The notes beneath the pieces were generated by a model. It saw only the letters and a program-made list of their open reading frames with translations, did no database searches and was not told the DNA's origin. From Octopus vulgaris (lineage: Eukaryota): a stretch of 64,000 nt of DNA. The stretch's first letter is position 1. Each line of letters opens with the position of its first letter. The stretch is taken from the NCBI GenBank assembly GCA_951406725.2, contig OX597830.1:17422001-17486000 (forward strand), read 5' to 3'. Both the position numbers and the translations under genes were made by a program. Positions 1-64,000 of this stretch are shown piece after piece.

Positions 1-300
1 TTATAGCGTTTCCTAGTATCCAGCTTAATTACATAGCTGCCGCCATGTTTGATATGGAAGGCAAATGACAAATAAATTTCTCGTAAAAACTTTTACATTT
101 TGATAGATTTATTTATGTTCTGAAACTTTTACACTGCATCAAATTCCTGGTCATGGTTGATTTTTTTTTGTTAGGCTGGAAGTTACACTTCCCCTCCAAA
201 ATTACCTCAGCCATATCGATTATTCCCACGTTATTTGTCAACTATCTTTAAAAATCCACACGCACAAGCACACACTCATGTATATCACATCTTTCTCTCC

Positions 301-347
<47 letters not shown>

Positions 348-350
<3 letters not shown>

Positions 351-532
351 CGGGAAACTTTATGAAAATAAACAAAAGACGAAGGCAGGTGGAATACAAA
401 CAAACAATTGTATTAGTATGGCGCTCAGGAATATAAATAAAACAAGTCTTTTACGTTTCGAGCCTACGCTCTTCAACAGAAAGATACCCAGAAAAGAAAC
501 ACGGAAAGAAACAAGGAGAGAAAAAAATGCGT
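348..532 (-). mobile_element. Short non-autonomous PLE-type (pLTR-like) element with hammerhead, between two (TA)n tracts
   Basis: Homologous to 63495-63682 (+) and to the tail at 36617-36702; contains the hammerhead at 447-484. Confidence 0.65.
447..484 (-). ncRNA. Minimal type I hammerhead ribozyme, variant core
   Basis: Minus strand TCTTT-CTGTTGA-A-GAGC-GTAG-GCTC-GAAA-CG-TA-AAAGA: stem I TCTTT/AAAGA, stem II GAGC/GCTC, palindromic ACGT stem III, GUA site. Confidence 0.65.
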
Positions 533-540
533 TTATATAT

Positions 541-604
<64 letters not shown>

Positions 605-659
605 ATATATAAACAAATTTCGTAGGAGTCATATATATTATTATTTAAAATAGTTTGAT

Positions 660-1174
660 TGGGCTCCATGTAACTAAATGAAATCTAGTCTTTTACGAGC
701 TTTTTCTCACGGACAGAATCATCAATTCGGATGTGGACTGTGACCAGCTGGTCAAAATAAAAAGAGCAATCCACCAGTAGCCTCCAGAAATTGCTAGTCG
801 TAAAGGCATTGTTTTTATCACAACCATGCCAGACTTCACACTTCTTTAGATGCACCAGAAGTTACTTGGACTTGAATGGAAAGTTTTGCCACATCCTTCA
901 TATTCGCCCGACCTTGCACTTTTAGATTTTCGCCTGCTTGGGATTTTTCAAAATTCATTGAACTCCGAAAAAGATTAAAAATTTACCTGGAAGAGTTTTT
1001 CGCCAAGAAATTCTTTGAACGAGGAATAATGGATCTGCCTGGAAGATATCAGAAGATACTGGAACGATACGGTAATTTTATAAATCAATCACTGATTGAA
1101 TGAATTGCTTTGTGCTTAAAAATTTTGTTTCATTTTCGCGTAAGAAACCGAGCAGACGTTTTGGTCAACTCGAT
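660..1174 (+). mobile_element. Decayed mariner transposon, 3' part
   Basis: HPSYSPDLA motif near 890-920 and the mariner C-terminus FFERGIMDLPGRYQKILE; frameshifted; TIR-like end finishing on TA. Confidence 0.8.
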
Positions 1175-1379
1175 ACATATACATTTATGGATACATACAC
1201 ACATACATACACACATACATACATACATACATACATACATACATACATACATACATACATACATACATACATACGTACTTACGTATATACATTGCATGTG
1301 TGTATAATTTTTAAGTAGTTTTTCGTAGCTTAAAAAATAATACAATATCAGTAAAAAAAAAACCTCCTATCAAAAATAA

Positions 1380-2343
1380 ATGTGTAAAGTTACTGGAGAT
1401 CAATTTGGAAAAGGAATATGATGGATTTGATGGAAAGGCTGAATGGATAGATAAGTTAGAACAGGTCTCCTGCGAAGATTTCTAACAAAAACTCTACAAA
1501 ACTGATGGTGCTGTACTTGAAATGGTCCTAAGAAAAATACGAAACAGGAAATCTCCTGGCCCAGGTCTTATTACACCGTATTGGTTAAAAAGCTTCAACT
1601 TACATCGGCGCGATCGAATAAACTGGGAAGAATAGTAAAAGCACATTGAACATACCGACATGGCTGTCAACAGTTACCATCCTTATCATTCGTAAAAATA
1701 GTCAAACCTCAGTAGCTAAAAATTATCGCCCGATAGCCCGTCGAAAAGCTATGTATAAAATGTAAACGAGCAGCATCAACTTGTTTCGACACTACGATTG
1801 TATCACAAACAATATTATAATGCCAGAGCAAGCTGAAAGAAATAAGGAAGTGTGAGGGTCTATTTAGTACCAAAAGTTAGCAAAATTATACAAGAAAGAG
1901 AATTAAAGAACCGCACAACGCTGGATATAATATGGCTGCATGATCAAAAATATGTTTGATAGTATGAGTGGATTATGAAGTGAATATGAGTGGATTATCA
2001 AGGCACTACAATTAGCCCAAGTACAGTCACTACATAGCTGCAATCTACCACCTGATTAAAAGGTGGTACACCTCCTGACTTCTTAGGGGCGACGATGAAG
2101 ACCTCAGATCTGACACAATACACGACCTGAATACCATTTATGACATCCCGCTTCGAAGGCTACCTCCATGCTAGTCAAGAACAAGAGATCTCCACCAAGT
2201 ACCTACAGCAAAGAAGGCAGACAACAATGACAGACAACAAATGTAGACGATGCAAAACTAAAACTGAAGACATCAACCACATTATTGTCGACTCTATTAC
2301 AGCTGGAATTCATTTGGTCACAAATCTAACGAAAACATCCATC

Positions 2344-2378
<35 letters not shown>
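1380..2378 (+). mobile_element. Decayed R4/Dong-like non-LTR retrotransposon (RT and CCHC remnants) with (AAT)n tail
   Basis: KSPGPG..PYWLK, KNYRPIA, PEQA and QEQEISTKY...CRRCK..EDINHII motifs, followed by (AAT)n. Confidence 0.75.
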
Positions 2379-2381
<3 letters not shown>

Positions 2382-3199
2382 CAGCGATGGCTGGTACTTA
2401 TTACATCGAGTTCTCAGAAAGATGAAAATGAAATGTTGTCACTGTGGTGATTTGAACTCCGAAAGCAAAGAGATGCAGTTCATAACAAATCTTCAAAGAG
2501 AAGTGAAGCAGCTTGTAAATGTAGACATAAAAATATAAGTAGAAATAACGTTGATGGAAAACTTATGAAGATGCACAAAAGTCATGTTTATAATGGAAGA
2601 CATCTATGCAGGCGACACACATGTTCTGTACATATTTTATTTGACGTCGTTCACGTTGCTGAAACACTCGAGAAGGCGGAGGACTAAGACAGAGTGAAGC
2701 ATATTATATAGCAACACTTCACTTTTGGCTATGTTCACATATCTTAATAGACGCTATTTCTATTTCAAGCCATGTTTAACGAAACTGGCGAGAGTAATGG
2801 CGGTTTTCTGAGATTCAGGATATTGTAAAAACACTTTGTAATGTAAAATGGAGGGAAGTAAAAGGAAAAAGAAAAGGAAAAAGAAAGAAAGAAAGAACGG
2901 AGAAGAAAAGGAAAACAATTGCAAGGAAAGAAGAGAAAGAATGAAAAGAAAGATTGAAAAGAAGTAACAGAATGAAAGATTGAAAAGATGTAACAGAAAG
3001 AAAGATTGAAAATAAATTGGTTATTTACGTAGAGTTGTAGAAATAATGTTAAACCATTCGACAGAGTTTTGATCACACAGAAATACTCGTATATGAACAA
3101 AAATATGCATGCATACGCATATAGTCGCATATACACGTACACATAGATTCATACACCAATACAATTTCAATTAAGTATTTATATATACATATTTGCTAA

Positions 3200-3720
3200 T
3201 TTATATGTGTGTGTTTTCTGTATGTTTGTGCAAAGGTGTGGGGAATCGAGGTGAACAGAAATGGTGGACTGGGACGGCTTTGTAGCAAATAGATATCTCT
3301 GCACAATAACAAAAGCCGGTTGGATATCATGACCTGAGAGAAACTGAAGAGGAAAAGTAGTGGGTTTAGGGAACCAATGTGCAGAAGTAGAATGAAAGGC
3401 AGACGAACGAAGGAGAATATCTTTGAAATGTTTGGAGAAATGGAATCAGCTTGACTGCGGTTCATCTTGAGATCGATATACAATATATTTTCATCCACAG
3501 TAAATCTTAAAGGTGGAGCTGGAGTGACATTTACCTCTATAAGTATGGCGTCAACACATGGTTGGATCACATTATGGCAACATGGAAGACATCCATAGCC
3601 TGACAATGGTGGCAAAATAAGCAAAAACTGAATGTTATTGCTGGAGTATTAACCAGTAGTGGTTCGTGATCAGTGAGCGCAAGATCGAAACCCCTGTGAA
3701 TTTTCTTTACGAAAGACAAC
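3200..3720 (-). mobile_element. Possible highly decayed PLE GIY-YIG 3' region
   Basis: Only weak resemblance: LHIGSLNP recalls the PLE C-terminal LGTLxP; Cys pairs upstream. Confidence 0.3.
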
Positions 3721-4199
3721 AAAATACGTTTCAAGAACAGAAGTAAAACACTGTGAAGACCGAAACTTCTGAATGGCGCAAATGATTGGAACGTAATGTT
3801 TGCAGAAAGTTCTTCAATTTTCAGGCCGCATCGAAATAACGAATAAAGTGAATGGCGTGGCTCTAAATGTCAATTTAATGTAGCCATAGGAAAGTGATTT
3901 GGAGTATGCACATGAAAGCTTGAAGGACTGAGGGAGTCATATGAGTTACGAAGATGACAGGGTATCGTACTTCTAGTAGAAGTCATATATCACACGTTTA
4001 AAGCTTAATCCAGCATATTCCACATGGTTGCCATTAAGTTCAAGGACTGAAGACTAGTTGTTGAGCTTCAGAGGGAAATAGATAATGTCTTATAGCAAAT
4101 GCAACAGAGACGCATGAATGAAATATCGAATTTGATGGCGAAGGACAAATCCACTTCAATAGTTGGTAAAATAAAATAGATGCCCTTGCTATTGGTATC

Positions 4200-4395
4200 A
4201 AATTTTGGCACAAGGCCAGCTATTTTGTGGGAGGAGTTAAGTCGATTACATTGACCAAGTGCTCAACGGATACTTATTTTACCGGACTCGAAAGGATGAA
4301 AGGAAAATTCGGCCTTAGCGGAATTTGAACTCAGAATGACGGATGAAATGCCGCTAACCATTTTGCTCAACGTGCAAAAGATTCTGCCAGCTCGG
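4200..4395 (-). mobile_element. SINE family A, diverged copy
   Basis: Reverse complement of the CTGGCAGAATC...GAGTTCAAATTCC...CCTTTCATCCTTTCG family sequence. Confidence 0.8.
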
Positions 4396-4500
4396 AGGTT
4401 ATCAGTTTCAGTTACCCGTATTTTGGTATAGTGACAGCATTAAAGATTGAGTTCTGGAAGCAGAAAAGCCCGTTCTCATATAGAGCAAAAGAATACAGAT

Positions 4501-4570
4501 ATTATTTACGTTATTTACATTATTTACATTCGACGGATATTTGTCCTCATCTTGTTTGTTGTTAACACAA
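4501..4570 (-). repeat. Isolated 3' tail of the tRNA-hammerhead element
   Basis: Reverse complement matches 6692-6750 (TTGTGTTAACAACAAACAAGATGAGGACAAATATCCGTCGAATG). Confidence 0.85.
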
Positions 4571-5199
4571 TCTATCATCGATAATCACCAATATATTTAC
4601 AAATCTCAAAATAAAAAGACCGGTTCTACATTAACACTGTATTGACGATATTACCCCAATAAGATGCAATTTACAACGACATTTATATCGTATCATAAGG
4701 CATTTGTCGTAATTCGCAACAGTATTTTCAGTATTGTACAGTATGGTATAAATTATATTTTACATTTTTCAGTGGTATTTCATGATATAGCTCAGGTTGC
4801 AATGTTGCAATTGACTGTCATATTTTCGTTTCTCATTATTATACAAGTTGTGGTATATAACAATATTTGTATTTCACATTGTGATTCAAAATAACGTGTA
4901 ATGTTACAGTTTATCTTATGATACAGATGTATTTTAGAGTATTATTTCTCAACATACGATAGAAATGGCGGTTCACATTTAACACTATTTTTACAGAATG
5001 CCGTTTACAACAATATTTACATTATTTCATGACATGGTACATGTTTTAATTTACTGTGACATTTACAATAGATTGCAATAATGGTATAAATTGAAGTTTA
5101 CATTGAATATTTTGCATCAAGTCATTCGACGTATAAAATTTTGTATATACCTTCGGAGGTAAATAACACACTCTGGCATACCGTATTATCAATAGATAA

Positions 5200-5570
5200 C
5201 TCAGGGTAGTGAACTGGGAGAATCGTTAAAGCGGTATTTCTTTCAGCTGTTTACAATCTGGTGCTCAAATCCCGCCATTGTCATTTTTCATTTTATCCTT
5301 TTGAGATCGATGAAATAAAGTAGCATTCAAGTACTGGGATCAATGGTATCGAATAACCCCTTCCCCCTTGTATTTAAATTGGATTCAAATTTTGAGGTTG
5401 AGTCGATTACATCGATCCCAGTGTTCAACTGGTACTTATTTTATCGACCCCGAAAGGATGAAAGGTACAGTCAAACTCAGTGGAATTTGAACTCAGAACG
5501 TAAAGACAGATAAAATGCCACTAAGCATTTCGTCCGGAGTGCTAACGATTCTGCCAGTTCGCTGCCTTAC
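5200..5570. mobile_element. Two diverged SINE A copies, tail to tail (+ then -)
   Basis: Family A motifs at 5205-5385 (+) and 5390-5570 (-). Confidence 0.75.
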
Positions 5571-5767
5571 GCCTGGCATTTAAATTGAAAAACCATTACT
5601 AATCAGTAATTCTAAGTTTCTACTATTCTTACGTCTACATGTCTTTGGCCGTGGCTAAATACAGGCTTTGGCAAATATACTTTAGCTGCATCAAATGTTA
5701 AGACTTGTTAGTATTCTAATCAAATGAATCGACGATGGAGAAGTGTTTTCTTTTGAATGTAAAGAAA

Positions 5768-6183
5768 GGCGTAGGAGTGGCTGTGTAGTAAGTAACTTGC
5801 TTACCAACAACATGGTTCCGGGTTCAGTTCCACTGCGTGACATCTTGGGCAAGTGTCTTCTACTATAGCCTCGGGCCGACCAAAGCCTTGTGAGTGAATT
5901 TGGGAGACGGAAATTGAAAGAAGCCCGTCGTATATATGTATATGTATATGTATATGTGTATGTATGTGTTTGTGTGCCTGTGTTTGTCCCCCCCCCCCCC
6001 AACATCGCTTGACAACCGATGCTGGTGCGTTTACGTCCCCGTAACTTAGCGGTTCGGCAAAATAGACCGATAGAACAAGTACTAGGCTTACAAAGAATAA
6101 GTCCTGGGGTTGATTTGCTCGACTTAAGGCGGTGCTTCAGCATGGCCGCAGTCAAATGACTGAAACAAGTAAAAGAGTAAAAG
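5768..6183 (+). mobile_element. SINE family B, full length (tRNA head, CORE-like segment, internal microsatellite, LINE-derived tail)
   Basis: A box TGGCTGTGTAG, B box GGTTCAGTTCC, CTTGGGCAAGTG, internal (TA/TG)n, tail GCAGTCAAATGACTGAAACAAGTAAAAG; many copies in the window. Confidence 0.9.
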
Positions 6184-6186
6184 TAG

Positions 6187-6777
<591 letters not shown>

Positions 6778-7109
6778 TAAAGAAAGTAGTGTTGTATCGT
6801 ATCATTTGATAATTATTATCTCTACTTCTGTTGCTGGTGATAGTTTCTGCTGCGATTCTGTAGATTGTTAAAACTCTGACAATAATTAAAGCACAATTAA
6901 CTTAATGATTCTAAACCTTTCCTGGATTGAAGTTACATATAAACCTTATAATGGAACCAGTTTTAGTTTTCACTCACGAGGACGTAATCCGAAAGGAGTA
7001 AGTTGCTTCAAAGATTCTTTGAGGGTAATTTGTAATTTGGTCATCATTTCCGGCTGCGACGGTTTTTACAATCTGATATTCTAAATCTCATCTGCAAATT
7101 TATTGATTA

Positions 7110-7245
7110 CAAATTTTGGTACAAGGCCAGCAATTTCAGGGGAGTGGGTAAGACTATCGAATCGACCCAGTGCTCAAGTGATACATATTTTATCGACCCC
7201 GAAATCATGAAAGGCAAAGTCAGAGCATTCTGCCAGCTCGCCGTC
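7110..7245 (-). mobile_element. SINE A, internally deleted
   Basis: Family A head and tail motifs on the minus strand. Confidence 0.75.
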
Positions 7246-7270
7246 TTTATCTAGCATATATTGGGAACTC

Positions 7271-7583
7271 GTGGAGGCGCAATGGCCCAGTGGTTAGGGC
7301 AACGGACTCGCGGTCGTAGGATCGCGGTTTTGATTCTCAGACCGGGCATTGTGAGTGTTTATTGAGCGAAAACACCTAAAAGCTCCACGAGGCTCCGGCA
7401 GGGTGTGGTGGCGATCCCTGCTGTACTCTTTCTCCACAACTTTCTCTTAATCTTTTCTTATGTTGGCCTGCTCGCTTAGCCAGTGGGGTGGCGTCATTTG
7501 AAGGCTAAAACAATGCGAAGCGCATTGTGACCAACGATGTGTAGCAATATCTGATAGCCTGCTCGGTCACGGTGATCACAGTG
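7271..7583 (+). mobile_element. SINE family C head with tail type 2
   Basis: tRNA-like head GGAGGCGCAATGGCCCAGTGGTTAGGGC; TSD ATATTGGGAACT at 7258-7269 and 7584-7595. Confidence 0.9.
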
Positions 7584-9289
7584 ATATTGGGAACTTATTT
7601 ATTTAGTTACTGAGCATAGTTTTTTTTTTAGTTAGGATTATTTTCCTCAAAACGTTTTCAATGTAATCGTTGTTTATCAAAATTACGAATTTCTACGTAT
7701 GGTATATGCGATATCGTCATTTGATACCATTTTGTATGATATTTCATTGATGTGCCAAGCAAAGTCTTTTCATATTGACATACACCATAGCATAAACATT
7801 ATTCTCCATAATAGCCTTATTTAAAGCGACAATAATTTTAGGGATATATTGTACATTAGTTTCATTAGACATTGAATTGTCTTCCATCTCATTCTCAGTG
7901 GGGGCATGCCGGAAATATGATAAACTTTAAAACAAAAGGAACCTCGATCACGAATTTCAGCTTTGAGAGTTCGAATTGAAAAAAACGAAAGTGCCGAGGT
8001 CCAATGATGGCTTCAAGGTTGAAATAATGAGGATGACGTTATCAGCTCGTAATATCTTCCAGGTGTTCCGGAAATGTCATCGTTGAGGATCTGAACTTCA
8101 TTTTTATGGTTTCACTTATTAAATAAAGCTTCGTAGGTTTTCTCAACAAAGAAGTTCTTTGCTGCAAAGTGGGTGGTGTGAAAGAGAGCGATAGGGAGAG
8201 AGAGAGAGTGTGTGAGAGAGAGAGAGCGATAGGGAGAGAGAGAGAGTGAGAGAGAGGGGATAGAGAGATTATGTTAAATTCTCTACACCATTGATACTCA
8301 GTACTTCTTTACGAAGCCATCATTTTATTTTCGTATTGCAAGCTGTTATGTCGTGTTAGCCTCATATTCTCAGCATTACTTCTATTTCATTCTATATTTC
8401 TTTTGTGGCTCATTATTCTTTTCTTTTCTTGTGAATTCCTTTGTTCTTGCGCTTTATTCTTCTAATCTTACTTCACCTCTTCGACTTCAGCCTTCTATTG
8501 TTCTTTTACTCGGCACATTTTCTAATCTTGCAGCAGTTCTTTGTTTTCGACCCTTAATTCTTTGATTTCTTTGTTCTTGACTTTTCATTATCAACTCTTA
8601 GAGACATCGTTTCTCTCATTCCTTCCATTCTTCTTCCTTTTCCTTCTCTTGCTTCTACTCGTAATTGGTGACCTGTCTGCTGATTCTCTCTTTCTGCACC
8701 AACAACTGTCTCCAATCTTTTCCCACGTTTCTCCGTATCTTGTTGCCTTCCCATCATATCTTCTTCAAGTGCCTCTTGAAATTATCTAAGACAATCACCG
8801 AGTTCTATCTTGCTGCTGTTGCATCTGCAATATGGCTTGCTCCGTAGTATGTCTCGTATTCTACTTTCTCTAGCTGCATGAGACAGTGCCTCAGGTTCTC
8901 CCGGGTTCTCCGCTCCTTATTCGTTCTATTGCTGAAAAAATGTTAACACATTCTTATTTTATATTAGCCTTCTATTCATTAGCTTTTCTTTCGTATATCC
9001 TTTAAACATTTCTACAGTGTTCTGTTGTGTCTGGGGAGAGTCATTTTCTTTTTGTGCCTTATAATTTAACACACTCACCGGTAAAATTTCCACTTATTTC
9101 TTATTTTTATTTCCCTAAAATTTTCGTTGCGCCTTGCAACCTTTTCAATAGTCTTGACTCTCTACAATGTTTTTTCCAATAATCCGAAAAATCTGAAAAA
9201 CGCTTCATCAGGTCATGTATCATAAAAAATGACAAAACTGTCTTAATTTTGTAATTGTCTTTTTGTATTGCAACTACGTATATAGGTGT

Positions 9290-10232
9290 GGCTGTGAATC
9301 AACTGGAAACTGGAAAGATTCTGGCTTCAGTGTTCTGGGATAAAATGGAGTACTCCTCATAAAATACCTGCCAAAGGGTCGCATCATCCCACGCAGAATA
9401 CTATGTCTTTGTTAGATGAACTGCGCGAAGCTCTGAAGCAGAAACGCCGTGGAAAGCTGAGCCGTGTTGTCCTGTTTTTGCAGGACAATGCACCAGCACA
9501 TGATGGAAGCACTCCGTCGGTTACGACGACTAAGGTTCCGGTTGATCCGAATCAACGGAACAGCCTGCTCGTGAAATTAACGTGTAAGTGGCTGAGCACT
9601 CCACAGACACGTGTACCCTTACCGTAGTTCTCGGGGATATTCAGCGTGACACAGAGAGTGACAAGGCCGGCCCCTTTGAAATACAGGTACAACAGAAACA
9701 GGAAGTAAGAGTGAGAGAAAGTTGTGGTGAAAGAGTACAGCAGGGATCACCACCATCCCCTGCCGGAGCCTCGTGGAGCTTTTTTAGGTGTTTTCGCTCA
9801 ATAAACACTCACAACGCCCGGTCTGGGAATCGAAACCGCGATCCTACGACCGCGAGTCCACTGCCCTAACCACTGGGCCATTGCGCCTCCGCACCAGCAC
9901 ATATAGCACATGGAACTACGGAAAATACGCGTCTTAGGCTTCGAAATGGTAGATCACCCACCTTACTCTTCTGATTTGGCCCTCTTTCCACAACTGAAGA
10001 AACATCTCAAGGCAACAAAATTTCACTCCGATTCGGAAGTGATCGCTGCTAAGAGGCCTGGTTGGAGGTCCAACATTCCGAGGTCTTTCCACAGGGTTTA
10101 TAAAAAACTGAAGGACCGGTATAATAATTTTGTGAATCTGAGAAGGGAATTTGTTGGGTAAAATGATAATTAGCTGATCTTCCCATATTTTCTTTTGCTC
10201 AAAGCCAGGAACTTTTGAGCACCCCACCTCTA
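9290..10232 (+). mobile_element. Decayed mariner transposon interrupted by a SINE
   Basis: KILASVFWD, KRRGKLSRVVLFLQDNAPAH and HPPYSSDLA..FPQLKKHL motifs; TIR-like 3' end followed by TA. Confidence 0.9.
9502..9890 (-). mobile_element. SINE C, tail type 1, full length
   Basis: TSD GCACCAGCACAT at 9490-9501 and 9891-9902; homologous to 21819-22206. Confidence 0.95.
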
Positions 10233-10666
10233 TATATCATTCTACATTTACATTTTGACGTTGCCGGTTTCCTGGAAATTAACAAACATAAAAGTAAAAG
10301 AGAATTTTCTTTCTAGAAGCCGTCCTCTCCAAAAGAAATGAATTTGCAATTCCTTGTAATTAGGAGATGGATAAATTGCAACATAAACGTATATTATGAT
10401 TGTTCGTAACGCTACTGTGTTTCTCACTCACTCACTGTTTCTCGCTTAGTCTTTGCACACAAATATATGCGTTACTTATTTATAATTAGATTGACTGGTC
10501 CATTTGAAAGTTGAATTTTCTCATCAGGAACCAGAACCGACTGCACGTGCTGGAATACGATCTACCGGCTTACTTATTCATAATGACATTTGTTTGTGTA
10601 TCTGTGCATGTGCCTGTCTCTCTGCTTGCTTAGCTATCTGTCTTGTCTCTAAGAGAAACCCATAAA

Positions 10667-11101
10667 GGCGGCGAGCTGGCAGAATCGTTAGCACGCTGGG
10701 CGGAATGCGTAACCGTATTTCGTCTGCTGTTACGTTCTGAGTTCAAACTCCGCCGAGGTCGACTTTGCCTTTCATCCTTTCGGGGTCGATTAAATAAGTA
10801 CCAGTTATGCACTGGGGTCGATATAATCGACTTAATCTGTTTGTCTGTCCTTGTGTGTCCTCTCTGTGTTTAGCCCCTTGTGGGTAGTAAAGAAATAGAA
10901 ATAGGTATTTCGTATGCCGTTATGTTCTGAGTTCAAATTGCGCCGAGGTTGACTTTGCCTTTCATCCTTTCGGGGTCGATAAATTAAGTACCAGTTACGC
11001 ACTGGGGTTGATATAATCGACTTAATCCGTTTGTCCGTCCTTGTTTGTCCGTCCTTGTTTGTCACCTCTGTGTGTAGCCCCTTGTGGGCAATAAAGAAAT
11101 A
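10667..11101 (+). mobile_element. SINE A dimer (full unit plus headless unit)
   Basis: Two tandem units, the second starting at GTATTTCG near 10905; single TSD AGAAACCCATAAA at 10654-10666 and 11102-11114. Confidence 0.9.
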
Positions 11102-11199
11102 AGAAACCCATAAATGGTGGTGTTAAATGTATTTGGATAAACTCTTCTAAACTTTTAACTCCTTAAATATTCTCTTAAACACTTCCAATAAAATCAACC

Positions 11200-11656
11200 C
11201 TCACCACCACAACCACCACAACCACCTGTATCATCGTCGTCATTGTTGTTGTCATCTTCACAACCACCAAATACGATAGAAGCAACACCAGTACAACCAT
11301 CATCACTATCGGTAATAGCCCATCATCTGCTTACTCCAACCATCAACCCCACCACCAATACCAACACCAACAGCGACACCGACACCGCTATCACCGCCGC
11401 CACCAGCACTACCACGACAGACTAAACCATTATCATTCCCCTCCTCCCTTATCCCAACCTTACCTGACTCCCCCCCCACCACCTCCATATTTATCCACAC
11501 CTGTGAACCAAATAATAACGTTAAGTGTTACAATTCAATTCTGCCGTTCTTTTATCTCTCATGATCGAATCTAGCTAAGGCAATTTTCAATCTCGCTATC
11601 ATAAATATTCCTGCTTGGTCGAAACATCAACAACACTAACAACAACAACAACAACA

Positions 11657-11730
<74 letters not shown>

Positions 11731-11939
11731 CTACTACTACTACTGCTAAATCAAGAAGCCCTTCTTCAATACCACCAACTTCATCGTTGCCATCAGCGCC
11801 AATCACACTATTATGAAGGAAGCCTACATCTAGCACTCCATCTACCACCACAACAAACGGCAGCAAAGATAACAGAGGAATAGCTATGTGGTCGAAATAG
11901 TAGTCAAATAGTCCTCAGTTTACACCTTAATAAATGGTG

Positions 11940-11971
<32 letters not shown>

Positions 11972-12330
11972 GGTGGTTGTGTCATAAATGAAAGGCCTAC
12001 CGTCATAGGTCTTCTCGACCACACCAAACATGCTAACAGAAAACAACAGGGCATCAATACCATGCGAATGACAGCAACCACGACGACGACGACCACCACC
12101 ACCACCACCATTTCAACCTCCACCGCCACTACCTTCATCATGATCACCACTGCGGTAAACTGCCATTGCCATCATCATCACCACAACGTTCCCCACCCCA
12201 ACAAACTTTCCTATCACCATCACGATCACAGCTAAATATGTCCGTCCTACACATAAGCCCTACCATCATCACAACGATTACTACCAAAAAACCCAGCACT
12301 ACCATCGCTTTCAGAACTCCACACCACTAT
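11200..12330. repeat. Degenerate trinucleotide repeat region, (ACC)/(CAA)/(CTA)/(GTT)n
   Basis: Direct reading; (CAA)n followed by (CTA)n at 11638-11745. Confidence 0.9.
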
Positions 12331-12679
12331 ACTTTCTCCTCCTGACAAAAAACAAAACAAAAAAAAAACAAGAAAATCCTTACGTTACTTCCATATTAGA
12401 TTGATGTGCCAGTGATATCGTCTGCTTTTCCCAATTTTCTTCCATTGTAATGTAAAATAGATTTCCGTACACTTTCGGTTGATTTTTCTCAATTTTCCTT
12501 CTGAAAATATTCATTTGTTTATATTTATCTCCTTCTCATTCCTATTTAGCTATCTTTTATTTTTATCTATTTATTTATCTATTTATTTATTTATATATTT
12601 ATTTAGCCATCTTTGTTTTTTAATTAATTACTTTTATTTCATCGCGTTGTAAGATCTATTTTTTTTTTACTCATCTTGA

Positions 12680-12705
12680 TGTTTGTATGTACGTACGCAC
12701 GTATG

Positions 12706-12739
<34 letters not shown>

Positions 12740-12756
12740 TGAATATTCATACGTAC

Positions 12757-12791
<35 letters not shown>

Positions 12792-13130
12792 TACATACGT
12801 ACATACATACACACATATATACTCACATATCTATACATACGTATACATATATACCTTTATTTGTAAATATATATTATATACATATGCATATATGGTTACA
12901 TCATATGGATATATATATTTATATACATAAACATATACATTTGTACGCGTATATATATCTATACATATATATATATATATATTATATAATATGTGTGCAA
13001 TTATATGCATATTATATATATATATATATGTATATATATAATATATACATACATATATATATACGTATATACATATATATACACCCACACATTGTTTATA
13101 TTATAGAATATATATGTATAGATATGATTA

Positions 13131-13188
<58 letters not shown>

Positions 13189-13402
13189 CCATACATACAC
13201 ACACACACACACATATATATATATACACGCACATATGCATATATATGTATAGTAATGTATCTTAATAATTTCATTTTCTGCATATACATATATACACACA
13301 CATGCACACTCACACACACAAACACGCACACAAATAGAATCACACACACATACCCAAACAGGCACATGCATATATGTACACACACACATACGTACACACA
13401 CG

Positions 13403-13447
<45 letters not shown>

Positions 13448-13450
13448 ACT
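12680..13450. repeat. Compound (TA)n/(CA)n/(TATG)n microsatellite
   Basis: Direct reading. Confidence 0.95.
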
Positions 13451-14007
13451 GTTTATTGATTCCTATTTTCCGTTTCGTCTGTCAGTTTTATTTATATTTT
13501 TGCATTCGTTTTATTGCATTTATCTTATTTGTTTCCACTGAAGTTAATGAAGAACACAGTTTTTTTTAATTCTTTTCTTTTCTAAAGCAATTATTTTATC
13601 ACCGTGGAAATTATGGAAATATCCCACTATCGTTAATAATGGCAATAATGAGGATGATAACGATTATAATCATAACGATGGTGATGATGACGACGACGAC
13701 GACGACGACGATGATGATGATGGTGATGACGATGGTGATGACGACGACGAGGATAACGATGGTAATGATGATGATGATGATGACGGTGATGATATTCGCC
13801 TCCTTTGTTTGCCACGAGGCTATCGAAAGAAAGCGCAATCATAGCTGTGTGTTTAGGATATTCGAGTCGCGACAACATTGTTTCAAGTTTAGCCGCACTC
13901 ACTGCGTGATTCTTCGATTAAGTAGCTCCAACTAGAGATCGGGTTCGTCGAATGCCAAATGACTTTTGCATGAATTTGACAGACGGGACACAGTGTTGAA
14001 GCTCGTC

Positions 14008-14061
<54 letters not shown>

Positions 14062-14227
14062 TTATTTACAATTGAGGATAAAATCTTTATAAGAAATTAT
14101 CAGTAGTTAGCGTGAAAAACCTCGTAAGAGAAAAAATCCGTAAATTTTTCCACTTTGAAAATATTTATTTATATTATATTGAGAGTACTACTATTCATAG
14201 ATACCGCACGCTAAGAGGGACCAATGC

Positions 14228-14316
<89 letters not shown>

Positions 14317-14336
14317 TTATGTAACAGTCTGTGTAT

Positions 14337-14394
14337 ATTCCACTGATGAGGCAAAGCATTTCTTATGCAAAGCCAGAAATCCGGGATCTGGAAT
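14337..14394 (+). ncRNA. Type I hammerhead ribozyme at the start of a pLTR-like repeat (to about 14605)
   Basis: ATTCCA-CTGATGA-GGC...GCC-A-GAAA-TCCGGGA-TC-TGGAAT; downstream GGCTGCTATTTC motif shared with other pLTR-like repeats. Confidence 0.8.
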
Positions 14395-15359
14395 TATCCA
14401 GTAATTTTTTTGCTAGTTCATCTTGTCCTTTTGTCTTCTCTCCCGGTGCAGTATGGACATTTAATGTGGTTTTAGAGTCAAGTTTTGGCTGCTATTTCCA
14501 GCGTAGCGGTATCTCCTAGATACCCTAAATTACCTTTGAAGGTTTTTATCCCCATGCTGGCCACTTGATAAGATCGATAATTAAATTAACGATCTTATCC
14601 TTATTTATATAAATTTATATGTATGTACCAAAATAATCGACAGAATATCCAGAGGTGATGCAGTACGACCGTTCATTACATCAGTTTAAATGCAGAGCTA
14701 TCCTCAGCTCATAAATAAATAAATAAATAGAATTAATTTAATCAGTCGGATACTGTTTGACTTCAGCTTAGAAGCTACTAAGACATCAGGAGAAAAGAAA
14801 CTTGTTAGGGTCCTAGCTTGTCACTGACTTTTGGGTCGGTTTTGATTTAAAGTCTTGTTATCAAATCTTTATATATCAAAATCTAAGTCTACAGAGCAGT
14901 GTCTGTTAATAGAGGGCATGAGGGAGTTGACAGAATCATAGTGGGTACAGTCATAAAACTTGTCAAAGTTTATTTTGAAGTAGTATAAATTAACTGGCTA
15001 TAATGAAATTTGGTAAAGGAAGATCTTAAATAAAGATGTTAATTACCAGTTAAAGAGGCAAGACTCTAATAAAACCGATGATGATAATACAGGGGAATTT
15101 TTTTATCATGATGTACTATAGTTGAATGATTTAAACAATATTGTTATATTGCATAAAGATAAATTTTAGGGCTATCAAGAAAAAAAATATTAAGAAAATA
15201 TTATAACCAAAAGGATAGATTTTTGAATAATTTTGAGTATATACCAAAATATACAACAATAGAGAGAGAGAAAAAAATTACATAGACTTAGTTTAATATT
15301 TATTCATATACTTAAATATTTACTTATTAGGTGGTATCAATGAAGATTGAAAACTATAA

Positions 15360-15484
15360 ATCAAAGCCGACCCCAAAATCGTAGAATTCAAGCAATAATT
15401 ACTGCCAAAAGCGGTCCTACCCCATATTAAAATAAATTTGTTTGAAATTTTAAGGTGTTTCCATTATTTTGTCCAACCCCTGTA
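15360..15484 (+). mobile_element. Tc1-like transposon 3' end with TIR
   Basis: RRIQAIITAKSGPTPY-stop, then ...ATTTTGTCCAACCCCTG-TA. Confidence 0.75.
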
Positions 15485-15504
15485 TATATAAGAATATATA
15501 TACA

Positions 15505-15606
15505 AAGAATAAGTCTTGGGGTTGATTTCTTCAACTAAAGACCCTTTAAAGCGGTGCTCCAGCATAGCCGCAGTCAAATGACTGAAACAAGTAAAAGAAT
15601 GAAAGA
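15505..15606 (+). mobile_element. SINE B 3' fragment
   Basis: GCGGTGCTCCAGCATAGCCGCAGTCAAATGACTGAAAC tail. Confidence 0.85.
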
Positions 15607-15870
15607 ACAAAGGAATATCTGTTAAAACCAGAGAAGCTTTTGATTCTTTCCCATTTTCAAATACAACAGGACTTTCTCTCCAACCTGATGCACGCGCGTG
15701 CACGCACGCATTCATACACGCACGCATTCATACACGCACACACTCACATATATATGTATATGTGTTTGTGTATATATATGTATATGTGTGTGTATATATA
15801 TATGTATATACATGTATGTATATGTGTAAGTTTATATGTATATGTATGTATACATATATGCTTATATATG

Positions 15871-15932
<62 letters not shown>

Positions 15933-16214
15933 AGATATATCTATGTATATATATATAGATATATCTATAGATATATCTATGTGTATATATGCATATATAC
16001 GTATGCATATATGTATGCATATGTATTTACGTGCATGTATATATGAATATATATATATAAAGTGAAGATTATTTGCCAATATAATATGGTAGTCCCGGTT
16101 GGGATGAATGCTACAACAGTAGCATTCATATAGCTGGCTATACGACACACTATCTGTTTCCTTATGTTTTCGAACAGGGAAGCTGAGCATCCCTATCCCA
16201 ACACAGAGCAATAA

Positions 16215-16257
16215 CTGTGGACCGCGGTTTCAGGGTTATTTCCCTTCTTCGGCACAG
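16215..16257 (-). ncRNA. Minimal type I hammerhead ribozyme (core CCGAAGA)
   Basis: Minus strand CTGTG-CCGAAGA-AGGG-AAATAA-CCCT-GAAA-CCGCGG-TC-CACAG; all three stems pair, palindromic stem III, GUC site. Confidence 0.8.
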
Positions 16258-17034
16258 AACAATCACTCAGCTGAGGGTGGCGCTGCTAAAATCTCCGTTC
16301 GAAAATATATTGTTTTCAAAGTGACACATAATCACTGATCTGCTAAACAGAAACATTATTATTTCTAAATCTCCCAACGAGAGACACACAGTAAAAGTAC
16401 TTTAAAGAAAAGGTAACAACAAATAGTGAAGTCGATTTGATCGACTGATAACTTTGATGTGGCGATACCATATAATGGTGAGAGGCTGATGAAAGAAGTA
16501 AAAGAATAAAGAATAAGAGAAGAAACAAAAAAATATACGCAAAACCTGTCAGGTGAATGAAAAACAAGCTAACAAATGCGCCAATAAAAGATCCTCTACA
16601 AATTTACTCGATCTGTTAGAAACAGCAGATGAATGTATCTTACAATTAAAAAGGAATAACACACGAGAAAAGATTGGAGACCGCTAACCTAGACCACAAT
16701 ATTGCCTCTTTCCTATCATCACCCCTCCCCCCCAAAACAAGGGATATCTAAAACTCAAACCAGATTAAATCACAAAAGCTAAACAGACTCTAAAACACGA
16801 AGGATTTGAAAAACTCACTTCACTTACCAATACCTTGGTAAAACTGTCAAATTCCCAGAACTGTATAATGTAGTGTGAATGTATGTATGTATGTATGTAT
16901 GTATGTATGTATGTATGTATGTATGTATGTATGTATGTATGTATGTATGTATGTATGTATGTATGTATGTATGTATGTATGTATGTATATTTGTATGTAT
17001 GCATGCATGTATAAATTTATGTATGAATGTACAT

Positions 17035-18250
17035 ACACGCTGGTCCATAAATTATCTTTACAACTTCCATAATTAATTGTATCTACAAAAGTTGAGATCC
17101 ATCAATCAACTTCATTACATGTTAAATAAATATTATTGAAGTTTTAATTCATGTACTTAGTATTAATATTTAAATCACTTTAGCTTGTCTTCAAAAGTGT
17201 TTATTATTATCATCCTTGATTCTTGATGAAAATCAGAACTCCAGAAGCGCAAAGTGTCTGATTTAGTTCATAGAAACCAAATCAGAGACTCAGGTCCAGC
17301 AGAATTACCGTACAAAGCGTGGAAAATTACCACCAACTCGTGTAAGCATCCGTGTCTGGCATAAAACAAGTTTATGGGAACAGGAAACGTCCTACAGAAA
17401 ACAGGGTAGGATGACAGAGAACATCTATGGATAATGTTGAGCGAATTCAAGCAGCATTCATCGTAGTCCTACTAGGCACATTCGTACTACAAGTATAAAG
17501 TTAATTTTACCAAGCTCAATGATTCACAAAGTTTTTTGCACAATAACTTGAGGTTTTATGCTGAAAAAGCGCAACATTTGCAAACACTTCAGTCAGATTA
17601 CAAACTCCAAAAGAAACAATTTGTGGTTCACATGTTAACTTGATCAGATGAAGATAAAAGGTTTACTTCGAAAGATTTGCTTCAGTTATGAAGCAACATT
17701 ACATGCATCAGAAATGATAAATAAGCATAACATCTGGAGCTGGGATGCAGAAAACCCACACGGAACAAGAGAACTGGAAAGAAACAGTTCAAAAGTCAGC
17801 GTTTGGTGCGACTTCATGTTTGATCGAGTGTTTGGCCCATTTTTGTTTTGCAGAAAAGAACAGCTACCTTGACACTTTTCAAGAATTTGTAGTACTGAAG
17901 TTGCAGCACTTGAAGCCAATAGTTAGTTTCCAACTGCTGGTGTGCTGCTCTATTGGGTGTTGAATGTTCGAGAGTTTCTCAATGAAAATTTCCCAAACTG
18001 GTGGATTTGAAGAGACGGTCCAGTCCCCTGGCCACTTAGGTCAACAGATATAACTCCTCTAGAGATATGGGGCTACATTAAAGACTGAGTATATCGTTCA
18101 AAACTTCAGGACCTCAATGATCTAAAGGAAAAAAACTACATCAAACCATATCCAACATTGATCAGATGCTCCAATGTACATGCTCAAAAATTGAACATCG
18201 TCTAGATATGTTGCAGGCAACCAATAGTGCCTATGTGAAAGTGTTAAATT
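17035..18250 (+). mobile_element. Decayed Tc1/mariner-superfamily transposon (WPPRSPDL type)
   Basis: FSYEATLH..INKHN, ENPH, SKVSVWC, GPVPWPLRSTDITPL, WGYIKD.VY motifs, with stops and frameshifts. Confidence 0.85.
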
Positions 18251-18405
18251 TCCTAAAATCTTTATATGTATGACTATGTTTTCCAATAAACTCTGCCGAG
18301 TTATCCTTATCTCCCATTTTTTCTGAATTTTTAAAATTCTAAAGATAGATAAACAGATAGAAAGATAGATAGATAGATTCATACATACATACATACATAC
18401 ATACA

Positions 18406-18441
<36 letters not shown>

Positions 18442-18467
18442 TATGTATATGTATATATATATATATG

Positions 18468-18536
<69 letters not shown>

Positions 18537-18669
18537 TCAGGGTGAGTACTTGATAAATAGTAACTGTGGGCCTGTGAAGAAGCACCTGTATATACCGTTT
18601 GGTGGTGTAGGTGGTGGAGTAAATTAATCAAAATAAAAACATGATGCCAAGGATCATGTTTTTATTTTG

Positions 18670-18725
<56 letters not shown>

Positions 18726-18800
18726 TATATATAAATTTATACATATATGTATATGTGTGTGTGTATTTATATATATATGTATGTATATATATATATATAT

Positions 18801-18869
18801 GCCACTGATGAGAACTTCAACTACCAAATTATTTTATTTGCTAATTAGAGTTCGAAATCTAGGTATGGC
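18801..18869 (+). ncRNA. Type I hammerhead ribozyme at the start of a pLTR-like repeat (to about 19015)
   Basis: GCCA-CTGATGA-GAACT...AGTTC-GAAA-TCTAGG-TA-TGGC, starting directly after (TA)n. Confidence 0.8.
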
Positions 18870-19013
18870 TGTAAAAAAACAAGGTAAAAGTTTTTATTTT
18901 TGATTCCCTTCGAAATTCCTCCTAAATGTGGTTTTGGTCGTTTTGACTGCTCCTTCTAGCATGTAAAGCTGCCTGTTAAGGGTCGCCTCTTTTGTGTTTA
19001 AATGCACACTAAT

Positions 19014-19057
<44 letters not shown>

Positions 19058-20289
19058 CACATTTATGTATATATACACGTGTATGTATATAAGTATATAT
19101 GTATGTCTATATGCATGTATGTGTGTGTATGTCTACATGTATGTATGTGTGTATTGTATGTATACATATTCTTACACGCACTTATCAAGAGTATCCGTAA
19201 GACAATGCTTACATTGGACAGATCATGAGATCCTATACTAACTCACGGTTTTGACATCAACACAAAATCACGTGTGCATTCACTCTGTTATCAATCTAAA
19301 AACTAATCTCGATTGCGATTCGACAGTCTTAGCGTTAGATCGCGTAGAGATGACGAGACTGCCATTTCCTCAATTAGTCAGTACTTCCGTAATAAAAAAA
19401 AAAACCGAAATCCCAACCCATTACCAACATTTCATATTGTAGTGTCTTTCGGTGTGAAACCTTCCCTGGATATTTTCTCGCTCATGAATTCTTTCTAGAT
19501 TTTCAGACGTAATCAACACTTAGAGCTCTATCGGAATCTCCGACTAGGAAGAACGAAAATCGATCACTTCTGCGAACTTCTCTGAAAACCCTTACACTAT
19601 CTGCCGGTTCAACAATGGAGATATATTGATACAACTACAACGCCTGTATATGGAGTTTAATATATATTCATCTAACCTAAGACACAGTGGCGTACGTTTT
19701 AGCCTCTTCTTCACAGGCCCACAGTTACTATTTATCTTTTGTGAGATATCAGGAGCGCTCAATGCACTTTACTGTATACACAAGAGAAAGGCTTACTATT
19801 ATTTTCTTTTTATTCGTACGTCTGCAGTTGATTGTTATTTTACATCTTCCAGAAGGACTTTTCCTCCTGGGTTTTTTGCGTACAACTTGTCTTTTCTTCC
19901 TTAGATTTAATCTAATGTTAAGTCAAGATACAAAAGAGCAAAAGAACAAAATTTGTTGGGTTACTTGTGTTTTATTGGGGATGTTGCTGCTGAGTTTCAG
20001 ATCAACCCTGATTGAGTAGGTCAACGATGAAACGTGTTGAAGCCGTCATCCTGTCTTTATTGAAATATATCCCGAATTCCGTTGCCCTGGATATATATAT
20101 TTCCGCCTCCCATTCATAACGGCAAGGGAGGATTTGAGGGAGGTTAAATATATTTTTTTCAAATCCAGTAACCAGATAAGCGCTCCATATTCAACTCATT
20201 TGTTTTATTGTTGCAGTTTTCAGTTCTTATTTCGTTACTGCTGGTTCCTCTGCTGTTGTCGTTATTCTTGGTAATATTGGCGTCACTGC

Positions 20290-20460
20290 TAACCTGGCAG
20301 AATCGTTAGCAGCGCTGGGCAAAATGTTTAGCTCCATTTCGTTCGTCTTTACGTTCTGAGTTCGAATTCCGCCAAGGTCGTCTTTACTCTTCATCTTTTC
20401 GTGGTCGATAAAATGAGTACCTGTTGGAGATAGGAATTACTGCTCTTGTACCAAAATTTG
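20290..20460 (+). mobile_element. SINE A, diverged
   Basis: CTGGCAGAATCGTTAGC...GAGTTCGAATTCCGCC. Confidence 0.8.
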
Positions 20461-20589
20461 AACCCGATAAATTCAACTTGTGCCTCTCAATACGTATCGC
20501 CATCCGTGGGATTAAAACTTTACAAACCTGCGACTAAGTACACTGCAGATCCTTAACCTTAACGGTTTAATGAGATGACATGACCGTTC

Positions 20590-20857
20590 TGTGTGTGTGT
20601 GTGTGTGTGTGTGTGTTGCGTTTCTGTTCGTCTCCCACCACTCTTGACAATTGATATTGTTTACGTCCCTGTAACTTTTGGTAACCTTCCGTAACTTTTC
20701 CCCGTAACAGTTCAGCAAAAAGAGAACGATAGAATAAGTACCAAGCTTTAAAGGAAAAGAGATAAGAACTGGGATCGATTTATTTGACTAAAATTCATCT
20801 AGGTAGTGCTCCAGTATGGCCGCAGTCTAATGACTGAAGCAGATAAATAATAAAAGA
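20590..20857 (+). mobile_element. SINE B 3' half, diverged
   Basis: (TG)n, then TTTACGTCCCTGTAAC...GGCCGCAGTCTAATGACTGAAG. Confidence 0.8.
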
Positions 20858-21818
20858 GAATATATCGTGTAATAAGCCGCCCGAAGTACAAAGGCTACAG
20901 CACAGTATTTACTACAAACAAAAAGAATTGAGAAACATTTCCTCAAGGAAAAAATCAAATGTTATATGTATTCCATTAATAAAGGATCGTCGCAGATTAT
21001 TGGTTTGCCAAAATAAGTTTTCTTAGTAAAAGATTGGGAACCATCGGTCTTGGGGTGAATGGTAAGTTTCATTTTTTGTTTCTCTTCTGTGTGTGTGTGT
21101 GTGTGTTTTCATTTTGCGGCTGCTTTTTTTGGAAATGTCTGATGAAAGCGCTTGCATAGTATTACGGCATGGCTAAGTTACTTGATGTTGTTATTGTGCC
21201 AAAGGTGTGGTGCATTCAACGTTGTTGTTGAAGCGGCTAATTAGTACGTATACACGCTGGTTTGCTGTTTGTTTTCTAGTTTAATTTGGAAACAAATGTT
21301 TACTAGTTTCAAGTTTATTCTTTGGTTTATTTTCTTTGATACTTCTTTGTTTAGTTGATTGATGCCGAGTTATATTCCTGTTGTGTGTGGGTCGTGTTTG
21401 CTATTGTCTTCGTGATTCTATAATGGTTGTTATCTCAGATATGTAATTGGATTGTATTTGTTTATGTTGTTTCGTGAGACATATTTTGGCGCATCTATCA
21501 TTATTATGGTGAACATATGTCCATGGTGGTGGTGTTGTTGAAATCTGAAAACAATAATTCTGCTTTTCCTTTTTGTTTTTTTGTTTTGTTTTGGTGGAAC
21601 GCATTCCACTGTGATTAAGACGTTTATAAAAATGATCTTCCTTTTATTGATATGTACGTGATTTGAGACTATAATTATTCGGTGGTCTGAAGAGATTGTT
21701 TGGCGTGTGGTGATAGCATGGTGTCTGTGATGCAGAAAGTCACTCCCGGTTCTTGACTGTTTGATGATGTATGTGTACATGTGATGGCGTGGGTTGCCTA
21801 GGAATTATTGGGAGTTTA

Positions 21819-22206
21819 GTGGAGGCGCAATGGCCCAGTGGTTAGGGCAGCGGACTCGCGGTCATAGGATCGCGGTTTCGATTCCCAGACCGGGCGTTGT
21901 GAGTGTTTATTGAGCGAAAACACCTAAAGCTCCACGAGGCTCCGGCAGGGGATGGTGGTGATCCCTGTTGTACTCTTTCACCACAACTTTCTCTCACTCT
22001 TACTTCCTGTTTCTGTTGTACCTGTATTTCAAAAGGGCCGGCCTTGTCACTCTCTGTGTCACGCTGAATATCCCCGAGAACTACGTTAATGGTACACGTG
22101 TCTGTGGAGTGCTCAGCCACTTACATGTTAATTTCACGAGCAGGCTGTTCCGTTGATTCGGATCAACCGGAACCCTCATCGTCGTAATCGACGGAGTGCT
22201 TCCATC
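21819..22206 (+). mobile_element. SINE C, tail type 1; putative source of the copy at 30.1-30.8 kb
   Basis: TSD ATTGGGAGTTTA at 21807-21818 and 22207-22218. Confidence 0.95.
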
Positions 22207-22374
22207 ATTGGGAGTTTAGCTGTTATTTCTTGTGTTATCTATATTGTTTAAGAACAAAGGATTGTTGAAACATTAATGTTGGCCCTCAGAGTATGGTTCT
22301 TGTGAGAGTGTTAAAGTGTTATAGTTGGGGTAGCTAACATGATATGGCAGGAAGAAGGGTTGATGACGTCAGCA

Positions 22375-22428
<54 letters not shown>

Positions 22429-23145
22429 ACAAAGTGAAGTTGTAAGGTACCGCACGAGTGGAATTATATATAAAAGAAGGTTTGAAAATGCAATTTTAAA
22501 AGATGTTTATTCACTTGACCGGTTTCACTTTTTTTAGAAAAAAGATTGTTAAAAGTAACTTGTAAAAGCTTTGTTGTGTTAGGTACTGGTTGTCCCAAAA
22601 TATTACAATACATATATACATTCTTTGATAATAATAAGAACATGTTAAAAACAATTTACAAGGAAGAATCTTGGGAAAATATAAAAAAGTTCATTAAAAT
22701 ATTGGGCACAAAAAATTACAATACATATAGACATTCTTTGATAATAATAAGAAAATGTTAAAAACAGTTTACAGAAAAATTTGCTTTGAGAATTTATTAA
22801 CAAGTTCATAAAACCTATTAGGATTTCATTCGAAATCATGTTTGTTTGGAAGCATCTATATATATACACAGAATATTATAAGTTCAAAAAGGTAATATTT
22901 TGGTAGTATATATATATATACACAGAAAGAGATATATTTAGTTTATAAAGAATTTGGGATGACCTGTTTCACAATTTAATCGTAAAAGACTATTTTCTAT
23001 TTTAAAGGGACAGTTTAGGAGGTGTGTTTGGGTGGGGGGAAGGAAGAGCAATGTAGAATTGAAAAGAAGTGTTTGCTTCTCTTTCATGGTTGAGTGGTTA
23101 TGGGGATCGGTCTTTAGAGGTCAGAATGGTGTGTGTGTGTGCCTT

Positions 23146-23190
<45 letters not shown>

Positions 23191-23379
23191 GTTTGTGTTT
23201 GTGTGTGTGGGCGTTTTTGATTGGTCCCAAGGTTTATTGTGGTGTATGTAAATGTGTCTGTGTGTGTTTAGTATTTGGTAGGATGGTGTGTGTGTGTGTG
23301 TGCACGTTTGTGTATGTGTGTGTGTGTATGTGTGTGTATATGCGTTTTGTGTGTGTTGGTATTGAGTATACGTTTGTGT

Positions 23380-24150
23380 GTGTGTGTGTATATACGTGGG
23401 TACGGTTTTCTCAAGAGAAGATTTAAATCGTGTTTTTCCAAAATTGTTAAGTTTCCCGTCTTCTATTCTACTCAGATCTTGTCTTAAAGTCTTCACTTTA
23501 TTTTGTAGTCTCCTTTTCCACATTTGCTCTTTTTTAATCTTTCCTTATGGAATATCTAATCTTCTAGTAACTATTACCCTTCCTGCATAGATCAATAAGT
23601 TAGTGCCTCCTACATTTTTAGTATCTATCCTATTGATAACAGAAGCTACTTTCCTAGTCATATTTAGCAGCTTCCTTCTGTTGATGCCTTTTAATGCTGG
23701 CAATCCTTTTCTTACTTCTTTACTCATTACTTCCTGCAACTCATCTAAAATTGTCTGATCTTCCTCACTTAAGTCGCTTAAATCACTAGTGCCAGTTGTC
23801 CCTTCCTTATTAGTAGCGCTATTATTATTTTTTTTCCTTTAGAATCTTCTTTGATTTGAGCTGTATCTCTTATGTTGTTGTTTGTCTTTTCTACCTCTTG
23901 ATCTTTCTTTTCCAGTTCTCTTGTGATCTCTTCCACCTCCAATTTTGTCATCCACTTTCTTCTCCTAACAGCGTTAGCTTCATCTACTAGTCCCTGCTCA
24001 GTCATTTTAAACATACCCTTCTGTACCCAAAGTGTTTACATCCGTTTTCTGTAGTCCCTTCTTCTAAGTTCGCTTTCTAAGTAGCACTGCATCACTATCC
24101 TGTTTTCTTCGGTGGTCCACTTCATCTTCCTTGCTCTACTATCTGCTGAT
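23380..24150 (-). mobile_element. R4/Dong-like LINE ORF N-terminal fragment
   Basis: MKWTTEENRIVMQCY..YRKRM..W..TEQGLVDEANAVRRRKW, LPALK, TNLLIYAG, WKRRLQNKVKTLRQDLSRI. Confidence 0.75.
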
Positions 24151-24328
24151 GCTGTCTTAAGATAACAGCTGTGGTCAGTCTGCATCTTTACTGAACCACT
24201 GCCGAGCGAGAAGCCTTCTCTTAAAGGTCCAACCTCATTTTCGCTGTCACAACCAGTGTTTCTGCGCTAACTCCTGTCTCCCATAAACTGAAGTAAGATG
24301 ACTTTCGTCACCATCGTCATCACTACTA

Positions 24329-24716
24329 GTGGAGGCGCAATGGCCCAGTGGTTAGGGCAGCGGACTCGCGGTCATAGGATCTCGGTTTCAATTCCCAGAC
24401 CGGGCGTTGTGAGTGTTTATTGAGCGAAAACACCTAAAAGCTCCACGAGGCTCCGGTAGGGGATGGTGGTGATCCCTGCTGTACTCTTTCACCACAGCTT
24501 TTTCTCACTCTTACTTCCTGTTTCTGCTGTACCTGTATTTCAAGGGGCCGGCCTTGTCACTCTCTGTGTCACGCTGAATATCCCCGAGAACTACGTTAAG
24601 GGGACACGTGTCTGTGGAGTGCTCAGCCATTTACACGTTAATTTCACGAGCAGGCTGTTCCGTTGATTCGGATCAGCCGGAGCCCTCATCGTCGTTACCG
24701 ACGGAGTGCTTCCATC
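24329..24716 (+). mobile_element. SINE C, tail type 1
   Basis: TSD CATCACTACTA at 24318-24328 and 24718-24728. Confidence 0.95.
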
Positions 24717-24729
24717 CCATCACTACTAT

Positions 24730-25230
24730 TACTTTTCGATAGTTTCAAGAAACTTTCTATTGCGTTACTTGGTGCACTTTTTTGTGCTGATTAGGTGTAT
24801 GCTTCTTTGTTTTTTTCCTGGGGAAAATTGTATTGCATCATTATGTTTTGTTAAGGGGTTTGGTTTGAATCTTTTGCTGTATTAGTTTTGTATTGTGTGT
24901 TGTTTGTGCAGTGCAGGTTGTGTTCGTCCGTTGGGTATCGGGCTTCTATGGCACAAGTTGTGGGCTCCGTTAATTTTATTGGGCATTTACTGTATGAGTT
25001 TATTCCAGGATGAGTTTGGAGTGTTGCATAGTAGTGTGTGCAAATCATAAACCATTTCATAGCTTTCATGGTGATCTGTTCATCGTTCCTTCTTTTTTGG
25101 TTGGTTTTATTACGGGCAAGTCTTTACAGCGTGTACTTTTGACAGATCACCGCCCATGGACATGTGTTGATGTTTCTTTCGTATTCATAAGCTTCATTGG
25201 TGCATAAGCGAGAGACCGAGAAGTAACACC
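24730..25230 (-). mobile_element. Possible decayed PLE 3' remnant
   Basis: Weak NLC motif and a C/A-rich minus strand, similar in character to 21100-21800. Confidence 0.3.
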
Positions 25231-25260
25231 AATGTATATATATACATATATATATATATA

Positions 25261-25350
25261 TATACTAAGTAATTAAGGGTTTAGCAACGAATTGCCTCAC
25301 CAACACACCGAATTTAGAAATAGCAGTCAAAGAGATATAGCTATTCCTTA
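25261..25350 (-). repeat. pLTR-like 3' tail, same family as 55880-55972
   Basis: Reverse complement TTGACTGCTATTTCTAAATTCGGTG...TTGCTAAACCCT matches 55908-55962. Confidence 0.75.
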
Positions 25351-25512
25351 TACATATAGACGACTTGTATAGGTATAGAAATATATGTAATTAAAATTTT
25401 AAAATTTTACTCATAGGGTTGCAGTTTCCGTATAGAGATATTGCAGTCCATGTGCTTACGTTTCTTACATTTTCACGCACGTGTTGTGGCGGCGCATCTG
25501 AATGAAGGTCTC

Positions 25513-25594
<82 letters not shown>

Positions 25595-25788
25595 TAGATA
25601 TATATATATATACTCCACATAAGAAAAACCTCTCAATTTCCTGAGATGGCTTACATTAAAACAGTTTTCTTTCATTGTTTTTGCGGGTTCTTAATTCCTG
25701 CATCGTGATGGTTTCAGATTTGATCTATCTTCCCGGCAGCTCGCTGTCATACGTCAATGCTGTTTCCTTTTCGCTGCGGTATCACCAC

Positions 25789-25827
<39 letters not shown>

Positions 25828-25834
25828 TATTATT

Positions 25835-26252
25835 ATTGAGTAAGAGAGCAGTGCATGCCATCAAAGTGACAATGGGGTAAAATATACGAAGCCAAGTATA
25901 CCCATTACCTTGCAGGTGGGGCCCAGTTAGAATTTCCTTCAAGTTGAGTAGCTCATCCCGCTCAGAAGGTCCCTGAACCAAACACCCACGTTTCCAAAGG
26001 TGAATTATCCAAACCCCAAATAATTCCTCTCAACACATGGCTATGATGCTCCCCACCCACATGGTCAGAGATGCACATATCGTCATGCTCAACTGGTTGA
26101 GGTCAAACAACTGACAAGCAATTCTGTGGTATTGAGCAGAATATTTACTGTATCCTATCTTTTATATCAAGACAAAACAATGTATACGGAAACAGTTCCA
26201 ATCAGTTAAGATCAGAAGCCATGAGAATCACTGCCTGGCACTGCATCAGGGT
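25835..26252 (-). repeat. Unclassified retro-like interspersed repeat with (AAT)n/(GAT)n tail
   Basis: More GC-rich block ending in a trinucleotide tail; no second copy in the window. Confidence 0.35.
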
Positions 26253-26303
26253 TTATCCTCCTCCTCCTCCTCCTCCTCCTCTCCTCCTCCTCATTATTAT
26301 TAA

Positions 26304-26697
26304 GGCGGCGAGCAGGCAGAAACGTTAGCACGCCGGGCGAAATGCTTAGCGGTATTTCGTCTGCCGCTACGTTCTGAGTTGAAATTCCGCCAAAGTCGAC
26401 TTTGCCTTTCATCCTTTCGGGGTCGATTAAATAAGTACCAGTTACGCACTGGGGTCGATATAATCGACTTAATCCGTTTGTCTGTCCTTGTTTGTTCTCT
26501 CTGTGTTTAGCCCCTTGTGGGTAGTAAAGAAATAAGTATTTTGTCCGTCTTCAGTTTCTGAGTTCAAATGCCGCCGAGGGCGACTTTACCTTTTATTCTT
26601 TCGGGGGTCGATAAATTAAGTATCAGTGAAACACTGGGGTCGATGTATCGACTGGTCCCCTCCCCCAAATTTCAGGCCTTGTGCTTTTGTAGAAAGG
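26304..26697 (+). mobile_element. SINE A dimer
   Basis: Full unit, then a headless unit starting at GTATTT near 26536. Confidence 0.9.
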
Positions 26698-26750
<53 letters not shown>

Positions 26751-28257
26751 CATTTTGACTATGAACATAGTGGGTGATTAAACCGGTAGGATGCTAGACA
26801 CGCACGGCTAAATTCTGAGTTCAAATTTCGAGAATGATCGATTTTATATTTCATCCTTCAGAAACTCGTCGAAACAGGTACAAATGAAATATTACATTCA
26901 ATTTAATCAATTCATCCTCTACAAACGAAAAGGCTGATCCCGCGCCCACAATTCTTCTTCTTCCACCTTTGTTTCTTCTTCTTCTTCTTCTTCTTCTTCT
27001 TCTTCTTCTTCTTCTTCTTCTTCTTCTTCTTCTTCTTCTTCTTCTTCTTCTTCTTCTTCTTCTTCTTCTGCTCCTATAAAAAAGACAGAAGGAGTAAGTT
27101 CACGCTATTAATCATGCAAATTTGAGGAAAGAAAAAAGAAAACGAAGTCGAAACAATAAGTTTAATACTAGAAAGAATACAAAACGAAGTGTTGCATGGC
27201 GAGAAAAAGAAAAGGCGAGGAAAAAAAAAAGGGAGGAGAGGAGAGACAAAGGAAAGAAAATGTAGAAGAAATGAATTAGAAGAAGAAAATGCAGATGAGA
27301 AAATGGTGAGAAAGAAAGATATGACATCACCAACGACAAATAACGGCAAAACTAACAAACAAACAAACAAACAAGCAAAAAAGAAACAGAAAGACAATAT
27401 AAATTTGACGAAAGAAGAAAAAATTATTAAAAATAGGAGAGCAAAATATAGAAAAATAAAATGGCAGCATTAACGGCAACAAGAACAAGAAAGAGAAGAA
27501 GACAGGAAGGCTAATTGAGGTTTCATATTGAATGATGTAAAATATTTATTTGTCAATTCTGACAGCTTGGCCTTTTTAGTATGATAAATTAGAGAATAGG
27601 TGATATTGGCAGACATAATAGAGCCACCAACGCCTGCGTCGCTGCCGCCTCTCTAATATGTTAACTCTCGTTCGACGAATCATCAGCGACAAAGCCTTTA
27701 CGAGGCCGCTCGATTTGTTAGAAATAACGACCGAATCTCAATGGAATTATAGGCTTTAGTCGTATTAAAGGACATTGGTTAATCTGGTCGTGTTTCCTTA
27801 CACACAAAAGCCTAAAACAAAACAAAACAAAACAAAAGCAGTGGGATGGTCATGGTGGGAATATCATTGGTTATAGGTCTGCTTGTTCAGGGCTTACATG
27901 AGACTAAACAACAGCAGCAGAGGCTGTTGCAAGAACAGCAACAGCAACAACAACAATGTTGTATTATCTGTTATGAAATAACGCCCGCACATTGCACCAA
28001 ACTGTCTTAAAATGGAAGAGGTATATTGGAAATGTAATCTTAGGATCTACAGGGTTTGAGATGAAAATACTCTATGGTCATGTACGGATTGTCTATTATC
28101 AAAAGCCTGCTCACTCAGCGTCGACTAAATAACAACAACAACAACAACAACGACGACGACGACTACAACTACAACTTCAACACTTCAACAATAAAACCTT
28201 TCGCCCACTTCAAAGTGAGTGAGTTCCTACACGATTGATCGCACTGCAAATTTCCCT

Positions 28258-28306
<49 letters not shown>

Positions 28307-28369
28307 ATGGATGTAATTATATATATGTATATATAAAAGTATATATAAAAATGGTTTAACAAACAAAAA

Positions 28370-30211
28370 GTGTGACTACCTAACCCATTTTGATTGCAAG
28401 ACTATTATCTACTTCTACGGTTTCCCCAAAATTAAGAAACTATTAAGAATGCATGTAAAGAACCAACTTCAAGTTGTATAAATATACACTCTCCCAACGT
28501 CAAATTCAGATCAATCGTAGCAAGCTCGAACTGTGAAACAGCAACTTTTTAGACATATTACTGAAACCTACTTTAAAAAAACCTACCAAGTCTTGTAAGG
28601 GACGACCCAGACCACGTCCTAAATCCATAAACAATGATATCACTATTGTATCTTTTGATGTGGTAAACCTCTATACCACAATCCCACACCAATATGGACT
28701 AGAGGCAATGAAATTTTGGCCTGAGAAATAACCTCATGAAATTCCAGACAGAATCGAAAAGAGTTTCATCACTGAAGGATTAAAGTTTAACCTCGAAAAC
28801 AACTTTTTTGACTTCGATGACAATATTTACAATTATCTGGGACTGCGATGGCGACAAAAGTTGCTCCGACTTACGCAAATATAATTATGACATGCATAGA
28901 GGTCCAAATGTATGAAGAATCTAAATGGCTTGAACTTCCACAAATATCTACTAGAAAACTGGAAAGGTTATTTAGATGACTGCCTAATCCTATGGACACA
29001 CACATTTGAACATATTATACATTTCAAAAATCTAATCAACAGCATAAACAATAATATTAACTTTACCATGGAATACAGTAAAACTCAAGTACTATTCCTA
29101 AATACTAATCATCAAAAACAAAACAAGCATTGAAATAGATATTCACTAGAAACAAATTCTAAACAATACTTACTGTTCTCCTCATGACATCCCAAAGACA
29201 CGAAGGATAATATTCCCTTTAATATAGCAAGAAGAATCTGCACAGTTGTCTCAAACCCTGAAACTCGCAATAAAAGACTCTAGGAATTAAAACAAGTACT
29301 ACTTAAAAGACAATATCCATTAATGTTAATGGACAACGGAATAGAACGTGCCAAAGCGATAAATATCGAAGAACAACGAAAAACGAAAAACGCTCCAGAT
29401 ACATTTCATACTCTACCCTTTATTACAACACACAGCCCAAGAAACACAGAAGTTTACAATATTATCCACCAGAACATCTCACTACTAAAACAAGACCCAA
29501 GAATGAAACAAACATTCATAATGCACAAAATAATCAAAAGCAAAAGGTAATCAAAGTCCCTCCAAAAATTCCTCATAAGCGCTGAATTACCTTCCACAAT
29601 TCCTATACCAACAGTAAAAATATGTGGCCGCCCCAATTGTGGAATCTGTATCAACCTTATTGAAGACACAACATACAAATTCAAATCAGGACAGACTTAC
29701 CGTAAAAAATCCCTTTACATGTTCTTCAAGGAATTTAATATACGCTATCAAATGTTAAGGATGTAATGAAGATTACATAGGTTAAAGCTTACTCTAAGAA
29801 ATAGACTGACCATTCAGCGACAAATACAAAACCCCAGTACTAGATAGATTCCACTGAGTGGTCACATAGGCATGTGCAAAAAATAAGTCCTCCAAATTTC
29901 AGGTCTTCCCAATCTACCTATGTTCAGAAAATACCGCAGATGAAGCACGGGTAAACAAAGAAAATATTTTCATACAAAAGTACAAACCAAGACTTAACAA
30001 ATTTTAACACAAGTAAATACACAAATAGCTATTCACACACAAGACTCATCCTGCCACTTATCATGAGGAACCTGGTTGGATGGAAGCACTCCGTCGGTTA
30101 CGACGACGAGGGCTCCGGTTGATCCGAATCAACGGAACAGCCTGCTCGTGAAATTAAAACCTTCTTTTATATATAATTCCACTCGTGCGGTACCTTACAA
30201 CTTCACTTTGT

Positions 30212-30259
<48 letters not shown>

Positions 30260-31330
30260 TGCTGACGTCATCAACCCTTCTTCCTGCCATATCATGTTAG
30301 CTACCCCAACTATAACACTTTAACACTCTCACAAGAACCATACTCTGAGGGCCAACATTAATGTTTCAACAATCCTTTGTTCTTAAACAATATAGATAAC
30401 ACAAGAAATAACAGCTAAACTCCCAATGATGGAAGCACTCCGTCGATTACGACGATGAGGGTTCCGGTTGATCCGAATCAACGGAACAGCCTGCTCGTGA
30501 AATTAACATGTAAGTGGCTGAGCACTCCACAGACACGTGTACCATTAACGTAGTTCTCGGGGATATTCAGCGTGACACAGAGAGTGACAAGGCCGGCCCT
30601 TTTGAAATACAGGTACCACAGAAACAGGAAGTATGAGTGAGAGAAAGTTGTGGTGAAAGAGTACAACAGGGATCACCACCATCCCCTGCCGGAGCCTCGT
30701 GGAGCTTTAGGTGTTTTCGCTCAATAAACACTCACAACGCCCGGTCTGGGAATCGAAACCGCGATCCTATGACCGCGAGTCCGCTGCCCTAACCACTGGG
30801 CCATTGCGCCTCCACTCATGAGGAACCTACACAGCTAACAACCTAAACGTTAGCCACTAAACTACATAGAAACGACTCCTGTTCACTTTCCCACCAGACA
30901 AATTAAATTACGGACGTAATGGGAAACGTACAAAAGTTCATTCTTTACAAACACTTGACAGAAAACATTCAGAGCATTGATTGTTTGGACATGTTCATTT
31001 AACCGCGCCAGTCTTAACTTACGACGCCAGACATTGTCACCTCATACTAACTCACGGACGTAGCGGGGAACCTACAAAAATTTCTATGACCAGTAATGTG
31101 ACTATCCTCTACCATTCAAATCCTATTAAAAACATCGACTAATTTGAGCCATGAACGCCTTATGAAAATAGGGCAAGCTTCAAACACTAGTCAGAAGCAA
31201 GACAGGTGCGACATAAGCCACGTCTTTTTATTTGAACTTTTTGAAAATCAGTGTAAACTGTGAAACTGGTTAAAGCTTTAAATATATTAACAAAAATATT
31301 TCAACTATTCTCAGTGTATTTTCAACTTCT
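28370..31330 (+). mobile_element. Decayed Penelope-like element (RT + GIY-YIG endonuclease pseudogene)
   Basis: SFDVVNLYTTIP, GTAMATKVAPTYANI, GYLDD, HPKDTKDNIPFNIARRI, CGRPNCGIC, CSSRNLIYAIKC..C.EDYIG, ENIFIQKYKPRLN; many stops and frameshifts; degenerate hammerhead near 31237-31275. Confidence 0.9.
30074..30815 (-). mobile_element. Composite SINE C insertion: full SINE + copied flank + second SINE 3' end
   Basis: TSD TCATGAGGAACCT at 30061-30073 and 30816-30828; 30157-30815 is the reverse complement of 21819-22483. Confidence 0.92.
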
Positions 31331-31899
31331 ATTTTTCCTATATTTCTATCTGTGTGGAATAAAATAACTTTCATATATATATATATATAATAAAGCATAA
31401 GATACATTTTTATTTCCCAAAATGAAACAAAACTAACAGTAAAATGGAAAATAATGTTTATTTTTTGTATACATCCACTTCATTTATATATGAAAAGTTT
31501 TTTCCTACTTTTGCTAATTGCAAAGTTTTTGTTCAGATCCTCAGTATGACACCACGAGTTCTTCGAAGTTATATTTCCGATCATATAAACCACATACAAA
31601 AATTATTTCAGCAAGTTTAAATTTCTTTCATGCCATAAAACATTTATCCTTTCTGTGGTATCCACTTCCCTCTATGCCCCCAGCACGTGCTTATTTTCCT
31701 TAATGGTTAATCCAGCGTTGGATTTAGCCATTAGTACGGTATCTGATATCAATGCTAACATGTGCACCATTAAAGATATCTATCAACATGGTTTCAAACA
31801 TAACGCTGAACAAGGTGAGAACAAGGACACAACGGTATTTCGTTCTGTTGGAGTCAGAGTATGGGTCTGATATATCTCTGATGTCTTGAACACTATCAA

Positions 31900-32482
31900 A
31901 GGCCTATGCAAAGTTTTATCGTTCTCGACACAATCAAGTGCGACTGAAACCCGAGTGTCTTTTTGGTCAGCTGAAAGCAGTTTTGGCACAAACTTGGCTG
32001 ACATGCGTCTCATACGCAAATCTTCAGTGATCATGGACTGAACTAAACCGTAACTCATCAGCACATCCTCTGATAACTCACGGATGGTGATTCGACGATT
32101 TCCCTTCACTGCTGCACGCACATTTGCGATGTTTTTCTGAGTTCTGCTCGTTGCAGGTTTCCGAAATCTTTCGTCAATATCGACATTTTTCGGCCATCTT
32201 GGAAACGTCTGAATCACTCGTACACTTTTCTCCATACACTTTCTGCAACTTTGCGTAGGCCTTTGAGCAGGTATCGCCATAACAACTTTCTCTGTCATGA
32301 TAACACGCTACACACCTTCATTCGAAGCACTGCTGTAAACATCAGAAGTGAGCTAGAACATTAAAACTTCGTGAACGGGCACAGCAGAGTTTAAGGTCAA
32401 TCTGTGCCGAGCAGCTTTACTCTACGTGCTTTAGCTTCGTTACTATGGCAAAATCTGGATACTTATTGATCAGACCTTGTAT
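31900..32482 (-). mobile_element. Mariner transposon 5' part (TIR and HTH region)
   Basis: TA-CAAGGTCTGATCAATAAGTATCC TIR-like start; NRRITIRELSE...LRMRRMSAKFVPKLLSADQK. Confidence 0.85.
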
Positions 32483-32494
32483 ATGTATGTATGC

Positions 32495-32531
<37 letters not shown>

Positions 32532-32808
32532 AAAATGAATGTGTCTGTATGTGTGCGAAAAGATGTTCATAATAAAATATATATACGCACAGATTTACAT
32601 TTATGGGTGTATATCCTTATATACATTTGTGTCCACATGCTCCAGGCAGACTTTATCTTTCTTTTTGTCCTTCTCTCCCTTTCTCTCATTATTGCGTCAT
32701 CCCTCTTTCTCTCTTACCCTTCTCTCTTAAATATGTCTGCCAGAAGAATCCATCGTCGCAGCTTAATTTAAAATGGCGTCAACCAACGTTTCTTCACTTA
32801 GACTCTGC

Positions 32809-32843
<35 letters not shown>

Positions 32844-33240
32844 CACACACACACATACACACACGCACACACATACACACATGCACACACATACGCACAC
32901 AAATATATACATACGAATACGCGCATAAGTTACATATGTGTGCGTGTATGTATACACACACACACACACATACACACACACACATATATATATACATATT
33001 TATATGTTTGTATGCATGTATATATATATATATATAAAACATATTATATATATATATATGCATATGTGCACGCACGTTTGCAGAAGCATGTGGAAATTAC
33101 ATATATAACTGTATATATATAACATATACATATTATATGTATATATATTATATATATATGTATGTATATAAATATGTTATATATGTATACATATATATAT
33201 ATACATATGCATATATATATATATATATATATATGTATAC

Positions 33241-33285
<45 letters not shown>

Positions 33286-33404
33286 CTCACATGTACATAC
33301 ATATAAATGCATACAAATACATACTCACGCACATACATGTCTGTGTGTATATGCATGTACAATGTTCCTATCTGTTTCTCTTTCTCTCTCTCTCTTTCTT
33401 TCTT

Positions 33405-33438
<34 letters not shown>

Positions 33439-33847
33439 CCTGGTCTTTCACATTTTTCCTCTCTCTCCTATTTCGTTGTGAAAACTATCTAAATCGTTAG
33501 ATATGATAGCCGTCGCACATCTGACCAGCTGTCAAATCTCACAGCTAAGAAGGAAACTCTGATATAGCTTCAACTGGTTCTGACCTGTTTACTCTCTCTC
33601 TCTCTCCACCCCCGTCACATCATTATCTCTCTCTCACCTCTCACCTCTCTCTCTCTCTCTCTGTCTCCCTGTTCAATCTATTTATTGTTTCCATTATTTA
33701 TGCCGGCGTTCAACATTCGTATATCGATAACAGCATGTTTCGCCATAATTACGCATCGTTTCTTATCGAGTGTCATAAGAAGTTGTTCTTGTTGGTCTTA
33801 ACAAAAGTAAAGCAAAATCCCCCAAAAAACAAAGCAGTAGTAGTAGC

Positions 33848-33921
<74 letters not shown>

Positions 33922-34034
33922 TAATAATAGAAAGTTGGACATGAATAGGCGGGAAGTTTGTTGCAGACAGCGATCATCACTGAAGATGCTCTTTAACAGA
34001 AACACATCCAGGCATGATATATATGAGCAGATTG

Positions 34035-34066
<32 letters not shown>

Positions 34067-34146
34067 TGTATGTATGTATGTATGTATGTATGTATGTATG
34101 TATGTATGTATGTATGTATGTATGCATATCTAAATGTATATGTATG

Positions 34147-34179
<33 letters not shown>

Positions 34180-34479
34180 TTACGTATGCGTGTGTGAGTG
34201 TAATTATGAATTTATGCATACTTATGTGTGTGTGTGTGTCTATATATATAATAAGAAAATGGAGATAATTGAATTAATAATTATTTATTAATTTGTAACT
34301 AATAAATAATTATTAATTTAATTATCTCTATTAAAAATATATATAAACCCAGGTTTATTCAACTACCTTACAGTTGAATATTAAATGTAATATCCAATAC
34401 TTTTTGTAACAAGTAATAAACCAGTATATTCATTGGATTTTATTATCCCTTAATTAGGTTTTTAACCTTTAATTGAACT

Positions 34480-34517
<38 letters not shown>

Positions 34518-34587
34518 CGTCCAATAACACTACTTGTTCCACGTCCTCGCGTTGTTGTGTTCTCTCTTTGTGTTTTCATGTTTGGAT

Positions 34588-34624
<37 letters not shown>

Positions 34625-35036
34625 GCATTTATGTTTGACTATACACACACCTATATGTATATCTTATACATGTTTTTTATGAATATGCATGCTTGTTGTT
34701 CGTTATATAGGGCTGCTCTCTTTATATGCACACACACACACACACACACACGTAATGCGTCCATGCCTAAATACATAGGCACATTTACCTATGTATATCT
34801 ATTTATCTATGTATCTATATGTATACTTATATAAATGTCATACATAGAAATTCTCAAAATAAGACTTTAAAAGCTAAACTATGTATGAAGCTTCTCTCTG
34901 TGAATCTCTATATCTGTCTGTCTGACGTTCTGCCTGTCTTTCTCTCTGAATCTCTATCGCAGACACACTGACACACATGTACGTTATAAGGGTAAAAAAA
35001 GATCTCACTCACACATACACCCCTTCCTTCCTTTAT

Positions 35037-35616
35037 ACGTACATACATACATACATACATACATACATGCATACATAAATACATACATACATACATACAT
35101 ACATACATACATACATACATGCATACATAAATACATACATACATACATACATGCATACATACATACATACATACATACGTACATACATATGTACATACAT
35201 ACATACATACATTCATACATACATACGTACATACATACATACATACGTACATACATACATACATACATACATACATACACACATACATACATACATACAT
35301 ACATACATACATACATACATACATACATACATACATACATGCATACATACATACATACATACACACATACATGCATACATACATACATACATACATACAT
35401 ACATACATACATACATACATACATACATACATACGTACATACATATGTACATACATACATACATACATTCATACATACATACGTACGTACATACATACAT
35501 ACATACATACATACATGCATACATACATACATACATACATACATGCATACATACATACATACATACATACATACATACATACATACATACATACATACAT
35601 GCATACATACATACAT
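35037..35616. repeat. (CATA)n array
   Basis: Direct reading. Confidence 0.98.
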
Positions 35617-35871
35617 ATGGACGGAAGATAATGTGCCAGTGTGTCGGCAACAAGAGTTTGTTTCGATCTTCACCTAACTTCTCTTAATGATGTTGATGCC
35701 CTGAATACAAGAACTGACGGATATTATACATCTGTCTGGTCAACTTTTATTGTCCTATAGCTTCGCATTCAAAACCTGTGATTTAGAGGTGATACACACT
35801 ATTAATGTACACACACACACACACGTACACACACACTACACACACAGACACACACACATACACACACACAT

Positions 35872-35906
<35 letters not shown>

Positions 35907-36062
35907 CACACACAGTAGGAGAGAGAGAGCATGGGGGAAGAGTGAGGGAGAATGAGGAAAAGAAAGAATGAGTGAGAGAGAGTGTGAGTGTAAAAAAAGA
36001 GAGAAAGAGTGTGTTTGTGTGTGTGCGTGCGCGCGTGTGTGTGTTTGTTTGTGTGTATGTAT

Positions 36063-36114
<52 letters not shown>

Positions 36115-36210
36115 GAAAGTCAGTAACAAAATTTAATCATATACACAGACTATATATATAGCTCCGCTCGAAACGTTAAACCCTCCTTCTTTCCATCTTT
36201 CCTGAGCGTC

Positions 36211-36281
<71 letters not shown>

Positions 36282-36564
36282 AACTCATCAATAAGAAGAA
36301 TTCTTTCATCAACCGCATCAGAAGGCTCACCTTCTTCGATAATAAGGACTTACAACAGACCAATAATGACATTTTATTATTTATGCAGTTATCAAAATTG
36401 TTATAATGTCATGTTGTTGAGATGGGTTCTCTTTCCTTCCAGATGAGAAAGATTACATTATTTTACACCGTTTATTCCTTTTGAAAAAAACCAATGTTGT
36501 TTTCGAGACATATGTCGAAAGTAAAAGAATTTGAATAACATCTGTGTTCAACTCCATTTATTTA

Positions 36565-36618
<54 letters not shown>

Positions 36619-36701
36619 TGTTTGTATTCCACCTGCCTTCGTCTTTTGTTTATTTCCGTAAACCTGCCTTCGTCTTTTGTTTATTTTCATAAAGCTTCCC
36701 G

Positions 36702-36749
<48 letters not shown>

Positions 36750-36789
36750 GCATACTTCAGCTTAAGTCGTTCTCGATTATACATCGGTT

Positions 36790-36965
36790 TGCAAAAATAA
36801 TATATGGAAAAATGTAAAATATAAAATATAAAAACATGGATGATAGTATTAAAAGCAATGTACACATATGGATGCAATAGTTTAAAGAAGGGAAAACCAA
36901 CATTGAAGACGAACCACACACTGACACACGTCTGACAGCCACAAATATTGGAATAGTAAAATCAC
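36790..36965 (+). mobile_element. Mariner N-terminal fragment
   Basis: FKEGKTNIEDEPH motif; homologous segment on the minus strand at 40330-40560. Confidence 0.65.
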
Positions 36966-37299
36966 CTAAAATCATGTTACTGTAAATAAATAAGAATAAA
37001 AGCATATAAAATCATATTAAAATGCGTACAGTAAATGTTAAGATACACACCATAAAGTAGTGTAGCTTAGTGAACGAAATCAAGAAATCAGCTGTGTTGT
37101 TTTATTTATCGGTCTTTCGGAGCTCGTTGTTACTCGTGAATCCCGCTTGTTTTGAATTGTTTTGAATTCAGATTTGAAGTGTTTTGAATCCAGATTTGTT
37201 TACGTCTGTTTATCGGCTACTTTCTCATTCTCATTCCTTTGTGACTTTATATTTTGCCCCCCCCGGCTCCTAAAAACTCATAGTGAAAGTGCTGAGCGT

Positions 37300-37825
37300 C
37301 ACGCTAACGCCATGATAAAGGTGAAAAAGTGGCAGCAATTGCACGTCCTTTTGGGATGAACCGGACAACTTTATCGACGGTTGTACATAATAAGGACGAG
37401 ATTTTAGCACATATCAAATCTGAAGTACCAGGGCTGAAGAACACTGTCATCAATAACAAAAGAGGCAAAATCTTTGAAGAAATGGAAAGCCTTCTTTCTC
37501 TTTGAATTGTTAGGCTGAATCGTCAGCGTGTTACCGTTAGTCAAGAAATCAATCAAGAGAAAGCATTGTCTTTGGTTGAGGACCTGAAGAAAAAACATCC
37601 AGATGAGAAAGATGTAGAGTTCAAGGCAAGTCACGGATGGTCCATGAAATTTAAGGAGCGAAGAAGTTATCACTCCATTGAGAAGCAAGGTGAAAGTACA
37701 TCTACTGACGAACAAGCAGCAGCGAAATTTCCTAATGCATTAAAGAAAATCATCGAAGGAAACGGGTTTCTTCCCGAACAGATTTTTAACATAGACGAAA
37801 CTGGATTGTATTGGAAAAAATTGTC
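37300..37825 (+). mobile_element. Tigger/pogo transposase fragment, truncated by SINE B
   Basis: FKASHGW..FKER...GES..D..AA..F...EQIFNIDETGLYWKK. Confidence 0.9.
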
Positions 37826-37827
37826 AG

Positions 37828-38187
37828 TCTGGGTTCAGTCCCACTGCGTGGCCCCTTGGGCAAGTGTCTTCTACTATAGCCTCGGACCGACCAAAGCCTT
37901 GTGAGTGGATTTGGTAGACGGAAACTGAAGCACGTCGTATATATGTATATGTATATATATGTGTGTGTGTGTGTGTGTGTTTGTGTTTGTGTGTCTGTGT
38001 TTGTCCTCCCAACATCATTTGACAACCGATGCTGCTGTGTTTACGTCCCTGTCACTTAGCGGTTCGGCAAAAGAGACCGATTGAATAAGTACTAGGCTTC
38101 CAAAGAATAAGTCCTGGGGTCGATTTGCTCGACTAAAGGCTGTGCTCCAGCATGGCAGCAGTCAAATGACTGAAACAAGTAAAATGA

Positions 38188-38189
<2 letters not shown>
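37828..38189 (+). mobile_element. SINE B, 5'-truncated
   Basis: Family B body and tail. Confidence 0.9.
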
Positions 38190-38220
<31 letters not shown>

Positions 38221-38228
<8 letters not shown>

Positions 38229-39352
38229 TAAAAGAAATAAAACATATGCATATATATAAACATATATGTACGTACCTACCTCTACATGTACATATACACG
38301 CATATATGAGTACAGGACACCAAAGGGACGTCGAACACATAGAGAAACGAAAACATAGACACAAACCAAAGGAACAGGACATTTTTTTAAAAACAACAAA
38401 CAATGGAGTACAGGATAGTTAACACAACGAAAAAACCCCTTCTTCAGTCGCTAAGGTTTCATCTACTCTACGTTTCGAAGGATAAAAGCGAGACGTATCT
38501 TCGACAAGAAACTTTCCTTCCTGCGAAAAGCAAATCAATTAAAATTCTGAGATCTTTTCGCAGAGGGGTAAAAAATGGTAAAAAAACGAGACAGTAACGA
38601 CAGTACAAAAATATAAACAGTAAAAAAAAATATATATAACAGTAAAAGACAGGACAGAGAGAACAAGATAAGAAGGGCCGTTGACGCCGAACGAAAAAAG
38701 TATTGCAAACGCTGAATTTTTTGTGAACGACGAGAGAGCAGGAAAAGTCGTCCAGTAGCCTTAAAAGTCGGGCGAGAAAGACCGTTAGCAGTTACGGCGG
38801 AAGTATCGTCGCAGATGGACGACGGGAATGGAGGAGGAGGAGCAAGAGGGAAGGGAGAGACGAAGGGGAATGGTGCGAGGAGACCATGAAGAATGGTGAG
38901 GGGGAGAGAGAGAATGAAGAATGAGAGAGAGAGGAAGAGACAAGTTAAGTGAGGGAAAAAAGACGAAAAGGGAGGGGATAGAAAGAAAGAAAGAAAGAAA
39001 GAGCAGAGTGTGCGTGAGAGTTAATATCAAGGCGAAACTTGATATACAGAACAATCTTACTTAAGAGGGTGCGTGCGTTTAGTCGTATAATATATTAATA
39101 AAAGAAATAAAACATATGCATATATATAAACATATATGTACGTACCTACCTCTACATGTACATATACACGCATATATGAGTACAGGACACCAAAGGGACG
39201 TCGAACACATAGAGAAACGAAAACATAGACACAAACCAAAGGAACAGGACATTTTTTTTAAAACAACAAAAAATGGAGTACAGGACAGTTAACACAACGA
39301 AAAAACCCCTTCTTCAGTCGCTAAGGTTTCATCTACTCTACGTTTCGAAAGA
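38221..39352 (-). mobile_element. Non-autonomous PLE-like element with about 260-bp direct terminal repeats
   Basis: 38221-38482 is nearly identical to 39091-39352; hammerhead-like half-cores; (TA)n at both ends. Confidence 0.75.
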
Positions 39353-39584
39353 TATATATATATTGGTAAAGACAAGGATATACATGAGTTTATCAAGAAT
39401 CAAAATTTAAAGAAAACAGAAAATGGAGAATATTGATAAACAATTGACTTACATCGATTATTATTTATTAATTCAATACAATACAAATAGTCTACACCCC
39501 ATATTGAATTAACAAATAATAATTGATGTAAGTCAATTGTTGTTCATCAATATTTCTCCATTTTCTATTTTCTTTATGTGTGTG

Positions 39585-39669
<85 letters not shown>

Positions 39670-39907
39670 ATTCTCTGTTTTAGCACATAACGTTGCAACG
39701 TTTAGAATCTATAACGTTAAGTGCAGGTATTAAGAAAATATATGTTACAGCAACCTGAGAATGGTGAAACAATTGCTCAACATTTTAACCCCACAACAAT
39801 TTAGGCTAAAATTTCGTTAATCAGTTGATCAAAAATCATCTTACGCTTTGCTTGAGTGGCATATGTAAAAATTATTTGGTTCAACCCATCCTTAGCGCAT
39901 ATTCCAT

Positions 39908-40320
39908 CTCTCTCTTTACTCTCTCTTTTACTTGTTTCAGTCATTTGACTGCGGCCATGCTGGAGCACCGCCTTTAGTCGAGCAAATCGACCCCGGGACA
40001 TATTCTTTGTAAGCCCAGTACTTATTCTATCCGGTCTCTTTTTGCCGAACCGCTAAGTGACGGGGACGTAAACACACCAGCATCGGTTGTCAAGCAATGC
40101 TAGGGGAACAGACACAGACACACAAACACAATACATATATATATATACACATATATACGACAGGCTTCTTTCAGTTTCCGTCTACCAAATCCACTCACAA
40201 GGCATTGGTCGGCCCGGGGCTATAGCAGAAGACACTTGCCCAAGATGCCACGCAGTGGGACTGAACCCGGAACCATGTGGTTGGTAAGCAAGCTACTTAC
40301 CACACAGCCACTCCTGCGCC
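39908..40320 (-). mobile_element. SINE B, full length
   Basis: Reverse complement of the 5768-6183 family. Confidence 0.92.
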
Positions 40321-40565
40321 TATGTATAAAGTTTCAAGAAAATCTGTCCACAGTTCGTCCCCTCGTTGGGGATTCGTGTCCGTGTGTGGTTCGTCTTCAA
40401 TGTTGGTTTTCCCTTCTTTAAACTATTTCATCCATCTGTGTACGTTGCCCTTAATACTATCATCCATGTAAATAACTTTTAGTCGTCTGTGAATGTTAAA
40501 TAACCTGCACCCATCCTTCATTCTTTTCTCATAAAGTCAGTGACAATAGGTTGCTTCTACATGAA

Positions 40566-40604
<39 letters not shown>

Positions 40605-40649
40605 TCCCTGCCTTTTGTTTTTTTGTCGTACATTTTGAGCCATATACAC

Positions 40650-40996
40650 ATATTCTTTATTTGTGCATTAAGGCTACCATTAGTTGTATATTAAGAAAAT
40701 ATCTTAATATCACATCAATTTTTCAAGCTGATCAAATCGATGAGTAGTGTTCGTATCTGTTTTGTATTAAAATAGAAAAATAATTATTCAAAAGATATCA
40801 CCCAAGAGTCGCCCTCCACCCTTGATTTCTTGTTTCATCTGCGAGACGTTATCGCAAATTCGCGTGATTTTTCGTGTTTGAATCCAAAATGGAGACGAAC
40901 ACAATTCCTTCATGAGGATCGGCGTGAAAAAATTAAGATATTAAGATATTTTCTTAACATGAAACCAATAATAGCTTTCATACACGAATAAAGTAT
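40650..40996. mobile_element. MITE-like element with imperfect terminal inverted repeats
   Basis: TTAAGAAAATATCTTAATATC (40691-40711) versus GATATTAAGATATTTTCTTAA (40938-40958), extending imperfectly outward. Confidence 0.5.
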
Positions 40997-41059
40997 TTTT
41001 CTTCATCAATGCGGTGTTGAGAACTCATTCTCATTGCTCGAATTTACACACACACACAT

Positions 41060-42164
<1,105 letters not shown>

Positions 42165-42183
42165 TATCTTTGCCATATTTGAG

Positions 42184-42412
42184 GGCGACGAACTGGCAGA
42201 ATCGTTAGCACGCCGGGCGAAATGCTTAGGGTTATTTCGTCTGCCGTTACGTTCTGAGTTCAAATTCCGCCGAGGTCACCTTTGCCTTTCATCCTTTCGG
42301 GGTCAATCAAATAAGTACCAGTTACGCACTGGGGTCGATGTAATCGACTTAATCCCTTTGTCAGTCCTTGTTTGTCTTTTCTATGTTTAGCCCCTTGTGG
42401 GCAATAAAGAAA
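42184..42412 (+). mobile_element. SINE A monomer
   Basis: Family A sequence. Confidence 0.92.
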
Positions 42413-42459
42413 TATATATACATATATATGTATATATATAGGCGTATACATATATATAT

Positions 42460-43372
42460 ATACGAGCAAAACGCCCCACGTCCAGTGGACGGTGCTGAGT
42501 TGTGAAACATTTAAACCAAATTTTCTCAAAACAAATTGTCCGACCGTCCCATAGGCCTCCCCTTTGAGAAACACTGATTTAACCTAAATTTGAGACACCA
42601 GCAAAAGAAGAAATAAAGATGGGCTTTTTTCTATTCCAAAGAAAAACAATTTTAATGCAAATATCGCACGATTAAGAAGCAAGCAAATAGTCTTTTGTTT
42701 CTAAGATTGAAGTATTAAGACTACATTCACCTTGAAATAAAGCTCAAACAATCTTGATTGAATGCAATAATGGTTTTCTTTCACTAAAAAACACACTCTT
42801 TTTGGTTTAAAGCTGTAAGGCAACAAAAATCATTTATTAGCAAGAAAATAGTATTTTCTTCCTTGAATAAAAAGCAATCAGTGTTTTCTTTTCATTAAAA
42901 AATAATTAAGCATGCTTTTATTTCAATAAAATTTTTGGTCTTGTTAAACGAAGTTAAGGCAAAGAAAAAAAACTTCTTGAGAAACCAAATAGTCTTTCCC
43001 TCCTTCATGCCAAGTTTGAAGAAAATATCTCTTTTCCATCTTACTTTCTTGGTCTCTTAAATATACTGCATTTTGTGGTATTATTTCAAGCCAGCTGGGT
43101 TTTTTTGCGCAAACTGCACGTGCATTTTTCTCTCGTACGCGTAGTATCGATCGCAACAGCTGATGTACTTGCGCGTACAAATGCATGTTCCCACGGCTTT
43201 ATCGATCGCATTCTCACCTGGAATCGATTTTTGTAATTTTGTCAAGACTTATACACGCCCTGATACCGTCGGTATCTACATATCAAATGTGAGCGCAATC
43301 GGATGGAGGATGCCCGAGATCCTAGAAGACACACACACACACAGACAGACAGAACGAATTTTATATAATAGA
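42460..43372 (+). mobile_element. Putative non-autonomous Helitron/Helentron-associated (HINE-like) element
   Basis: 5' hairpin CGTCCAGTGGACG; internal degenerate short repeats; 3' end ATCGG...CGAGAT...(CA)n(CAGA)n...TTTTATATAATAGA, typical of such elements. Confidence 0.45.
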
Positions 43373-43387
43373 ATTTTTTTTATATAC

Positions 43388-43420
<33 letters not shown>

Positions 43421-43442
43421 TGTATGTATGTATGTATGTATG

Positions 43443-43499
<57 letters not shown>

Positions 43500-43502
<3 letters not shown>

Positions 43503-44500
43503 CTATTATGATGTACCAGCTCGCTCCCTCCAAGATGTATGTGGAACCTTTTATAACTGTGAATGGTCAAATATTGGAGACTGTGCCTAGATTTATTTAT
43601 TTAGGAAGTACCTTGAGCATACAGAATCAGCAGGGCTAGTAATGCTTTTGGTAGGCTTGATAGGTGTCTATAGAGACAACATAATATATCTTCACAAGTT
43701 AAAGTTAAGTTATATAACACGTGCGTATGACAGGCATCTTTGCTATATGGGAGTGAGGCATGGATTGTTTATCGTAGGCATGTAAGGCAATTGGAACGAT
43801 ACCATCAATATTGCCTGAGAAAATTTTGGGGATAAACTGGAAAATGGACATTAGTAATGTGGAGGTGCTTCAAAGGAGTAGCAGTGGAAATATACAGTCA
43901 ATGATTTTGCAAAGACGTTTGAGGTGGGTAGGTGGGGGGAACATTTGGTAAGGACGAGTGATGAGTGACTGCCCTAGCAGCTATTGTATGGTGAGCTGAA
44001 AGATGACAGGAAACCAGCGCATAAGCCTAAACTAAGGTTTAAGGATTGCCTTAAAAATGCTCTAAGACAGACAGGAATTGCAACTGGTAATTGGGAAAGA
44101 GAGGCACAAGACCGCGATGGATGGAGGAGGATAGTGCATAGTGGTTAGCGGGAGGGAGTGAAGTATGAGAGAATTAGGAGAGGGCTTAGAGAGTGTTGCT
44201 TTTTATGTGTGTGGTTTGTAGGAAGAGGTGTTTGAGTCGTGCAGGCCTGGTGAATTATCAAAAATCTCACAGGAATCGACCCATGAGAAACAGTGACGTG
44301 GGTATTAAAATTCACAACAGAACATGTAAAATGTGGAAGGGTGTTCCTCTCAGCTGGCGGTCTGAGAAGACACGTTAAGAGAGTGCATATAGTGGCACCT
44401 GTTTCTCCTGCCAGCCAGCACAGTTGTGCAGTATGTAATAAAATGTGTAAAAGTTTGACTGGGCTTAAAAGTCATATAGTGTACATCTGTCTGTGAGTGT
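43500..44500 (+). mobile_element. RTE-clade LINE 3' fragment with C-terminal C2H2 fingers
   Basis: [54 protein letters not shown], then three C2H2-like motifs. Confidence 0.9.
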
Positions 44501-45429
44501 ATGAGTGTGTATATGTTTGTGACTGTGTGTGTTACCGCGTTACGTACATTATTAAGCATAAACATACACACACACACATCTACACATACATATACATATG
44601 TGGCGACTGACATTTCTGAATGTATGTGTGTGCGAGAGTGCTAGAGGTGAAACTCTTGAAAAAAAAGAAAACCGAGGAGGTGGCAAAATCCAAGGTATAT
44701 ATAAAAATACAAATTTACTGTTCCATTACCTGTTAATAATTATCGCAGCAGGTGAAAGGTTGCAAGGTATTTAAAATTACATATTTACAATTACATGACG
44801 AAATTTATCCTATAAATACCTTATTCTTTGTCTCTCTGTAATAACTATTATAGCATTTACTGCTAAATTAGCAGTTCTATACACGTGCTTCTATTTCCTT
44901 TCATTTGCTTGTATTTCGTTAATTTACACGGCATACAAAAATTCAGACATACCACGCGGGAAGCCATTATGCCTTATTTTCTCAAGTAATTCGTTACTAC
45001 ATATTCTCATGTGACTACATAGGCTCACTTTATGATTCTTATTCTACAGTCACACCAGCAATCCAATGTCAACCCTTCGCCTACTGCAACATTTCACTTC
45101 CCCGTTGCCGTCTCCCATTGCAGCCAATTTCCAGAATATTCGCATCTTCGTACAATATCTCTATTACACCTCAATTTATTTGACTGTCAACCATACGATG
45201 GGTCGTAGTAGACGCAGCGCTGACTGCCTCGAATGCGAGTATATCCACCGACAGCTTTTCGCTGGGTTCATAAATTACATATCCTCCCCCACTCCCAGTT
45301 TTCCATGATAGGTTAGGGCCTGGAATCCTCCAAACGGACATATAAATGTTGCTTAGTCGAATTAGACCATCATTTACTCCACAAATGTTTTGTCGTCAAT
45401 TTCCCGTATCACTTGTTTCAACATAACTG

Positions 45430-45509
<80 letters not shown>

Positions 45510-45539
45510 GTATGTATGTATATATATATATATATATAC

Positions 45540-45676
45540 GCGATGCGTTTTTTTAGTTTCCGTCCACCAAATCCACTTACAAGACATTGGCCAGCCTACG
45601 GTTATAATGGAAGACACTTGCCCAAGATGCCACACAGTGGAATTGAACCCAGAAACATGTGGTTGGGAAGCAAGCT
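45540..45676 (-). mobile_element. SINE B 5' half
   Basis: Family B head on the minus strand. Confidence 0.8.
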
Positions 45677-45861
45677 TCTTCCCACTCAGCCATGCCATGT
45701 TTAATAATACGATATTTTCACTCATTATTGATAACATAATCAGCCATGCCTGGTTGAAACTTTCGACAACGTATCACGTAAAAACGCATTGCTTCGAAAC
45801 AAACCTTTTAAACCCCACAGCCTTTCTAAACGGTGCGCGCATAAAAACACATACACACACA

Positions 45862-45918
<57 letters not shown>

Positions 45919-46652
45919 CCTGTTTTTCCTTGTGTTTCACTCTGCCTATCTATCTCTTTATCTTTTTCACACTCACAGGCATACGTGCATATGCTGCAAG
46001 ACTTGAAGCACAGGAATTCTCCGAAGCTAAATTCCAAAGTAATTTGCCAATAACGTGCCTACTAAGCGATTGATGGGATAAAGTTGCCAGGAATAGCTAT
46101 AAGTGAGAGCATTTCTTCGTTTTTGCACGTGATGTTGCTTTAATTATTAGTTTTAACCGATCGAAATTGATATTCAATATGACATCATTTACGCCATTAT
46201 TAATTAATTAATACACTGTAGAGTGTCATATATGATTATTGTCACCTCTTTGTTGTCGGCATTCAACCATTATAGATATGTGAACTATGTACAAATATTT
46301 ACAAGTCTACTATAGACGGCGATTACCTCTTCATTGGATCTGAAGGCATTTCAAGGATTTCGGAATAGCGATCCCTCACCTGACAATTTTTTCTCCTTAT
46401 CTTCATAGTTTTAACGCATACAATATTTTTTTCATATTTGGAATTTATCGATCCATTTTCGTTGTACAGTATCTTTAAACAGTTTCTTAAAAGAGAAAAA
46501 AGGGAGAGATTTATCAGCACAAACATGGCTGTGTGGTAAGAAGCTTGCTTTCCAACCACATCTTCCCGTGTTCGGTTTCATTGTCTGACATCTCGGGCAG
46601 CGTAAACCCTTTGTGAGGTAGATTTGACAGACGGAAACTGAGAAAGCCTGTC

Positions 46653-46687
<35 letters not shown>

Positions 46688-47096
46688 CTCTTTTACTCTT
46701 TTACTCTTTTACTTGTTTCAGTCATTTGACTGCGGCATGTTGGAGCACCCGCCTTTAGTCGAGCAAATCGACCCCGGGTCTTATTCTTTGTAAGCCCAGT
46801 ACTTATTCTATCGGTCTCTTTTGCCGAACCGCTAAGTGACGGGGACGTAAACACACCAGCATCGGTTGTCAAACAATGCTAGGGGGACAAACACAGACAC
46901 ACAAACACACAGACACACACATATATATATATATACGACGGGCTTCTTTCAGTTTCCGTCTACCAAATCCACTCACAAGGCATTGGTCGGCCCGGGGCTA
47001 TAGCAGAAGACACTTGCCCAAGATGCCACGCTGTGGGACTGAACCCGGAACCATGTGGTTGGTAAGCAAGCTACTTACCACACAGCCACTCCTGCG

Positions 47097-47098
<2 letters not shown>
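46688..47098 (-). mobile_element. SINE B, full length
   Basis: Near-identical to 39908-40320; a diverged plus-strand head lies at 46520-46655. Confidence 0.92.
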
Positions 47099-47151
<53 letters not shown>

Positions 47152-47720
47152 TAAGCATTTTTCCCGGCGTTCAAACGACTCTGCCAGCTTGACGTCTTAA
47201 AAGATCAATCTTAATGTTAAAAAGAAAAGTAATAATTATATTAAGAAAAAAGTAATCAATTAACAGAAAAATAATAATTAGGAAATATGTATGGAATGAT
47301 TTACAGTTCACTGTATAAATTTTATGTATTGATTTCTGTGTATAATCCAGTAGATAGTGTCGAGTTTGACGCTTGGTAGAAACAATTATCCGCTGCTTTT
47401 GAAATTCAATTTTTGTACTGAGTTGAACTTCATGATGCACAAAAAGAAAACAAAAAATAAAAAACAGTGAAAATAAAAGCAGAATAAAATCTGCTTAATC
47501 CTCTAATTGTAAAATGTAAAGTGTGTCTGTGGGTCATATTGCCTGTGAGTTCGTCTTTGGTACTTTGGTACTTCAAAGTGTTTGAAATAGCGTGAACAGA
47601 AACGTAAATTATTATGTCCCGATTTATGAGTGAAATGATTTCAATGAATATCTGTTTCTCTCTTTCTGTCTCTATCTGCGCATAAGTGTTTGTGTGCGCA
47701 CGTGTGTGACATTACACACA

Positions 47721-47761
<41 letters not shown>

Positions 47762-47949
47762 GAACAAAGGAAATCAGGCGAGTTTCCTTATAAAACGTTT
47801 AGTTACATACCATGCATTTTATTAGCAATGAATGATCATCAGTTATATAATGTAAGCTGTATCATTCAATTACATTGTCAATTCTTCAGAGATGCGTAAC
47901 TCTCATTCGTAGTTTTACGTATACATACTGATTTAGTGATATAACTGGT

Positions 47950-48460
47950 GATGCGACAAATTTTAAATTCGGTTTAGAATTTAGTATAAAAAATTTTGCA
48001 ACAGGTATAAAAAGTCTCGTGAAAATATATAGGAGATATTTGAACAGCCAAAATGTCTTTGAATAGAGTTCGTATGTCGACAAGGATTCGCTGTTATTGA
48101 GATCTTGACGAAGTGGTGCAAACTGCCTGACATCTTAAAAGTTTTGAATTTGTTTACTGAGATGACACCATTGACAATAGCAATTTACAGAGAGGCATGA
48201 AGAAGTCTGAGGAGGAGTAAACCAATATGACAAACTACACACTGGGAGACTATCAACTGCCGCTGCTGGCACGATTTTCAGGAAGCATTTGAAGCCAGTG
48301 AAAATATTTTTGTTCGATCTGGTGACAAGGGATGAAATTTGAGCATATCTTTCGTATCTGAGAATGAAGGTGCATTTAATGAAATGTCATCAGTCCCTTT
48401 CTCAAAGAGTTAAGACGTTCGGTGCAAATAATTATTGTGATTGTTTTGGATGACAAGGTG
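47950..48460 (+). mobile_element. Highly decayed mariner fragment
   Basis: DLVTRDEI (compare IVTGDETW) and an SxK..I..FW-like remnant. Confidence 0.4.
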
Positions 48461-48844
48461 AGTGTGTGAGGATATGTATATATATATATATGTATATATA
48501 TATAAAATTCAAATTACGATAAATGTAAACGAATAAAGTTTGCTTGTAGAAGCGTTGAGATGTATTGAAAGATACAGATAAGGAAATAATTTATTTTCAA
48601 ATGCAGAATAATGCTGACAGAACAGCATAAAATATCCATATTTTGCGGAAAAATTTTTCAGTGGCCAGCCATGAGACCATGAGACATCCCAAATGAAATC
48701 ACATCTCAAATTAAATTCAAATTAAATTCAAATTACATCTCAGCGCTTCTACAAGCAAACTTCGTTTGTTTACATTTTTCGTAATTTGAACGTACAGCGT
48801 CTTATAAAGCTAGATTTATAAGTTCAAAAATTGCGAATTGATTT

Positions 48845-48916
48845 GTCAGTTTAGCTTAATGGTAAAGCACTTGATCGGTAATCACAGGGATGTGAGTTCG
48901 AGTCTCATGGCTGGCC
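48845..48916 (+). pseudogene. tRNA-like cloverleaf (anticodon position GGT, Thr-like), probably a repeat head rather than a functional tRNA
   Basis: Acceptor GTCAGTT/GGCTGGC, D arm GCTT/AAGC, T arm GTGAG-TTCGAGT-CTCAT; irregular anticodon arm. Confidence 0.6.
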
Positions 48917-49017
48917 GCTGTCAAAATTTTTCCGCAAAATATGGATATTTTATCCTATTCCTGCTGTTCTGTCAGCATTATTCTACGTTGAGAATGAATT
49001 ATTTCCTAATATACATA

Positions 49018-49059
<42 letters not shown>

Positions 49060-49574
49060 AATCCTCTGTATCCCAGGATGGTTCAGCTCTCCACCCGTTA
49101 AAAGCCACCGTGTTCTGCTATTCTGAACAAAGTAGTCGCATCCCCATATCTGTCGAGCCTACTCAGCCCAGCATCGCTTCTTCTTCTGTCATCACTGGAA
49201 TTCGTCCAACGGAAGTGAGGAGGAGTGGGCGGGGCGGAGGCGATTGTTGCATAATAAGACACGGAACGAAAATAAAGTTTTACGAAGAAGAAATCTTCAT
49301 GCGACTTCCTGACCTTTTAGTTTTGTGTCTACCATTTTCTACTTATGTGACATTTGGGAGATGTTTTATTTTTAGAATTTTCGTGTATTTTAGCGACGTC
49401 ACATCTTTTTAGATTAATTTCTTTTAATCTGTGTGTGTGTGTGTGTGTAGGAGTGCGCTATGTAATGTGTGTGCGTATATGTCTATATGTGTCTGTATGA
49501 CTATTGTCAGACAGAGAGGTCAATTTCTCTTGCAATTTTATAGTTTTTATTTATGTATTTATTTATTAATTGTC

Positions 49575-49637
49575 ATTATTATTATTATTATTATTATTAT
49601 CGTCATCATCATCATTCTTCTTCTTCTTCTTCTTCTT

Positions 49638-49668
<31 letters not shown>

Positions 49669-49789
49669 TTGTTATTGTTCTTGTTTAGTTGTTGTTGGTG
49701 TTGTTATTACTATTATTACCATTGATATCATTGTTACTACTACTACTACTAGTACCACCACCACCACCACCACCACCACCACCACCACC

Positions 49790-49850
<61 letters not shown>

Positions 49851-51010
49851 ATACTACTACTAATACTACTACTACTACTAAACACTGTTTAGTTTAGTTT
49901 CTTTTACTTATTTATTACGGCGAATTGGCTTTAATACTTTCTTTACTCACCCACGGTTTTACTCGGTGTCTTCTCTTATCTTTTCGTTTAATTCCACTGC
50001 TTTAAAAGCAGCCATATTTATTTATCTTTCAAACAATAAAATAAGAATTATACAGTCACAGTTAGAATCAAAAACTGAATCTTTCTTCTTCTTAGAATAA
50101 TAAAAAATGGCTAAAGTATTTAAAACAAATCAACTTTAATAGCAAGTCGAAATCGACAGCAACAATAATACCAACAACAACAACGGAGGGTGGCGGCGGG
50201 GCAGTGGCGATGGCGATGACAGGGACAATGGCGGCGGCGACGGCAATGGTTACGACAAGAACTGCAATAACAAACTATTAACATAAAACGGAATAAATAT
50301 TACAGCAATCTTAACGACCACCACATCGACGATGACGACGACTATCACCCCCACCCCCACCCCCACCCCCACCAACACCACTGCTTCTGCCACAAGATCA
50401 ACATGACTAGCAACCGGAACAACAACAACAAGGAAATTACACAATGACTATATATAACAACAACAACAATAAAGTAATAGAATGCGGAACAGCAGCCACA
50501 ACAAAAAACAGAAAATGTACAATAACAACAACAACTGTGATCTCAGCGACAGAAAAAAAATGTACGATCATCGTCATCACCACCATCATCATCATCACCA
50601 TCATCATCATCACCGCCACCACGACCATCATCATCATCACCACACCACCATCACCACCATCCTCCTCCTCCCCCTCATCATCCTCATCATCACCACTATC
50701 ATCATCACCATCATCACCATCATCATCATCATTACTAACATCATCATCATCATCACCACCCTCATCCTCCTAATCATCATCATCGTCATCACCATCATCA
50801 CCACCACCATCATCATCATCACCATCACCACCATCATCATCCTAATCACCACCACCATCATCATCATCACCACCACCACCACGACCACCATCATCATCAT
50901 TGTCGTAGTCGTTGCTATGACCGTCGGCGTCTTCATCATTGCCATGGTCGTCACCGCGTCCATCACAGTCGTCGCCGTCGTCATCATTAGAGTGATCATG
51001 ATGGTGATCG
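49575..51010. repeat. Compound trinucleotide arrays (ATT, CTT, CCA, CTA, CAT)
   Basis: Direct reading. Confidence 0.95.
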
Positions 51011-51289
51011 ATACCGTTAGCTTCGATGTTGTATGGAATATTTCAATCTAAAGTGTTGTAGGTGGTGATCGATCGCCGTGATCAAATTCAAGGTATTTTC
51101 GCCTACAACATCTTGGTTTCACATTCTTATTAAACTTAAGAGATCTATTCTGCTGAAGAGTACTGCCGAGTACCCGTTTTATGTTGGTGCCCACCTGAAA
51201 AGTACCCGTCTTCCTGGCATTGCTTTCATCGATTGAGATCTATAAAAATCGACTTTGATGACTGAAATGAGACGTTATCATTATTACCG

Positions 51290-51510
51290 AGAGCTGGCAG
51301 AGGGGTGCGAGCTGGTAAGATCGTTAACACGCCGGGTAAAATGTTTAGCGGCATTTCGTCCGTCTTCACGTTCTGAGTTCAAATTCCGCCGAGGTCGACT
51401 TTGACTTTCATCCTTTCAGGCGTGGCACATTGGGCGGCAAGTGTCTTCTACTATAGCCTCGGGCCGACCAAAGCCTTGTGAGTGGATTTGATAGACAGAA
51501 ACTGGATTGG
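51290..51510 (+). mobile_element. SINE A head fused to a SINE B internal fragment
   Basis: Family A sequence to 51420, then GTGGCACATTGGGC..GTGTCTTCTACTATAGCC of family B. Confidence 0.75.
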
Positions 51511-51787
51511 AACTAGAGAAGGAAAAGAGCCGGAACGAATGTTATGTATGTATGTATGTATGTATGTATGAAACCACATGTGAATCGTTAGAGATTGTCT
51601 TCCTCCATCTTCCTTTCTATTGAACTTTCCTTTGCTTTTGAAGAAGAGCATCTCCTCGAAGCATAAACCATCTTTCTTTCTTTCCCTGAGTATCTGCTAA
51701 TACTCTACATGTACCACGTCCTAGCGTTGTTGTGTTTTTGTGTTTGTTCTTTTTTGGATTTACTATATATATATATATATATATATA

Positions 51788-52007
51788 ACCGTGATCACCG
51801 TGACCGATCAGGCTATCAGATGTTGCTACACATCGCTGGTCACAATGCAATTCGCATTGTTTTAACCTTCAAATGACGCCACCCCGCTGGTTAAGCGAGC
51901 AAGCCAACAGAAGAAAGAGTGAGAGAATGTTGTGCCGGAGCCTCGTGGAGCTTTAGGTGTTTTCGCTCAATAAACACTCACAACGCCCGGTCTGGGAATC
52001 GAAACCG

Positions 52008-52010
<3 letters not shown>
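51788..52010 (-). mobile_element. SINE C with tail type 2, deleted
   Basis: Reverse complement matches 7320-7580 with an internal deletion. Confidence 0.85.
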
Positions 52011-52069
<59 letters not shown>

Positions 52070-52249
52070 GTTTGTTCCTGCGTGACTACAGGCCATCTTT
52101 TCTCACCTCTGTCTTTTCTTGATGCGACGCATACTTAACTGGAAATCATTTCTTTTCACCTCCTGACATTTTCTTTCTCTTATTTTTTCTCTTCTGCTAT
52201 TTTCTTCTCTTCTATTTATTCTATATCCTTCCTTCCAAAACTTCTCCCA

Positions 52250-52430
52250 GGTGTCTTCTGCTACTGTCTGGGGCCGACCAAAGCCGTATGAGTGAATTTG
52301 GTAGTCAGAAAAAGTGCCCGATGAAATATAGGTACTAGGCTTATAGAGAATAAGTCCTGGTGTCGATTTGCTCGAGTAAAGGTGATGCTCCAGAATAGCC
52401 ACTGTCAGATGACTGAAACAAGTAAAAGAA
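52250..52430 (+). mobile_element. SINE B, deleted and diverged
   Basis: GCCGACCAAAGCC and the family tail motif. Confidence 0.75.
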
Positions 52431-53058
52431 TATGTACACGTACACACACGCACGCGCACACACACACAGACACACACACACATACACACACACACACACA
52501 CATATATAATTATAACAATAAGGGTTTTGCAACAAGTTGCTTGACCACATACCGAATATATATATATATATATAAGATAATATGTTACAATTACTCAATA
52601 GTCAAGATAAAACTCTGAGTTTCAGATGCCGAAGTGGTTATCTTCGGTTATCTGGCCATCTGAAAAACGCTATGAAAAAATACCGTTATATATATATATA
52701 TATAATAACAATAGGAAACTCATGGTTTATGCTGGCATGTCTTTAATTAAATAGGTAGCAAAGAAGTATCTGCTTCTTATTTCTTTGTTACCTATTTAAT
52801 TAAAGACATGCCAACGCAAACCATGTGTTTCCCATTGTTATTATATCCATTTTCTTCTTTTATAGAACCTAAAATCCGGTTTACCAACCGAACCACTTGC
52901 TGCCATGCAATCGTTCAAAAGCCTGTACCTACCCAACTAATAGCCAGGAGCGACTCTCGATTCAATTATCACTTAGAGGTATTAAACTCCTCTAACTTGA
53001 TACATACATACATATATATATATATAAACGAGAAAAGAAGCAACAAGAATGGATTAGT

Positions 53059-53149
53059 TTTTAGTACAATTGTTTCATACAAAGACAGGCTTTATTAAAA
53101 GTTGCAAATATTGCAGCAGATAAAAGTGTCCCGTACTCATCAGCTAAAA
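53059..53149 (-). ncRNA. Type I hammerhead ribozyme downstream of a PLE ORF 3' remnant (53030-53390)
   Basis: Minus strand TTTTAG-CTGATGA-GTAC...GTAT-GAAA-CAATTG-TA-CTAAAA; canonical core, palindromic stem III. Confidence 0.8.
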
Positions 53150-53712
53150 TACATATGAGTTCTCCAAACATCTTAGTGGGTGAGGCTACACTCATGAAGT
53201 ATTGGAGATAATTTCATTAAAAGCAGATTCAGGTTGTAAACAGACTTCCAAAGTTCTTTAATGATGATGCACAGTCTTATCACAGGTTTTAAAAAAGCTT
53301 ATTAGTTTCACAGAGAAGTTTAATCCATCCATAGTGTAGGTGTAAATTTCCAGAGATATGAGGAGGTATTTCATACTCACATATATATAAGTAACATGAT
53401 ATCAAGTTGTAATGCAGTACGACGCTTCAAACGACTCCATTTAATTGAACAATGCAATCATTATATCAATTTAAATGCAGTGGTGTCTTCAGGTGCACAA
53501 AATATAGAACATTTTAACAAGTAGGACACATTGATATGGAGCCACTTGAAACGGTCGTACTGCATTACTACTTGATATCCTGTTTCTTATTTTGAGTTTA
53601 TTCACCATACTTCGAGCTGAGCGGATAATACCGGACTGACTTGGTGCTTGAAACTTACTCAATTCAACTACCAAATTCAACTGAATCCTAATTATTTTAA
53701 ATATATATATAT

Positions 53713-53794
<82 letters not shown>

Positions 53795-53827
53795 ATACAC
53801 ACATATATTATATATGCACATGTTTAT

Positions 53828-53888
53828 GATTGATTGATTGATTGATTCTAGTTTCAGCTTATGAGCTGTGGCCATGCTGGGGCACCGT
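53828..53888 (-). mobile_element. CR1/L2-type LINE extreme 3' tail with (AATC)n
   Basis: CGGTGCCCCAGCATGGCCACAGCTCATAAGCTGAAAC, homologous to 56905-56945. Confidence 0.75.
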
Positions 53889-54381
53889 GTATATTTATAA
53901 GCATACATGCATATACATGTACATACATGTATGTAAACACATACACACAGATATAGACATTATAAGCACATACATACCCACACCCGTTGCAAAATTAAGT
54001 AGGCAATGGAATGAAAAGTTATGGATGTGATAGTAATGCGCGCGCATGTGCGTATATGTATATGTGTGCGTGTATGTGTGTGTGTTTGTGCATGTGTATG
54101 TGTGTGTCTTTGTGTATGTATGTGCGAAGATTTTACGGAAGTATTACTTCTGGTCCGTTTTGTGAATAAATAATTGAGGTTCGGTGGTTGTGAATTGTCC
54201 TTCAAACAATGAGATTCTCGTATTGGTCTCCAGGGAATAGTTTCTGGCGTTTCTTAGTAAATGACTTTTTTCCCAAAAACGGTTGGGACTAACTTTTCAT
54301 ACAATTGTGCACGCACATGCACACACACACGCACAAACACGCACACACTCAAACGCACACGAATATACAGGTTGTTGACGT

Positions 54382-54423
<42 letters not shown>

Positions 54424-54467
54424 TTATAAATATATACATACACTCACACATATATACATGCATATAT

Positions 54468-54531
<64 letters not shown>

Positions 54532-54616
54532 CATATATATAAATATATATATACATACACTCACACATATACATACACATACATACATGCATGTATCATA
54601 CGTACATATACTTATA

Positions 54617-54673
<57 letters not shown>

Positions 54674-54796
54674 GTAGATATATATATAAATATATACATA
54701 CACTCACACATATATATATACACATACATGCATGCGTATATCATATATAAATGTAAATATAGGTGTATATGTATGTTTGCGCGTGTGTGATATATG

Positions 54797-54844
<48 letters not shown>

Positions 54845-55702
54845 AATTATATGCAGATACATACAATATATACACGCACACACACACATATATATATACA
54901 TGCAGGGCTTGAAACATAAATTCATTCGCGACTCAATGTTCACTTACTAGGCAACTATTTCTGCGTGTGTTAATGCGTAAGAATGGAAATAAACCGCATT
55001 CATGCCAATATTTTAACTTTCACTTATCAATAAATAATCTCTCTCCCTTTTTCTTTCTCTCTCTCTCTCGCATGTGCACACACACGCGCACGCATACACA
55101 CACAGACGTACACGGACACGTATCCATACACATCTATGCATACTGAAAACAGAGAGAGAGAGAGATATTGCTTTGCAATCTTTCATTTAATGATAGCGTG
55201 AAAGCAGCAAGATTTTATTGAATGAACGAATGCAATATTCTAAGGTATATGCCCACCTATGTTAAAGTTTCAATACAAAGATATGCATATATACATCTAT
55301 TAGCCATTTTTCTATCTTCGATCGCATTGTTCACATAGACGTATTCGTATACTTAAGGCCGTAAATTTCTGCGCTGGCTCTAAACTCTAATTTCCATAGG
55401 AAATCTGTAGAGGTAACTTTAGAAAGTGGTTGAATCGCACAGGTTGAAATTAATTAATCAAGAAGTAATCAGTTAATTTCACCCTTTGTTATTATTGATA
55501 ATTGTATTTTTCTCCCAGAAAAAAAAAACTGTAGCATCTTACTTTGGCAACACGCTGGTGGACAGGGTAGAGTGACTTACTCTCATTCATTTTTTGAATT
55601 TGGCGGCACTAGCACGGAATATGATCTCTCTGATACCGTTAGGTGAAAAGATATTTTCCAGTGCCTTCAAATTTAATATACAATTATTTATAAGTGAAGA
55701 AT

Positions 55703-55795
55703 CCTACGCTGAAGAGACGAAAATAGTCGGGTAAGGTATAATTATTTATTATTTATGCTTTATACTGACTTAATTCCGAAACGTACGTCCGTGGG
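55703..55795 (+). ncRNA. Type I hammerhead ribozyme with long stem II, in a pLTR-like repeat (to about 55972)
   Basis: CCTACG-CTGAAGA-...-GAAA-CGTACG-TC-CGTGGG. Confidence 0.75.
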
Positions 55796-56002
55796 TAACC
55801 TAATATAGAATGCTTTTCGTCATTTTTCCCTTTTGCCTGCGTGGTTTGTTTTGAAGTGGTTTGTTTTTTCTGGGAACTCCCTTTAAAGTAGGAATAGTTA
55901 AGAATTTTTGACTGCTATTTCTAAACTTCGGTATGTGGTGAAGCAAATCGTTGCTGAACCCTAATTATATAGTATATGTATGTATATATATGTATGTATG
56001 TA

Positions 56003-56093
<91 letters not shown>

Positions 56094-56143
56094 ATAATTC
56101 TGTATTTCCCTAATAACGAAGTCTCATCCTTTCGTTGTTACTT

Positions 56144-56209
<66 letters not shown>

Positions 56210-56214
<5 letters not shown>

Positions 56215-56880
56215 TATATGGATACAGGACGTCATCAACTGTAAACAACATGAAGTACGAAAACAAGCGAGTTTAATATGCAAACAACGACGGAAAAATT
56301 TTAAAACAGGACAAGTAACACAAAAAGAGACCCTTCATCAGTTGTCGGCTGTGTATCTGCTCCTCATTTCGAGAATTCAACGACAATATGAGTTTTCGAA
56401 GACAGTTGCTCCCATAACTTCCAAAATATATTTTGGATTTTATGGAGGGTCAAAGTTGGGAAAAAAAACAAGAAAGTGGAGACATACATGGAGACATACA
56501 AGGAAACCGAATGAAAACAAATATGGAGGGTTGTTAGACCAGAACGAAGGGAAAAGAGTGAACGCTGGGAGAAATATTTTCTTTGAAAAGAGAAAAGATA
56601 GAAGAGAGGGATAGAAGACGCTCAGTCCTTAGAACGTCTCGTAGGAAAAGAAAGATGGTCACGCGAAGAAAAGAAAGAGGAACGATGGTCACGTGTGAGC
56701 AACGAGAGATAGAAAAGGAGAAAGAGGGAGAGAGAGACAGATAGAAAACGGTGAAGGGGTGGAAAAGGGAATTAGAGAAGGATGGGGGAGATAACAGTAT
56801 AGTGACACATCAAAAAGGTTAAGATAAACTTAGCTGGAAATGGATGCGTGGCGTTCAATTAAATAATCATTTAGGTAATA
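56210..56880 (-). mobile_element. PLE-related non-coding repeat
   Basis: Shares GACGTCCTGTA and CAGCCGACAACTGATGAAGGG with 41060-41230; ends in (TA)n. Confidence 0.55.
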
Positions 56881-56894
56881 TATATATGTGCATA

Positions 56895-57390
56895 TTTTTT
56901 TTTAAAGTTTCAGCTCAGAGCTGCGGCTATGCTGATGCACCGCCGTTTTGCGCTACACTGTTATTACTAGTAGCCTCCTCTAATATGTGGTAATTGATGA
57001 AGAATGGAGTTTGATGTAGCTACCCTCATTTGCACTTCTTGCCGTGAGGTAGGCTCATCTGGGACTCTCGACAGGAAGAGGTCCAGCTTTGATGTAAAAA
57101 CCGCTACATCTACTTTGTGCAAGTTCCTCAGACTCTTTGGGAGAATATTAAAAAGCTGTGGGCCCTTGAAACCCAGGCTGTTGCAGCAACTGGTCCTGAA
57201 GCGTGATGGCATTGCTGGGATCTTTGGCACTATGCAGAGTCGTCCCGTTCTGGCATTGGTGTAGCTTTCAATGCCAAATTTTGGCACAATTCCTTCCAGG
57301 ATCTTCCAGATATATATTACTGCATACCTCTCCCGTCTTCTCTCCAGGGAGTAGAGTCTTAGTTGTTTCAAACTTTTCCAGTAGCTGAGC
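56895..57390 (-). mobile_element. CR1/L2-group LINE 3' end
   Basis: LSYWKSLKQLRLYSLERRRERY..IWKILEG...GPQLFNILP...KLDLFLSRVPDEP, followed by a stem-loop tail. Confidence 0.9.
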
Positions 57391-57657
57391 TGTTGCAAAG
57401 AGACGATCAGTCAATAAAATCTTGCTGCTTTCACACTAAAATGAAAGATTGTATAGTAATATCTATCTCCGTTTTCAGTGTGCATAGGTGTGTATGGATA
57501 TGTGTCCGTGTACATCTGTGTGTGTATGCGTGCGCGTGTGTGTGCGTGCGAGAGAGAGAGAGAGAGAGAGGGAGAGAAAGAGGGAGAGAGATTATTTATT
57601 GATAAGCGAAAGTTAAATAAATGGAGTTAAACGCAAGTGTTATTCAATTCTTTATAC

Positions 57658-57743
57658 TTCCGACATATATTTCGGAGAAAACATTGGTATTATTCCAGAA
57701 GGAATAAAATGATATAAAACGATGCAGTCTTCTCATCAAGGAA
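57658..57743 (-). ncRNA. Degenerate type I hammerhead (core TTGATGA)
   Basis: Minus strand TTCC-TTGATGA-GAAGA...TCTCC-GAAA-TATATG-TC-GGAA. Confidence 0.6.
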
Positions 57744-58335
57744 AAAATGAGAAACAAGACGCATCAATAAGACATTTTAACCGAATGTGATTACTGCATT
57801 TATGATGAAGGGAACGTTGGTAAGTTATTTAAAAAAAATACCGTTAATAGATATAACGTCAAAGGCAATTTATAGAAAGAGAAGGAGGAGGAAGAAAGAA
57901 ATTAGCAGAAAACTAAAAGTAGAGAAATATAGTGCGATAGGTGAATAGGAATAAAGATTAAAGACTAAATATATCTATTTCCATGCCTTTAATCTTTATT
58001 CCTATTCACCTATCGCAGAACTTTCTTTACTTATGCGACGTTCTAAGTACTGGGCGTCCTCTATCCACCCCCTTCTATCTTTACTCTTTTCAAAGAAAAT
58101 ATTTCTTCCAGCTGCTGATGATGAGGATGATATCTTCCACACTAATATAACTAAGCCGACATTTTTTTTATCACAATATGGAAGTTTAGTGATATCCTTA
58201 TCTCTCTTGTTTATCAGATATTTTCTAGCTATTTTCTGTTCCTGAATGGTGAAGGCAAATCCATCTAGGTGGGATGTAATGTATCTATCGCAAGTCCAGA
58301 AGAAGCTATTCTTCCTGTCAATGCTGTTGTTGCCA

Positions 58336-58597
58336 TGTATGTATGTATGTAGGTATGTATGTACGTATGTATGTATGTATGTATGTATGTATGTATGTAT
58401 GTATGTATGTATGTATGTATGTATGTATGTATGTATGTACGTACGTATGTATGTATGTATGTATGTATGTATGTATGTATGTATGTATGTATGTATGTAT
58501 GTATGTATGTATGTATGTATGTATGTATGTATGTATGTATGTGTGTATGTATGTATGTAAGTATGTATGTATGTATGTATGTATGTATGTATGTATG

Positions 58598-58628
<31 letters not shown>

Positions 58629-59008
58629 GTATGTATGTATGTATGTATGTATGTATGTATGTGTGTATGTATGTATGTATGTATGTATGTATGTATGTGT
58701 GTGTGTATGTATGTATGTATGTATGTATGTATGTATGTATGTATGTATGTATGTATGTATGTATGTATGTATGTATGTATGTATGTATGTATGTATGTAT
58801 GTATGTATGTATGTATGTATGTATGTATGTATGTATGTACGTATGTGTATGTATGTATGTGTCTGTCTGTATGTATGTATGTGTATGTATGTATGTATGT
58901 ATGTATGTACGTATGTGTATGTATGTATGTGTCTGTATATATGTATGCATGTATGTATGTATGTATGTATGTATGTATGTATGTATGTATGTATGTATGT
59001 ATGTATGT
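58336..59008. repeat. (TATG)n array
   Basis: Direct reading. Confidence 0.98.
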
Positions 59009-59049
59009 GTGGATAGGTGTATTCATCAATATATCTTTATATTTTTTAT

Positions 59050-59395
59050 TTTTTACATGTTTTAGTCATTAGACTGCCACAATGTTGCCGCATCGCCTTA
59101 AAAAAATGTAGGTAAATTTTCTTTTAAGTTTGATACTTATTTTATCGGTCTGTTTTGCCGAACCGCTAGTGTGCAGCGACGTAAACACACCAACACCAGT
59201 TGTCAAGCGGCAGTGGGGTACAAAGACAGACGCAAAGACATACACACACAGGTAGATATATGATAAGCTTCTTTCAGTTTTCGCCTACCAAATCCACTCA
59301 CAAGGCTTTGGTCGGCCCAAGGCTATAGTAAATAACAGTGAGATTAAGACCGGAAGCAAGTGGCTGGGCAGTAAATGTCTTACAGTACGGCTACA
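59050..59395 (-). mobile_element. SINE B, diverged
   Basis: Family B motifs on the minus strand. Confidence 0.8.
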
Positions 59396-59443
59396 CACAT
59401 GTATGTATGTATGTATCTATCTATCTATCCATCCATAGGATAG

Positions 59444-59768
59444 GAACACTCCGTCGGTTACGACGACGAGGGTCCCAGCTGATACGATCAACAGAACAGC
59501 TTTCTCGTGAAATTAGCGTGCAAGAGACTGAGTAATCCACAGAAACGTGAACCCCTAACGTAATTCTCTGGGAGATTCAGCGTGACACAGAGTGTGACAA
59601 GGCTGGCCCTTTGAAATACAGGTACAACTCCTTTTTGCCAGCTGAGTGGACTGGAGCAATGTGAAATAAAGTGTCTTGCTCAAGGACATAACGCGTCGCC
59701 AGGAATTGAGCTCACGACCTTACAATCGTCAGTCGAATGCCCTAACCACTAAACCACGCGCCTTCACT
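59444..59768 (-). mobile_element. SINE D: different tRNA/CORE-like head joined to tail type 1
   Basis: Head GGCGCGTGGTTTAGTGGTTAGGGC..GTCCTTGAGCAAGACAC; tail GTACCTGTATTTCAAAGGG...GACGGAGTG shared with SINE C. Confidence 0.85.
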
Positions 59769-60611
59769 ATCCATCCATACATGCGTACATACATATGTAC
59801 ATACATGCATACAGACATGCAGATACACACACACATGTTTACACACTCACACATGCTCGTTTATTGTTTTTTTTTTTAATATTCTAACGATTTTTAAATA
59901 TTTGTATCCTTTCTATGAAAAAGGGTACAATTTCATTCAAAAGAAACAAAGTCAAATTGTTAGAATTCCAGCAAAAACAACTGTGAACACTTAGATTTTG
60001 AACTGCAGAAAACATGTTGTATATATCCATACTTACACAAATACATGCACGCATACACACACACATATATATATATATATATGTATGTATATATATATAA
60101 TATTAGGGAGTATAACTCCAAATTTACAGGGAAAAATTCAATTTAGTATTAAATCAAATTTCACAATATAAATATATGAAATATAAACTAGAGATAAGAC
60201 CACTATTATGCAACTCAAACAGTGATAGACATAAACCAAAATATAAATAACAAATACTATATATTTTTATAAAACATAGAACTAAATCTCAAATAGTATA
60301 AAAATGAATGATCAAATATATATATATATAAGTGCATACATATAACATGTATGCATATCTGCTATAATACAAATATCTATGGTGGGTATATTTGTATGTA
60401 TGAACTTGTAGATTTACATGGTTAGATTTGGTGGCGTACATATCCGAATTCAAGACTTCGTAGATTAAGTCGGGAAAAAGTAATGAAACTAATAGTTTTT
60501 TTTATATATATTTATTAGCATTGAAATTCTGAGGAAAATACTCAACTAGTTAGCACGAAATAACTATATAACTATCAGGAAATTGCCTCATCATATATAT
60601 TGCCCCTTCTC

Positions 60612-62940
<2,329 letters not shown>

Positions 62941-63238
62941 AACGTACATAAACACTCACAAAATATAAGAATAGCTATAGATCTCTATCACTCATTCTTT
63001 CTTGTTCTGTATCCACTCGATGTAAATATGCACAGTAATATGTGCAGCTGCACTCAAGCAATCATGCACCGTTTTATGCATCAACAATTGCATATTTTTA
63101 ATACCAAGGTTGATGCACAGCTCTGTACTTGCGCATGAGTTTAATTACGTCTGTATCTTGCCTATATGAATATACTTACATAAACACAGACACTCATATA
63201 TAAATATACATATATAATCTCTCTCTCCTCTCTCTCCC

Positions 63239-63293
<55 letters not shown>

Positions 63294-63553
63294 CCAGTTT
63301 GGTTGAGGGGAACTGGAAAAACAGAATTCAAAATATGGGTACATATACATTTTTTTATTGATATTTGGCAGAAGTGACTCAAAGGCTGAGTTTCATGCCA
63401 CCGCACGAAACTCTCAGCCCTCGAGTCACTTTTTGCTGTTGCTGAATATGAAAACACACGCACACATTTGTGTGTGTGTGTATATATATATTTATCGCCA
63501 TGATAGATCGTTAGCCACTACACACATTTTTTTCTCCTTGTTTTTTCCGTGTC

Positions 63554-63591
63554 CCTTTCTGTAGAAGAGCGTAGACTCGAAACGTAAAAGA
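63554..63591 (+). ncRNA. Minimal hammerhead, variant core, in element 63495-63682
   Basis: CTTT-CTGTAGA-A-GAGC-GTAG-ACTC-GAAA-CG-TA-AAAG; same family as 447-484. Confidence 0.6.
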
Positions 63592-63719
63592 CTTATTCTA
63601 TTCCTGAGCGTTATACTAATACATCTGTTTGTTTTGTACACCACCTGTCATCGTCTTTTGTTTTTTTTCCGTAAACTCTCCCTATATATATATAAAACTA
63701 TATATATCTATATATAAAC

Positions 63720-64000
63720 GATGAACATCGCCCTTTTCAAGCCTAGCCAGGTTCACGGGCCCGGTTTCCCGGTTTCTGTGGCGTATGTATTTCCTCCAGC
63801 TGGACGGGACGCCAGTCCATCGCAGCGTTACTCAAGAAACAGGAAGAAAGAGAGTGAGAGAAAGTTGTGGCGAAAGAGTACAACAGGGGTCACCCCGCCC
63901 TGCCTTTTAGGTGTTTTCGCTCAGTAAACACACCCAACGCCCGGTCTGGCAATCGAAACCACGATCCTCCGACCGCGTATCAGCTGCCCTAACGACTGGG
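63720..64000 (-). mobile_element. SINE C head with tail type 3 (runs off the window)
   Basis: Family C head, then CTGCGATGGACTGGCGTCCCGTCCAG, resembling the V-SINE conserved domain. Confidence 0.85.

Follow-up and report, generated by a model that had tools for sequence, protein, structure and literature searches.

A 742-bp insert (30074-30815, minus strand) in the 64-kb stretch of Octopus vulgaris DNA analysed here (the window) joins a copy of a neighbouring SINE (A) and its 3' flank to the 3' end of another SINE copy (B), the whole enclosed by a single 13-bp target duplication. Judged from the sequence, this two-part copy most likely arose by one retrotransposition, in which the reverse transcriptase would have switched from the RNA of SINE B to the Pol III run-on RNA of the neighbouring SINE. 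Break repair is a serious rival to such an RNA jump. The features concerned are listed in Table 1. The insert lies in a degenerate repeat that we take, from its protein motifs, to be Penelope-like; Pfam gave no family above the cut-off for it. The same search named neither this repeat nor a broken frame at 23400-24318, and gave one weak match below the cut-off. As it stands, the insert is a single neutral-looking event; the repeat around it is dead, and no sign of function was seen.

Table 1. Features of the source locus and of the insert, in window positions.
Feature	Position	Strand	Remarks
Left TSD of source SINE A	21807..21818	+	12 nt; 13 counting the G at 21819
Source SINE A, full length, tRNA-like head	21819..22206	+	388 nt; very high copy family
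Copied 3' flank	22207..22483	+	277 nt; right TSD (22207-22219), single-copy DNA, (TA)n and the end of another repeat; without TTTT
T2AT3CT2 motif	22223..22231	+	resembles leaky non-canonical Pol III terminators (PMC3141230)
Second leaky-terminator-like motif, T2GT3	22244	+	same likeness (PMC3141230)
Flank part shared with another high-copy repeat	22438..22483	+	30157-30202 on the copy
First TTTT downstream of SINE A	22494..22497	+	predicted Pol III terminator; outside the copy
Target-site duplication, 3' side of insert	30061..30073	+	13 nt; within contig 30011-30101 of run X1
3' end of different SINE copy (B)	30074..30157	-	family positions 310-388 and 5-nt tail
Flank/tail junction	30156..30159	-	T4 run, 1-nt overlap
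Copy of source flank, including source right TSD	30157..30427	-	from alignment
Copy of SINE A, modal family 5' end	30428..30815	-	positions of copy-only substitutions: 30634, 30617
Target-site duplication, 5' side of insert	30816..30828	+	13 nt
Degenerate multi-copy repeat hosting the insert	28300..31150 (limits approximate)	+	from translation; multi-copy depth

Alignment of 30815-30157 (minus strand) with 21819-22483 (plus strand) gave exactly two substitutions, both in the copy (SINE position 182, T>A; position 199, T>G), and a (TA)n tract of 40 nt in the copy against 46 nt in the source. Similarity was far beyond chance (in blastn, the SINE had an E value of 0.0 and the flank one of 2e-134), and the right TSD of the source (22207-22219) recurred inside the copy at 30427 on the minus strand. 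Within the window, the 13-mer TCATGAGGAACCT occurs just twice, at 30061-30073 and at 30816-30828. The initial annotation had described a reverse-complement copy of the source with its right TSD, differing at about two positions and in (TA)n length and lying with the rest of the insert inside one TSD, and all of this was borne out. The copy of SINE A begins at 30815, the commonest family start in four of four runs, and shares its orientation with the tail of B, which is intact and lies within the same TSD.

The second SINE end (30157-30074, 84 nt) comprises SINE positions 310-388 and a 5-nt tail, and is not what comes after the flank at the source locus. Its presence had been annotated correctly; its differences from the source number three in 79 places (354, 360 and 370) and not two as annotated. 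None of the three other window copies with a 3' end matched all letters of B, and an origin of B from another copy in the window was rejected. Flank and tail meet with a 1-nt overlap inside a T4 run, at the end of one of just four T3 runs in the 277 nt. Folding predictions were made for tail, junction region and head, and none set position 310 apart (z of -1.5, -1.5, -0.3 and -2.6), and a metagenome scan with the SINE tail gave no matches.

The SINE is a short, non-coding, TSD-flanked element of 388 nt with four near full-length copies in the window (about 60 per Mb) and 84,000-143,000 matching contigs per run. A tRNA-derived SINE typically has its 3' tail in common with a partner LINE, and named octopus families include OK, OR1 and OR2. 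Stretches like an A box and a B box, set against the consensus, are visible in 21831-21885, where ARAGORN and Rfam called no tRNA. SINEs make up 11.6% of the O. vulgaris genome (PMC13282606).

Variants shared by source and copy had been annotated as private, which did not hold. The copy at 52011 likewise carries CTAAAGC, that at 64000 carries CCCTGTTG, and in four runs the letter at position 150 made up to 14-37% of the family depth. Source and copy agree at 46, 134, 150 and 184 in variants that are common in the family; their joint chance is about 3% if independent and higher if linked. The rare A alleles begin at position 272, and on its 5' side the source carries common family alleles only. 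Both copy-only changes are located 5' of this position (chance 19%), and there were no substitutions across the 393 nt from 272 through the flank end. The common variants and the placing of the copy-only changes weaken the case for an RNA jump, since changes 5' of 272 would also fit an older SINE whose 5' part had been kept.

Such an older SINE is what break repair supposes, a reading that we regard as a real but lesser possibility. A plain SINE B would have inserted first, and a later break would have been repaired via the inverted SINE A and its flank and then end-joined to the 3' piece of B. Homologous repair completed by end-joining is known in mammalian cells; acting ectopically, it gives the same anatomy if a plain SINE preceded. 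On this reading, a plain allele should exist, captures should occur on either side, and their ends should bear no relation to terminators. Without any RNA, it accounts for the TSD, for the exact start at the 5' end and for the proximity of the donor, and the copy-only changes in the 5' half, the substitution-free 393 nt and the common A alleles of the 5' half are all in its favour. However, break repair would require B to agree with A at 46, 134, 150 and 184 despite the 3/79 differences in the tail. Nucleotides 1-106 of the copy are identical to A, whereas three of three other window copies differ there at 2-5 places, which favours a jump between RNAs; at the 3/79 rate, identity over 106 nt would have a 1.7% chance.

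The 665 nt copied contain no TTTT, and the copied end lies 10 nt before the first one on the source strand (22494-22497), in agreement with the distance annotated. Among ordinary 277-nt windows, 2251 of 10193 were without T4. End points with T4-free sequence behind them and a T4 within 14 nt made up 254 of 20380 sampled (1.2%), or 254 of the 4492 T4-free ones, in a test picked only after the pattern had been seen. The final 46 nt of the copied flank are a piece of another high-copy repeat, whose other copies continue past the junction as the source does; therefore, the source retains the ancestral letters at the junction, and a former T4 at this place in the source was rejected. These letters, the modal 5' start, the end 10 nt before the first T4 and the join in a T run favour the RNA jump, as do the one 13-bp TSD, the same orientation of both parts and the intact tail on B. 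Break repair leaves the end before the T4 and the join at a T3 run unexplained. Two further points weaken the RNA jump: the copy ends 10 nt short of the T4 and not at it, and motifs 17 and 38 nt behind the end of SINE A resemble leaky non-canonical Pol III terminators, described from human data (PMC3141230), so that many transcripts might end earlier. RNA-editing marks were rejected as proof of an RNA template, the changes being T>A and T>G and not A>G.

In the proposed route, a LINE-encoded enzyme would nick the target, and target-primed reverse transcription would start on SINE B RNA. At the neighbouring locus, Pol III would pass through the flank to the T4 at 22494, SINE A lacking a terminator of its own. 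After 84 nt, the cDNA end would shift onto this run-on RNA, at a U run close to its 3' terminus; the RNA would then be copied as far as its first base, and second-strand synthesis would close the 13-bp duplication. Speculatively, the missing 10 nt may have been lost by 3' trimming or may represent a stretch still held by the polymerase. The switch would have occurred where the insertion took place, with the RNA not yet far from its own gene, because a departed RNA would land within 8 kb with a chance of about 1 in 10^5, a rough estimate for which we assume a genome of gigabase size.

Two other routes to a composite insert were weighed. Ligation before insertion, in the manner of U6/L1, is improbable: a U-ending run-on RNA would be joined to a cut SINE 3' piece and the joined RNA retrotransposed. 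U6/L1 joins have 4-6 T and no homology (PMC6789731), to which the T4 run with its 1-nt overlap comes close, but nothing would lead a ready chimeric RNA to a site 8 kb from its source, the join lies away from the predicted RNA end, and no cyclic-phosphate end is known for this run-on RNA. A DNA template is very improbable; in this case, the cDNA end of a truncated SINE would have moved to nearby DNA, from which 659 nt of the neighbour would have been copied. For L1 sites, 22 cases of templated insertion are described, but the templates are typically shorter than 250 bp and lie within 15 bp of the insertion (10.1101/2024.08.27.596794), and it would be unexplained why copying ended exactly at the first SINE base.

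The target/tail and SINE/flank junctions were matched exactly in one public run, the target/tail junction by a 91-nt piece with no differences in X1, which may be the source sample. X1 was the sole run of four to cover the target, which it showed filled with tail B; X3, X9 and X11 had zero depth at 30014-30067, and the allele readout rests on X1. No empty or plain-SINE allele, of the kind that the initial annotation had suggested looking for, was seen in this run. Among the contigs listed, none spanned the flank/tail junction or the whole insert, a point that would fit misassembly, the least likely reading of all and hardly credible given the unique 13-bp TSD, the two substitutions and (TA)n length by which the arms differ, and the exact 91-nt match in X1.

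A 59-nt flank/tail contig would rank second by length, yet was absent from those listed for X1; as 80% of the run was read and the contigs were graph-cleaned, the missing contig weighs little. With the target filled, its absence slightly weakens the RNA jump and is in favour of break repair. A SINE variant having T4 at the junction position was also present in X1, as one contig, and would provide repair with a 4-nt microhomology. This contig may stem from a plain allele of B, or from some other copy altogether; it is a single contig from a family of about 60 near full-length copies per Mb and need not be B. Depth in X1 was 58.7 for the flank and 24.5 for the target, an about twofold ratio that fits a homozygous source and, against break repair, two flank copies on one haplotype equally well. 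Flank depth was present in one of four runs (X1, with a trace in X4), and a hole in depth proves nothing. Mapping of 29400-31350 (90%) was swamped by SINE copies, so that joints and loose ends were uninformative on alleles.

The insert resembles Alu/LINE-1 and U6/LINE-1 chimeras, in which a full-length Pol III RNA copy on the 5' side and a 5'-truncated retroelement end on the 3' side share one orientation and one TSD, with a T run at the join (PMC13174262, PMC6789731, PMC4476161). In the octopus insert, the 5' part is complete from the modal family start and ends in the T4 join, 10 nt before the first genomic T4, and the 3' part is 5'-truncated with a tail. Unlike the chimeras as described in the available text, its two parts come from one SINE family and its 5' part carries 277 nt of its own flank from a neighbouring source locus; the available accounts of Alu/LINE-1 chimeras give no flanks or local sources for the Alu parts. 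One account holds 452 Alu/L1 chimeras within one TSD, in which most Alu parts are sense and of full length (PMC13174262). Two-RNA insertions in human cells (PMC11702581), internal switches onto U5 RNA (PMC4476161) and one co-insertion of a pre-mRNA transcribed near the L1 site (PMC10191854) are also described. The last was a somatic event with a Pol II pre-mRNA and a LINE primer, whereas the octopus insert is germline, with a predicted Pol III RNA and a SINE primer. Precedents exist for each step, in the Alu/L1 chimeras or the one local pre-mRNA capture; the full combination (SINE, flank and second SINE end from a local source) was not found in the literature search. The RNA jump had been proposed in the initial annotation: the anatomy fits it best and precedents exist, but the argument from private variants is much weaker than claimed. 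The alternative given there, break repair, is the serious rival named above.

The insert had also been called a 3' transduction. As in L1 and SVA 3' transduction, an element and its own downstream flank were relocated within one TSD and the parent is identifiable, and to this extent the term applies; unlike in those cases, the priming tail derives from another copy. For Alu, the available text of one search gives zero confirmed transductions among 118,489 full-length AluY and cites two single cases by others; segments containing another Alu were left out, so that a composite like the octopus insert would be filtered out (10.1101/2024.04.29.591526).

SINE-driven transduction seemed rare or absent in that systematic primate search, and SINE source loci are hard to identify. 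If the RNA reading is true, the insert would name a transcribed source locus and mark the end of a Pol III run-on RNA, and templates would come from the chromatin neighbourhood during insertion. Capture side, distance to T4 and distance to source would serve as genome-wide discriminators between an RNA jump and DNA repair. A tentative and for now doubtful extension is that SINEs of the octopus type have a distinct route for moving the DNA beside them, the inserting reverse transcriptase grabbing run-on Pol III RNA at a neighbouring locus. If so, tail-primed SINEs, unable to transduce 3' flanks alone, would make local duplications, and such inserts would form a recurrent class that records germ-line-transcribed SINE loci and Pol III stop sites.

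The longest inverted repeat in the window pairs 21818-22422 with 30212-30816. On realignment of the source (SINE A with its 3' flank, 21819-22483, plus strand) against 30815-30157 on the minus strand, the coordinates of the initial annotation proved correct, as did its estimate of about two differing positions and a (TA)n length difference: over the full alignment the only differences are two substitutions and a 6-nt change in (TA)n length, a divergence of 2 in 618 compared sites (0.3%). SINE A has its own target-site duplication (TSD) of 12-13 nt, the right copy of which recurs within the insert. On the 3' side of the copied flank lie SINE family positions 310-388 and a 5-nt tail, together forming tail B, the 3' end of a different SINE copy, which differs from SINE A at 354, 360 and 370. 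Flank and tail B join with a one-T overlap inside a run of four T. None of the three other window copies with a 3' end matches tail B, ruling these out as its origin. Everything had been said to sit inside one TSD, and the entire 742-nt insert is indeed bounded by two copies of a 13-mer without other occurrence in the window. The composite insert is real and young.

Features of the insert, its source and their surroundings
Feature	Position	Strand	Remarks
SINE A (source)	21819-22206	+
Copied flank, at source	22207-22483
Insert	30074-30815	-
Tail B	30074-30157	-
TSD of insert	30061-30073 and 30816-30828		13 nt
End of high-copy repeat	22438-22560 (source), 30157-30202 (copy)		adjoins (TA)n
Diverged direct repeat	22596-22660 and 22709-22813	+	~65-105 nt; directly downstream of source
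Broken reading frame	23400-24318	-	perhaps first gene of a LINE
Full SINE copy	24329-24716		11-nt TSD; just upstream of broken frame
Degenerate multi-copy element	28300-31150	+	hosts insert near its end; reverse-transcriptase- and GIY-YIG-like motifs
Related SINEs, partial likeness to family	59436-59628 (-), 7271-7454 (+), 51906-52011 (-), 63835-64000 (-)
Lone tRNA-Thr(GGT)	48845-48916	+	gene or pseudogene

The window is eukaryotic, with many microsatellites and repeats. We take the host element to be Penelope-like; it gave no Pfam family above the cut-off, and the broken reading frame gave no Pfam match. The stretch holding the TSD may resemble a hammerhead core, with no match in Rfam. The four related SINEs resemble the family over just one part, either the 3' half or the head, and diverge in the remainder; they represent modular SINE families.

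Twenty-four public sequencing runs were listed, the best containing 0.52 of the words, and contigs were compared from X1-X4 and, in a second comparison, from X1, X3, X9 and X11 (six runs in all). The SINE family is very large (84,000-143,000 contigs placed per run). Mid-flank is single-copy and is covered by one X1 contig (30264-30454, 0 differences, depth 58.7); cover was absent in X2 and X3 and a trace in X4, such gaps being uninformative. Another X1 contig (30011-30101, 0 differences, depth 24.5) spans the target, the TSD and tail B, and 15 non-matching letters at its outer end possibly reflect another haplotype. Depth at the target copy, 30014-30067, was zero in X3, X9 and X11, where gaps are equally uninformative. 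No X1 contig across the flank/tail B junction was among those listed, with 80% of the run read; such a contig, of about 59 nt, would have ranked among the longest listed. Because the contigs are also cleaned by SPAdes-like rules, according to the available part of the Logan preprint (10.1101/2024.07.30.605881), this absence carries little weight. As X1 contigs support two of the four junctions, target/tail B and SINE/flank (the latter also present at the source), misassembly of the composite is unlikely. The flank (22207-22378) and the target (30014-30067) were each covered in only one of four runs; this region may be missing from many haplotypes, or the remaining runs may be other species.

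The insert starts at the family's usual first base (30815, the commonest family start in 4/4 runs), and its copied flank ends, as had been claimed, 10 nt short of the first TTTT (T4, the predicted Pol III terminator) in the source sequence. This T4 lies 288 nt 3' of SINE A; for other window copies the distances are 16, 94, 139 and 333 nt. Ordinary 277-nt stretches are TTTT-free in 2251/10193 cases (72/593 on the same strand nearby), and 254 of 20380 sampled end points are both T4-free behind and <=14 nt from a T4. The join sits at the end of one of the four T3 runs in the flank. In our judgement the T4 and T3-run tests, which were devised after the pattern was seen, favour an RNA template with a likelihood ratio of ~5-10. 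Counted against an RNA template are T2AT3CT2 (22223) and T2GT3 (22244) in the flank; the accessible part of one study reports that T2AT3 partly terminates human Pol III (PMC3141230). The SINE A body itself contains T3AT2 (21906), so termination at this type of motif has to be leaky at this locus. The flank end in the copy is part of another high-copy repeat, which reaches a depth of ~30,000 in X1 and 53,000 in X3 and runs on into several distinct sequences. Other copies of this repeat continue like the source, so the source's junction letters are ancestral, and a source that once carried a T4 at the join was rejected.

We consider it probable that a one-step jump between RNAs made the insert: reverse transcription on SINE B RNA would have switched, at the insertion site, onto Pol III run-on RNA of the neighbouring SINE A. 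The insert's anatomy, its source, the join and the ends are established, whereas we infer which enzyme and transcript took part, where that transcript ended and in what order events ran. Among RNA-based explanations, the closeness of source and target decides in favour of switching where the insert landed and against RNAs ligated beforehand, which is very improbable; copying from DNA during insertion would leave the exact 5' start unexplained and is scarcely credible.

The target may instead have held an older plain SINE that underwent repair, a possibility we think less likely than the RNA jump. X1 also yields a contig of a SINE variant that has four T at position 310; were this B, the join would have 4-nt microhomology, favouring repair, but given the family size it could be any copy. 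Variants common to source and copy had been called private, whereas several are common in family depth. Taking as share the part of run depth without the majority's other letter (contig depth being a rough measure), and among 40 of the 131 rows, shares were 32-40% at position 46, 47-66% at 134, 14-37% at 150, 47-77% at 184, 3-5% at 272 and 16-18% at 308. The copy-only letters are rare in the family by run contig depth (182, <=6%; 199, <=2%), and both are situated on the 5' side of the first rare A allele, compatible with a mosaic of an older SINE to ~200 followed by A. Such a mosaic requires agreement at four common sites, ~3% if these are independent and higher should they define a subfamily. 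The RNA jump requires two new or allelic changes, both in the copy and both within 271 nt of its 5' end (19% for location alone). These two demands about cancel.

A SINE with its own flank and a second SINE end from a neighbouring source was not found in the literature searched, mainly non-subscription main texts. The accessible portions of published work describe 452 cases of full-length Alu 5' of truncated L1 in one TSD (PMC13174262), U6/L1 joins with 4-6 T formed by RNA ligation (PMC6789731), internal switches onto U5 (PMC4476161), one case of local pre-mRNA co-insertion (PMC10191854) and, for molluscs, the proposal that SINEs exchange modules by template switching (PMC4758252). In the available part of another source, confirmed Alu transductions number 0 among 118,489 AluY, segments containing another Alu being left out (10.1101/2024.04.29.591526). 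The insert resembles classical 3' transduction in effect, yet it is not classical. A single event in this window, it is most likely a retro-chimera that works in the same way as the Alu/L1 chimeras.
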